DNA of 64,000 bases from Convolutriloba macropyga. Its lineage: Eukaryota. The translations under genes and the position numbers were made by a program. This document shows, in pieces, positions 1 through 64,000 of the stretch. The stretch is from contig NC_134472.1 of assembly GCF_964194025.1 (NCBI RefSeq), positions 62,434,001-62,498,000 of the forward strand, read 5' to 3'. The notes below the pieces were generated by a model. The model was not told where the DNA came from. It made no database searches and saw only the letters and a list, made by a program, of their open reading frames with translations. Positions within the stretch are counted from its first letter, which is position 1. Each line of letters starts with the position of its first letter.

Positions 1-1289
1 CTGATTCTAATAGGAAAGAAACCACCCCGGAAAAATTCCGCCATGTTAACCTCGAACTACAGAACATGGGATTTAAAAAAAAAGTATTCATACGCATGCC
101 TGAACAATCTTTCGGTCGTGATAATTTGTTCGTTTGTGTAAAATTCACATCGAGTACCACGGGATACTGATGCATGGCCGAATGGATTAATCTCTTCTTT
201 AAGACAGGGTAATATTTTTTCCTAACTAGATTAGTGGGGGGTTTTCCGTGGGATTTTTTCCTATCTTAAATTGGGTTAGGTTTTTTCGTTGGCTTTTCCG
301 AAGCCCACTTTAAACTTTGAAGTTATTCAAGATCTCTTATTCCATAACATGAAATACATTTACTACATTTTCTTTCATATTTGAGTTTTTTAAAGATAAT
401 GCGACTACATCTAATGTACATTATGATGTAAAGTCGTGTAAAAAATAACTTATTTGTAATTTGAGAACTTCTCTGAAGTCTAGCCTAAGAATTAAGTTTG
501 AAGAACAATTTTTGTGGATATTCAAAACGATAGCTCCCATTTCCCTCATCCCTTCTATTTTCTCTGCACTAAAAAAGATACTACAAAAAATTGCACAATT
601 GTGTCGTAAAAATATTGTTGGCGATCATTCTTGGAGGTGTTTTCGTTCCAACTAAAGAATTATTTTCGTTGTTTGACAAAGCATATGAGCCAAAAATTAT
701 TTCAGATTAGATGTTGTTGTGATCAGTTTTTGAATACTTACTATATGAAAAGGTTAATGAATCGGAACACTAACTCATTTCTTTTGATCTAAGAGGGGAT
801 CAAACGAATGGAAAATGCGAGTGACAAATTAGCTTGAAAGAAGCGGCTGTCAATGGGCGATAAGGGACCCTTCAATTAACTGTTAAAGATTACACGCACC
901 GCAATTCTAGACCGCTTTCAGTTTTGTCAGTTTCGTAACTGACCGGCGAACGCGCTTAATAACTCATTCCATGGCGCCTGCCTTCATTGCTTTGAAGTTG
1001 CTTGTTTTGATCCACAAAATCGAAGTTAAACTGAGTCGACATCGCCCATTAATTCCCCCAGTCTCGATGGTGTCAGCGGATGTACGTGGATCTTTTGTCC
1101 ACCGAATGCGTGAAACTTAATATAAAATATGTGCTCAATGTGTTAAAAGTTGGTTCAAGCTGCTCAATTTGCTGAAACATTTTTTCAAAAAATTTTTGGC
1201 ATAAATTCCACACTTTGAAATAGAAAGTAAAATTAATTCTTTTATTTAATTTCATTACCTGGGTTGCCCTCATACAACATTCCTTGATT

Positions 1290-2050
1290 TCATACAAGTT
1301 CAAATATGATCCCCGATAATCATAAAAGGTGATATATGATTTGTATGATTTTCAGGTAACCAAAGTTTCATACAAAAAACAGTGCATTTGTAAACAACTC
1401 CAATTGTAGCAGCTGCCACGCTCAATTTAACAAAAATACACCAGTGTCACCAAAACAATGAATTGTTGAGTTTCATTTTTACCGGTAATCACACAAGGTC
1501 ATATATGATTTGTAAGATTTCCTGGTAGTAGTCTTACAAAAATCATACAAATTATACGCAAGATCTCAGAAACAACAAAAACCGCAATAAACACTCACAG
1601 GAAACAGATTCAAGCCACAACGTGCTTTGACGAGATGATATCGGAAAAAAACCACTTCATGATTTTCTTTGTAATCATACTAGGTCATATAAAACTTTCT
1701 GGCAAAAAAATGAAGGATCATATATGATTTTTTGGTAATCATAAGAGGAGCATATACGATTTCCTTCTAATCTAACAAGGATCATATATGATTAACATTA
1801 CTGTTAATCAAACAAGGATCTTATATAGTATCCTGCTAGTCATAAAAGGACCATATATGAATTCCTTGATGTTACACCAGCTTCATCAATTATTTATCAC
1901 GGTATATCAGTGCTGATGATCATTTTTTCCAGTTTTTCAAAAATTCGTACCAGAGTTTGGTATGACTATATCAATTTCAAGAAGAAATCATATACAATTT
2001 CCTTGGTTCCATGCAAGGATCGTACTAGGAAATACGCTATGATTTCTATG
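1290..2050. repeat. Degenerate ~35-40 bp repeat array with palindromic core ATCATATATGAT
   Basis: Recurring AAGGATCATATATGATT-like units near 1326, 1495, 1713, 1745, 1777, 1813 and 1846; the core is self-complementary. Confidence 0.6.
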
Positions 2051-2055
2051 ACATA

Positions 2056-2453
2056 TGTGATACATGAGGCTATCATCATTTATTATTTTACCCCATGCAG
2101 TATATCTTATATGATGTCGTAAAGTAGTTCATTTTATTTGCCCTTGATAATCTTGTTCCTATTTATTCAGTTTGCATCTTGTGATCTGTTAATGATTTCC
2201 TTCTTGGTTTCCCGCCTGGTGACCAGACATGTCTGATCACGCATTCACATTTGCTTACAAGCACATCATTTCGTTTCTTTTCATTCTGCTAACTTTTGCA
2301 ATTCAACTTCAATTAACAATTCTCTTCTTCAATCCCGCTCCGCTAGTAAGCATTAATAATTCAAATCAGGATTTCGCTCCGCAAATCTCTCTCTAAATAA
2401 TTCTAAGCATACTCGCACCGCGAATAGCTACTCTATTTGATCAGAGTACGACA
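2056..2453 (+). repeat. Gypsy LTR 1 (5' LTR)
   Basis: TGTGATAC...GTACGACA, 398 bp; about 94-96% identical to the other two LTRs by manual comparison. Confidence 0.95.
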
Positions 2454-5400
2454 TGGCGCAGTCAGCAACTAAACGAACACCTATCGGAATTGACCCTTTC
2501 TGGGACAAACTTACACCCGATCCCCCTCTTCGCTGGGAGAAATGGAGAGTGCAGTACAGATTGGTACTGTTGGCAAAGGAGAATATCATTCTCGATACGC
2601 TACTTGGACCTAAACCTGAGATGGTGGAACTTCCTCTTGAGCCAATATATGGAGAGACAATAGTGGGTGCTTCCGCATAATCGGAGAGAGAGAGGAACGC
2701 GCGCAACGCGCAACAGAAAATGAACTGGCAAAACAAATGCCAACGACTAATAGAAGTGGGTATCATGTGTGGTGACAAACCGTGGCCACTGGCAGATCGT
2801 AAAACTGTATCTCTACTCTACCTAAGCATCGTAATAGAAGGACGTTGCATACCAATTGCAAGAATCCGCACATCATGATCGATACCCTCGCTACTGTAGA
2901 CTTCTGGAAGATCGTGGAAGAGGCATTCATCCGCCCTCGCAACATAACTTTCGATCGTCATGTCTTTTTGGTTACGAAACAATTTCGGGGAGAAACAGTA
3001 GAACATTTCTATGGAAAATTAAAGGAATTGGCAGAAAACTGTGACTTTCAGAACAAGGAAGAGACCCTGATACGCAACGTCTTCATCACTAATCTGATGG
3101 ATCCTGAAATTCAAAAGGAACTTCTAAAACAAACCGTCGAACCGCGGCAGGCTTTGGAGCTAGCAAGCAACATGGAACTCGGGATGCAAAACCAACAACA
3201 AATACAGCAACACAACAAGATGGTTGTTCCGGCAAACGTCAACGCGGTCCAATTCGCCAATAATTCCCGAAACTCGTACTGGCAAAATACGAACAATGCC
3301 CCAAAACAAAACAATCGTTCGACACTCAATTGCTCAAGCTGCGAAGGAATGTGGCTTCCGAATCACCGCAAAAAATGTATCGCGAAAGGCAAAACGTGTA
3401 ACAATTATGGACTTCTAAATCATTTCGCGAAGGTTTGTAGAAAACAAAAGAATGTGAATACAAAACCACAAAACTCAAAGAAAAAGATGGTACGTGTTGT
3501 GGAAGAAGAACCGCATCCCTAGGACTCAGTGAATTTTCTACAACCAGCCAAACTGTATGAATCGGACAAGAGTAGTGGAGAAGAGGATAACACGGTTGCG
3601 GTGATTGAGAACGCTGTAGAGAAAGTAGAACCACTCAACATGCCAATCAAGATTGGCAATCTCAACACTACACTACTCGTGGACTCCGGGAGCGCATGTA
3701 GTATTCTCAACCGTTCACTCGCATCGCAAGTGGTACAAAGCAGTCCTCGCGCTTTCTGGATTAACAAAAAGGTGTCCCCACAACTTCGGACCTTTTCAAA
3801 TGAACCAATCCAGGTTGAGGGAAAGATACAATCCCCAATAATGAGCAATGGTTGGACATGTGATTCAGCGACATTCACAGTTGTAGCTGACGGACTAAAG
3901 TCTCTAATTGGCCGTGATTTATTTGATCAACTTGGTTTGGCAGTGATTCAATCTACATCTCAAAAAGGTAATCATGTCAACAACATTTCATCCCCATAAT
4001 TCAAAGAACAAATCGCAAAAACTTTGCCCGAATTGATATGGCGTATTGGAAGATCGAATAGTCATGTAGCAAAATCTAAGTTTCACAAAGATTTCCAACC
4101 TAGACATCAAAAAAGTAGACGTATTCCAATTAATCTACAAGAAAAAGTTAATATCGAACTTAAAAAACTGTTAGACGAAAAACATATTATAAAACTTTCA
4201 AGCTGCCCTGATAAATATTTCATATCACCAATTGTGGCCACAGTACAGAAAGACCAAACAATAAAGCTCGGATTCAAAAGTATTAAACAAAGCCATTCAA
4301 AAGAATAATTATTAGATGCCGAATATTGATACGTTAATTGAATCCATTTCTCAACAAATAAGTGCTCCCGCGTCGCAAAACAAAACGTACTTCTCTTCGA
4401 TTGATTTGAAATACGCTTACAGTCAGTTGCATTTAGACGCTAAAACGGCCAATCACTGTAACTTTAATATCATCAGTGGTGATATGACTGGCACTTACAG
4501 ATTTCAAACAGGATTTTACGGTCTCACAGATATGCCAGCTGAATTTCAAAAAGCTATGGATTACACCCTAATTGGCTTAAAAAATACATATTGTTTTCTG
4601 GACGATATTTTGATTGTTAGCAAAGGATCTCTGGAAGAACATAAAAACTATGTAATTAAATGTCTGCAAAGATTAGATGATAAAAATTTTAGGATACAAC
4701 TTCCTAAATGTCATTTTGGGAAGTTAGAAATTGATTGGCTTGGATACCATATCTCGCACTCAGGTATCTCGCCTCTTGAAAGCAAAACAGCTGCTATATT
4801 AACACTCGAAGCTCCAAAAACTCTAAAGAAACTCCGTTCTTTTTTTGGATCAGTTCACTACATTGGGAAATTCATTCCTAATCTTGCTCAAATTAGTTAC
4901 CCCCTCCGCCCATTACTGAAAAAGTCATCAGAATTTCTCTGTACAGCGGAACATAAGAACTGTTTTAACGAGATTAAAACTCGCATTGCGAACGCAGCCG
5001 CAAACAGCCACTATAACCCGCAACTCGAAAAGCGCGTGAAATGTGATGCGTCACGTTCCGGCCTCGGAGCAGCTCTTGAACAACTAACAGTTGATGGGTG
5101 GAAACCAATCGCATTTGCGTCTCAATTTTTAAATTCATGCGAAGAACGTTATATTGTAAATGAACTTGAACTTCTGGGTGCAGTCTGGTCAATTGAATAT
5201 TTCAAAAAATATTTGTATCGAAAACATTTTACGGTGATTACGGATCATCGTGCACTTCTATCAATCATGAAAGAAAATAGATCGAATAAATCCTACAACA
5301 GCAGATTGACCCGCTGGGTCGATCGCTTACTCCCTTTTAAAATTGAAATTGAACATCTTCCCGGGGCGGAAATGGGTTTAGTCGACTACATTTCTAGACA

Positions 5401-8305
5401 CCCATCGCAAAAATGTATCAGCATATGATGAGGAATTCATTGTAGCGAAATTAAAATTAATGTCTACATCTATCAATGCATTAGAGTTAAACAACACAAA
5501 ATCTGCATCTCAATTACACCAATTAATAATACCGCACAATCCTGCATTGCAAATTACACCTACAATTGAGGCACATAAACCCGCCTTACAAATCACACCT
5601 AAAATTGAAGCCAATAATAAGGCAATAAACTCAATTAACACACACGCAACACGAGTACGCAAATATGTTTTCTACAATTCACCCGCGCCGCAAAAACTAA
5701 CCTCAAATGCTAATAGCAATTTAAACAATTCGAAATATGTAGAACACGCGTCGTAAATTCCGCTTAACACTTCTCTCGCTCAGCGAAATACCAGTAAGAA
5801 TAAACAATTATTCCAAATTCGAAATAAAGTAGCTCTCGCGCAGCGCGAGCCTCAAATTAGTCAATCTAAAATCCCGCCAATTAAGAGACATTCCTCAAAT
5901 ATCTTTAAAAGTCATCACCCAAAAATTAAATCAGTGCTTTTTGCCTCTAGTCATTCTACAATCCAGTCGTGTATTTTAAATTCCAAAAATGCCTTCTAGG
6001 AAGCGTATCACTCGCGTTCGTTTCAACGACCCATCCCGCGCGGCGAATCACCAATCGGCCAGTGAAAACGGAACTCGCCCTACAAGTCAGCGATTTAAAC
6101 CGCCAACTAATTCCCGCGCCGCGAATCAACGTAACGAACCTTCTAGCGACACCCGTGCAACAATTCTCCTCTAATTACAACGCCGACATCCCGGACTCAT
6201 TCATCGAACACAAGCACACCTCCCACACCCAGCCCACATGTCCCGGCGTTTGACTATATCGTATCGAAAATATTCAACAAGTCACTGATTGCATCCCTGA
6301 CTAGCAAAGATGCAGTATTGAAAGAGGTCCGGGATTGTATCCTGAAAGACAACGAGAGCCGTCTCAAAGCTTTAAACCCTTATATCCATTCCTATTGGAG
6401 GGACCTCCACGTACGTTCCGGGTGCGTATGTATTGATGAAAAGGTCGCCATACCGAATGTTCTGCGAGAGGCGATGATCGATGACATACACTCCAGCCAC
6501 CCGGGTACATGGGGTATGATTTGTATGGCCAAGCATTGTTGGTGGCCATACATGCATCCAGCGCTCATTGTTAAAGCCACCTAGTGCAAACCCTGCACGG
6601 TGGTTGGTACGAACCTTAAATCTGTTATTCCGGCTAAGCAATTTAATCCCCACATACCGTGTGTTGGACCAAATCAAGAAATTCAAATTGATTTTGGAGC
6701 TCCAATATTTGATGAAAAGGGTAATGAAGTTTAATTTCTAGCAGCAATTGACCGTTTTTCTAAATACCCTACTGCATATATTTATGACAAGGCTAATGGA
6801 CCAAACGTTCTAAAATTTTGGGACATGTATATTGAAACACGGGATTCCACGATCTATTTGTCTCGATCAAGCAAAGTGTTTAGTTGGCAATCAAGAAAAG
6901 ACCATTTGTAATAAAAAATATCAATGATATAATCGAAGCTCTTGTGAACGACCATCGTGCTATTGGATTGGTAGAAAGACATATCCAAACTATTAAAAAT
7001 AGACTCGCATGTATTAAAGGGGAAAAATCGTCTACTAACGCCTTTCATGTAAAGCATGCATTAAAGATAATAATACACCAATTGCGAGTATGTAAACAAA
7101 GAACAACAAAGATCTCGCCGTTCGAAGCACACTTTGGAAGAAAACCTAACAACCCGCTAAGCGTAATAGCGACAAAGCCTAAATTGACAAATCTAACATA
7201 TGAAAACATTGGAAACAACTATTTAGATGGAGACACAGTGATGCCGGAAGAAATCCTTCCAGACGACAAGTGAGTGAACGGCTATCGCAGTGACATCGAA
7301 GTGGAAGCTGGTATGTCACGGGCGACGCACGAAGCAAAGGAACGAGAAAGAGCTAGCACGGACGGCAAGTCACGATTCTTACGAACCAAGGCAATCCGCC
7401 CACTCTCGCTGAAAGAACGTGCAGTAGAGCTCAATCTATCCCGGAAAATTCATGAAAGGAGAAGATCCAAGAAGAATTTAGAGGGGTTTTACGAAGTACT
7501 CGCGCCGGGCTCGCACATCCTGAAGGTTAGCCCGACCACCTCGACGATTAAAGAACCTGGCAATCCAGTGGTCACTGTACGTAACAGTGACATTGCGAAA
7601 TTCGAGAAACAATTGGGGCGGCAAACTCCATTGAAAGCATATGCGGACAGGAGGGGACCACGTTCAGGCGAGAAAATTGTAGAAGAACTAATCCAAAGTC
7701 ACGTGAAAGAATTCTCAAGAAAACAAAAAGGAGATAAAAAGATGAAGCACCGAAAACGTTACCCGGGCAGCGGGGTATCTTCATCCAAATCTAATATCTC
7801 ACGCGCGATGCGAGGGCGAATCCCCAAAATCCCAAACTTTCTCGCTATCCGAAATCAACAATCTGACTCCGCCGCGGTTTCGCATAGCGAGGAACCAACA
7901 ATATCGTCCACAAATACGCGGACCGCAGCAGCACAACAAAAGAGATCGTCAGATAGAAATAGGCGTACTCCATCATTTTACGGATTCGACAGTCCAACTC
8001 CAGACTCCACAATTTTGCCACCACCAAAACGACCTCGACGAGCGGGTGTTGTGGAAAATTTCCAGCCTCCACCCGAGTCTATTGTAGAGTCGGTTCAACA
8101 GATTGCGGAAAATCAGCCTGAAGAGACTAACATTTCGCCACAAATTGGAGAAGTTTCACCACCCGCTTCGCGGAATTCGTCTCTACTCGAAATAGATATG
8201 CCAACCCTCGTTCAGTCAATGACGGCACTCGAGGCAGAAGGACATGACTCAGATGAAAATGAATGGGAAATTGAAACTACACTTCTTCGAAACTATGTCA
8301 ATTGA
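2453..8305 (+). pseudogene. Gypsy gag-pol, disrupted by stops and frameshifts
   Basis: Two CCHC-type knuckles (CSSC...H...C; CNNY..H....C), protease LLVDSGS, RT FLDD, RNase H CDAS/ELE/TDH, integrase H-x3-H zinc finger and core, then a long basic C-terminal extension (7274-8305). Confidence 0.92.
2454..2471 (+). promoter_or_regulatory. Primer binding site (TGGCGCAGTC..., tRNA-Ser-like)
   Basis: TGG immediately after the LTR CA; first 10 nt resemble the tRNA-Ser PBS of insect gypsy-group elements. Confidence 0.7.
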
Positions 8306-8457
8306 AATATTTCATATATTAATAGTACTTATTTTTAGCTATGATAACCAGCAAATATATTGCTATTATTTATTTAACCGGGGACAAAGTATTAATTTGA
8401 AAATATTGTGATAATGTATACATTCAAAAATTTTATTCAACAATTTTCTTTGTCAAT

Positions 8458-8467
8458 GTGAGGGGTA
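8458..8467 (+). promoter_or_regulatory. Polypurine tract
   Basis: GTGAGGGGTA directly before LTR 2. Confidence 0.7.
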
Positions 8468-8865
8468 TGTGATACCTGAGGCTGTCATCATTTATTAATT
8501 TACCCGATGCAGTATATCTTATATGATGTCGTAAAGTAGTTCTTTTTATTTGCCCTTGATAATCTTGATCATATTTATTCAGTTTGCATCTTGTGATCTG
8601 TTAATGATTTCCTTCTTGGTTTCCCGCCTCGTGATCAGACATGTCTGATCACGCATTCACGTTTGCTTAGAAGCACTTCATTTCATTTCTTTTCATTCTG
8701 CTAACTTTTGCAATTCAAATTCAGTTAACAAATCTCTTCTTCAATCCCGCTCCGCGAGTAAGCGCAAATAATTTAAATCAGGATTTCACTCCGCAAATCT
8801 CTCTCTAAATAATTCTAAGCATAGTCGCACCGCAAATAGCTACTCTATTTGATCAGAGTACGACA
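8468..8865 (+). repeat. Gypsy LTR 2, preceded by the PPT and followed by a second PBS
   Basis: 398-bp copy; followed by TGGCGCAGTCAGCAACTAAACGAACACCT, identical to the sequence after LTR 1. Confidence 0.95.
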
Positions 8866-8896
8866 TGGCGCAGTCAGCAACTAAACGAACACCTCT

Positions 8897-9048
8897 CGGT
8901 ATATCAGTGCTGATGAGAATTTTTCCAGTTTCTCAAAAATTCGTACCAGAGTTTGGTATGACTACATCAATTTCAAGAAGAAATATACAATTTCCTTGGT
9001 TCCATGCAAGGATCGTACTAATAAATACACTATGATTTCTATGGCATC
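8897..9048 (+). repeat. Duplicate of the left genomic flank (1900-2055)
   Basis: CGGTATATCAGTGCTGATGA...TATGATTTCTATG matches 1900-2055 with few mismatches. Confidence 0.9.
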
Positions 9049-9446
9049 TGTGATACATGAGGCTATCATCTTTTATTATTTTACCCGATGCAGTATATCT
9101 TATATGATGTCGTAAAGTAGTTCATTTTATTTGCCCTTGATAATCTTGTTCATATTTATTCAGTTTGCATCTTGTGATCTGTTAATGATTTCTTTCTTGG
9201 TTTCCCGCCTCGTGATCAGACATTTCTGATCACGCATTCACGTTTGCTTACAAGCACATCATTTCATTTCTTTTCATTCTGCTAACTTTTGCAATTCAAA
9301 TTCAGTTAACAATTCTCTTCTTCAATCACGCTCCGCGAGTAAGCGCAAATAATTCAAATCAGGATTTCGCTCCGCAAATCTCTCTCTAAATAATTCTAAG
9401 CATACTCGCACCGCGAATAGCTACTCTATTTGATCAGAGTACGACA
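9049..9446 (+). repeat. Gypsy LTR 3 (solo-like, flanked by GCATC/ACATC)
   Basis: 398-bp copy flanked by a near-perfect 5-bp TSD. Confidence 0.95.
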
Positions 9447-10882
9447 ACATCATCTATGTACAATTACCGGGAAAGGTCATCCGGGTGCATTACTTTACAT
9501 ATATTTTGGACAATTCTTGCAAAAATTTAGAACGACGGTATCAGCCCAATCCTAACTAGAATTCAAATTTGGATGCTCAGCACATTCAGCGCTTTTCTGA
9601 CATACTCTCTGACTTTTCCTATTCTTTTTCTGCATTTTTTGGGGTTGTTTTCAAACGCTTTCTGAAAAAGTTGTAAAATCACTAATTATTTACTCCAGTA
9701 AAGAGAAAAAAATAATTTTCTCCATTACTATAGTACATAAATTTAAAGAATGATTAGAACGCAAAAAATTAGAATGGGCCTTCAAAACTTGGTTTGAAAG
9801 GACTTTCTCTTTTTAAATTATTATTCGCAGTTCAACCTGCATCCCCATTTTCTTTCATAAAAATGAAAAACAAAGTAGAATAGGGAACAAAATGGATTTA
9901 ACACCACAACAATTGTACAGTTTAGTATAAAAAATTAATTGGCAATGAATAAGGAACGAAAGGTAAAAAATTTTGTATTCAATGAAAGCTTGAAAATTTT
10001 GTGTTTCTATTTGCATTTCTTTTTATTTTCAAATATAAAAATGATTAGTTAATTGACCTGCATTCTTTCACAAAAATTCATACAGTAGAACTCATAGGAA
10101 TTAACTTACTTTCAAAATGTTTTGGCAGTAAAATAATTTCAGATCCAATAAAAAATTTTTCGTATACCAGTAGCCAAGGAAACAATTGAAACCAAGACAT
10201 CTGAATAAAATGCGTAAATTTTTTGAAGGAACTAATTTCTTTGAAAGGTTTAAAACTTCGATTTAAGTTTTTAAATTGACGTGCTCAATCGATGCGTGAT
10301 TTGCAATTGAAGCGCTCAAGTTATTAGCAGTTTTTTGTTACTTGAAACCTCAGTAAGCATGTTTTTTTGCAAAACTATTTTATATTTGATTGACACAGCA
10401 ATAATTTGCTGTTTTTTCGATTGCCTAGATTTTCAAAATTTATATGTTATCCAGATATCAATATGAACTAATTATCAACTCCTTTTAACATTTTTTTGTG
10501 CGTGCTCTTTTTGTGTTTCAAAGCAATAGTGTTGAGTAGAAATAAATCTTCAAATGACTTTCTAATGCATCAAAAAAATTTATGTACATATGATAATTTG
10601 GTCACCGCATATTCAGAAATTGCAATTATGCGAAATTGAGATAACGTTTTTCAAACTTTGTGTTCAAAGTATAAAACACGTCATTTTTTAGACTTCAATA
10701 CTTCGAAAGTATGCTCAAAGATTTGTCAATTGTTTGTAGATAATTTGTGACATGATAGCCAACAGGTAAGGTATGCATTTCATGCATCAAGGATTATGAT
10801 GGCTCTTTTCACTGATTTAGTGTAACTACCTATGTGAGGCTGAGCTCTCACTTAATCAAGCTTCAGGTTGAACAAACCTTAC

Positions 10883-10960
10883 CATTCTTGGCTGCAATGG
10901 TGGTACCACGTTTAATTTTCAGACGCAAAGAGGTGACTGCAGTACCAGTCATGAAACGAG
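10883..10960 (-). other. Candidate 78-nt symmetric (phase 1-1) coding exon of an unidentified gene
   Basis: On the minus strand: TTCAATAG| acceptor, open frame RFMTGTAVTSLRLKIKRGTTIAAKN, AATG|GTAAGG donor; no partner exons identified. Confidence 0.25.
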
Positions 10961-11469
10961 CTATTGAAATGTGGTGATAATAAGAAAAAAAGAAAGCTAT
11001 AACAAACGGGATTGGCCTCATGCTTTTTAATATAATTACACAATAAAAAGTTATTACTGCAGATAGATGTGTTTCTTTCAACAGAGCCTTATGACAATCT
11101 CTTTAAAACAGAAGGTTTCAAAAGTTTCAAAAGCACTAAAACTAGCAAAGCTTGACGCATGAGTATTGAGCAGAATTTATGAACTAAACTTTTCCTAATA
11201 TTCATATTTGAACCCAAGCGTTGGGTTTGTTTTGAACATTTTGAATGCAACTTATAACTTTATGAACCCTTTGCCTTGATCGCGTTCAGCTTTCCTGTTC
11301 CTTGTATTTTCTCACTCAGTTCAGGTTATACTCTAATCTAAACAAACCACAAAATGTCCTTCTATACACATAGAGTTAGCATAATTGTCCGAACAGCCCC
11401 TACATGTAAATGACAATCAATATCCTGCGTGTTTGTTTAACACAGGAGATATTATCCTGCCCATTTTCA

Positions 11470-14380
11470 ATTCTATTTAGACGCGTCTATAATTAAACCC
11501 AGTAGGAAAATTGAATATTTGCAACTGAAATTGTGGCCACATTTAGCTCAAAGAACGGGCAAACTGAAGTCTTTCCCAAACACGCATGTAGTTCAAATCT
11601 TAAATTTCTTCTCATAATTTTTCTTCAAAAAGTCACGAAAAAGTACTCCTTCCAAACCATAAGGAGCTTAGTCGTAGATTGAGCAAAGTTGGTGGTCCGA
11701 TATGCAAGTGCAGATTGTAGATCTTTTGTTTTTAGCCACAGTCCTATGATACCCTCGCCCTCATAACAGTCCATTAACCAGTCCGTTTGCATCCCCCAGA
11801 CGTATTTTTGGTACTTTGTGGTACTTAATCATGATAATTTGACGAGTTATGGTAAATAAGATGCATTATTGATCTCGACTGTCAAAAAGATGGTATGATA
11901 GAGCCATTCGCCAAAAAGTTAAATAAAAATATGAAATCACACTCTATGGATGCCTACATCACATGCTAAAACTGATGCCTCCATATGCGTTAATTTCAAA
12001 AATTTAGTGCATCAGTATATTGAAAAAGGATCGTTTGTGCATATTTTGATACTTTTTTGACAAAATTTTGATATTATTTGTCATATAAATGAGGGGGAAA
12101 ACAGAAATGCAGATTAAGGAACAGAAATGAACCCAAAGTCGATTAAAACACAGTTTTTTAATGAATCACATAGAGCGTAACTGAAGTCGATTAAAAAATT
12201 AGTTTTTTTGCTGCAAAAAGCAAATAATTTTGACCTTTTGAAAAATCTTTTTCTTGCCGCAAACAATTACAGCACACTAAAATGTCAATTGAAATTCATT
12301 GAGGCAGAAAAACGAAAAAAAAATATTTGCATGCGAATATCCTATCTCAAAAAACATCCCAGCTCTCAATTAATTTTCAAAGCTTTATGTAACAAAAATT
12401 GCGTCTTGATGAATTTTGGGGGTCTTCAGACAAATCAAAATCCATTTCAGTTAATGAGCAAAAGTTTGAAAACTATTTGAAATATCCTGAGAACCCGACA
12501 CCAGAGAGAATAGTATGTGACATTTTTTTGTCTGTGTCGTACACAATCAATATTGTGTACTTAACTTGAAGTCAGAATCACCGTAAGTTTATCAATTTTG
12601 TTGTTTCACGCGGCGCGTACACTTAACACAATATCGATGTAGGACTCGTCTAGCGAATTACCTATCTCTCACTATACAAAATTTCTATACTTGATAGTAA
12701 ATACAGTTGTAGATTAATTACTTCAATTTAGCAACTGAACACGAGATGCAAAATAAAGAGAATGAAACAAATGAATCTCGAATAACAAGAGTCACATAAT
12801 ACCTGAACAAATAATTTCCCGATACGGGAAAGAGGGCAAAAGACTTACACATGAAAATATTACTAACTTGGGGTACTAAAATGAACTTAACCTGGTTTCT
12901 GATAATCGTTCTTCAACGTAAGTCAAACATTAAAAGTACATCGTATATGAATTTTACTGCACTAATTTAAAATGAGTTTACTATGTACAACAGTTTGCAA
13001 TTAATTTTGCTTGCGTTCATTTTCGAGTAATCTGGTCCTCTGTGATTTATGCCAACTACTTGTCCCCATAGTTTTTATAATAACAGTTAGCATTGCCTTT
13101 GCAAAAATCTTAATTCGAATCATCGCATTTGTTATTTGTTTAAAAATTTTATTGACATTTGAAAATAACCTTTTTAAAGCTAATTAGGGTTTCACTGAAG
13201 TCGGCTAATGAACGTTAATGCGATATTCGCTTGTCCTTTTTCATTTCTGTTCTGACGTCTATAGTTAATCCCGAGAAGAAAATGAAATTTGCAAATGAAA
13301 ATGGGGCCACGTTTTTCTTTCGGAAATAGCCTTCTGCAAGAAAACGAAGGTCTCGATACGCAAGTACAGACTGTTATTCTTTTGTTTCCAGCCACCAGCA
13401 AAAACCTTTATTCACCCCCTTATAACAGTCCATTAATGAGTCCATTTGCATCCCCAAATTGGTTTTTCGATACTAAGAGGTATCTTATTTTGATAATGTT
13501 AAATTGCCGAAAATTATGCTTAAATGAAGGTAATAATACTCTCGACTGTCAAACAACGGTATTATAAAGCGCTTCGCAATAAAGTCAATTGAAAGCAATC
13601 TAGCGATCCCATTTAGTGGAATCCTACAAGATAGCCTAAAAAATTATGGCCACGTACACTTTTATTTCAAAACTTCACTGCATCACTGTATTGAAAGAGC
13701 ATTTGTGCATAATTTGAAAACATTATAAAAAATAAAAATGCAGAAAAATGCGATGAGACAGAAAGGGGCGTTAAAATAATTTGTCGATTTGGAAACAAAA
13801 CCTAACCCAAATTAGAATAGAACACAAACAATTGCAATAGAATTGTTGTTAGAAATTACATTTGAAACCAGAATCACTTAGATAATAACGCATTGAACTG
13901 AAATATAAAATTGGCCAACTATTAACCTATTGAAAATTCAATTTTTAAAGTAAACAATCAGAGCAAACTCAAGAGCCAGTTGAAGATCATTAAGGCAGGG
14001 GGAAAGTTTAAAAAATTTTCAAGCAAAAAAGCCTTCTCAATAATCCGCCCGTTCTCATTTTCTTCCGATGCTTTGTGCTATACAAATTGCGTCATGCTGG
14101 TTTCCAGATGAATCAAAATCCATTTCAATTAAGGAGTAAAAGTTTGAAAATTACCTAACATATCCAGCGAAAATGACGCCAGAGAGACTAGCATATGAAT
14201 TTTTTTGTTTTCAAAAAATTTTCGTTTCAGTTCTATTCGGGTAATCTGGTCGTCTGTGTTTTATGCCAATTATTGGTCCTAATTACTTTTCCTAATAAAA
14301 GTTAGACACTGTCTGTGCATATATTGAGATTGAGTTCATCATTTTTGCGATTTTTGTATTATTGTGGATGAAAAATTCAT
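11470..14380. repeat. Old tandem duplication (copy A ~11470-13150, copy B ~13250-14380)
   Basis: Collinear shared blocks such as ATAACAGTCCATTAA..AGTCC.TTTGCATCCCC, AATCAAAATCCATTTCA and GTAATCTGGTC.TCTGTG; copy A also contains a solo LTR. Confidence 0.75.
12535..12992 (-). mobile_element. Solo LTR related to the Gypsy LTR at 2056
   Basis: Termini TGTCGTACA...TGTACAACA, TSD GTCTG/GTTTG, absent from duplicate copy B; its reverse complement ends GTACGACA and shares TTTGCATCTYGTG with the Gypsy LTR. Confidence 0.8.
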
Positions 14381-17349
14381 AGTTACAAGAATCCTTCAAA
14401 ACTTTAAAGCTTGCTAAAGTTTCTTTGAAATCAAATACTAGAGAAGGTTGCAAAAACTTAGAACCACTGTTTCATCAAATGAATCGTTTAATAAATAGGA
14501 TTTTCGTTAAAACACTTTAATCATTTTTTCGGGTTATTTTCTGCTTCATATCATAAGATAGGTACTTTTCATTTTTTTAAATTTCATTGTTTCAATTGGC
14601 ATTTACTTGGATGTCATAACTATTGCAATCAACACAACAGATCAACAGTTTAATGATGCAAATATCAGTAGTCACGTGTATTTCTCCACATGTGAAGTAG
14701 ATATTTGTTGCAGTTTTTTGTTTTAACGGAATGAAACTTTTATCAACTACCAAGCTTAATTTAGTGGAGAAACTGAGAAAATGAAAAAGACTAAAATTCA
14801 TTTTGCGGAACATGCATTTTTTTCCGTTTTCTTAGAAGTGGGTTGCATTGAAGAAATTTCCCTATTCGGATAATAGGAATTTAATGTAAATGAACACTAA
14901 AAATCAAGTTTTTCCGGAATACTTGAACAATAGAAACGAAAATGACACAGCGGGCGAGTTCTTTCAAATTTTTGAAAGCTTTTTTTTTAAAAAAAAAGTA
15001 TTGTTCAATAATCGCACATTTGGAGAATCCTGTGTGTTGGACTCAACTCAAGTTCCATGTTATCTAGATAATAATACCGCCCCGGATTGTAATTCCAACC
15101 AAAGTTTGTTTTCAGTGAGAAACTATGAAATAAAAGTTTTTGTCACTATTTTGAATGAAAAGTTTGTCTTCGTTTTTTTCGAAAACACGTAAAATTTTGT
15201 ACTTCATTCTCCAATTTTGAACAAACGTAGGAGTTGTTTGTCTCTTCATTTCACAAGTTTCTACGCTGGTGCCGACGACGGTACGCCATGTTTCTATAAT
15301 AGGCAAGTACTGCTTTACTCAAGAAGCGGTGATTTAGTTAAAAGCTTACCAGCTTTATTTTCCCTGCACTAATGTTTTTACGAAACCTTTATTAAGAAAT
15401 AACACGATATCCTCTAAAAGAAGGCAGAGCAGTTTCGTGCTATAAAGAAATCGCTGAGTAGCCTAACACTTGGGCGCGTGCTTTTGTGAATAAAATAATT
15501 AAATTTTAGACTATTAATTAGCTGTTTTATGACAATAAAGCATGTTTTTTGCATGCAATCTAGTATTATCAGAACAGGGAATTTTCGTGTATAATGTACA
15601 ACAGTCCAGGCCTATTTCCTTATAGTTTTCATCAAAATTTCGAGGGCTACGAAGCACTCAAATGCCGGTCAAGGATTATCACTAATGAACCGAAATAGTA
15701 GTTTCTTTTATTCTGTTATATTTATCTTCATATATTCAAACATGGCCCGCATTCTGGCATGCAGACATATTAATCACACGCAATCTGATTCATACCTTGC
15801 TAATTGGTTACTTTGCACAAAATTGAGCCTCGAACAACCTAAACAATACATATCAACATTGCGTGGTTTTATTTGTCTCTTAAGTTTTATCACAATATCT
15901 GAGCAAACATATTTGCAAAGGGGAAGCTAGAAAGAAAACAGAAAATATCAGCGTCAGGCATCATAGCGCGATTTATTCGAAATAACATTTGTTTGCGCAA
16001 AAATATCTTAACCAGTTTATTCTTGTTTACTTGTTTCAATCAGCTTATTTGTTCGAATTTAAAAAGATACTTTTGCACAGTCTGTGCACTTTGAATGGCT
16101 CAATAATACTTAAGCATTAGCCACACATGGCGTAAGCTTCGAAGATCCCCAAACCCCCCCCCCCCCCCCCCCCACCCCGCTGAGGACCCCCTTATAGATG
16201 ATAAAGATTTAAGAGTAAATATTGTTGCTTTCGAGCATCAGCTCTTTGGCCTTGAAGATTTAATTTGAGCAGAACAATTTTGCAAATATTTAGTTCAAAA
16301 ACTTCTCACCATAAGAGCTCAGCGTCCGTTTATATTAAGAATGAAATTTAAATTTGTTTACAATCAACAATTAAATTTAACTCAAACATTCAAAACTATA
16401 AGAATTTAAATATTTCGGATTTAAATTCTCAGTTTGAATTTAAATGCGCGGTGGGACTATAAAAGCTCACACTTTAGACGCAACAGGTAACTAATAAATA
16501 TCTAAATTTGCGGATAAGGCGTTCTTTGATGTCGCTCTGTCGATATGCATTAAAAGATTAGACATAATTGAAGTGATTTGGTATGTCTTTTATCTGACGT
16601 TTTCAATCTGAGAGGCAAGTATAACTCATTGGCAATGTTTATTAACGATGAATCCACGAGTGCAAACTCACAAAATGTAAAAAAATATCACAAACGGCGA
16701 TGCAAGTATTATAGTTGATAGAATGTTTAAGAAGGGCTGAATAATGCCTCTAAAATTTCAATTCAATTGCAGTATAGTTAGAAATCTTTGAGAATAATCA
16801 CCAAATTGAAAAAGCAAAAACTATATAGAGCAGTTAGTTATCACTCTGCAAGCAATGCGGGAATCTACAAATAGGGAACATAAGACCCAGAATTATGCTA
16901 TCCATGTTCGATAACTTACGTGTAACTCAACCTCGACAATATCATGAGCTTTAAAAAACATGCACAACCCGACTATCGTCGAACGCATTTAGCTCAGTCG
17001 CCAACAATTTAGTTCAACTTGAATTTAAGAATAAGACAAGATAAATTAATCGCCAGATTCAAAAAGCAATCCACAAAAAAGGCAATCAAAAAGAACAATT
17101 AAAAATAATGAGATAAAAAGGTTTGTAATTTAAAACATAGCCGTCACATTGCCGGACAATAGACGACAAAATACATTTTTGATTTAAGACATGAGATTCT
17201 GATTTCAAATTCTATCCTTATTTCCAGATCAAACTTCAAACACTAATGTCGCTCAAGAATAATGTATAGACCATTGTATATGCAACCTTCACTATTACTG
17301 AAAACCAGTGACATCTTTAGTTTGCAATCTCTGTTGATTCAATAAAGCG

Positions 17350-17552
17350 CGGGGGGGGGGGGGTTCAAGCGCCTTGGATTACGGGCAGAACAAGGCGTAG
17401 AGTCTTGCAAGCCGAAAGGCTCTCAGAGAACTTAATGCCCTTCGTTTTTGAGGAAAAGCCAAAAGAGTCACATAAAAATTTGTTCTGCTAAAAAACGCAA
17501 AAAGACCACAGGACTAGTCTACTTGCTAAATACTTCGTTTGAGAGCAATTAA
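17350..17552 (+). repeat. Dispersed repeat, also at ~60820-61183 and partly ~31240
   Basis: Poly-G tract followed by GC.GAAAGGCTCT.AGAG.ACTTAATGCCC...TTTTTGAGGA...CGTTTGAGAGCAATTAA in both places. Confidence 0.7.
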
Positions 17553-18119
17553 AAAGAAAGTGGGTCAGCCGCACAAAATCCTCAGAGAAAAGACGCACCA
17601 GTGGCTCAAAAAATCAACCTGTCAGTTTGCCGGTCAAAAAAAAAACAAGGAGGCTCGGTAATGTGAGTACGCACAAGGCTCCGACCCCGTTCATCCACAT
17701 GCTTGACTTAATTTGCTACCAAATGACGATGATAGAAAACTTTCAAAACATACAAATTGTTCAATAAACGAAAAATGGGAAACAAAAATGCCGCGATAGA
17801 GGGCCGATGAAACTTGTTGTTAATAGGACCACTAGAAAAGACAAAAATAAAAATCAAAAACATTAATTACGACCAAATCCCGGTGTCTATAAATTTAAAA
17901 AAATCATAATAACTCGCATCAGACAAAACCTAAAAAAAACAAATTAACCTATACTTCATTAGAAAATATATGGAACTTGTCCTCAATACGACTGGGTAAC
18001 AGGTGGACAAAAAGAGTAAAAAGGTGCCAAGTTCAAAAATACGTTTAATTTTGAAAAAAATTATTTCAAAATAATTATTATCATTAAACATTAGCTGAAA
18101 TATCTATAATGTTCAATTA

Positions 18120-19830
18120 TATCTCCAAGGGAAGCAATTGAAACCTGTGATTATACAGTGTACGTTATACTACTACAAAAAGAGGCAAACCGGCAAAATA
18201 AAAAAGTTCAATTTCAATTGAACTTTGCGCGAAATTGGCATTCAAGTCGTCAAAACATAAAGCTGTCACTATGAGCATTAAAATTGTTCAAATAATCAAC
18301 TTTTCAAAGCCAATACGACCAAACATTAGTGTTGTAATTTAAAAAGAAAAAATACTTCAAATTATCAAACATTGTGAAAACTCGTAGTAACGAAGCCAAA
18401 AAACAAATGGTTGAAAATAAAAGATTAAATTACAGCTCACTGGGAACGAGTTGCGGCCTGTCTTTATAGAATAGTCAACAAATCAACCAAAAAACGATTT
18501 TTTTTTCAAAAAAAACGAAGCTGAAAAATCCGAAATTTTTCGAAAACAAATAACTTCAAAGTCATAATAGGCGTACTACTTCAACAAAAAGCAAAAGATT
18601 AAGTTGCAACACCTCACAAAGCGAATTGGACCTGTTATTACAAAGTCACGAGACTACAAAACAATCCAGGCAGAAGCCAAATTTTCGCAAACAATTTTAC
18701 GACACCAGAGTGTTCAATGCACTACAAATATAAGATATAAGATATTATCTGCAAAAGAATTAAATCATATTTTACTTCTCATCTGAACATCAACGGTTCT
18801 TCCTTATAAAAAGGACTATGTAAAAACGACAACAAACAAAAGAAACTTGATATTTTTTATGAAACTAAATAGTCGAAGCCATCAGTCAAAACAACCAAAA
18901 ACTATGTAGAAACGACAACAAACGAAACTTAATATTTTTCATGAAACTAAATAGTCGAAGACATCAGTCAAACCAACCAAAATCAAAAAAGTTCGAATCA
19001 ACAAAAGTAGTTGACACTTCTTATTAGTGAAGTTGAGTTACATGGTGACGAAAAAGAAAGCAAAAAGAAGAGGGTTGGAAATTTTTTTTTGAAGTTGATT
19101 TGAGTGAATTAAACAAAAAGCTATAGACTGAAATCTTAAGTAGATTCAGTTGACCACCCTGGGAAAGCAATTGAAACCTATCATTGTTAAGTATTTGGTG
19201 TACAACAACAAAAAGGAAGACAAACTTAGGCAAAAATAAAAATCCATTAACATTTGGAGAGAACTGTCTCAGCCCAAATGCATTAACTATTCAAAAAAAT
19301 TACCATATTTAAAAACCACATAAATCAACGCTGTGCATTTTCCTTACTATGCATTCCTTCAATCGGACCTGTCAAAAATTTAAAAATTCGACATGGAAAC
19401 AAAAACACAAAGGTGCGATTAAGTCCATAAATAAAAAAATGAAAACTCGTAGTATCAAAACCAAGAAACCATTAGTAGAAAAAAAAACCGTTACATACAT
19501 TAATTCACAACTCACAAGAAATGGGTTTCCTCTTTAATTTTACCGAGAGTACGCCAGAAGTTGAGAGATAAGATAAAACAGAGGCAAATTCAACGACCTT
19601 TATTAAATCAAGTATATTCAAAGCCACAAAAGACAATAGATAAACGAAAGCATTGTCTAGGTTCACTTATACCTCTTAAAAAGTCTATTGGAATTTTGAT
19701 ACGGGAGACTAAGTCATTGGAAAACAAGTAACAGATGAAAGCAGAACATGAGAAGTCCACCAAATTTTACGATACCATCGTTCAGAGCCATAAAAACCAT
19801 GAGCTTAACTCTGCAACCATAATGTACAGT
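18120..19830. repeat. Degenerate ~1 kb tandem duplication containing a younger ~86-bp tandem pair (18815-18982)
   Basis: AAGCAATTGAAACCT, TGAAAACTCGTAGTA and AATTTTACGA.ACCA each occur twice ~1 kb apart; ACTATGTA.AAACGACAACAAAC...CAACCAAAA occurs twice back to back. Confidence 0.65.
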
Positions 19831-21887
19831 CATTGGGCCCAATCTTTGTCTCTAATGTCTCTAACTATTATCTCCTAATTTTTGCCTCTAATTAGTATCT
19901 GTCAATAATTGAGCTCTGATTTGCCAGTAAGCAAAAGACTAAATGTGGAAATGTTTTAAAAAAGGCAGCGCCCCATTTAAATCTATGTTTTTTACAGTAA
20001 GGATCCATGGAGAGATCAAGATCAACCCTGATAATACTTCGCGTCTACGAAATGAATCAAACAGAATTTTTCAGTACATCAAAAATAAGAATGCAGTTTG
20101 TATAAGTATCGAGTTTAAATTTGCAAAGAACAAGCAAATTTCTAATTCCGGGAGGCTCTTGAAGTCAGTGGGAGTACAACTAGCGCTCTTTCTGTGCTTA
20201 CGAAGAACATGACCGCAGTTTTAATGTGTATACTTCCACAAAAATAAAGTGGGCTGAAAAAGCAAATTTGATCCCATTTTTGATCAAAAAGAGTCTGAAT
20301 TTTAAAAATTTAGCATGAATTCTAGCCAAAAAACTCAAACTCGGATCGAACAATTCAGCAACCCTCCTCTATCTTTAATGATAAAATCAATAACACTACC
20401 GCTAACAATTTTAAAATATTTAAGCAAAAATGACGAAAATTTAGTCAAAAATACGGAAAATGTGAATAAAAACAACGTAAAATCGTCTTTTATTCACATA
20501 ACTTTAAACCTCGATAACTCCCTGTAAAAAACTAAAATCAAAACATGTTTTTATTTCCATATTCTACGCTGGAGGGCTTAATGATAGCACCCATATCTCT
20601 CCGACGATTATTTCGATTGGCTAAAATTGACCGAAAAAAACTATTTGATTATATAGTTCCTCCCCCCCCCCCCCCCCCCCCCCCACTAAAGTGGGTCGGG
20701 AACATTTAATTATATGTAAAAGAAACCCTTTTCGTAACCTTGGTTACAATACAGTTCAACATCTTATCAGGATGTTGGCCTAAATACGTTAAGAGATTAG
20801 TGGCAATGTTCTAGATTTCAATCCGTATCCCCAAACATGACTTTAAAACTGAATTGTCATTGAAATTTTGTCCTCTAGATTAGAACAATGACATTGAAAA
20901 TTTCCTGACCATAATGACAATATCCTTGCTGAAATCTAATATTGGCTATCGAGAACAAGATTGAAATTTTAAAATTTTCGAATTCAAAGTCTGGAACACA
21001 AAAAATAATTAATCTTGGAACATACAGAAAACCTTAAGTTGAAATTTATCAAGTAAGTAAGTCAGCAAAGAGTAGAATCTGTTCACTAATAAGAAAGAGA
21101 AAGGAAATATAGAAAGAAACGACAAATGAAACCGAAACTGCATGTATAGCACCAAACGTTCAAACAGAACACAAAAAGTCCATATCTCGTCTCGTTTCAA
21201 AAACAAGGCGCAAAAGGACATTCGTAACACGTTCAATAATATGACCAATATCAAAATTTTGTAACTCACAGTTTTAAAACAATAAAATCAATTTTTCAAA
21301 TCATAACGACAACTAATATTATTGCGACAGAACAGCATTCTAGTAATATTACTATGAAATCTTCGGGCTATTAGGTAACTAATTTCTGAGGGTAGGCGTT
21401 GTTTTAAAGTAGATCTAATTAAGATAGCGACAAGATTTATTAACTTTTTGCACGATAGATTGTTAGCGCAGTTGTTTATTTGTGGTTTAAATTGCACGTG
21501 GTAATATATTAGCACTCTCAGTATAGCACTGCTTTTTCAAATCGGCACTATTTTGCAAGTAATTTGTAAGATTGTGCACCAGCATTTGAACGCCCCCTTT
21601 CTTACTTGTAAACAATTTGTTTATTCCATTATGCTGACATAATAAATTGTATATGCTAATCAGAATCGGTCGTTATCATTTATATCAGTGAATCAAAGCA
21701 ACTAAATATATTTTCTCAATTTATGTTTTTTAAAATGTATTGAAAATATTGTTTACTTTTTTGAGAAGGGGTTCGTTCCAAAAACACAAGTTGTAAATTC
21801 CCAACATAATTATCTTCTAAAAATCTTTTCAAATTACTTGAAATCAATTAATGACACAAACACGATGACATTTTATATTTCAGCTGA

Positions 21888-21893
21888 TTTATT
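21888..21893 (-). terminator. Putative polyadenylation signal of cyclin E
   Basis: AATAAA on the minus strand ~255 nt after the stop, followed by a GT-rich tract (GTGTTTGTGTC). Confidence 0.5.
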
Positions 21894-22146
21894 TAACAAG
21901 CTGTTCAAATTGGAAATATAATTTTTTGGTACAAATAATTAAATGAAACAATTAAAATGACATTTTGAGCACGAAAAACATTGGAACACTTTGTTTCAAT
22001 AATAGCACAAAAATAACAGCATTATGGTTAGGAAATTAAAAGTTTGTTGTTTTAAGTTTCTGAGGTCGTCGGTAGCTTAAGGCATGTAGCTTAAGGCAAT
22101 TATTGGTGTCCGAAAAGTTTAGCGACTTTCAACCACAGAAAAGTTT

Positions 22147-25100
22147 TCACTCTTCATCCTGGGGCGGAGTTAATAGCACCATGTTAATTTGGTCGATGGG
22201 ATTGAAGGAGAAAAGGTCATCGTCATCATCATCTTCAGTTTTACCTTCCGGCTCTTTCTCAGTCGGAGTTTTCATACTCTTTTCGGTCAAGGGCTTCTTG
22301 TTTTCGGCGTGAAATAATTTCGCGTTAGCTTTCTGTTGCGATATTGTCATCGCAAGCGCCTCCGCTTCTTTCAGCGCGCTCATTGTAGCCGAATGTTGAT
22401 GTAGCATAATGGACTTGATAACGGATCGTTCGCTCAGAACCTCCGGGTTGTTCTCCTCCAGGTACGTTTCTCGTGCTACTAACACAAAAGGTCGCATCCA
22501 ATTGAAACACTGTTTCAATTGTTCTTGGTCTAAGCATGTGAACTGAGACTTGAAAGACGTGTCAACAGCCAAAAGAACAGTAGCGGCCAACACGCGGGGC
22601 GAGAATTCTAACGATTGGTAGCTGACAGTGCACAAATCGAGAAGCACGGCTGCTTTTTGAAACAGCGAGGGGTCAAAGTTGTGGTTTACGAGCAAATTGT
22701 TTGAAGGAATTTTTTCACCGGCTGAGAGCGATCTGATTAGCTTTAATGTTGAACTCGGATTGTTGTTATAGACTTTTATCTGCAAGAAAAGCAGTAACCA
22801 TTGTAAGGCCGTCATTGGTGTCAGTTTCCATTTCAAATGTTGAACGAGGCAGATTTCAGTTTCGATTATTTCCATGACTTCGCAAGCACCATCGGTAACA
22901 TTTGCAAACTCCTTTGAGGGTGGCGGGTATATTTCCTCAATTTTAGAAGCTGTAAAAAGCGCAGTTGTTCCCAGGAGTTGAAGTTTGTCAGCTGCTATAC
23001 CTTTTGTAAGAGATAGAAATCTGTCGAAGAAGTTCACAGCGAGGTAGAATGTATCTTTGCGCATGCTGTAAGACTGCGTGACCTCCGACAACCATTCGAG
23101 AACAACGGCTCTGTGCTGGGCTGTTATTTTTGGGTGGTTAGTAAGCGCAGTTCTGTTCGTTCTATGTTGAATATCGTCATTTGTTAGCATCTCTTCCCAG
23201 CAAGCTCTGCTGTCTCCCCATGTAAGCTCAGGAATAGGGCATCGCAACGCCTCAATGCAGTTGACATTGAGCTGATTCAATTTTGGAGTTTCAGTAGGAG
23301 TTATAGGAGTATCGGCGATGACTTGACGAGTCGCTGCAAACGTGTTCGGGGTCATGACGTCATTGATTCCAGAAATCTCTCTCGCATTGCTTGATTCTTC
23401 CAATTGATGAGCTTCACGTGCAGATTTAGTAACACCAGCATGCTTATCTTCGTTAAGCATGTAATTCGCCACGGCCGCAGAACCAGAGCTCTGGACCGAT
23501 TTACTCTCAGTCTTGTCCAAAGGCAAATACATTTCGGTGACGTCAACCAGAGCACTCGACGTCTCCACAATTCTCGCGTCATTCAGCTCGGACACATCCA
23601 TGTAAGATCCACTCAAGGTTTCACTCTGCTCTTGTACTAACTCAGCTGCAGCGACCAAAGCGGGGATCGAAAACATTGGCACAACCCTCGGATTGGAACC
23701 GATGTTGTCCTCATTCCCAAAATGCATTCTTTGAGGCTCCTCGTTTTCCTGATCAATTTCAGTGGAGTAATTGTCACTACTGTGCGTGCTGATTGCATCG
23801 TCACTGACGTCATAGTAGCTGTTATTCACACCAGTGGAATCGGAGTATGCCTCGTTACAAGCTAACAAACTATCTTTATCGCAATCGCAACCCGGTTCGC
23901 AGTCCTCGTCTTGATCATTACCAGGTAAATCCTCCTCAAAATGGGAATCCAGTCCTTCCCTTACAGTGTGCGATGTTTTCATAGTAGCTCCACCAATAGC
24001 AACACAACTACCTGAAGAGTTTGAGCCATTTGAGTAATCGTCAGCTGATAGTGAAAAATAGCTGCTATCCATTTTGACCACTTGTATCAAGTTGTTCTCC
24101 TTGTCCGAGGATGTGCCTCCCGAATCACTGCTGCCGCTTTGGCTGTTAGTGCAATAGAGCGCTTCCGAGTCGATTTCTGAAGTAAACCGAGTGTTGTTCA
24201 ACAGCTGCTGGCTATTCAGGCTGTTTACATGTTTTGTTGGTTGTTGTTGCGAACAGATTCGGTTAGCGTTATTTACAGCCTCTGCATTTACTGGTATATA
24301 TTGAATGAAATTTGAATTCAAATTTGTGCCACCGCTTTCCACATGTGCTTGCGATGTAGTCGCAGTTATCCCGGAAAAGTGTATAGGATTAAACAAGGCT
24401 ATGTTATTACTCAGCAAAGATTGATGTTGAAATACGGTGGAGTTGCTCGTACTGTTCGAAAAGGCAGAGCTGTTATTCGCCGTGGCTCCTGTTCCCAATC
24501 CATAATCATGATGCATAAGAGCTGTTTGATTGTTGTTATGGCTCTGTGCAAAATTTTTAACTCCTAATTGTCCGGTCGACATTCCAGCAAGTAAATGTGC
24601 CACGTACAGGTGATTAGTCAGCTCGGAAGTGTTAAATGGGAAAGCAGGCCCACTTCCACTTATGAGTCCAGGCATTGAGTTCTGTCCACTCGCGTTGAAA
24701 GTTGAATTAGGAACTCCAATTTGATGCAACTGCATTTTGTCTGTGTTGTTCGATTCTAGTGACTTTTTACTATTGTTATTAGTGTAATTATCACGGGGAT
24801 AATTGCTGGAAAAGCAACTACTTGAATTTGCCGATTTATGATCCAAATTCCTCTGATAAGATTGAAATTGTTCAACGCTATTTCCTGTGATAAAGGAGTC
24901 TCTTCCTTTGGTAAAGGACGAAATGGACGCTCCTAGCTCACTTATCTCTTGTTGATGTTGGATCTGTTTTCGTTGCTCTTCTTTGGTCGTGGCAGAATCG
25001 GAGTCGCAACTTTTGTTCACGATAGATAACTCAGCCGCTTGCTGGACCAATAAGTTCCCACTATCAAATTCCTTTGCCTTTCTTCCTCTGCGTCGCTTGC

Positions 25101-26040
25101 AATTAGTCCTTCTACCCTTTTGAGCTCTATTGTTATTATCTATCTTTTGTGCGCCCTGAAAAGCGATGCTTGTAAAAGTCCGCTGTGATTGTTGTATTAG
25201 TGGTTCTTGTTGTTTCGACTCAAATCCAGGAGCAGTTTTTGTTGATAACGAGCGCAAACCGACCTCTTTTTGTTTTTCAGGAATTTCAGCAATTTGCACA
25301 ATATTACAGTCCGGATAATAAGTATGAATATTATAACTAGTGCTACCAGTTTTGCTCAGGTTATGATAGCCACTATCGCAGCTTTTATTGCTATGTGTAT
25401 TGATTTTGCGTTCCTGTAATATGCCAGCAAAAGAGGTCTCCTTTTCTGTGGGGTCCCCGGTCGTGTTTTTATTGTCCGCAACTTTTAATATTTGAGACTC
25501 AGCCTCGGATGACTTTTTCTCAAACGTGTGTTCTTTAAGCACGCTAATATTGGATTGTTTATGAGTGTGCCAATAGTAATTAGCAGGACGCACATAAGGT
25601 TTATTTGTAATATTTTTATTGTAGCTATAATTAGTTGAGCTTTTGCAATTAGTTTTGGCTTTACTAAAATCTGACTGGCTTAAGTTAAATGAGCTCTTTA
25701 CACTATTGGTTGAAACACTAACACTACCGCTCGCTAATTGGCTCGTCCCACCAATCACTACATTAGTACCAGAGCCACAATTGTTATCTGTACTAATTCC
25801 ATAGCCAGATCTGACGCTATATTTGGTACCAAGGCGATCCGAATCTTGAAATGAATCGGCGTTCCCAGTTGATAAGGAATCCACAACGCTTTCGGCATTT
25901 GACGAAAACTTGGCTGTATTTGAGTTTGAAACTACAAAATTCGGTTTTCTCTGTTTTGTTGACTTGTTACAGCTTCTGCTTCGACTCTGCTGCGTTTTAT
26001 TAGACGTCGAGTGTCTATAAGTGGAATTTCGTTTCGGCAT
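22147..26040 (-). CDS. CCNE: G1/S-specific cyclin E with a very long low-complexity N-terminal extension
   Basis: Uninterrupted 1297-aa ORF; PIPELTWGDSRACWEEM (cf. cyclin E PLPVLSWANREEVW), cyclin box HRAVVLEWLSEV...TFYLAVNFFDRFL...LQLLGTTALFTASKIEEIYPP...VTDGAC, and the cyclin-E-diagnostic C-terminal LLTPPQ. Confidence 0.93.
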   Translation of the reverse strand: MPKRNSTYRHSTSNKTQQSRSRSCNKSTKQRKPNFVVSNSNTAKFSSNAESVVDSLSTGNADSFQDSDRLGTKYSVRSGYGISTDNNCGSGTNVVIGGTSQLASGSVSVSTNSVKSSFNLSQSDFSKAKTNCKSSTNYSYNKNITNKPYVRPANYYWHTHKQSNISVLKEHTFEKKSSEAESQILKVADNKNTTGDPTEKETSFAGILQERKINTHSNKSCDSGYHNLSKTGSTSYNIHTYYPDCNIVQIAEIPEKQKEVGLRSLSTKTAPGFESKQQEPLIQQSQRTFTSIAFQGAQKIDNNNRAQKGRRTNCKRRRGRKAKEFDSGNLLVQQAAELSIVNKSCDSDSATTKEEQRKQIQHQQEISELGASISSFTKGRDSFITGNSVEQFQSYQRNLDHKSANSSSCFSSNYPRDNYTNNNSKKSLESNNTDKMQLHQIGVPNSTFNASGQNSMPGLISGSGPAFPFNTSELTNHLYVAHLLAGMSTGQLGVKNFAQSHNNNQTALMHHDYGLGTGATANNSSAFSNSTSNSTVFQHQSLLSNNIALFNPIHFSGITATTSQAHVESGGTNLNSNFIQYIPVNAEAVNNANRICSQQQPTKHVNSLNSQQLLNNTRFTSEIDSEALYCTNSQSGSSDSGGTSSDKENNLIQVVKMDSSYFSLSADDYSNGSNSSGSCVAIGGATMKTSHTVREGLDSHFEEDLPGNDQDEDCEPGCDCDKDSLLACNEAYSDSTGVNNSYYDVSDDAISTHSSDNYSTEIDQENEEPQRMHFGNEDNIGSNPRVVPMFSIPALVAAAELVQEQSETLSGSYMDVSELNDARIVETSSALVDVTEMYLPLDKTESKSVQSSGSAAVANYMLNEDKHAGVTKSAREAHQLEESSNAREISGINDVMTPNTFAATRQVIADTPITPTETPKLNQLNVNCIEALRCPIPELTWGDSRACWEEMLTNDDIQHRTNRTALTNHPKITAQHRAVVLEWLSEVTQSYSMRKDTFYLAVNFFDRFLSLTKGIAADKLQLLGTTALFTASKIEEIYPPPSKEFANVTDGACEVMEIIETEICLVQHLKWKLTPMTALQWLLLFLQIKVYNNNPSSTLKLIRSLSAGEKIPSNNLLVNHNFDPSLFQKAAVLLDLCTVSYQSLEFSPRVLAATVLLAVDTSFKSQFTCLDQEQLKQCFNWMRPFVLVARETYLEENNPEVLSERSVIKSIMLHQHSATMSALKEAEALAMTISQQKANAKLFHAENKKPLTEKSMKTPTEKEPEGKTEDDDDDDLFSFNPIDQINMVLLTPPQDEE

Positions 26041-26197
26041 GCCACCAAATCAGAACAATTGCCTGACACCTGGTTGATAAAAGCAACTAATTGTCAGCTA
26101 CAATTTCAGTCTCTCAAATATTGGTTGCGTAATTCTGAGCTAATTTAGACAATTTCTTAATTAGTTAAGTGACACCTAATAATTCTGCAAGATAAAC

Positions 26198-27027
26198 CTG
26201 AAAGACAAGATAAATCTCAAAATACGAACAGTGTTCAAACTTGTTCACAAAATTCAAACTGCCCCAAATGAAACGTTTAATTTGCTTAAATTAGTTAAAT
26301 AAGCAACAAATAAAACTTCGCTAAAGTCAAAATAATAGGTTACAGAAACAAAACCGACCACAACTAGGAAGCTGCAAAACGAAAATGAGATGGTATCTTG
26401 TAGAATAAGCAAGCTAAGTAGGGACAGTTTATGATTAATAACAATTACTAATATTGTTGGATAAATGTTTATCAATTGATTAGGCATTACAATAAACTCT
26501 TGCTCCTTTCAACTAGTTTGGGATAAAAGGGAGGCGGTGGGAACTGGCCCGCGGCCTCTCAGTAGTGTTGACAGGCAGTGCTAGGATTAAACTTCAGAGG
26601 AAGAGGGAGGGTGGCAGAGTGGTTTGAGAGCTGCACACTGACTTTGCAGCACAGGGGACTTGGGAAAACGCTCACTTATCTTTGCCTCACTCGTGAGAGA
26701 AGTTTAGCTCTTGCAAGTTATCAATAAACCATTGCATAGCTAGGGGTAGTATTGCGCAACTTCAAAGAAAACCATTGCCTGCAGATTTTATATGTAAATT
26801 AATTTGACTGCCGTCGAACCTGCAAATTAAACAAAAGTTATAAACCAGTAATTAGCGTGCAATAACTCATTAAACGTGAAATGACATTTACCAAATGTGA
26901 AAACACACCCAATGTGACAAAAAAACCAATGAATTACCCAATAAAAATAAAATGTTGCTTTTGATCTTTGTTTAATAGCCTGCTTACAAAAGCAATTGGT
27001 TGTCATTATCATTTTGATCATACTCAC
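26198..27027 (-). other. Putative 5'UTR intron of cyclin E containing a GC-richer block (26520-26700)
   Basis: Minus-strand donor CTG|GTGAGT at 27027 and acceptor CTTGTCTTTCAG| at 26198; no transcript evidence. Confidence 0.35.
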
Positions 27028-27649
27028 CAGGTAAATTTGACCTAATTATAAAAACTATAAAAACATCTCGCCCAGATATAGTTCGGCTAGATATAGTTCT
27101 TCTGATAACTTAATCTGAAATTAATCTAAAATAATTCGGTATAATTTGAAATTTGACGCACTTGGTATTTCGTCCTGACACCTCAGTTGAAAATAAGTGC
27201 TCAATAATTATTAGAATTGAAATTAGTTTCATTCAAGCTACTGATTAAAAAACACGATGAAGAACGGTAAGATAAATCTTAAGACAACGTCTTGTCAAAG
27301 CACCAAAACAACCACCTTACAGCCAAAATATATCCATCAAACAGACCTGTTGAAATAAAGAATAGAAAAATTAGCATGCCAAATAAAACTTTAAATTCAG
27401 ATAAATTTTAGACAACGCAACCCCTCAGATGATAAAGCACATAAATTCTTGCTTGGGATCACTTTATCATTTTGAATTAGTCCATGTTTTCAATCTGATG
27501 CAAAAAAAATTACGTCACGCACAATCAGGTGGTAAGAAAAAAACAAGATGCCTCGTGTGAGTCTGTGCGTTGCACAGTATGTGTCAACATAACTCTGAAA
27601 GCTGCAAACACAACCTTTAAATTTTGTCAGTGAAACCGTTGGGCGTATC

Positions 27650-29030
27650 CGAAAGCAACTTATTTGCATTGGCACATTCTAGAAAGTGTAGTACAATTTG
27701 AAAGACAAACAAAGGATACAAAAATACACACAACACACGTTACACACAAAGAAAAAACACAAATACAAATAGCAACACAAACATTTTAAAAATTTTTCTT
27801 TTTGGAAACTAATCTTAACTCAAGGTTCATCACAATCAATTAGGTCTTTTTTGTTTGTTCTAAGTAACTAGGTGTGAACTGGTTGAGGAATTGTATCGGT
27901 AATTATAACTATGGCATAAGTTTTTGAAATGATATTTTTGAAGTTTTTCGACAAATTTCGTCATTTTTGATGTCCTATGAACATAATGAAGCAATAATTT
28001 TTTTAAAAAAAATCTCGCATATGCGTTAACGGCGAGATTTAAAAAACTGAGTTTTGGTTTAGAACAAAAATTAAAGCCAAAATTTCTAAGAAAAAGTATT
28101 TCTGACAACTTTTGCACTCTGCCTCTATTTGTGTCTTACATTTAAAGGCACTAACTCTCCCTCTCACACACACACGCAAATAACAGACACATCAGACACG
28201 CACTCAAGTAGATTAACCCACACAAGCACACACAATTAAAAGCGGGACAAATCATTTTCTAAATTTTCCGTTTGGCAACGGACCTTTATTGTGGGTTCGC
28301 TTAGCTCATTTGGGTGTTGTTTGTGTGATTTGGAAAACTAGGTGTGGACTTCTTAAGGAAATTTTACCGGTATTTGTAAAATGGACAAAATTTGAATTGA
28401 ATTTCTTTCAATCATAATTGATGCTTCATGAGCATAATTGGTTAATTCGGTTTTTTGATTTTCAGCAAATACTAGGTAGTACTCTGACTCTACTTGTGCC
28501 CAACATTAAGATCAATTAACTATCTCAGGCCAATTTTCTTTTTTCCTTTCTTTTGCACAGATACCACACACATTACACACTTGCGCACTCACAAAAACCC
28601 CCACGAGCTCACACAGCACACAAAGAAAAACCCCGACACAAAAAAATTAATTTTTTAATTACACTTTTCGGCAACTGATCTTTACTCATAGTTTGCATCG
28701 TTCAATTATCTCTTGTTTCATTTTGGAAAACTAGGTGTAGAAATCTTTGACGTAATTCTATCCTTAATTGTAAAACTGACATTAAAACTTTTTTCGAACT
28801 TTTTTGAACATTGCTTCAAAAGTTCATTTCACTTTTTTTATGTTTCATGATCTCAATGGGCATGTTCTTTTTTTCAACATATTGCAGACCTGTTGCCATG
28901 CAGGTTTAAACAAACAATTTAGCTCAAAACATTTAATACCACTTTCATTAGCAACTATAAGTAATTCTTCTAATTTTTAAGCTTTCTGACAGATTTTGCA
29001 CCCCTCATCTACTTGCGTCTTTCTCGTTAG
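27650..29030. repeat. Three degenerate ~430-470 bp tandem units upstream of cyclin E
   Basis: Each unit has a CA-rich tract, a TTTGG.AAC-like motif and AACTAGGTGT (27866, 28336, 28729). Confidence 0.65.
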
Positions 29031-30512
29031 GGAACCATAAAGGCTGTCTTTAAAAGCTCTTTATTTAGCAGTATTAAAAAATTCGTTATTGGTAAACTTT
29101 AGGTTTCGGCCTTGTCACAAATAGAAATTTTTTGTTAACTGAAGAAAAGAAATCTTTAAAAAACACTTTTCGTTTTTTATATAAGGATTTACACAATCAA
29201 TAAACTATTAAGGTTCTTGATTTACAGAGATGTCCACATTCTGCAGAAGGTCAATTCGACAAGCAATTTCAAAATACAGAAACGAAAAAAAACTTTTAAG
29301 ACGAAAATGATGATCATTTCCAACCTGGCAAACCATAAAAAATACAAATAAAAAGATCAGAAAAGAAACCAATCTTCACCTTTCAATAATGAATTTGGTT
29401 ACCTTGATGTTCATTCCATGATATCGTTTTTTAACGTCTCTCCAGTTTTGAAAATACGGAAATGGTCAGCTCCGATGAAATTAGAAGAATTGTTTGTAGA
29501 AACACCTCTAGAATTTAAAGAATACAATTTTCGGCTTTCATTTTTACATTTTCGAAGTTGGTTTTTGGCTATTGTCAACCCATCCCCATCCCCGAGCGAT
29601 GTTTTTTCCTTCGAAATTTTGAAGTGTTCCCTCTTTTTGAGATTTCTATAATTTTTTATAGAAATTAAAACTAGATCCCGAGGGCTACAAAATGGGGCTA
29701 CGATGCGTAAACAAAATGTAAAAAATTGACTGAAAAGCCAGCCTCGCATATATAGTCCCCCATTTTTGAATAAAATTTAGAACAATAAATAAATTGGTGT
29801 TATGGACTTTGGTCAAATGGTCGCAAGAATCACCAATGGAGGAAGCAAAGTTCAAATGCACAGGGCGCGAGTTGAATAAGAATTAAAAGAATTTTTACGA
29901 GAACTAAAGCAAGACCTTGAAATGCTTATGAATGGACAGTGAAAAGGTTCCGCAAAACCCTGTATTAGAAACAGAAAAACTGTCCATTCACCGTTTTCTC
30001 ACTTGAACAAAAGTCCCCAAGAAAACCCCTACATTTGGCATCACTTCCGATTTTCAGGTGATCAATATTACTGCACGAATTCGACTTAAAGATCACCTAA
30101 ATATGTGAACAGATCGTAAAAAAACATAGCCTCAAGACTCCAGAATCAACTGGCAGTAAAAATGAAAATCAACCACAGTCAACTGGTCACCGAAACAAAA
30201 AATCTTTTTAACCTCCTTTAAGTACTTTTCAGAAGAAAAACGAAAAAAAGAAATAAGTACAAAAAGTAGATATCGGATAATGTTTTCTGTTTTCATGAAA
30301 CCTCCGAACGAGTATCAATGCGACTTCTTTGGTGTTCAACTAATGGTTCCAAGATAATAGACAAACCGCAACAAAATCAATATAATGAGAGCAAAAAAAA
30401 AACAAGAATGCGACGCAGAAAAAGGAAACGAGCAAAATTAAAATCCGATACCTTCTCCGAAAGATGTCAACACTTAGCGACTCCCCCAAAGTTAACATCA
30501 AAGAAATTTACG

Positions 30513-30560
30513 ACATAACCGACTAATGTAGGGCGAATTGCCCTCAAAGGACCAGCTACC
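30513..30560 (+). repeat. Dispersed motif ACATAACCGACTAAnGTCGG (also ~31118 and ~56732)
   Basis: Three similar copies; two form a CCGAC/GTCGG stem; probably the terminus of a small repeat family. Confidence 0.6.
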
Positions 30561-32189
30561 TTTAGTAGCAGCCAGCTTTGACTTAGGGAGACTAGAATTT
30601 GGGTGCACTAGGGTGGGGGAAGCGCAGTGGAGAGGGGCAGGCTGAGTGTGATTTTGAGTCCTCTTGGCAGCTTTTATGATTTTGAGTCCTCTTGGCAGCT
30701 TTTATGATGATTTGTTCACTAAGAGAGAAACAGAGCTCAAAAAGTGATGAGAGCTATATGCCCCCGGGCTTTACTTGGTTATACGGTTTTCGGGAACAAA
30801 AAGTTTAAAGCAACAAAAAAACAAGCAAGCGAAAAAGACGGTTTGCGAATAATTAATAATGTCTTTAATCAATCGATGACTTCCAATACAAAGACAAAAC
30901 AAAAAACAAAGCAATGAAGAACAAAAAATGCAATTATACTGATTAAAATCTCACCAAAAGAGCTCAAGTAATTCCTCGAAGCAAAAAGCCCATAGAAAAA
31001 TTGAGATAAATAATTGTATAAACAAAACTGTTTTAAAAGGCACAAATACTCAAAAATTATCGAGAAAACTTTAAAGCAGATAAAAACCATCTAAGTTGAC
31101 TTAATCGATTTTCAACAAACATAACCGACTAACGTCGGAAGAACCAGCTTCGGCGAATTTATTTTTTGACTTTTAGCATTAAATTTTTACTAATTAAGTT
31201 CAGCTGCTTGAAATAGTGAATGAGAGAACTTTAGATCACGCAAAACCAAAAAGCCAAAAAAACGGTCAAGCAAAAATTTTGCATAAAAGACGCACACCTT
31301 TACAATAACTGCTTCTCCTCGAGAAAAAATCTACATCGATAACCGTCAAACATAGCTGGCAGATTGACAGAAAATAGCCGCAATAGCTTCGTAGATCTGC
31401 AGTCTCAAAAAACAATAAAGACAGACCAAAAAATTCGTCTTTTCATTGAAGGCTGATATGTTAAATTTTGATCAAAAATCTGTATAAGATTTGATGCCTC
31501 TATTAGCTGCTCTCTAATTACCTTTATTTAAAGGGATACACACCCATTTGACCTTATCTCTTTGAATTAAAGTAACTAAAAGTCAATTTCAAAGTTAGGA
31601 AGTCAATTTTGAGAGTGAGGTAAGTCAAGTGCGACCAAAAATTTAATCACGCGAATGAACAAAAAAACTTGCTCTTCTACGAGCGAAAAATGACGTCATG
31701 CATGCAATTCAGTTGAAATTGCATGAACGAATGAACAAAAAGCAGATCTGAAGTGGTTGCGTAGACGAAATAAAAAAAAACAAGAGAAGGCCAATAATAG
31801 CCCGTTATTGCTGTGCGGCTATTAAAAACAACATAGCTCGTCAAACCCTGACCAAAGACAGTTTCAATTCAAAAACACCCGTACCTGACAAAAGTTAGAA
31901 GAACAAAACCCACTGAAAACCGTTTCAAGCGACAAAATACGAAAATAGCCGTAGTCCAGTAATATTTAAACAAGATGAAAAAACCTATATCTGGTTCAAC
32001 ATGTGAGAAAAACCACTGCGGCCTAAAAATAAAGCGTTTAAACTAATCAAACTGATTTGAAAAGCCGCAAAGCACCAAAAAGTTTTGTTTAAGTAAGAAA
32101 TGAACTGAGAGAAACTGAAAGTTTAGTTAAATCTTTCTCAAATTATTGCACCAAAAAACATCTCGATACAAACAAAACTGCAATTGGTT

Positions 32190-33915
32190 ACTAAATTCTG
32201 AAAACAAGGACTTGAAAATCGAAAATACTCGTAAACCACAATAGAAAACTTCGAATTAGCAAAGAAGTAATTGTCAATTAAAATCTGAAAACAAGGACTC
32301 AAAAATCGGAAATATTTGTAAACCACAATGGAAAACTTCGAATTATTAGAGAAGATGTAATTGTCAATTAAAACTTAAATTAATTAAAAACAAAGGTTTT
32401 CAAAATTTGCGTTCATCGACAGGTTTAAAATTAATTGAAATCATTTACAGAGTAAATAAACATGTCTTTGACTCTAATTCTAAAAAATAGTTAAAATAAC
32501 ATCGAATTTTTGAAACTATTTACAGTTAAAATAATCAAATTTACGACATTTAATTACACTTATAACACTAAAATCAATTGAATTTTCATTCCGGAGCTTT
32601 TGAAAATCCCGGGTATATTGCTTTCTATTCTTGAAAAAGGATTTTTACTAACAATCCTATCTATCTGTTTTTGTTTTTACTTGTTGAGCTGACAAATTTT
32701 TGAATTAACCTGTAACAGAATAATTTTTGCATTTCAAAAGTAAATTTTTTGCTTTTGAAGTAATACTTCAATGTCAATTTCCGCCCCCGGTACTCATCGC
32801 GCGTATTTAATTTCAGTTTCAGCTTTTTGATGTAGATGGCTTCTATTGTCACTAGTTTTCAACGCCGCGACAAGTATTAAGAATCTCCCATTCAATATTA
32901 TGCGCTGTACCACAACACTCAACGAGGTGTTGTCCCACTGGGGAATCCTTCTTTTGCTGCTCCGAAATTCTAGTTGTAACAAGTGGGCTGGTTTGGCCAA
33001 CATAGATGGAACTGCATCCACTACATGTAATTTTATATACCACATGGGCTTCCAGATTCTCATCAAAAGATGATTTCAGGGTGGGCAAGCAAGTTCTTAG
33101 GTTTCTTGTGGTGAAAATGATTTAAATATCACACATTTTTTTGGTCTATTTGCAAAATTTTTAGTAATATTTCCTCTGTATTGTACAAAAAACCTCGGTT
33201 TAAGCTCCTATTGTTAAGGCTTTTAATTTTTTGAGATGTTTTCTGTTTTGGGGGTTTTGCTGTGACCTTTTCCCTCGTGACCAATTCATCCAAAGTCTCG
33301 TTAACATTACTGGAGAACCCCTCAGTTGGATATTGATTTTCAGTCCAGATCTCTTGATTTTTCTTGAGAGCTACATCAGAGGATTGCCAATCACTGGTCG
33401 CATTAGGAATCCTTTGCACAGTCCCTTGAATCACATTTTGCTTATGTTAAAACGGTGCACAGCTACGGAAATTTAGGATTATGCCGGTGTCGGTGGATTT
33501 TTGAAACCAATGAGGGCTAATTTTCCTATCTTCGTATACGTTTATGTTCAGAACTAGAAATGCCAGGTCTCCACTACCGTTTGGTGTCTCAAGAGTGAAA
33601 TGTAAGTTCTTGTGAAGATAATTTGCATACTCAGGGTAATCTAGAGGGTTCCCCTTGACGGTGCACACTATGTCATCTACATACCTTTTGAATAATTTCA
33701 ATTCCTACTTGTTCTCGTTTGTACCTTTTTCCGCACAATAGAAATAATTGCAAACAATGTCCTGCATGGTCTTATACTCTATATCAGTGATATCTTGGCG
33801 TTTTGCATCAAACCAGTTTTTGCATGATCCGCACTCGACCCCTTTCCCTCGGAAAGTAACGCGTCGGTTACAGTCAATGTATTTCACCTTTGTGTCAGGA
33901 GTTTTTTTCTCCCTT
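32190..33915 (-). mobile_element. Penelope-like element, 5'-truncated and decayed (PHD, RT C-terminal half, GIY-YIG)
   Basis: FKRYVDDI, LHKNLHFTLE, LAFL, WFQKSTDTG RT motifs; VVYKITCSGCSSIYVGQT GIY-YIG; IEAIYIKKLK..LNTRDEY C-terminus; ~87-bp tandem repeat at the 3' end. Confidence 0.88.
32383..32430 (-). ncRNA. Degenerate minimal hammerhead ribozyme in the PLE 3' region
   Basis: Minus strand CCTGTCGA-T-GAAC-GCAAA-TTTT-GAAAAC; homologous to the better-preserved copy at 48137-48185. Confidence 0.45.
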
Positions 33916-35116
33916 CTATCACTCTTATATTCGAATTAGTGTTAAGCTCAGTGAAAAAGCAAAAAACTCTTAACGCAACCAAAACAACCTTGATATTAAT
34001 TTAGAGCGACAAATGCTGAAAACTACCTGAAAAGCTGCTTGACTTCCGGTGGCGAAAACAATTTACTCAATTCAAAAAATACCTCCCCAAAACTAACGCT
34101 CACTCGAGAACAGATATATGAACAAATATACCCCTCCAAGCTCGCAATATTCAAGAAGGCAGCTAACTCTACTCTTCTGCGTTTACCTGCTTTCTATATT
34201 CAGAATTAGCTCCTCCTCCAGCCTAAAAGATGCAAGTCTATCGCACCAGCAGCCGCAAATTCTAAACAACCTTACATTGATTTTCCAAAGAACGGCATCC
34301 CAGAGTGTTTCATAATTTAATAAGTTGGTTATAATCACTGAAATTTATATCGATATAGTTTAAAAAATCCAGTGCAAAGATAACATAATTTTAGTGCAGA
34401 CTTTGAATAGACCTATTTTTTTTCTTTATTTTTTACCTAAACGGCAAAACTCCGACAGTGCAGAGCTAAGTTGCATTTCAATTGACGATGCAAAAAAAAT
34501 TACAAACCTACCAATTTTTTATTTGTTATGTTAGTGATCTATTAATTTAGTATTCCACTTCTGTAGAAAAGTAAATTAAGAGCCAAGGATTTGTTGGCGG
34601 TACCGTTTGACAAATGCTGCGGTTTCTATGATGAGGATGTCAACGTACCAGTTGGAGCCTAAACAACTGGGAACCGAATTACAAGAAGAGGCTTGGAAAA
34701 CTCAATTTACTTCATCTCTCCATATTTATATATAGATCTACACGAGCTACTTTTCTTAATCGCTATTCTCTCAGAAAAATACAATGCCAATATTCCGATC
34801 ACTAGAAACCAAAACTGTGATGATCAACCAAATACCAGAGAGTTTGAGCTAATAAACATAAATCAAACAAGAACGAAAAAAGACGATGCAAATTTCTGGA
34901 GGCGTTTTAGTCAACATTTAAACGTTATCTGTAAAATCACAAATTTAGCTAATGAAAGCTTAAACGATTAACCGAAATATACTAGAATTATTTCTCTAGA
35001 CATTACTCTGCAGCCAATTCTTGTACGTGGACCTTTTTGTGCAACTGCAACAACCGCAATCCAGTACAGAACGCCAAATTAGCCAACCAATAAAAGGATG
35101 TCAACCTTAGTGCCAC

Positions 35117-35320
35117 NNNNNNNNNNNNNNNNNNNNNNNNNNNNNNNNNNNNNNNNNNNNNNNNNNNNNNNNNNNNNNNNNNNNNNNNNNNNNNNNNNNN
35201 NNNNNNNNNNNNNNNNNNNNNNNNNNNNNNNNNNNNNNNNNNNNNNNNNNNNNNNNNNNNNNNNNNNNNNNNNNNNNNNNNNNNNNNNNNNNNNNNNNNN
35301 NNNNNNNNNNNNNNNNNNNN
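35117..35320. other. N-run of 204 nt at the RTE 3' end
   Basis: Counted directly. Confidence 0.95.
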
Positions 35321-38300
35321 CAAAAATGAAATAAAGGCACGGTTGGCAACAAATACAAACAAAACAAGAAGAGTTATTTGTTTGGTTATTCTGTGAAGTG
35401 CTGTACGACGAAATTGTTGAAGGCATTCTTTGACCCGGTTGCTGCTTTCTCCTGCAATCTGGTGAACGATACTTTGTTTCGTACACAGTCTCCTTCGATT
35501 TGACTCATCCACGTTTTCCGTTGCCCCCCAGGAGCGCGTCTAGCATGGACGTATTGATCGGGCGGGTCCCAATCGAAGGTACTGCGGGCTAATCTTCCTG
35601 GTTCCATTCTCTGGATGTGTCCGTACCATTTTATCCGTTTGAGCATGATCATCGTGGATAGTTGGGGCATTCGTGATCTTGACATAATTTCTTCGTTCGT
35701 TGCTTTCTCCAGATATGACACACGTAGAATTCTCCGAAGACAACCACAGTGGAAACTCTCAAGGTTTCTCTCCATTAATTTCGAAAGAGTCCAAGTCTCT
35801 GAGCTGTACAGCACGGCTGATAAAACGAGTGCTTTGTACAAATTGCACTTGAGGTGCACGCTGAGCTGCTTGCTCTTCCAGAGATTTTGGAAGTTAGCAA
35901 ACCGTTGTCTACCTTCTGCAAGTTTGCAATTGACTTCCTGCAGGTCTCCATGCTTGAGGCTGACATATGATCCGAGATACTTGAACGCTTCTATGTTTTC
36001 AAACTCGTTTCCGAGAACATCTTTTACTTTGCAGGAAAACACGCGTGTGGCAACTGCTTTAGGTTTGCCACAGTATCTCGATTGGTGAACTTTTCGGCCA
36101 TTGACTGTTTTGAACTTTCTTTCACACTTGTCACAGGTAAGGCTCGCCTCTAGTTGCTCGAACTTTGACTTGTCGACGACATTCTTTGACAAACCGGCTT
36201 TGCAGAATCTTGTTTGGTGCACTTTGCGTCCGGTAACTGTACTGAATTGCCGCTGACAATTCTGACATCTTAAAGACTCTTGGTCAGCCACCACTGACCG
36301 ACTCTCATTTTCTAGCGACTCTGAATCTGCTACCGCAGATTGTTGTTGTGAAGCTACCAACGCTGGCTTAGCCACCGCTAAGCTTTTCAATCTTAGCTTC
36401 CGGCCATCTTGTGTTTCGAACCAGCCCGCTTTCTTTTTCGTTCCCAGCAGCACCTCCGTGCTGATGGTTAGTCGTGACTGGCTAGATGTCTCTGCCAGGA
36501 GTCCTAGTTTGCCTTTATGTGTTCCAGTGAGTATCTCCACGTTCTGTTGGATACTAGGCACTGCAACAACATTTGGGCTGTCGCATTTTACGCCCATATA
36601 TTTTTTTTTTGGCCACATTAATCTTCAGACCAGCGGCTTCCGCAAGGGCTTCGATTCGATGTAGGTTTTCTTGCACTCACTGTCTGAGACCCCCACGAGA
36701 GCAACATCATCAGCAAAATTCAAGTCAGCCACCAATCTCCCAATGTCTAATCCTCCATGCACCGAGTTAGCCAAAATGTAGTTGATGACAAGGCCGAATA
36801 GGATTGGGGACCACACATCACCCTGCCTAACGCCCGTTCTGATATCAGATAAGCGTCCTTTCTCACCTTCGGCTTTGACTCGACATTTGAATCCATCATA
36901 GCTGTTTCTTATGATGTTTATCACTTTTTGCGGAAGACCATAGTGTTTCATTATCTGGTACATCTGCTCACGATCGACAGAATCGAATGCCGCTCGAAAG
37001 ACTATGAAACAAAAGCTAATATCCAATTGAAACGCCATTGATTTCTCTATTATTTGACGCAGGGCAGAGAGTTGATCGGCGCATCCTCTGCTTTTTCTGA
37101 AGCCGCACTGCTCTTCCCTTAAGACGCGATCCACTGAATCTTTGCATCGATTGAGAATAACGGAAGCGAACACTTTGCCTGGTACTGACAATAGAGAGAT
37201 CCCTCGGTGGTTCGAACACTCTGACCTCTTTCCTTTACTCTTGTATACACTTATCTATGATGTCCCAGAGCCACTCGACAATACCCTTGTGTGCTTTCAA
37301 CATCTCACAGGAAATGTTATCGGGTCCACTTGCCTTGCCATTCTTCAACCTGCGGACAGCTTCAAGCACTTCTTCAAATCGAATTGGGCTCAGGTCAATC
37401 GACAAGCTTTCAGCTGCTTCTTCGGGATCCAATCTCGTACTGCAACTGGATGTTGAGGGATTCAGGAGTTGACTAAAATGTTCCGTCCAGCGTTCAAGTC
37501 GTTCCTCTTTCGTCCGTAAGTTGACGCCAGTGCTTGAAACTAATTTGGTCAACTGAGGACTCCAGTTTCGGCAAATCTGCTGTGATGCCCCAAAAACCTC
37601 CTTCAAGTTGCCTCTGTCCGCAAAGCTCTGCACTTCTTGGCCTTTGCGTTCAAGCCATGCCCGTTTGTCTGCACGTAGAGCTTTTCTGACTTCCTTACAG
37701 CAGTTTGTGAACTCTAACAACGCCACCGAGCTGCTGTGTTTCTTCAACTGTAGATCAGCTCGTTTCCGGATAAGTTCCAGAGAATCTGGAGAAATCCAAG
37801 GTTTGTTCACTCGCTTGCCCGGAAGGAGGCATTTCACTGCTGCTTGGTTCAGGGCTTTTCGAAAATTGTCCCAAGACTGCTCTGTATTCTCGTAATCGCC
37901 GCTCTTATCCAGATGTAACTTGACCTCCTGCGTGAATAAGTCACGCGTTGTTTCATCTTGCAGCTTTGCAGAACTGATTCTGGGCGTGAAACATGGCTTT
38001 TTAGACAAAAGTTTCATAGATACTTCCGCAATGACCATTTCATGATCGGTAATTGTGGTTTTCCCTCTTCTGGTCCTCACATTCGTCAGACATCCTCTGT
38101 ATCTCTCTGCAAACAGAATGTGATCCAGCATCTTTTTTCGACAACTCGGATCGGGAGGGTTGTAGGTGTACCGATGCACTTGTCGATGCTAGAACCATGT
38201 ACCACCTACGAGCAATTTGTGTGAAGTGCAAAATGATAACAACTTTTCCGAGTTTTCATTTTCTTCACCCATTCCAAACGGGCCTCTGCAGCTCATGGTG

Positions 38301-38966
38301 TCATTCAACTGGTGTCCAGGCTCTGCATTGAGGTCACCGATGACACAAATACGCTCCCTATGTTCGAAGCTGGAAACTAGGTCTGAAAGTTGACTCCAAA
38401 ACAAATCCTTCTCTTGGAGACTAGCTTCATTCGTAGGTGCGTAGCAGACAACAACAGCTAGATTGGCTCTCCTCCGAGCCGCGAACTTGACGTAGCAAAT
38501 ACGTTCACTTAGAGCCACTTGTTCTACGACGCTGTTTATCAATGACTTCTTTACAGCAACGCCCACTCCTCCTTGTCTCGACTTTACACCAGACAACCAC
38601 GAGTCAGACAGGTAGAGCTTGTGGTCTCCGAGATCAATTTCTTGCTCCTGAAATCTCGTCTCCTGCACTCCCAGAATATCCAACTTGTATTGCGCCAGAT
38701 CCATTTTCAAAGCCTCTAAAGATCCGGCTTGGGTCAGTGTTCTGACGTTTAAAGTTGCAATTCTGAGTTGGTTCCTCGGGAGATTCTTAGCACCCCTTAC
38801 CCGGGACTCGGGGCCATGGTTGAATGTACTCATTGCTTTGGTGTTTGAAGGCTGAGATACGACTAGTTGCGCCACAAACTAGAAGACCAGTGCCTCGTTA
38901 GCTCGACCATGTGAGCGGAGAGCCGCAGCACATGACCTACCCCCAGGGGATACCACGTGGAGGTGA
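35321..38966 (-). mobile_element. RTE-clade non-LTR retrotransposon, copy 1 (APE-RT single ORF, disrupted)
   Basis: APE motifs IATLNVRTL, GVQET, CYAPT, GDLNA, LDH; RT motifs QCGFR, RQGD, FADD, FKYLGS; RTE C-terminus WYGHIQRM...W.P...RR.PGGQRKTW; one nonsense codon, a 53-bp deletion near 37248 and frameshifts. Confidence 0.93.
38892..38966 (-). ncRNA. HDV-like self-cleaving ribozyme at the RTE 5' end (5' strands hidden in the N-run)
   Basis: UC-ACC-UCCACGU-GGU-AUCCCCU-GG-...P4 hairpin...-GCUAAC-GAGGC follows the antigenomic HDV layout (ACC-UCCUCGC-GGU-P1'-GG-P4-GCUAA-P2'). Confidence 0.85.
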
Positions 38967-39188
38967 NNNNNNNNNNNNNNNNNNNNNNNNNNNNNNNNNN
39001 NNNNNNNNNNNNNNNNNNNNNNNNNNNNNNNNNNNNNNNNNNNNNNNNNNNNNNNNNNNNNNNNNNNNNNNNNNNNNNNNNNNNNNNNNNNNNNNNNNNN
39101 NNNNNNNNNNNNNNNNNNNNNNNNNNNNNNNNNNNNNNNNNNNNNNNNNNNNNNNNNNNNNNNNNNNNNNNNNNNNNNNNNNNNNNNN
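38967..39188. other. N-run of 222 nt at an RTE tail-to-head junction
   Basis: Counted directly. Confidence 0.95.
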
Positions 39189-42100
39189 CAAATATGAAAT
39201 AAAGGCACGGTTGGCAACAAATACAAACAAAACAAGAAGAGTCATTTGTTTGGTTATTCTGTGAAGTGCTGTACGACGAAATTGTTGAAGGCATTCTTTG
39301 ACCCGGTTGCTGCTTTCTCCTGCACTGTGTACGATACTTTGTTTCGTACACAGTCTCCTTCGATTTAACTCATCCACGTTTTCCGTTGCCCCCCAGGAGC
39401 GCGTCTAGCATGGACGTATTGATCGGGCGGGTCCCAATCGAAGGCACTGCGGGCTAATCTTCCTGGTTCCATTCTCTGGATGTGTCCGTACCATTTTATC
39501 CGTTTGAGCATGATCATCGTGGATAGTTGGGGCATTCGTGATCTTGACACAATTTCTTCGTTCGTTGCTTTCTCCAGATATGACACACGTAGAATTCTCC
39601 GAAGACAACCACAGTGGAAACTCTCAAGTTTTCTCTCCATTAATTTCGAAAGAGTCCAATTCTCTGAGCTGTACAGCACGGCTGATAAAACGAGTGCTTT
39701 GTACAAATTGCACTTGAGGTGCACGCTGAGCTGCTTGCTCTTCCAGAGATTTTGGAAGTTAGCAAATTGTTGTCTACCTTCTGTAAGTTTGCAATTGACT
39801 TCCTGCAGGTCTCCATGCTTGAGGCTGACATATGATCCGAGATACTTGAATGCTTCTATGTTTTCAAACTCGTTTCCGAGAACATCTTGTACTTTGCAGG
39901 AAAACACGCGTGTGGCAACTGCTTTAGGTTTGCCACAGTATCTCGATTGGTGAACTTTTCGGCCATTGACTGCTTTGAACTTTCTTTCACACTTGTCACA
40001 GGTAAGGCTCGCCTCTAGTTGCTCGAACTTTGACTTGTCGACGACATTCTTTGACAAACCGGCTTTGCAGAATCTTGTTTGGTGCACTTTGCGTCCGGTA
40101 ACTGTACTGAATTGCCGCTGACAATTCTGACATCTTAAAGACTCTTGGTCAGCCACCACTGACCGACTCTCATTTTCTAGCGACTCTGAATCTGCTACCG
40201 CAGATTGTTGTTGTGAAGCTACCAACGCTGGCTTAGCCACCGCTAAGCTTTTCAATCTTAGCTTCCGGCCATCTTGTATTTCGAACCAGCCCGCTTTCTT
40301 TTTCGTTCCCAGCAGCACCTCCGTGCTGATGGTTAGTCGTGACTGGCTAGATGTCTCTGCCAGGAGTCCTAGTTTGCCTTTATGTGTTCCAGTGAGTATC
40401 TCCACGTTCTGTTGGATACTAGGCACTGCAACAACATTTGGGCTGTCGCATTTTACGCCCATATATTTTTTTTTTTGGCCACATTAATCTTCAGACCAGC
40501 GGCTTCCGCAAGGGCTTCGATTCGATGTAGGTTTTCTTGCACTCACTGTCTGAGACCCCCACGAGAGCAACATCATCAGCAAAATTCAAGTCAGCCACCA
40601 ATCTCCCAATGTCTAATCCTCCATGCACCGAGTTAGCCAAAATGTAGTTGATGACAAGGCCGAATAGGATTGGGGACCACACATCACCCTGCCTAATGCC
40701 CGTTCTGACATCAAATAAGCGTCCTTTCTCACCTTCGGCTTTGACTCGACATTTGAATCCATCATAGCTGTTTCTTATGATGTTTATCACTTTTTGCGGA
40801 AGACCATAGTGTTTCATTATCTGGTACATCTGCTCACGATCAACAGAATCGAATGCCGCTCGAAAGTCTATGAAACAAAAGCTAATATCCAATTGAAACT
40901 CCATTGATTTCTCTATTATTTGACGCAGGGCAAAGAGTTGATCGGCGCATCCTCTGCTTTTTCTGAAGCCGCACTGCTCTTCCCTTAAGACGCAATCCAC
41001 TGAATCTTTGCATCGATTGAGAATAATGGAAGCGAACACTTTGCCTGGTACTGACAATAGAGAGATCCCTCGGTGGTTCGAACACTCTGACCTCTTTCCT
41101 TTACTCTTGTATAATGGGACAATTTCTGCTACCTTCCAGTCATCGGGTAGAACTTCCGTCGACCAACACTTATCTATGATGTCCCAGAGCCACTCGACAA
41201 TACCCTTGTGTGCTTTCAATATCTCACAGGAAATGTTATCGGGTCCACTTGCCTTGCCATTCTTCAACCTGCGGACAGCTTCAAGCACTTCTTCAAATCG
41301 AATTGGGCTCAGGTCAATCGACAAGCTTTCAGCTGCTTCTTCGTGATCCAATCTCGTGCTGCAACTGGATGTTGAGGGATTCAGGAGTTGACTAAAATGT
41401 TCCGTCCAGCGTTCAAGTCGTTCCTCTTTCGTCCGTAAGTTGACGCCAGTGCTTGAAACTAATTTGGTCAACTGGGGACTCCAGTTTCGGCAAATCTGCT
41501 GTGATGCCCCAAAAACCTCCTTCAAGTTGCCTCTGTCCGCAAAGCTCTGCACTTCTTGGCCTTTGCGTTCAAGCCATGCCCGTTTTCTGCACGTAGAGCT
41601 TTTCTGACTTCCTTACAGCAGTTTGTGAACTCTAACAACGCCACCGCGCTGCTGTGTTTCTTCAACTGTAGATCAGCTCGTTTCCGGATAAGTTCCAGAG
41701 AATCTGGAGAAATCCAAGGTTTGTTCACTCGCTTGTCCGGAAGGAGGCATTTCACTGCTGCTTGGTTCAGGGCTTTTCGAAAATTGTCCCAAGACTGCTC
41801 TGTATTCTCGAAATCGCCGCTCTTATTAAGATGTAACTTGAACTCCTGCATGAATATGTCACGCGTTGTTTCATCTTGCAGCTTTGCAGAACTGATTCTG
41901 GGCGTGAAACATGGCTTTTTAGACAAAAGTTCCATAGATACTTCCGCAATGACAAGTTCATGATCGGTAATTGTGGTTTTCCCTCTTCTGGTCCTCACAT
42001 TCGTCAGACATCCTCTGTATCTCTCTGCAAACAGAATGTGATCCAGCATCTTTTTTCGACAACTCGGATCGGGAGGTTTGTAGGTGTACCGATGCACTTG

Positions 42101-42882
42101 CCGATGCTGGAACCATGTACCACCTACGAGCAGTTTGTGTGAAGTGCAAAATGATAACAACTTTTCCGAGTTTTCATTTTCTTCACCCATTCCAAACGGG
42201 CCTCTGCAGCTCATGGTGTCATTCAACTGGTGTCCAGGCTCTGCATTGAGGTCACCGATGACACAAATACGCTCCCTATGTTTGAAGCTGGAAACTAGGT
42301 CTGAAAGTTGACTCCAAAACAAATCCTTCTCTTGGAGACTAGCTTCATTCGTAGGTGCGTAGCAGACAACAACAGCTAGATTGGCTCTCCTCCGAGCCGC
42401 GAACTTGACGTAGCAAATACGTTCACTTAGAGCCACTTGTTCTACGACGCTGTTTATCAATGACTTCTTTACAGCAACGCCCACTCCTCCTTGTCTCGAC
42501 TTTACACCAGACAACCACGAGTCAGACAGGTAGAGCTTGTGGTCTCCGAGATCAATTTCTTGCTCCTGCAATCTCGTCTCCTGCACTCCCAGAATATCCA
42601 ACTTGTATTGCGCCAGATCCATTTTCAAAGCCTCTAAAGATCCGGCTTGGGTCAGTGTTCTGACGTTTAAAGTTGCAATTCTGAGTTGGTTCCTCGGGAG
42701 ATTCTTAGCACCCCTTACCCGGGACTCGGGGCCATGGTTGAATGTACTCATTGCTTTGGTGTTTGAAGGCTGAGATACGACTAGCTGCGCCACAAACTAG
42801 AAGACCAGTGCCTCGTTAGCTCGACCATGTGAGCGGAGAGCCGCAGCACATGACCTACCCCCAGGGGACACCACGTGGAGGT
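39189..42882 (-). mobile_element. RTE-clade non-LTR retrotransposon, copy 2
   Basis: About 98% identical to copy 1, lacks the 53-bp deletion, has its own frameshifts and shares the -1 frameshift after FADD. Confidence 0.93.
42810..42882 (-). ncRNA. HDV-like ribozyme, copy 2
   Basis: Same fold as 38892-38966, with P1' GUCCCCU. Confidence 0.85.
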
Positions 42883-43310
42883 NNNNNNNNNNNNNNNNNN
42901 NNNNNNNNNNNNNNNNNNNNNNNNNNNNNNNNNNNNNNNNNNNNNNNNNNNNNNNNNNNNNNNNNNNNNNNNNNNNNNNNNNNNNNNNNNNNNNNNNNNN
43001 NNNNNNNNNNNNNNNNNNNNNNNNNNNNNNNNNNNNNNNNNNNNNNNNNNNNNNNNNNNNNNNNNNNNNNNNNNNNNNNNNNNNNNNNNNNNNNNNNNNN
43101 NNNNNNNNNNNNNNNNNNNNNNNNNNNNNNNNNNNNNNNNNNNNNNNNNNNNNNNNNNNNNNNNNNNNNNNNNNNNNNNNNNNNNNNNNNNNNNNNNNNN
43201 NNNNNNNNNNNNNNNNNNNNNNNNNNNNNNNNNNNNNNNNNNNNNNNNNNNNNNNNNNNNNNNNNNNNNNNNNNNNNNNNNNNNNNNNNNNNNNNNNNNN
43301 NNNNNNNNNN
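42883..43310. other. N-run of 428 nt at an RTE tail-to-head junction
   Basis: Counted directly. Confidence 0.95.
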
Positions 43311-43824
43311 CAAATATGAAATAAAGGCACGGTTGGCAACAAATACAAACAAAACAAGAAGAGTTATTTGTTTGGTTATTCTGTGAAGTGCTGTACGACG
43401 AAATTGTTGAAGGCATTCTTTGACCCGGTTGCTGCTTTCTCCTGCAATCTGGTGAACGATACCTTGTTTCGTACACAGTCTCCTTCGATTTGACTCATCC
43501 ACGTTTTCCGTTGCCCCCCAGGAGCGCGTCTAGAATGGACGTATTGATCGGGCGGGTCCCCCAATCGAAGGCACTGCGGGCTAATCTTCCTGGTTCCATT
43601 CTCTGGATGTGTCCGTACCATTTTATCCGTTTGAGCATGATCATCGTGGATAGTTGGGGCATTCGTGATCTTGACATAATTTCTTCGTTCGTTGCTTTCT
43701 CCAGATATGACACACGTAGAATTCTCCGAAGACAACCACAGTGGAAACTCTCAAGTTTTCTCTCCATTAATTTCGAAAGGGTCACTTAGAGCCACTTATT
43801 CTGCGATGCTGTTTATCAATGACT

Positions 43825-43825
<1 letters not shown>
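43311..43825 (-). mobile_element. RTE copy 3: 3' 470 bp fused to a 44-bp endonuclease fragment
   Basis: 43311-43783 matches the RTE 3' end; 43782-43825 matches the APE region (42423-42466) with 3 mismatches. Confidence 0.88.

Positions 43826-43893
<68 letters not shown>
43825..43893. repeat. (TAC)23 microsatellite
   Basis: Perfect trinucleotide run of 69 bp. Confidence 0.97.
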
Positions 43894-43895
<2 letters not shown>

Positions 43896-44770
43896 TTCTC
43901 CTGTTATTTGCTGCCCCTAGAGCTCATATTTAAACAGTTGCAAATAAACTATCATTTCTATGCGGAAGATACAGTTATTTATTTTGTCTATGAGGAAACG
44001 GTGACTCAGGGGAAGTTTGATCTGATTATTAGCACCTTACAGAAATGATTTTGTGGCGCCAAATTGAAATTGAATATAAGTAAAACAGAGTTTATGAAAG
44101 TAGTGCGAAATAAATCTTTCAACGCAGATCTAAAGCTCCCTTTGGATTCCAAATTTTCGAATCATCCTTGGCTTCATTTTGGAGGAAAAATTTCGTTTTC
44201 AAAGCAAGTCAGCTCGGTTACTTCTGCCTGCTACTATGTGCTGCGGAAGATCTGTACTATCAGAGACACAGTTGACAGTGATGTCCTAATAGGGTTGGTA
44301 TGCGTTACGATTATTTCGCGGCCTGACTACTGCAAATCACTTTATTATGGATTACCTGCTGTACTTCATGGGAAGTTACAACGGATAATGAATTGTGCAT
44401 GCAGGCTGATATTTCGACTGTCACCAGGAACACCAATTTCAAGATTCATCAAGCAGCTACATTGGTTACCTGTTCAGAAACGTGTGCTGTTTAATTTTTT
44501 ACTTTTTGGCCATCGCCTAATTCATCATCCTTAAGGAGTTCCAGGGTATCTTAGCTCTCTTGTGTCTCGCAATGATAAAGTTACAAGATGACATATATTT
44601 ACAACCTTCAAATTTTGGTCACTAAAACTAACTTTGGAAAAACATCTTTCAGCCATGCAATTCCGCATGATTGGAACAGACTGCCATTTGAATTGGAACT
44701 AATACCAGATGGACTTACATACAGGAAGAAAACGAAAACTTTTTTTGATAGTTTTAAATTGCTGCAATTT
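43894..44770 (+). mobile_element. L2/CR1-group LINE RT 3' fragment
   Basis: LLFSCYLLPL...YHFYAEDT, KLNISKTE, SRPDYCKSLYYGLP...KLQRIMN.ACRLI...LHWLPV, FGKTSFS...WNRLP. Confidence 0.85.
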
Positions 44771-44899
44771 TGAGTACTTAAATGGGGCCTAAACTTATTG
44801 TTGTCCTAGTCTACAAATCCGAATGTTTCCTCTCCTGTACTCTAGACCAAACTCTTACAACTCAGTACTCACTAGAAAACAAGAATTGTTCCGACGACG

Positions 44900-46250
44900 T
44901 AATGTTGTCAGTGGGTCTTTGATAATATCAAAAAAACATTCCACGCTTCACAAGACATCGAAGCTGTCGAACTAACACCCAAAGGCGGAAAGTGGATCGG
45001 AATCAGACATTCTCGCGGTTACTAAAGTTTAATAAACTAGAGAAGGTCAAGAGGGCAATTGAGGACGATCAAGTCTTATTTGAAGACTTCAATTGAATAC
45101 TCTTAGAATCTCCCAAATCTGTCCTCGCCTCCCAAGACCTAACGAAAGCCACTGGGCCTGATAACATCGGAAACATAAACTAGAAAAATCTTCCATGTCT
45201 GTCAAAGTCCTTAATGCTTATTTTCTAAACGTGTATAAAAAAAAAGACAAAAATCCACAGCTGCGGGCGGAAGAAATGCGATGTCAGACCAATCTGTAAG
45301 GAGGGAGATAAATTGAACGTTGAACAAAATAAAGCTGCTGTGCAACATATTTAATGTCTTTGAAAGAGTTGTAAAAATTAGCAGCACACCCTCAATCTGA
45401 CATTAACCAAATCAGCACATGGAGTACAAAAATTGACATGTATCCCAATGCCAAAATTATCCAAAGGTTTTGAAAGAGTTGTGAAAATTAGCAGCACACC
45501 CTGAGTATGAGACTAATCAAATCAGCATATGGTGTATAAGAAATGACATGTATCTCAATGCCGAAAATGTGCTAGCTTAAGCCTCCGAGGAACTTTTGTT
45601 GTTAGCCTATGTGGAACTCTAGCTCTCCTGCTCAGCTAAGAACTAATGGGACTTTGGTGTTCTGATGAACAATAATTTGACTTGGATTTTGAATTGTAAC
45701 ATTTGACTAAACAAATATTGGCGATCATTTTGTTTCTTAAAAGGTAAAATATCAGAAATCGGAATCTAGAAATCTAAACTGAACGTCTACACCGGCTACG
45801 TTGTACCTGTCGTAGACTAGGCTTCCCACTTTTAGTCCGCCAGTAAGGGAGATATTAAAGCGCTACGAAGGCTACAAAGAAAAGCAACCATGTGGATCAT
45901 AAACAACTCATCAAACAAGGCATACAAGGAGAGACTTGAACGCCTCAAGCTACTACCGCTGTCGTTCTACTTCGAGTTACATGGGCTTCGCTTCCTCGTC
46001 GACCTACTCGCAAACAAATACGACAACGACTTTTCTGAACAAATGCGAGGGATTGTAACGATGACAAGAAGATTCCACCTTTTTTCACCGCGCACTACAC
46101 TTGTTGAAAATTTTGCGGTGTACTGTACTATCCAACGCAGACAATATCACCAAGAAAACTCTCACAGACATAAATTGGCGAGTGAAAATGATTCCTGCTC
46201 ATGGCGCATTTAGTGCCTCTGTGGAAACTGCAGCCCAACGTCTAAACTCA
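44900..46250 (+). mobile_element. Highly decayed CR1-like LINE fragments, including a ~110-bp tandem duplication at 45360-45570
   Basis: KATGPDNI, YTGYVVPVVD, LQRKATMWI...YKERLERLKLLPL remnants. Confidence 0.65.
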
Positions 46251-46279
46251 ATTTTTAATCATCAAAAACTAGTGCTAAA

Positions 46280-48250
46280 TTTAAATTTGGGGTGAAAAAC
46301 TTTGGAAGTGTACCCAGAAGTCTGATATACTACAACTAGTGAATATACACAAAGATTATTCACATCACCAACCTGTTGTTTCAAAACCTGGCAGCAGTTA
46401 TGAAAACTTGAACAGATTTCTGGAACCGTTTTTCCAGAAACTACCGGGCGCAAACTTAGAAACTAAAATGCAAGACGCCAAAAAACCCTTATAGTCATTC
46501 TCTCTAAGGACAAAGGACAGATAGTATTCCTTGATGTAAAACGTCTGTACACCAACATGCCGGTCGGAGAGGCTACAGAAGCTGCTCCAAGAGAAATCTG
46601 CTCAAACAACCTAGGTCCAGAGATCCCAAGTTTCGAAATGAAATTTTTTTAAGGCTAGCGGTGAAAAATGACCATTTTAAACGCAACGCGATCTGGTATT
46701 TACAATCAGATGATCTAGCTATTGCTGCACTACCGGCTGTAAAACTGGCAAACGCGCAGATGAAATCGTTTGAGGCACCACCGCACAGACCAAACCTCAG
46801 TGACAGTACCTCTTAATCTGATCAAAACGATAACTACAGAAACTGCAACGGGAGAGTGGTTTTTGGGGTAGAAAGTGAAGCATGTTAAAACTGGTTTCAT
46901 GCAGAATGCCAGAAAACGTCAAAAAAGAAATGCCCCAACACGCAGGATTTTGTTCGGATTTGTACGTATTGCAGCAATCAACAGGCAGAGGGGCAGGTTG
47001 AGGGAAAAATTATTCAAAAGGTATACGGATGGCGTTATCTTCACAGTTCGTGGTCACCCGGACAAAAACATAAAATTCGCGAAATCAATACATAAAAACC
47101 TGCAATTTAATTTAGAGAAACTGAACATGGAAGTGACTTCGGCTTTAAAAAATGTGATTCGAGGGACGTTTCAGGGGGTTTAACGCAACATCTGATTGGT
47201 TGGCCTACAAGCCGTTAGAAAGAACAAGACAAGCTGGGGCAAAAATCACTATCGAGGTGAATGATCTTCAAAAATTGTCAAGCAGATTTCAGAAAATATC
47301 ATAATTGGCATTAAAAGAGCATATAAAACAAGACTAGACCTCATGATAAACCAACAGTTAATCTATAATGCAGAGACAACACTAAACAAAAAATTTTGCA
47401 AGCAAACTGCAGACTCTATGTGAACTGCATGTGGTATTCAAAACGCGAAAACTAAGATCATGCTTCCCATCCTAAAACCATTTTTCGACAGGAACCTAAA
47501 ATCCTAAGTTGCACATGAGATTGAATATAATGGAAGCAGATCCATCTATATTGGGCAGACAAGCCGGCGTGTTACCATCAGAATATCAGAACATCAAGAG
47601 AAGGATTCACAGATGGGTCAGCATCCTGTTGAATGTTGTGGCTTTATGAATTACATTGAATGGAAAAATCACGATGCCTGTAGCACAATAGAGAAACTCA
47701 TGATCATCGAAAAATTATACATAAGCAAGTTAAAACCGGTTCTAAACGTACGAGATGAATATAGGGGATAGGAACTTTCGCTAATGGGTTAGTTTAAATT
47801 ATAAATTTGACATGAGAAAAGAAAAACAGGGCTTAAAGTATTTTGTGGATTTGAATCGAAAATTGCAAAACACTCACAAAAAGGGATAATTAGGGTTAGG
47901 GCAAATTCGTGATTATCCTAGCATTGCAAAAACTTGGCCAATCAAAAAATCTGGAGTGAGAACTGTTTTAAAGAGAATGAGAACAGAAGTAAATATGAAG
48001 TTGTAAACAGTCTAAATATTTTATATAGGGAAATTACTCACTTTAAGTTTTAAGATATATCTGCGGAATGTTTACATTGTGGTCCCAGAAAATTGTACAT
48101 ACAAATTCATTTTAACTTTTAACAGTTCGTGGAACAGTTTTAACTTGACGATGAACGTAAAGTTCGAAAACACTTGTTTTAATTATCAGATTTTGTTGTA
48201 TTTGTCAAATTAGTTTTTTCTATACATTAATTAATAAACAAAGAAGCATG
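46280..48250 (+). mobile_element. Penelope-like element, decayed (RT with internal PHD remnant, then GIY-YIG)
   Basis: PGSSYENLNRFLEPFFQKLPGAN, LDVKRLYTNMP, WYLQSDDLAI..LANAQMKSFE, PHD remnant, LFKRYTDG, IHKNLQFNLE, SIYIGQTSR, LNVRDEYRG. Confidence 0.82.
48137..48185 (+). ncRNA. Minimal hammerhead ribozyme-like motif in the PLE 3' region
   Basis: C-TTGACGA-T-GAAC(GTAAA)GTTC-GAAA-AC(ACTT)GT-T: CUGAnGA-like box, 4-bp stem II, GAAA box, short stem III. Confidence 0.6.
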
Positions 48251-48867
48251 AAAAGATTTAATGACTCAAATTTTTGCACAAAGTTTTTGTCGAATAGAAG
48301 GTAAACACAACAGATTCACAGCAAAAGTCATTGACCTAAGCTTAATGTCTAGTAAAATTAGTTAAACATGTCGGATGTAGTCAAAAATACTAAGAAAACA
48401 GATTAAGAGGCGAGAGAAAAAGAGGCGACTGAAATAGAGGCGATTGATTAATATACCTAAAGAATTTATCAGTCGACAACTTTAAAATTTATAGGTTGGC
48501 TTTAAAATTTTTCTCTGAAAATGTAGAAAAACACTCTTTCACAGTACAATAATAGAAACTGCTTTGATTATTTCTTAAAGAACGCGTTATAAATGTAAAA
48601 ATTTTGATGGCATAACTGTATAGTAACCAGCTTGTTTTTAAACAGAGATTCGAGCAAAATTTCATCTTTTGTTCTCCTCAAATTATATATGGATCGACTG
48701 AAAATCTTTAGAAAGGTATAATTGCTGTAAAATTTGGAAAAAACAACAATCGCTTAACAAAAACTTGAGAAGACGGAAACCGAAGAGAAAAATTTAACAA
48801 ATGGTTTCCACATCTTGTAAACGGTCCGTAACCGTTTAGCCCCCCAATCCTTCCCCTTGTTATTTAG

Positions 48868-49865
48868 TTCAAATTTACTGCCTCAAAAGTTTCCGCTGAA
48901 GTGAGTTTTATGCATCAATTTGACATGATTTAAGGAGTATTCATTCACCCTCCGCGGCCAACGAAGAAGAAGAATCATTGTCAGTTTCAAACACCTTGCC
49001 CAATCTCACTGCGGGACGTTGCCCACCCAGGAGCGCCAAAATTTTTTGCTCTTCACATCTATTGTCATCTCGGTCTCACAGAAGCCTGCTAGTTCTGCTC
49101 CCAGTGTAGCTGCTTCGAGCTCCAATTTGGGAATGCTCATCTGTTTGATTGGTGCCACCTTGGACTTGCTGATGACGTAGTGGGTAGCTATTGAGCCGTC
49201 AGCGGAGATTGTCCTCAGGTACACCACTGCTGATACTGCTGACATTGAAGCGTCTGTGAAGGTGTGCAACTCCTGAGTTCCATCGACGTTTGGAACTAGT
49301 CATCTGGTGATTTGAATTGAAGGCATATTCTCGAAGTCTTCCATCCATTGCTGAATTTCGTCGTAATGTTCCTTTGATAGTAGCTGTTCCCAATTGTGTC
49401 CTTGTTTGACGACTTTTTGCAAGATGCATCTCAGTCGAATTGCAAAAGGCGAGATTATTCCAATGGGATCAAACAAAGAAGCAGCCATTGAGAGAAGCTT
49501 TCTCTGTGTGATATTCTCTCTTTCATAGCTCAGTTTCGGTTTCGCAAAAAGAAGTTGATCGGACTCAGGGTTCCATGTTTGACCAAGTATCCTTTGTAAC
49601 TTTAGAACTCCAGTTCTGTCTTCCTCTGGAATCTTTTCCAGCACAGCAGGGTTATTGCTGAGAAACTTGGTGAGGTTGAATCCCCCTGTTTTGAGAACAT
49701 GTTTCAGCTCAGTCGCTGTATTTGCTGCCTCTTCCTCTGTTGAGAATGTTTGAATGAAGTCATCCATGTAGAATTGTTTTGTGATTGAGTCAAAGATTTT
49801 TGGGTGTTCTTGTCTGTTATCGTAGGCGCACTTTTGCAGAACAAAAAATTGCGCAGGCAGGAGAA
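48868..49865 (-). repeat. Inverted duplicates of BEL pol (48868-49022 of ~54532-54687; 49036-49865 of 51964-52790)
   Basis: Minus-strand ORFs repeat the plus-strand RT/RNase H peptides almost exactly. Confidence 0.93.
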
Positions 49866-52800
49866 TCGGACCTGAAGGCTTTTGAATCGGACCTGAAGGC
49901 TTCTGCGGTAGTTAAAGTTGCCAAGGAGAAGTTGACAACACCAATGACGATTCGCTGGAATCAACATGTAAGGAGCATGAGAATAGAGCAGCCAAATCTG
50001 GCTGACTTTGCAGATTGGATAAGCATATATGCAGAGGCTTGCGAGGATGTCTCTCCACAAAGACCACAAAAGACAGACTGGGTTGAACGGCCCTTCCAAG
50101 GCCAGAAACACTCCAACATAGTTCTTCAAGCCAGCTCAAATTGTCAACTATGCTCTGGGGATCACAACCTTGGTCGCTGCAAAGAATACCTGAGCAAGTC
50201 TGTAGCTGACCGTCAGCAATTGGTGAGGCATCACAACTTGTGTGTCAATTGCTTGAAGAGACATGAGGGTGGATTTTGTAAATCAAAGATTAGATGTCTT
50301 GTAGACAGATGCAATGGGTTTCATCATTCAACTCTCCATCGAGACGACTTCAGGACTTTGCAGAGAAGTGATTTCCAAGCAGCGAGTAAAGGGGGATTTC
50401 AATCCAGGAACAACCCGGTGCAGTCAAACTACGGTAGAAACTTCAACCATACAAAGTCTCAGATTTCGTCAACAACCAGTAACACGCCAAATACCAACAA
50501 CAGAAGGGGATACAATCAAAACAGTTTCAACCCTCGTAATCCAAGCTATGGAAACAACAACTCGCATCAAACTGCCAATCAGCAGCACATCAATCCCCAG
50601 CAAACTAATGACAGAAGTAACACTCACTTTCAATCAGTGACTAGCAACGAACTGAATGATGATTCATCAAAACTTCCACGGGTGCAAAACCGCACTTGTA
50701 GCAGAAATCGGGAACCCACATGGGTCAGAGCTTTTATTCAACTACAGGCTATACCAGTCACGCTCTTCTACAAAGACTTCAACATAGAGACCTATGCACT
50801 TTTAGACAGTGGAAGTGATAATACACAGATCACACAAAACATTGCTGATGCTCTTCGGATTAGAGTCCCCAAAGATATAGAACTTCCTCTAGCTTCGCTA
50901 CATGGGGAGCACACAGTGACAACAGCTGATGTCATGATTGGAATTGGTTCACTTCACAGCTCAAAACCGGTGACAAGTCTTCCTGTGTACGCAACCTCCA
51001 ATGAGCAGTTCCAGATGCCAATTGTCCCCGCAGAAATGTTGAATAGACTTTGTAGAGACCATGATCATTTGGCAGAAATCAACTTCCCACAAATTCGTGA
51101 CAACAAAATTGGAATACTCATAGGGGCAGATGCTTTTCTGGCTACTGTTCCAAGACAATTCACTACCGGCAAACCAGGAACACCCTACGGAGTCAACACA
51201 CTGTTAGGATGGACTTTGACAGGCCCTGTGCCACAAGAGTACTTTCAACCAAACCATAAAGGAAGCAGCAACCACAACATCACTCTTTTCAACCATCTCA
51301 AGCGAGGTAGTGACGACCCGGACGAAAATCTTCTACATCTTTTTGGACCTTTGAAGGTGTCAACTTTAGTCAGGGTTCTATGAAGGGACACAATGAAGAA
51401 GACCAGAAGGCAATAAAGACTTTGGAAGAGACCACACATCACAACGGGGAAAGATATGAGATTGGACTCCCTTGGCGAGAAAACGTCACGCTACCCAACA
51501 ACTACTTCATGGCACGGGTTCAGTGGCACGCCCTGCAGAAGCGATTAGAGAGAGACAACCAACTGAAACACAGATATATGACCACTATCTTTGATGATAT
51601 GGATAAGGGATACATAGCGGCTGTTACGAACCAGGATGCAAAGAACATTTGGTACCTACCGCATCATCCCGTCATCAACAAGCAAAAACCAGACAAGATA
51701 AGACGAGTGACAAATGCAGCCTCAAAATACAAAGGGGTTTCTTTGAACGATGCTCTGCTAACGGGACCGGACCTTTTGTGCAATCTACATGGACTTCTTC
51801 TACGGTTTCGTCAGTACAAGGTTGCAGTAACAGCAGACATAGAGGCTATGTTCATGCAAGTTGGAATCAGAGAAGAAGACCAAGATGCTCTCCGTTTTTT
51901 GTGGAGCGACAATGATCAGGAGAGGACATCCAAATACCAACGACTCATTTTTGGAGCAACATGTTCTCCTGCCTGCGCAATTTTTGTTCTGCAAAAGTGC
52001 GCCAACGATAACAGACAAGAACACCCAAAAATCTTTGACTCAATCACAAAACAATTCTACATGGATGACTTCATTCAAACATTCTCAACAGAGGAAGAGG
52101 CAGCAAATACAGCGACAGAGCTGAAACATGTTCTCAAAACAGGGGGATTCAACCTCACCAAGTTTCTCAGCAATAACCCTGCTGTGCTGGAAAAGATTCC
52201 AGAGGAAGACAGAATTGGAGTTCTAAAGTTACAAAGGATACTTGGTCAAACATGGAACCCTGAGTCCGATCAACTTCTTTTGCGAAACCCAAACTGAGCT
52301 ATGAAAGAGAGAATATCACACAGAGAAAGCTTCTCTCAATGGCTGCTTCTTTGTTTGATCCCATTGGAATAATCTCGCCTTTTGCAATTCGACTGAGATG
52401 CATCTTGCAAAAAGTCGTCAAACAAGGACACAATTGGGACCAGCTACTATCAAAGGAACATTACGACGAAATTCAGCAATGGATGGAAGACTTCGAGAAT
52501 ATGCCTTCAATTCAAATCCCCAGTTGTCTAGTTCCCAACGTCGATGGAACTCACGAGTTGCACACCTTCACAGACGCTTCACTTTCAGCAGTATCAGCAG
52601 TTGTGTACCTGAGGACAATCTCCGCTGACGGCTCAATAGCTACCCACTACGTCATCAGCAAGTCCAAGGTGGCACCAATCAAACAGATGAGCATTCCCAA
52701 ATTGGAGCTCGAAGCAGCTACACTGGGAGCAGAACTAGCAGGCTTCTGTGAGACCGAGATGACAATAGATGTGAAGAGCAAAAAATTTTGGACCGACAGC

Positions 52801-54614
52801 ACAGCAGTACTCAGCTGGATCAAATCAAAGGATCGACAGAAGATGTACATCGCAAATAGGCTCAACAAAATTGCTGAGAACTCAAACAAAGACGACTGGC
52901 AACACGTACCAGGTAAAATGAACCCGGCTGATCATGGTACCAGAGGTCTAGCTCCATGCGATCTTCAAAAATTGTGGATAACAGCACCTTCTTTCTTGAT
53001 CAAACCTGAGAGCGAGTGGACATTCTCCGATGACAAAACAGCTCAAACAAACGCCACTCAAGTTGATGTCAAGACCAGTGAAAAACCGTTGGTAGATCCA
53101 AACAGATTTTCAAATTGGCCTAGACTCCTTGGCACAATTAGCACAGTGTTTCGAGCAGTGCGCGTACTGAAGAGGTTGATCAAACGCGACATACCTTGCG
53201 ACTTGGACGACTTCGCGGCTGACGAAAACAAGGCTCGGAGCTTTCTCTTGAGGATATCTCAGTCCACACACTTCAAGGACACAGTTTCTCGACTTCAAAG
53301 TGGACTACCCCTAGACAAGAAGGACATTTATTACCATATACACCCTTTCTGGATAGCGACGGACTACTTAGGGTTGAGGGACGAATCCAAAAATCTGGAT
53401 TGCCTTTTCAGAGCAAACATCCGGTGATACTCCACAGCAAGTGCAGAGTTGCCAAACTGCTTATTGAGAAAGCACATCACGACTGCGGGCATCATGGAAT
53501 TGAACATGTTCGTGCACTTATCCAAGCAACTTTCATGATAGTTGGAATCCGCAGAGCTCTAAGAACTTTAAGGAAGTACTGCTTCATCTGCAGACGCTGG
53601 CGAGCAGACAATGTCAGACCGAAGATGGCTCCTCTACCAAAATTTCGCATTCCGGAGCACTCCAAACTCTACCCATTTGTGAATACTGGAATGGACATGT
53701 TCGGTCCCTTTAACATTGAAAAATCCAGAACCCAGACAGAACTCAATTATGTCTGCATGTTTACATGCTTTGTCACACGAGCAGTACACTTGGAAGTTTG
53801 TGAGGACCTCTCTACTGACTGTCTACTAATGGCTATTCGACGTTTTGTATCCAGACGAGGATACCCTGATGTCATTGTTTCGGACAACGGGAAAAACTTT
53901 GTTGGAGCTAACCAGGCAATGAAACTCAATTTTCAGGAAAACTACAAACCAGACAACAATTACATACGTCTCCAGCTGGCCCAACAGAACATCCAGTGGA
54001 CGTTCAACCCACCTCTGGCACTGCACTTCGGAGGGGTTTGGGAACGACTTATCCAGTCGGCTAAACGAAGCCTACTTGTTGTCCTCGGAAGCCGCCGACT
54101 AAACTTTTCAGTCTTCCATACAGTCGTAGCGGAGGCAGAAGGAATTCTTAATTCACGCCCACTGACGCATGTTGGGAGCACTTTGACTGACGAGGAACCA
54201 TTAACACCAAATCATTTCCTGATGAAAAGACGACACTTCTGCCTAAAACCTCTGGCAAACAACAGAACCCGGTTTTCAATTAAGGACTTCAAGGAGTCAC
54301 AGACCCTTTTGGACCACTATTGGTCTCGTCTTCTCAAAGAATTTGTACCGGAACTTAACAGACGGACAAAATGGCAGCAGGCCAACGCTGAGCTCAAGGA
54401 AGACGATGTTGTTTGGCTCTACAAAGATTTTACACCCCGAGGAATTTGGCCCATTGGTCGGATAGTCAAAGCACATGTGAGTAGAGATGGAGTGGCAAGA
54501 AGCTTCGACATCAAGACCAGTACTGGCATGGTGCAACGTCCCGCAGTGAGATTGAGCAAGGTGTTTGAAATTGACAATGATTCTTCTTCTTCGTTGGCCG
54601 CGGAGGGTGAATGA
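49866..54614 (+). pseudogene. BEL gag(3' part)-PR-RT-RH-IN, frameshifted
   Basis: ORF track segments 49785-51383, 51380-52297, 52339-53427 and 53400-54614. Confidence 0.92.
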
Positions 54615-54757
54615 ATACTCCTTCAATCATGTCAAATTGATGCATAAAACTCACTTAAGCGGAAACTTTTGAGGCAGTAAATTTGAATTTCTGATGTCAA
54701 TTATTTTGTTCTTTTCTGATAAATTTATTTGCTAAGTTTTGTTGTTGCTTGCCGGAG

Positions 54758-55084
54758 TGTAAACGGTCCGTAACCGTTTAGCCCCCCAATCCTTCCCCTT
54801 GTTATTTAGTTCAAATTTGCTGAGTTCATATTCATAATCGCTGTAAAAGTCATATCTTTAACTTTGATTTTTCATGACTTTCAATGCCAAACCTTTTTAT
54901 TCATTATCATACATGAGTTGCATCGTGCCACACTTAACTTTGATAGTAAATGCGGGTATAAACCACACCTTTGTAAGCTAATATTTAACAAGCATACAAG
55001 CTTATAGAATAACATACAGCAAAATAAACTCTTGAAAACCAGTCGTTGTCTCTGAAAGCGGATCAGACTAAAGAAAAGATAACA
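54758..55084 (+). repeat. BEL 3' LTR (327 bp); only the first ~60 bp of the 5' LTR remain, at 48816-48876
   Basis: TGTAAACGGTCCGTAACCGTTTAGCCCC at both ends; AATAAA at ~55023; ends AACA followed by the TSD. Confidence 0.9.
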
Positions 55085-55149
55085 CATCTCTTCAAAAACA
55101 GCTAACTTAGTATGTAATTTTGCATTTGAAGCAACCTAAAGGCTTGCGC

Positions 55150-56300
55150 GCAATATCATTAACATATAATTTCTCTAGGTTCTTCCAAAGGCTTTTCTTT
55201 GCCAAAAAAGTGTCTCTCAAACAAAAACGACCTTACTAAACAACAATTCAGAAAAATCTGAATGATATTATGAAGTACAGGCCTGATTTTGAGTATAGTC
55301 GCATGACTACAAGGGACTTATGCAATGCATTTGATGCAGTTTACCAGTCCTCAATTACCAGCGGTTTGGCAAAAAAATCAAACCACAGTGGACATTCAAA
55401 TTCTCAACGTATTAAAATTTTTTGGAAATACTTTAGAATATTCAAAAATGTTTTATCAAGGTCGGAGCTAACTAACTTGGGAGTCTCCGAGGCGCTCTTT
55501 GGGTTCACACATGTTCAAAAATCAAATTCGCACATACTGGATGATGTGATATTTATATTTGAGTATGGTGTCACTACATATACTGACAAATCCCCAGCTG
55601 AGTAAGCAGTCATAATAGAGCCGATCAAGTTGTGAGTTATCTCTGTGAGGAGTTTTTAAACATTAATGTGATGCTCAACGAAACCAAAACAATAGAACTA
55701 ATTATCAGTTTTACCAGGAAATGAGATCCATGCATATTAGCAAAAATTGAAAGAGTTAAAGAAGTCAGAATACATGGTGTTAAATTCAATGAGAATCTAA
55801 AATTCAAGTCATATCAATTCGGTGAAACAACGAATTACGAGTCGTAAATATCTTTCATTACGCCTAAAAGGACTAGGATATTGCAAAATTGAAATTTTGT
55901 GTTTCTATCAAAGTAAACTTACACGTATCATGACTTATTGTTCTGGTGTTTGGGGTGGTGCTGCCAACTATCTCCTCGACAATTTGAATGGTTTTCAGCT
56001 TAAGACAGCTAAAATTGGCATAATTGACGATTTCAATCGTATCGGGCAACATATCAAGGAGTGTGATCACAGTTTTGACGAAATTAATGACATTGGTACA
56101 GCCCATCCACTACTCTTGTTTGTTTCAAAACGATCTGTTTGCGCTTTTAAACTGTGTCCAAAACTTCTGTCGGTATAGAAAGCAAAAACCAAAATTGAAT
56201 TTTCAATTTTTCCAATCAGGTTCCTCAAAAAGTCTAATTTGGGCTATAAATATGCTATTAAAAAGAAAGCGTTTATTCATTTTCTAATAAAAGCTTTTCC
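55150..56300 (+). mobile_element. Very decayed LINE RT fragment
   Basis: DLCNAFDAV, ILDD, LNETKT.EL, GVKFNENL and YCSGVWG remnants. Confidence 0.55.
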
Positions 56301-57383
56301 TTCTTTTTTGTTTCTTTTTTTCTATTAAGGGTATATTTCTACCATTGATTACCATAGCAGTCATCGGCAACACGAAGCCTTCATCTTTAATTACCGTATC
56401 TCCGTCATAACATAAGACCACAAAGATTCAAACAATTTACCTTCAAATCTGTTTTCGTTACCGTGAAAAAAAGAACCATTGCCCAATCTTAGCTCCCATA
56501 TAGACATCAACTTAAAGCGTTGGTTGAGGACAGTGACAAAATCTTGTCACAGTTTTCCAAGTTAAAGGCCATATTTGTTTCCCTGACTGTCACTTTTGTC
56601 CTATATGAAAATATCTAGTTTGCATGATAATTAGTACTGTGTGAAGAATCAGACAGTGTTAGAAGAAAGCCTGCCTATTGAAAAATTTGAGAATTGGCTC
56701 TCGAAATACCCATTCTGGATTAGGAATCAAAAACATAACCGACTAAAGTCGGTCGAATTGCTCTCAAACAACCGGCGTGCGGTTGGCTTCGTCACTAGCT
56801 AGCCACGGTTTAGTGAGGATAGCTTTAACTCGATCAGACTCTGCAACTTTTAGTTCTTCCAGACTTGTTAACAAATAAATCAAATGAAAAACTGATATTT
56901 TAAAAATTTTCAAAATAATTTTTTTTCAAAATATTTTAAAAATTTTAAAAAAATTTTTTCTGTGGAGTTATGTCATGTAACCCATCTGCAAGAGTTGAAA
57001 AGCTTCGTTGGCCATTAATGATTGTTAGACGCAGAAAAGGACAAAAATTTTCAAAAAAATTAAAATTTTCAAAATATTAAAAATTCTAGATATTAATTCA
57101 AGATATTAAAATCTAGCTACAACTCAAAATATTGAAATCCTCAAAATTGTTTCATTGTCTCAAAAGACTATTCAAAATTCCTATTTAAACAGTTTCAAAT
57201 AGTTTCACTGGCTCATAAAGATCCAGAACTTTGAACATGATAAAAATTTTCCGAAAACTTTTATCATAATAATTAAGTTTTATCAAAAAATTGCTAAAGC
57301 TGTAGTCATTAAAATTTTGATAACCATTCTTTTAACACTAGCAACTATGTGGCAGCTTATCATCAAACCTTGGAGTAGGTCCC

Positions 57384-60208
57384 TATGATAACTGCCTTCT
57401 TAGTTTGCTTATACCTTTTAGAGGCGGCTGGGTAGGTGCTAGTGCCAAGTGCTATATTGTATGAAGACAGAGTTATCGTTGCAATATCCTTTCTAATAAA
57501 GGCTTTTAATTGCAAGTTTTTGTTAAATGCTATTCGGAGCGCAGGTTTGGTAAAGACGCACTTTTTCTGCTGCAAGTTTTCAATTCAATTTTTTTGGTAA
57601 GCAACTGAACTGTACTGAGCAGAATCGTCTGTCTGAATTTCAAGATAAAAAGTGAGTGCTGTATAAATTTACAATTATCTTTTTCAACCAGTCAAAATTC
57701 AGCATCGTCATATTACGGCTCCTTAGAAAAAACGGAGGCGATGGGTTTCGAACCTTTAATCTTATGATTATAAAAAGGGTTGCCTAGTGTGCTGTGCCAA
57801 GTGGGTCTTGATTAGTGGTGTTGTCAAAGACAGGGGATCTACTGGGCTAGTTAAGTATAAATGGAAAGCAACGTCAATAGTGGTTTGTTCTAAGTTTTTA
57901 TTGAGTATTACAGATCAAAATGCTGAAAGTATACTTTGTGTTTGCTCTTATTTGGCCTTTTATATTCTCATCTGATGTATGCGAAGAAATGGAAATGGGG
58001 AACGCGACTGCTGTATGTTGTGAAAAGAATACAACATGCCGCGTTGCCCAAGTGGATGTGAGTTTCGTGCCATATCGGTGCCATATTTGTCCAGTTGGTG
58101 ATGGTGGGATTAAGATTTGTGTCCTCGATTCTTTCCAAGTTTTGCAATGATGTTCGTGTTGGTCGTGGCAGGCATAGTACGCATGCAGTAGAAAAAAAAG
58201 GCGTGCAGTTTTGTAGAAAAATAGATTAGTGGTTTCTACTGACATAGTGGTGAGGCTCGATGTGTAGATTCAGGGCCTCCTGACCAACCACAATTCTCCT
58301 TAGGTGAGGCATGAGTGTGCCTCTTCTCGGTATCAGGGCTTTCTTCCTCAGAACGTCGAGGTTCGTGGGCTCGCCCTGACAAACGTAGGTGGTTTGCACG
58401 TAAGTGCGGTAAATTGGTGTCTCCGGTATGCCCATTTCGATTAGCAGGGCAAGCCTCCCGTCGAATGAGAAGAGTTCTGGGGTTCAAGCTGATAATTCAT
58501 TAGTTGATGTGCTGCCGTTTTCTTCGCTGTTAAAACTGGCACTGGACAGATAAAGTGATGAATAGTTTCTATTTTTGCTGAGTAGGGTTAGAGTGGGAGG
58601 CCGATCTTTAGATTTGTATCAGTGTGACAGTTGTTTGATAATCTCTTCGGGTTTTTTGCACTTTTCCCCAGGAAGAATAATGTAGTGGTGATCTATCAAG
58701 TGTGGCAGTTCCATTTGTTCCACGTTGTGAGGGGAGTAAAGTAATTAAGTAATTCCCTCGGCATGGCAGTAACTGACAGTCACCAATGGCAGTTTTGGAG
58801 GAAAGTAAATTGAGAACAGTGTGATTGACTGCTCTTTTGATAAAGTTATTCAGAATACTTTTACTGCGAAGAGGTCAAAACTTAATAGCCGCGTTATTCA
58901 TTGATTGTTGGGTTTTTTATCGAAGCTTTGCAACACCGATTAATTGTAATAACGAATAGACAAGATATTCTATTTTATCGAAGTATGGACACTAAATGGT
59001 TCGTTATTTACTTATAACAATATAGGGTTTGATAGGCTAGCATTAATGTTTTTTAAAATTTTAAGCAGAATTATCGTGTTTAGAACGACACCAGGCAGAC
59101 AAGATTTTCTAATCGAAATGAACGAGTTCAAATATCAGTACTACGATCGGAAAAAAATAATAAGTCTCGGATGGAAAGAAGTGGATGGGCGGGGTGTTAA
59201 TTGTTGGAACTTCTTAAAGAATAAGTTAACTATAGAAGGTAAAGGGAGACTGGTTGTAGAGAATGGTTGGCCGGAGGTACCATTGGCAAAAAATAATGAA
59301 GTTATTGTGGGATTACAAGAAAGTTTAATAGAAGGGTTCCGGGGCTGTAAAGATCAGTGCGATGTGTATAATTATGTTAGTAAATTAAAGTTGGAGAATG
59401 GTGATAGCAGGTTGTATCAAGAAGTTGGGTCGTATGCTGGTTTGTGTAATTCAATAGGTTCGACGTTTTGTGTGGATGGTTTTGATGAGTGATGTTTTGC
59501 CAGATGGTTTTACTGTTGTAATGAGAAATGCAATGGTACAATGGAATGAGTGATGGACGGCGGCACATGATAGTGTTTTGAAAACGCTGTGTGGTGAAAA
59601 ATTGTTTCTGATTTGTGGAAGTTATTAGAAATCAAGGAATTTTAATAATGTTCTGGGTACTCCGCAAAATTTTATGGATTTAATATTAAGAGGGGTCCTT
59701 CTGCAAGTGGTTTGGGAAAGGATGTTTGGTTTTTCATTTCGACGAAAGATAATGTATTGTGCCAGCCTTCGTTGTGTGCGCATGCTGTTTTGACTTTTAC
59801 AAGAGGTTTGTCGTTAGTGACTGGCTGGGAGGCGCGCGATCAATCGAATCAATTTGTTGTCGATCGCCATATGATAACTCTCTTCTTAGTTTGCTTATAC
59901 CTTTTCTATCTTTTTAGAGGCGGCTGTGTAGGTGCTAGTGCCAAGTGCTGTATTGTATGAAGACAGAGTTTTCGTTGCCATATTTTTTCTAAAAAAGGCT
60001 TTTAAAAGCAAGTTTTTGCTAAGTGCTATTCGGCGCGCGGGTTCGGTAAAAACGCTCTTTTTTCGCTACAAGTTTTTAATTCAAGAATTTTGGTAAGCAA
60101 CTGAACTGTACTGACCAGAACCGTCTGTCTGAATTTCAATATAATAAGTGCGTGCTGTTTAAATTTCCAAAAGTCTTCTGCAACCGATCAAAATTCAGCA
60201 TCGTCATA
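57384..60208 (-). mobile_element. Non-autonomous LTR element with TATGA...TCATA termini
   Basis: Direct repeats 57384-57712 and 59870-60208, perfect TSD GTCCC (57379-57383 and 60209-60213), minus-strand PBS TGGCGATCG next to the 5' LTR, AAGGAG next to the 3' LTR, no recognisable gag-pol. Confidence 0.8.
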
Positions 60209-60819
60209 GTCCCTAGAACCCTGGTGCCGGAAAAAAAGATTTAAAAAAATAAAAAAAACTTGAAAAAAGTGCAATTTTTAAAAAAAAAAATTGCTGATTT
60301 TAAAGTCTTCAAAAACACTTTCTTACATCTAGAAGCTACGCAGTAAACTATATTCAATCTCTAGAGGAGATTATGTTGCTATTGAGGCTGGAGGAACCTA
60401 AAAATCGACAAAAATCTTAAAATAAAGCAATTAGCAAAAATACTAAAGCAATTAGCAAAAAAAATTAGCAAAAAATCTTAAAATAAAGCAATTAGCAAAA
60501 TAAAGCAATTAACAAAAGTTGAAAACTAGTCCATGATCAAAAAATTTTTTACAGTAACTTATTATCAAACCCTAACGGAAGCTGAAAAACCTGATTAATG
60601 ACAGGACATGATAAGTTTTATTTAAAAAAATGCTAAAGTTCATGGTGTTGAAATCTTGAGAAACATTCCATTACATTTAGAAACAATACATTAACCTATT
60701 GTTGTCAAGCCCTAGAAGAGGTTACTCGGCTCTTGGGGCCCAAAAACCTAAAAAACGGCAACACTTTTCAAAAAACTTGCTAAAATTTGTGATATTATAA
60801 AGTTTAAAACTATTCAACC

Positions 60820-60945
60820 GGGGGGTTGATGGGGAGGGAGGGGTGGTGGTTGGCAACAGTGGGGGGGGGGGGGGGGGCAACAACGCGGTGTGGGTGGGGG
60901 GGGGGGCTGGTGGCAATATGGGGGGGGGCAGTAATGGGGGTGTCT
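60820..60945 (+). repeat. G-rich low-complexity tract with G-quadruplex potential
   Basis: More than six runs of three or more G, the longest 16 G. Confidence 0.7.
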
Positions 60946-62743
60946 TCGACCTCTAAGAACCGCCCTTCACCCCATAAGTAAAAGTCTTCAAAACAGTTTG
61001 AGCTGAAACAGAGCTGAAAGGCTCTAAGAGCACTTAATGCCCGCTGGGCGCTACCTGTTTATCCCATTTTTGAGGACGAAAAGTCAAAAGCGTCAGACGA
61101 AAAATCGGTCAAGCGAGAAATCGCATAAAAAAAGACCGACAGGTCTAATATAATTGCTACAAACTGCGTTTGAGAGCAATTAATGACAGCTATTGAACCA
61201 GCAAAGTCACGGCTCATGCAAACAATTAGTTCTCCGAACTGGGTGTAAAGTTGTTGCTAATTGATAAAGTCAAATTGACAAGTTTTGGGTGGATTTATAT
61301 GCTCAAAATTATCCAAACTGCCTACTTTAATCCCAGAATACGAGTGACAACATCCGTTTTCTGCTCGCCACTGATATTACCGCTATTTATCGTAACTTTA
61401 GTGTGATTTGTATTGACGCAAAAAATAGAATATGTGACAATGATTTTTCACTGTAGACAACAAAAGATAAAAACCACAATTGTACTATTTGCACAGCTAT
61501 GAAACATTTTCGAGCCTCAAATTGAAAAACGAGACAAAAAAGTTATTTTTTGTAATTTTGTAATATGTTACATCTTTTCGTTTCCTTACAATGCATTTCG
61601 TCGTGAAATTGACTAGTAATCTTTATCACATTTTCAGTCGAGATATTTATTAATTGTGCTTTGGCACAGCAGTCCGCACCTTGAACTTTTTTTTTATTGA
61701 ACTGCCTACTTCCCCGATGGAAATTAAGCATCTATAATTGTTATTATTACATCTTCATAAGGGATTTTCCCAATCGAATTGGCCAGTCGCAGCTCTTATT
61801 GCGCTGTAAGTAAAATTCAATCAAATAAAACAAAATTATAGCAAATGGCAATAAAACAGAAATGTTGTTCACAGGACGGAAAAAGATACGGTTCCACAGC
61901 CAATTCCATATATACTTAGAGAGATACCTGTATGCTTCATCTTAGCCTCTCATTGGTTTTTAACGATCTTGTATGAACTTTTTGCAGTGCAAGCAATGCA
62001 CTAGGACATATGCTACCATCATATATAATACTATAAAATAATTTTATGACTATATACTGAGAAATATCGACTCGAGAATTGTGAAAATAGTTGCTACAAT
62101 TTCGCGCAATTTGTGACACCTGGACAACAGTTTTAAAGACAATTTAAAGGCACTTCAAAGAAAATTAAAGACAATTTCCTGTAAAGCATTAATTTCACAA
62201 GAGAGTAACTACAATAAAAATACTGCAAGGGTGCCACATGTAGGATAGAATAAATAATCAACTAATTTTCTGACTTGCATTTGAGGTGTTTTTTTTCTCA
62301 ATTATGCGTCATTTTTTATCAACTGTTTTTCAATGCACTAGTAATTTACAACTCTGCAAGAGTATATTTGAAGTAAGTAAGTCCGGCATTTTAGATGAAG
62401 CACTTTTACCAATTCTGATGAGTACAATTAGCCAACTGGAACTCAGATATGATCACCACTTTTTGCGAAATCAGGATTTGTCAGTGAAAACTTTTCATCG
62501 TTTTTCACCAGACACATTTCCAAACGAATATTGACGCAATTTTCCATCATTTTCATGATATTCCCCCAAAAATTATTAGGTAATATTAACTTTCGTACAG
62601 TTTTGCATAATCATGACAGTTAATACTTTAAAGTTTTAGCTTAATAAATGAGGAAAAGTGCGAAAATGTGTTGAAAGTGACCTTGCTTTCAGAAAACAAA
62701 TGTCAATATCTCAAATCCCCGAGTTGTTAATACCAGGTAAAGT

Positions 62744-63003
62744 TTATGATTTGCCAGTTTGTTCTAATTGGGGTGGCACGTTTAAGAAACAGCTGGGCTG
62801 TCTTGACACTGTGGGTGTGCTCTGAAATAGGATGTCACTTCCGGTGGAATGGTGGATTGATTCCTCCTCCTGCTCTAGGAAGAGGGCATTGGGTTGGGAG
62901 TGAGATCGAGAGCGTGATATAATTGGGGAGAGCAGGTCCATCTGGCGTGTCTTCACAAACAGCTGAGAGGGGGGCACTCTTTGCTGCCTGGACATCGGAG
63001 TGC
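62744..63003 (-). other. Candidate exon or short ORF of an unidentified gene
   Basis: GC-richer island with acceptor GTGTATTTTAG| and an open Ser/Pro-rich frame (MSRQQRVPPSQ...); no homology recognised. Confidence 0.3.
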
Positions 63004-64000
63004 CTAAAATACACGGTTATGCCACCAATAAAAAAAATGGCTCAGAAACGCATAATTGATCGTTTTTTTAAACAACAACTTCAGAAAGCAAGATGAAAAA
63101 TTTCGCTGAAAAATCTTTTACTAGATGAGCAAAATTTTTAGCATAAAAATTGTATCCCGTGAAATGCATCTTTTTTCAGCCCGTGTCAGTTCATCTGTTT
63201 TATATTTCCATTACCGCGCCAATCCTACATATCAGCCTTGTCCGCGTTTGCGAACATGTTGGAAGAGATTTTGTCACCACTTAGCACGTGGAAGAAATAT
63301 GATTAAATTGTGTTCAACGGTGTAAAAGTTGCGGACAACCTTTAACAAATTACTTCACTGATCTCGCGTTTTTGCGTTTTTTGTCATCAATGTCCGCAAT
63401 TTGTGAGCAGGGGTATCGTCAATGTCCACCATTTTGAGCATGCTTATTCGATTTTAATTTTGTGCTTTGCTCCAGATTGAGTTTTAATTTGGTTTGCGGC
63501 CATTGATTACATTATAAACTACAAAATCAATGACGGAAATGTGCGTGTGTCTTGTTCACAGTTTTCACATGTAGATCAAAGCGTACAAAAAATGAGCTGC
63601 AATTAACTCACCATTATGTTTTCTTTATTTTAGCTCATCCAACAGAGAATTTGGACTGAGTGGTGATCATTCATTTTAATGGCGTCAAGCACTAACTGAT
63701 GCATCAAAAATCAGACATTACTGTATTTAGCTTCAGACTGTCTTGATACAAAACCCTCAATTCTGAATAGACAATATTCGAAATTTGATTATTCTAACAA
63801 AAAGCCTCGGTGCAGTTTTTCTTCATACAAAAAAATTAGATTTTTGGATATTTTAAGAAAATACGCCAGTGCTGTTTGATATTATACATAAACTTAGTAT
63901 TCTGATAATTAAAATAAGAAACCCTAGTGCTATTTTGTTTTCACTCACTGATATTTGGGTCCTAAAAAAGAATGATAAAATGATCAATCTATTGCAAATA

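What the first reader, a model, noticed from the sequence alone, without database searches (positions are those of the whole stretch)
35117..43893. Head-to-tail RTE array with an HDV-like ribozyme at each junction: a possible self-processing multimer
Seen: three same-orientation RTE copies (two full-length, ~98% identical, one truncated) lie tail-to-head. Each full copy begins with an HDV-type core on the minus strand: P3 ACC/GGU, L3 UCCACGU, P1' RUCCCCU, P1.1 GG, P4 GGUCAUGUG-CU-GCGG-CUCU-CCGC-U-CACAUGGUC, J4/2 GCUAAC carrying the catalytic C, and P2' GAGGC. Known: HDV-like ribozymes occur at the 5' ends of R2 and RTE elements and release them from read-through transcripts. Inference: one read-through transcript would be cut into unit-length RNAs, so each cleavage would set both the 5' end of one unit and the 3' end of the previous one. 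The masked 5' strand is predicted to read GGGGGAY...GCCUC; GGGGGAU would pair with both observed P1' variants.
Basis: partly seen in the sequence, partly recalled or inferred. Interest (0 to 1): 0.85.

Follow-up and report, generated by a model that had tools for sequence, protein, structure and literature searches.

The report
RTE retrotransposon array with HDV-like ribozymes
Three broken copies of an RTE-type jumping gene lie head-to-tail on the minus strand, and each full copy starts with what looks like a known kind of self-cutting RNA (an HDV-like ribozyme), so this is a new example of a known arrangement, not a new mechanism.

Summary
The visible observation holds. Two near-full RTE copies (98.7% identical, each with its own indels) and one deleted copy lie co-oriented on the minus strand. 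They are separated only by the three N runs. Each full copy starts with the 3' two-thirds of an HDV-like fold (P3, L3, P1', P1.1, P4, J4/2, P2').

The 5' strands of P1 and P2 are masked.

Two sister RTE families (about 67% identical), in unmasked contigs of what appears to be the same acoel species (Convolutriloba macropyga), carry the complete fold. One scores 38.3 bits (E 1.3e-4) against Rfam HDV_ribozyme, below the gathering score of 50. In these families the predicted cut site abuts a (GTA)n tract, which is also the elements' own tail repeat.

All 15 neighbouring RTE units in seven stretches are co-oriented. The window's copies are no closer to each other than to copies elsewhere. The arrays therefore most likely grow by repeated insertion into tail microsatellites.

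Cutting of a read-through transcript into units would follow logically but is untested. All copies here have broken reading frames.

Close precedents exist: Dong, L1Tc and RTE ribozymes. The scan also noted RTE-borne HDV-like ribozymes elsewhere in this genome.

The parts
35117..35320 (.). N run (204) downstream of copy A's 3' end. Unread; not filled.
   Evidence: By analogy of coordinates with unmasked arrays it probably holds the rest of the 3' UTR and a period-3 tail. This is inference only.
35321..38966 (-). RTE copy A, near full length and broken. It has an in-frame stop near 38180-38188, a 53-nt deletion at about 37247 and an in-frame TGA at 36625-36627.
38892..38966 (-). Visible 3' two-thirds of the HDV-like fold of copy A. 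P2' 38892-38896; J4/2 38897-38904 with the putative catalytic C at 38901; P4 38905-38937; P1.1 GG 38943-38944; P1' 38945-38951; P3' 38952-38954; L3 38955-38961; P3 38962-38964; last two letters of the P2 5' strand 38965-38966.
38967..39188 (.). N run (222) between the head of copy A and the tail of copy B. Unread.
39189..42882 (-). RTE copy B, near full length, with two frame changes (about 41552 and about 40476). The ORF begins at ATG 42751-42749 and stops at 39365-39367.
42810..42882 (-). Visible part of the HDV-like fold of copy B. P2' 42810-42814; putative catalytic C 42819; P4 42823-42855; P1' 42863-42869 (G instead of A at its first position); L3 42873-42879; P3 42880-42882.
42883..43310 (.). 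N run (428) between the head of copy B and the tail of copy C. Unread.
43311..43825 (-). RTE copy C. The 3' 468 nt (element 3227-3694) are joined to a 44-nt piece of element 417-460. There is no ribozyme.
43825..43893 (-). (GTA)n on the element strand ((TAC)n on the + strand), directly upstream of copy C. It is the same repeat as the tail of sister family 2.
38863..38882 (-). Small hairpin just 3' of the ribozyme (CUAGU...ACUAG stem), also present in families 2 and 3.

Best explanation
These are three insertions of one young, high-copy RTE-type non-LTR retrotransposon family of an acoel (Convolutriloba macropyga or a very close relative).

As in other RTEs, the element RNA most likely begins with an HDV-like self-cleaving ribozyme. 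The ribozyme cuts the element free at its first nucleotide from any longer transcript.

The elements end in a (GTA)n-type tail. New copies preferentially integrate into such tracts, which include the tails of older copies. Co-oriented head-to-tail arrays of full, truncated and mixed-family units therefore build up.

In such an array each ribozyme sits right after the previous unit's tail. A read-through transcript would then be cut into units. That is a consequence of the layout and need not be its purpose.

Shown: the anatomy, the co-orientation, and the complete fold in sister families.
Inferred: cleavage, tail-targeted integration and read-through. This particular array consists of dead copies.
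For: Elements:
- EN and RT domains in one broken ORF.

Ribozyme:
- The visible ribozyme strings are present at both full 5' ends.
- Sister families 2 and 3 (65-68% nt identity) hold a complete fold: a 7-bp P1 starting with G.U, a 4-bp P2, P3/L3, P1.1, and the invariant GAGCUAAC-GAGG. P4 differs in sequence and length in each family but always forms a hairpin.
- 94.6% of cells are paired, against 36-63% when the 3' partners are slid.
- The family 3 copy scores 38.3 bits, E 1.3e-4, against RF00094 over the whole model. The only other Rfam hits are two further HDV-type models. Family 2 gives the same three models, more weakly.
- All 9 full 5' ends carry the core. The one core-motif match elsewhere is the unrelated minus-strand site in L007.

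Arrays:
- The family 2 tail is (GTA)n.
- An orphan (GTA)n runs right up to the predicted cut site in L002.
- In 7 full-length copies the period-3 run ends 19-31 nt before the P3 core, 19-23 nt in six of them.
- All 30 RTE pieces, including 15 non-anchor units, are co-oriented.
- Window copies A, B and C are 98.3-98.7% identical to each other and 98.1-99.4% identical to copies elsewhere.

Literature: RTE ribozymes cut at the element's 5' end (PMC3774820, PMC6765202).
Against: - P1 and P2 5' strands of this family are masked, so the fold is incomplete as seen.
- All Rfam scores are below gathering.
- No compensatory double changes occur in P1, P2 or P3.
- All four family 2 copies have a U.U at the first P3 pair.
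- Copy A has an A at the first P1' position where the sister families have a G. This breaks one pair unless it is compensated.
- Without the 5' strand the G run can pair with the P3/L3 region.
- There is no RNA-end or cleavage data.
- Tail continuity at this locus is unread.
- RTE clade placement rests on architecture and not on a tree.
Confidence: 0.7

Rival explanations
1. The array is a functional self-processing multimer. One read-through transcript is cut at each ribozyme into unit-length RNAs, whose 3' ends (tail repeat with a 2',3'-cyclic phosphate) and 5' ends are both made by the ribozymes. Arrays are then favoured source loci.
For: The cut site abuts the upstream tail repeat in sister families. 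Arrays are very common. No AAUAAA is visible in the 3' UTR. A similar argument was made for L1Tc (PMC3185411).
Against: All units here have broken ORFs. Arrays also contain ribozyme-less 5'-truncated units and orphan microsatellites, so they form without selection for multimers. No promoter or host gene was identified upstream: the flank checked holds a 5'-truncated LINE on the opposite strand, and first-reader notes place further TEs beyond it. No transcript evidence exists: the runs laid were contigs of unknown kind.
Confidence: 0.25
2. The array is an assembly artefact: a collapsed or duplicated repeat, or scaffolding of unrelated contigs across gaps.
For: Every junction is an N run, so adjacency was never read.
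Against: A and B differ at 48 sites and by several indels. C has its own deletion. The same head-to-tail layout is seen in five N-free stretches from two other assemblies, with junctions of 50-528 nt, the range of the N runs. All three N runs end at the same element position, and two begin within 2 nt of each other. That fits breaks or masks at a tail repeat.
Confidence: 0.04
3. The array arose by local tandem duplication or unequal crossing-over of one inserted unit, not by repeated insertion.
For: Units are adjacent, co-oriented and about 98% identical.
Against: Identities are star-like: A, B and C are no closer to one another than to copies at other loci. Units differ in structure and in junction length. 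Arrays elsewhere mix families and truncation points.
Confidence: 0.05
4. The motif is an inactive relic or a look-alike 5' UTR structure, for example a translation or RT-binding element, and does not cleave.
For: Rfam scores are sub-threshold. There is a U.U in P3 of family 2. No covariation occurs in the core helices. There is a competing pairing.
Against: All defining positions of the HDV fold are in register in three families. P4 is free to vary. Full-length copies begin at the predicted cut site. This is the genomic footprint seen for proven LINE ribozymes (PMC3774820).
Confidence: 0.1

Closest known systems
HDV-like ribozymes at the 5' ends of RTE and other non-LTR retrotransposons (Ruminski et al. 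2011, as cited in PMC6765202 and PMC3774820; Rfam RF00094, RF01787 drz-agam-1)
   Same: Same position (first nucleotides of the element). Same nested double-pseudoknot layout. L3 and J4/2 letters match. J1/2 of the sister families resembles drz-agam-1 (CAAAAUCC). The presumed role is release from co-transcripts.
   Different: The host is an acoel. Scores lie below Rfam gathering. The P4 domains are family-specific. Activity is untested. The 5' strands are masked in the window's own copies.
Bombyx mori Dong (R4 clade): a (TAA)n-specific LINE with an HDV-like ribozyme that cuts at the repeat/element junction in vitro (PMC3774820)
   Same: A microsatellite directly abuts the ribozyme cleavage site at the element's 5' end. 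The element inserts into a simple repeat.
   Different: Different clade (R4 versus RTE-like), a different type of endonuclease by established knowledge of these clades, and a different repeat. Here the target repeat equals the element's own tail, which gives long mixed arrays.
L1Tc/NARTc of Trypanosoma cruzi (PMC3185411)
   Same: An HDV-like ribozyme at the 5' end. Copies are found in tandem. The authors proposed that the ribozyme keeps RNAs monocistronic given weak polyadenylation signals.
   Different: L1 clade, with an internal promoter overlapping the ribozyme, in a setting of polycistronic transcription.
Penelope-like elements and Schistosoma SINE-like repeats with hammerhead ribozymes in tandem (PMC6765202)
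   Same: Tandem copies whose transcripts are thought to be cut into units by an embedded self-cleaving ribozyme.
   Different: A different ribozyme class and element class. There the tandem layout is needed for promoter use or for ribozyme dimerisation, and nothing here suggests that.
Perere-3 (RTE clade) of Schistosoma mansoni with twister-variant ribozymes and GTAA tail repeats (PMC8501958)
   Same: An RTE-clade element with a 5' self-cleaving ribozyme and a short tandem-repeat tail.
   Different: The ribozyme there is a twister variant, not HDV-like, and insertion is described as non-specific.

Membership tests
HDV-like self-cleaving ribozyme | P1 helix of about 7 bp starting at the cleavage site, usually with G1.U | tested here: inconclusive
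   In the window only the 3' strand (A/GUCCCCU) is visible. The 5' strand is masked and was not read. Sister families 2 and 3 have all 7 pairs, with G1.U.
HDV-like self-cleaving ribozyme | P3 of 3 bp closing a 7-nt L3 | tested here: met
   ACC / UCCACGU / GGU in A and B. The match to the P3-L3 positions of drz-agam-1 is in register.
HDV-like self-cleaving ribozyme | P1.1: two L3 cytosines pair with the two G after P1' | tested here: met
   CC in L3 and GG after P1' in A and B. 13 of 14 cells are paired across the alignment.
HDV-like self-cleaving ribozyme | Variable P4 hairpin followed by J4/2 with the catalytic C, then P2' | tested here: met
   P4 hairpin of -14 kcal/mol in family 1. Families 2 and 3 have different hairpins at the same place. 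GAGCUAAC-GAGG is invariant. The C aligns with the GCuAA of RF00094.
HDV-like self-cleaving ribozyme | P2 pairing that closes the double pseudoknot | tested here: inconclusive
   In copy A only the last 2 nt of the 5' strand are visible, and they pair. CCUC/GAGG is complete in families 2 and 3.
HDV-like self-cleaving ribozyme | Match to a curated model at its gathering score | tested here: not met
   No hit at gathering in the window. The best sister-family score is 38.3 against a gathering score of 50, E 1.3e-4. Structure-defined HDV-like ribozymes are often missed by these models (own knowledge).
HDV-like self-cleaving ribozyme | Self-cleavage giving 5'-OH and 2',3'-cyclic phosphate | not testable with these tools
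   Needs transcription and cleavage assays or RNA-end mapping.
RTE clade of non-LTR retrotransposons | Single ORF with an N-terminal APE-type endonuclease and a reverse transcriptase, and no ORF1 | tested here: met
   Exo_endo_phos then RVT_1 in co-linear ORF pieces. The ATG lies about 130 nt after the visible start.
RTE clade of non-LTR retrotransposons | Very short 3' UTR ending in short tandem (often trinucleotide) repeats, not poly(A) (Malik and Eickbush 1998, as cited in PMC1852546) | tested here: inconclusive
   65 nt of 3' UTR are visible after the stop, then N. Sister family 2 ends in (GTA)n. By coordinates only, family 1 copies elsewhere are followed by period-3 runs.
RTE clade of non-LTR retrotransposons | RT phylogeny places it within RTE | not tested
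   No reference RTE sequences were available through the tools. The nearest named protein is an uncharacterised C. macropyga protein. The atlas hits are generic RVT_1 clusters.

The most novel reading that the evidence does not exclude
In this acoel, RTE families that share one tail repeat, (GTA)n, use each other's tails as landing sites. They grow long mixed arrays that act as polycistronic source loci. Each HDV-like ribozyme would cut exactly at the repeat/element border. It would create both the capless 5' end of one unit and a repeat-terminated, cyclic-phosphate 3' end of the unit before it, which would be ready to anneal to a (TAC)n/(GTA)n target for reverse transcription. That would make the ribozyme a two-ended processing device and the array a self-extending structure.
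Probability: 0.2. Interest if true: 0.55.

Novelty: new member of a known kind. Interest (0 to 1): 0.35.

Why it matters
If confirmed, it extends RTE-borne HDV-like ribozymes to Xenacoelomorpha. It also gives a clean natural case in which a LINE's own tail repeat, its integration target and its ribozyme cut site coincide. That makes one open question directly testable: whether ribozyme cleavage supplies the 3' end as well as the 5' end of a LINE template. Mapping 5'-OH and 2',3'-cP ends at array junctions would answer it. For genome annotation, it explains why long (GTA)n tracts flanked by RTE heads and tails break or mask assemblies of this species. The principle (a 5' ribozyme, a microsatellite junction, tandem LINEs) is already in the literature, so the gain is incremental.

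Tried and rejected
- Rfam on the whole window at gathering score found nothing.
- Rfam on a stretch containing the Ns found nothing. Only when the stretch was cut at the N boundary did weak truncated drz-agam-1 hits appear.
- Folding the visible piece alone gave z -0.84, which is uninformative without the 5' strand.
- Covariation counting found no double changes in the core helices because the three families are too alike there.
- The protein atlas gave only generic RVT_1 clusters, so there is no clade call.
- The sequencing runs are coded and of unknown kind, and they are kept as contigs. Read laying could therefore give neither RNA ends nor expression. It gave only a rough sign that the RTE 3' part is some hundreds to thousands of times deeper than the unique flank.
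- Ruminski 2011 (PMC3308841) is not held in the library, so its content is cited through PMC6765202 and PMC3774820.
- I considered and rejected assembly duplication and local tandem duplication.
- I rejected the idea of a hidden 204-nt unit in the N runs. Unmasked junctions of the same family measure 50, 110, 207, 272, 346, 357 and 528 nt (coordinates).
- The locus fetched as a "different species" comparator (L001) turned out to hold 98-99% identical copies of the window's own family. From then on I used only coordinates for family 1 junctions in all fetched loci. I read letters only for the other families.
Full report
**What is there.** The window has exactly three N runs: 35117-35320, 38967-39188 and 42883-43310. 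Between and beside them, on the minus strand, lie three copies of one element.
- Copy A is at 35321-38966.
- Copy B is at 39189-42882.
- Copy C is at 43311-43825.

A and B match at 3592 of 3640 ungapped columns (98.7%). They differ by a 53-nt deletion in A, three small internal indels, and a 2-nt difference in where the visible letters start at the 5' boundary. They are therefore distinct copies and not one sequence written twice.

C consists of element positions 3227-3694 joined to a 44-nt piece of positions 417-460. On the element strand it is preceded by (GTA)n at 43825-43893. No other copy is in the window.

The ORF pieces carry Exo_endo_phos followed by RVT_1. A has two in-frame stops and a frameshifting deletion. 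B has two frame changes. All three copies are dead as autonomous elements.

The flanks are other transposons. A 5'-truncated LINE RT on the + strand begins at 43894.

**The gaps.** I could not test continuity across the N runs directly.

What can be said is this. All three runs end at the same element position, the last visible base of the 3' UTR. The two that precede a full copy begin within 2 nt of the same position in the ribozyme. That regularity fits breaks or masks placed at a repeat that sits at every junction. It does not fit random gaps.

**The ribozyme, visible part.** In copy A, on the minus strand:
- P3 is at 38962-38964, L3 at 38955-38961 and P3' at 38952-38954.
- P1' is at 38945-38951, and the GG of P1.1 at 38943-38944.
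- A 33-nt P4 hairpin is at 38905-38937 (-14 kcal/mol).
- J4/2 carries the C at 38901, and P2' is at 38892-38896.

Copy B is the same, shifted by 3918 nt, with G for A at the first P1' position. The two letters visible before P3 in copy A can pair with P2'.

Taken alone this part is not statistically convincing.
- Rfam gives nothing at gathering.
- It gives only truncated drz-agam-1 matches of 15.6 and 14.5 bits, E 0.75 and 1.4.
- The fold energy is ordinary, z -0.84, with a competing pairing of the G run against P3/L3.

**Relatives.** A protein search with the endonuclease piece found many 90-98% identical proteins from an ENA assembly. The nearest named protein is from the acoel Convolutriloba macropyga.

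I fetched that protein's locus as an outside comparator (L001, GCA_964194025.3). It turned out to hold 98-99% identical copies of the window's own family next to a second family that is about 67% identical. The window is therefore from that species or a very close relative.

From that point I used only coordinates for junctions of the window's family. I read letters only for the other families.

Five N-free loci gave four copies of family 2 and one of family 3. All five show a complete HDV-like fold at the element's first nucleotides:
- a 7-bp P1 that starts with G.U;
- a 4-bp P2;
- P3/L3 and P1.1;
- a P4 hairpin that differs in sequence and length in each family (26, about 41 and 33 nt);
- an invariant GAGCUAAC-GAGG.

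On the alignment 94.6% of cells pair, against 36-63% when the 3' partners are slid. There are no double compensatory changes in the core helices.

The family 3 copy scores 38.3 bits (E 1.3e-4) against RF00094 over the whole model. The only other matches among 4227 families are the two other HDV-type models. Family 2 gives the same three models at weaker scores. It has a U.U at the first P3 pair.

The case for an HDV-like ribozyme in this RTE lineage is therefore good. For the window's own family it rests on homology of the visible two-thirds.

**The arrays.** Mapping copy B on the seven stretches gave 30 RTE pieces, all co-oriented. Counted as insertion units and leaving out the anchor of each stretch, 15 of 15 neighbours share the anchor's orientation. 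Random orientation would give that about 3 times in 100,000.

The arrays mix full-length, 5'-truncated, internally deleted and different-family units.

The tail of family 2 is (GTA)n. In L002 an orphan (GTA)n runs right up to the predicted cleavage site. In all seven full-length copies examined a period-3 run ends 19-31 nt before the P3 core, and 19-23 nt in six of them. This includes two copies of the window's family, measured by coordinates only. In families 2 and 3 that length is exactly the P1 + J1/2 + P2 5' segment.

Unmasked junctions of the window's family span 50-528 nt, which brackets the three N-run lengths.

Over the shared 3' 468 nt, A, B and C are 98.3-98.7% identical to each other and 98.1-99.4% identical to copies at other loci. 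That star-like pattern speaks for independent insertions from a recent burst. It speaks against local duplication and against an assembly duplicate.

Contig word depth over the RTE 3' part is some hundreds to thousands of times that of the unique flank. The tool warns that this is not a copy number.

**Mechanism.** The best-supported reading is this. The element RNA is released at its first nucleotide by the ribozyme, as described for RTE, R4/Dong, baggins and L1Tc (PMC3774820, PMC6765202). Integration favours (GTA)n tracts, which the elements themselves create as tails, so arrays grow head-to-tail.

Full-length copies that begin at the predicted cut site immediately after the repeat are the genomic footprint expected of cleavage. 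The same footprint is known from proven LINE ribozymes.

In an array, cleavage would also leave the upstream unit ending in its tail repeat. That step, and read-through transcription itself, are inferred. No promoter or host gene was identified upstream of this array, its units have broken ORFs, and no transcript data could be obtained.

**Comparison with what is known.**
- HDV-like ribozymes at RTE 5' ends are published (Ruminski 2011, cited in PMC6765202 and PMC3774820).
- Dong, a (TAA)n-specific LINE, has an HDV-like ribozyme that cleaves off a (TAA)7 leader in vitro (PMC3774820).
- For tandem L1Tc/NARTc the authors already proposed that the ribozyme keeps RNAs monocistronic (PMC3185411).
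- Trinucleotide tails are a stated RTE hallmark (PMC1852546).

The finding is thus a new member of a known kind. Two local features stand out: the host phylum, and the coincidence of tail repeat, target and cut site, which gives mixed-family arrays.

The scan's first readers also noted HDV-like ribozymes at RTE 5' ends on other pieces of this genome. A separate first-reader note on this same stretch suggests a hidden 204-nt unit in the N runs. The variable junction lengths do not support it.

**Limits.**
- RTE clade placement is by architecture only.
- Nothing here demonstrates catalysis.

Noticed in passing
L001 1-6330; L004 4124-11375; L006 1970-12828: Head-to-tail arrays mix the window's RTE family with a roughly 67%-identical second family, in the same orientation. 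Different families appear to share one kind of landing site.
   Followed up: partly
L001 647-2352; L006 4392-5652; window 43311-43825: Internally deleted copies keep the ribozyme head (first 137 or 311 nt) and the 3' end. They resemble the short internally deleted non-autonomous derivatives described for R2 (PMC3414825). Window copy C is a deleted form without the head.
   Followed up: no
window 38863-38882 and 42781-42800 (minus strand): A small hairpin with a CUAGU/ACUAG stem lies just downstream of the ribozyme. It is kept in all three RTE families, and its role is unknown.
   Followed up: no
window 36600-36627 and 40462-40493 (minus strand): Both copies have a TGA in the RT frame just before an A run (10 in A, 11 in B). 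In A the frame stays open again two codons later. This is a shared stop or a slippery tract inside the RT, next to the zinc-finger insertion that another first-reader note describes.
   Followed up: partly
window 39400-42700: Runs labelled as several different coded organisms (B to E) hold 27-53% of the element's 31-mers, not far below the best holder (64%). These may be close relatives, mislabelled or mixed samples, or transfer. It is unresolved because the names are coded.
   Followed up: no
L001 2710-2745; L005 5789-5825: The J1/2 segment of the acoel RTE ribozymes (CAAAAUCC) and their P3/L3 match the Anopheles drz-agam-1 consensus closely. This hints at an old, shared RTE-type ribozyme lineage.
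   Followed up: no
L007 about 10919, minus strand (another ENA sample): A P3/L3-like core (CCUCCACGUGG) followed by GCUAAA occurs away from the RTE-like ORF of that locus. It may be chance or belong to another element.
   Followed up: no
window 43894-44534, plus strand: The 3' part of another LINE reverse transcriptase (FYAEDT... motif) starts abruptly where the (TAC)n ends. The RTE array sits inside or beside an older, oppositely oriented LINE.
   Followed up: no
window 35320/35321, 39188/39189, 43310/43311: All three N runs end at the same element position, and two begin within 2 nt of the same ribozyme position. The hidden stretch is systematic, as a break or mask at a repeat would be, and not a random gap.
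   Followed up: partly

What the first reader, a model, noticed from the sequence alone, without database searches (positions are those of the whole stretch)
35117..43310. N-run lengths fit a hidden 204-nt unit (204; 204+18; 2x204+20)
Seen: all three N-runs start at the same base of the RTE 3'UTR (after ...TTTCATWTTTG) and are 204, 222 and 428 nt long. The third gap hides 2 more ribozyme bases than the second, so 428-2-222 = 204, exactly the length of the first gap. The extra 18-20 nt is about the size of the missing P1/J1-2/P2 5' strands. Inference: these look like length-preserving masks of a 204-nt unit present once, once and twice, not arbitrary scaffold gaps. The unit could be an element-encoded 3' terminal repeat or a repeated host target such as a small-RNA gene or satellite. 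Since 204 is divisible by 3, 4 and 6, a microsatellite tail is a live alternative.
Basis: partly seen in the sequence, partly recalled or inferred. Interest (0 to 1): 0.75.

Follow-up and report, generated by a model that had tools for sequence, protein, structure and literature searches.

The report
Masked tails between stacked RTE copies
The three N-runs hide the variable-length simple-repeat tails, plus the first bases of the next copy's ribozyme, between stacked copies of a common jumping gene; there is no good evidence for a hidden 204-base unit, so the finding is ordinary.

Summary
The arithmetic is right. The N-runs are 204, 222 and 428 long. Each starts at the same base of the RTE 3'UTR. 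Runs 2 and 3 end 2 nt apart inside the HDV-like ribozyme of the next copy.

The 204-nt unit is not supported. I used lengths only, because the operators barred reading the letters. In 41 unmasked head-to-tail junctions of this family elsewhere in the genome (Convolutriloba macropyga), the distance from the 3' boundary to the ribozyme edge runs from 50 to 1231 nt. It shows no period of 204. It shows a strong period of 3: 27 of 31 junctions up to 500 nt share one phase. Both window junctions (224 and 428) are in that phase.

This fits a variable trinucleotide tail. The only visible microsatellite in the window, (GTA)23, abuts the array's 5' end.

The N-runs are not the scaffold gaps I would expect from this hifiasm/YaHS assembly. 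None of 98 other tails checked is followed by N.

Copies A and B are independent insertions.

The scan has already described these (TAG)n-associated RTE arrays elsewhere in this genome. Low interest.

The parts
35117..35320 (.). N-run 1 (204 N). It lies between the 3' boundary of RTE copy A and another repeat family.
   Evidence: The far flank belongs to a family with at least 136 candidate copies.
35321..38966 (-). RTE copy A. Full length apart from the masked first bases, with broken ORFs. The visible ribozyme part is about 38885-38966.
   Evidence: 98.5% identical to B, with a 52-nt deletion. ORF pieces.
38967..39188 (.). N-run 2 (222 N). It covers the tail of copy B plus about 18 nt of copy A's ribozyme head.
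39189..42882 (-). RTE copy B. It has an endonuclease and a reverse transcriptase. The visible ribozyme part is about 42803-42882.
   Evidence: Exo_endo_phos 2.8e-12 and RVT_1 1.7e-21. P3/L3 match to drz-agam-1, 14.5 bits, below threshold. P4 hairpin.
42883..43310 (.). N-run 3 (428 N). It covers the tail of copy C plus about 20 nt of copy B's ribozyme head.
43311..43825 (-). RTE copy C. It is 5'-truncated and internally deleted: 44 nt from the 5' region joined to the last 473 nt.
43825..43894 (-). Perfect (GTA)23 on the element strand, directly abutting the truncated 5' end of copy C. It is the only trinucleotide microsatellite visible in the window.
   Evidence: (TRF: period 3, 23.3 copies, 100% matches).
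34817..35116 (-). Repeat family that starts at the far edge of N-run 1.
   Evidence: 40 scored matches at 85-90%, nearly all starting at query base 1. Pfam finds nothing in its ORF pieces.
43895..44194 (-). 3' end of another repeat family, running right up to the (GTA)23 array.
   Evidence: at least 98 candidates, and most of the 40 scored matches run to within a few bases of the microsatellite (query 298-300).

Best explanation
The region is a head-to-tail pile of three copies of an abundant RTE-type LINE on the minus strand. The order is: (GTA)23, truncated copy C, N428, full copy B, N222, full copy A, N204, another repeat.

Each copy ends in a simple-repeat tail of variable length with a 3-nt period. 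The next copy, which starts with an HDV-like ribozyme, was inserted into that tail by target-primed reverse transcription.

Each N-run replaces one such tail. Runs 2 and 3 also replace the first 18-20 nt of the next ribozyme (the 5' strands of P1 and P2). The runs are masks or withheld stretches inside a contig, most likely with the length kept. They are not scaffold joins.

The values 204, 222 and 428 are then three ordinary tail lengths within the family's range. Their fit to a 204 quantum is a coincidence or a by-product of how the masks were made. It is not a 204-nt unit.

Shown here: the layout of the copies, the family's variable junction lengths and their 3-nt phase, the absence of a 204 period, and that N at this position was not seen in any other copy checked.

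Inferred: the content of the masked stretches, and that their lengths are faithful.
For: Layout.

Family size: 1594 tails and 572 ribozyme heads. Of 60 heads fetched, 19 lie within 1.5 kb downstream of another copy's tail.

Junction lengths in 41 unmasked junctions run from 50 to 1231 with a median of 278. 30 of 41 are congruent to 2 mod 3 (p 2.7e-7). For lengths up to 500, 27 of 31 are (p 9e-10). The Rayleigh test gives p 4e-7 for period 3 and p 0.68 for period 204. Only 2 of 41 lie within 6 nt of 204k+20, against 2.6 expected.

The window's two junctions (224 and 428) are both in the dominant phase. That gives a likelihood ratio of about 5-7 for faithful lengths over arbitrary ones.

(GTA)23 abuts copy C.

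The assembly is hifiasm HiFi plus YaHS (PMC13650328). Pieces of 3.65 kb between N-runs are, to my knowledge, shorter than HiFi contigs can be. The gap sizes other readers reported in this assembly are 23 and 200 N (one of each seen).

None of 98 other tails is followed by N.

RTE-type LINEs are described as ending in 'a 3' polyA or microsatellite tail' (PMC5786205). HDV-like ribozymes at RTE 5' ends are cited in PMC3774820.
Against: I have no mechanism for it.

I could not establish who put the Ns there or why only at this array. Long junctions that keep the 3-nt phase (236-500 nt) elsewhere are not masked, so a general rule of 'mask long simple repeats' does not explain it.

A mask aimed at a simple repeat should not also cover 18-20 nt of ribozyme, unless it is padded.

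The masked letters themselves were not read, by instruction. Their simple-repeat nature is therefore inferred from lengths, from the visible (GTA)23 and from earlier notes.
Confidence: 0.7

Rival explanations
1. The N-run lengths are not faithful. They were estimated or generated by a rule of the assembly, submission or masking pipeline, so no inference about hidden content can be drawn from them.
For: The scan's program labels them gaps of estimated length. The exact fit 204/204/408 is hard to get from three old, independently inserted microsatellite tails. A rule-based origin would explain that.
Against: hifiasm/YaHS assemblies, to my knowledge, use fixed 200-N joins, and the other size reported here is 23. 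Both junction lengths fall in the family's dominant 3-nt phase. Both edges sit at homologous bases in three copies, so the runs replace a defined piece of sequence.
Confidence: 0.17
2. A real, complex unit of about 204 nt lies between the copies once, once and twice. It could be a satellite monomer, a retro-copied small RNA or a higher-order variant of the repeat. It would be masked because of what it is.
For: The exact arithmetic. A complex unit would keep its length over time, whereas a pure 68-unit microsatellite should drift. Content-specific masking would explain why only this array is masked out of 98 tails checked.
Against: 41 other junctions show no 204 period. It needs all three copies to lack the family's usual variable tail, because no repeat letters are visible at either edge. 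It does not explain why the ribozyme's first 18-20 nt are masked too. Two units with no spacer would be odd for a gene.
Confidence: 0.08
3. The tail is copied at a fixed length (68 units) from an RNA whose 3' end is set by the downstream ribozyme's cut. The 408-nt tail would be one normal tail plus one tail-only (extremely 5'-truncated) insertion.
For: It would give 204, 204 and 2x204 in one model. Ribozyme-headed arrays could in principle define RNA 3' ends.
Against: There is no peak at 224 among 41 junctions; the nearest values are 203 and 236. A and B differ by 1.3% and are no closer to each other than to unlinked copies, so they are old enough for pure arrays to have changed length.
Confidence: 0.05

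Closest known systems
RTE-clade non-LTR retrotransposons with microsatellite 3' tails
   Same: An AP-type endonuclease plus a reverse transcriptase. A short 3'UTR is followed by a tail with a 3-nt period. 5'-truncated copies occur (copy C). RTE 3' ends are described as polyA or microsatellite tails (PMC5786205).
   Different: The copies stack head to tail in each other's tails. About a third of full-length heads follow another copy's tail. Earlier notes of this scan say such target choice is undocumented for RTE; I did not test that.
HDV-like ribozymes at the 5' end of non-LTR retrotransposons (R2, R4/Dong, L1Tc, RTE; Anopheles drz-Agam family)
   Same: The position at the element's 5' end. 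The P3/L3 core ACCUCCNCGUGGU matches the drz-agam-1 consensus. There is a long P4 hairpin.
   Different: Only the 3' four-fifths is visible here. The score is far below Rfam's threshold (14.5 against 37 bits) and cleavage is untested.
Microsatellite-targeting LINEs (Kojima and Fujiwara 2004, cited in PMC3774820 and PMC5786205)
   Same: Insertion inside a simple repeat in one orientation and one phase, which builds arrays.
   Different: From my own knowledge, those families belong to clades other than RTE. I did not check this here.
Hi-C scaffold gaps (fixed 200 N from YaHS)
   Same: Runs of N inside a chromosome-scale scaffold. One true 200-N run lies inside a repeat tail elsewhere (L091).
   Different: The lengths are 204, 222 and 428. 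Both edges sit at homologous bases. The pieces between them are only 3.65 kb.

Membership tests
Hidden 204-nt repeat unit (satellite monomer or small-RNA gene) at RTE junctions | Junction lengths fall on 204k plus a constant across copies of the family. | tested here: not met
   41 junctions range from 50 to 1231 nt. Rayleigh p is 0.68 at period 204. 2 of 41 lie within 6 nt of 204k+20, against 2.6 expected.
Hidden 204-nt repeat unit (satellite monomer or small-RNA gene) at RTE junctions | The unit's own sequence is recognisable (self-dot-plot, Rfam). | not testable with these tools
   The letters are N, and the operators barred looking them up.
Microsatellite tail of an RTE-type LINE | Variable length with the period of the repeat unit. 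| tested here: met
   27 of 31 junctions up to 500 nt are congruent to 2 mod 3 (p 9e-10). The window's junctions, 224 and 428, are in the same class.
Microsatellite tail of an RTE-type LINE | The simple repeat is directly visible at the element's ends. | tested here: inconclusive
   Only the (GTA)23 at the 5' side of copy C is visible in the window. The three tails themselves are N.
RTE-clade LINE | An AP endonuclease and a reverse transcriptase in one element. | tested here: met
   Exo_endo_phos 2.8e-12 and RVT_1 1.7e-21 in ORF pieces of copy B. No clade-level phylogeny was done.
HDV-like self-cleaving ribozyme | A nested double pseudoknot (P1, P1.1, P2, P3, P4) with the catalytic C. | tested here: inconclusive
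   The P3/L3 core and P4 are visible. The 5' strands of P1 and P2 are masked. The Rfam score is 14.5 bits against a gathering score of 37.
Ordinary scaffold gap of this assembly | A fixed length, with flanks that are ends of HiFi contigs. | tested here: not met
   The lengths are 204, 222 and 428, against the 200 and 23 seen or reported. The pieces between them are 3.65 kb. The assembly method is given in PMC13650328.

The most novel reading that the evidence does not exclude
The three N-runs really hide a complex unit of about 204 nt, present once, once and twice, that this RTE array carries or targets at this locus only, and that was withheld because of what it is. An example would be a conserved small RNA retro-copied by template switching.
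Probability: 0.08. Interest if true: 0.45.

Novelty: not a real feature. Interest (0 to 1): 0.1.

Why it matters
It matters little. The result shows that arithmetic on N-run lengths does not reveal a hidden element here. The junctions of this LINE family are ordinary tails of variable length and 3-nt period.

One by-product is useful. The fixed 3-nt phase of 87% of short junctions indicates that new copies join the repeat at one phase. That supports sequence-specific insertion into the repeat, a point earlier reports of this scan raised at other loci.

Tried and rejected
Rfam at gathering thresholds found nothing in the whole window.

I rejected a recent tandem duplication of 'copy plus tail' as the cause of equal lengths. 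A-B identity is 98.68%, A is closer to unlinked copies (98.98%), and A and B share only 8 non-majority columns.

I rejected a general 'long simple repeat' mask. Junctions of 236-500 nt that keep the phase are unmasked elsewhere.

- reading or analysing the letters between the 3' boundary and the ribozyme edge in other copies; only distances and N or not-N were printed
- fetching the window's own coordinates from the genome tool
- laying reads across the Ns
- gapped pattern searches that would have printed such letters

One slip: one search printed 30-nt flanks of two other N-runs (L047 and L091). These showed a TAG-type repeat beside them. I did not use this to fill the window's Ns.

Full report
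**Observation**

The window has exactly three N-runs: 35117-35320 (204), 38967-39188 (222) and 42883-43310 (428). Read on the minus strand, each follows the motif ...TTTCAT(A/T)TTTG.

After run 2 the sequence resumes at TCACCTCC. After run 3 it resumes at ACCTCC.

**What the region is**

A self-comparison shows this order on the minus strand:
- a perfect (GTA)23 array, 43825-43894 (TRF)
- copy C, 43311-43825, made of 44 nt from the 5' region joined to the last 473 nt
- N428
- copy B, 39189-42882, full length
- N222
- copy A, 35321-38966, full length, 98.5% identical to B, with a 52-nt deletion
- N204
- a different repeat family

ORF pieces of copy B carry an AP-type endonuclease (Exo_endo_phos, 2.8e-12) and a reverse transcriptase (RVT_1, 1.7e-21). 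All ORFs are broken.

The first visible 80 nt of A and B show the P3/L3 core of an HDV-like ribozyme. The core matches the Rfam drz-agam-1 consensus at ACCUCCNCGUGGUGUC, with 21 model positions cut off on the 5' side. The score is only 14.5 bits (E 1.1), below the threshold of 37. A long P4 hairpin is predicted.

The two sides of runs 2 and 3 belong to different copies. They are not continuous and no frame crosses them.

**The genome**

Its size and scaffold count (1,175,981,408 bases in 4694 scaffolds) match the Convolutriloba macropyga assembly txConMacr16.3. That assembly was built from HiFi reads with hifiasm and scaffolded with YaHS, and has 6645 gaps (PMC13650328).

From my own knowledge, YaHS joins are a fixed 200 N, and HiFi contigs cannot be as short as the 3.65-kb pieces that lie between these runs. 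Other readers of this genome report recurrent 23-N and 200-N gaps, and I met one of each.

So 204, 222 and 428 are not this assembly's usual gaps. With both edges at homologous bases in three copies, the runs replace a defined piece of sequence inside a contig.

**Test of the 204-nt unit, using lengths only**

The operators barred filling the Ns or looking up their letters in other copies. I therefore measured only whether N follows the 3' boundary, and the distance d between two motifs that are visible in the window: the end of the 3'UTR and the ACCTCC edge of the next ribozyme. In the window d is 224 and 428.

- The boundary motif occurs 1594 times in the genome and the ribozyme edge 572 times.
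- None of 98 other tails is followed by N.
- In 41 head-to-tail junctions d runs from 50 to 1231, with a median of 278 (plus the coordinates).
- There is no signal at period 204. Rayleigh p is 0.68, and 2 of 41 junctions lie within 6 nt of 204k+20 against 2.6 expected.
- There is a strong signal at period 3. 30 of 41 junctions are congruent to 2 mod 3 (p 2.7e-7). For d up to 500 the count is 27 of 31 (p 9e-10).
- Both window junctions are in that same phase. This favours faithful N-run lengths over arbitrary ones by about 5-7 to 1.

These are the marks of a variable-length trinucleotide tail, not of a 204-nt unit. The only trinucleotide repeat visible in the window, (GTA)23, abuts the truncated 5' end of copy C. 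That is the expected picture for insertion into such a repeat.

Earlier notes of this scan (s1-200768, s1-217421, s1-224097, s1-217460) state that this family sits in (TAG)n. I did not read those tails myself.

One slip must be declared. One search printed the 30-nt flanks of two unrelated N-runs (L047, L091), which showed a TAG-type repeat. I did not use it to fill the window's Ns.

**The coincidence**

If the hidden ribozyme head is 20 nt, the three tails would be at most 204, then 204, then 408 nt.

I drew lengths from the empirical distribution of the 41 junctions. The exact relation d3-d2 = N1 has p 0.002. Together with N2-N1 lying near 18-20, p is 2e-5. I estimate about 1e-3 after allowing for the relations a reader might have accepted.

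A recent duplication of 'copy plus tail' does not explain it. A and B are 98.68% identical, A is closer to unlinked copies (98.98%), and they share only 8 non-majority columns against 69 and 34 private ones.

Pure arrays of 68 units should also have drifted in length over that divergence. That statement rests on general knowledge of microsatellite instability.

N-run 1 also ends at another repeat family whose matches all start at the run's edge. Its 204 nt may therefore not be tail alone.

I have no mechanism for the fit. I treat it as coincidence or as a by-product of how the masks were made.

**Why only this array is N**

This is unresolved. It is not a general rule for long repeats, because junctions of 236-500 nt that keep the phase are unmasked elsewhere. 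Note s1-224116 reports another array whose ribozyme heads start in gaps. I could not locate it to compare lengths.

**Context**

The sequence upstream of (GTA)23 is the 3' end of yet another repeat family; most of its 40 scored matches run to within a few bases of the microsatellite. So the RTE pile sits in the repeat between two other elements. Pfam did not confirm that the downstream one is Penelope-like.

**Comparison with known systems**

RTE-type LINEs are described as ending in 'a 3' polyA or microsatellite tail' (PMC5786205). HDV-like ribozymes at the 5' ends of R2, R4/Dong, L1 and RTE elements are reviewed in PMC3774820.

The arrangement here is a further example of those known features. 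The scan has already reported it at other loci of this genome.

**Verdict**

The hidden 204-nt unit is most likely not. Interest is low.

Noticed in passing
window 43311-43894: Copy C is 5'-truncated at about element position 417 and internally deleted: 44 nt are joined to the last 473 nt. Its truncated end abuts a perfect (GTA)23 directly.
   Followed up: partly
genome-wide: There are 1594 RTE 3' ends but 572 ribozyme heads, so about 36% of copies are full length. 19 of 60 heads lie within 1.5 kb downstream of another copy's tail. 87% of junctions up to 500 nt share one 3-nt phase, which suggests insertion at a fixed phase of the repeat.
   Followed up: partly
window 34817-35116; G000:C3:53433123-53447351: The repeat family beyond N-run 1 forms tandem arrays of its own, for example three copies spaced about 6.96 kb apart on C3. 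Pfam found nothing in its ORF pieces in the window.
   Followed up: partly
L047 (G000:C2:15154570-15156098) and L091 (G000:C3:40907835-40909363): A 23-N run lies at the start of a repeat tail and a 200-N run lies inside one. Contigs of this assembly evidently break in these repeats.
   Followed up: no
window 37247 (copy A) against 41113-41166 (copy B): Copy A lacks 52 nt that are present in copy B and in most other full-length copies.
   Followed up: no
G000:C1:45610780-45619225: Another array has junction lengths of 762, 564 and 167, with differences of 198 and 397. This is a near-regular spacing that is not exact and not in phase, and it shows how easily such patterns arise.
   Followed up: no
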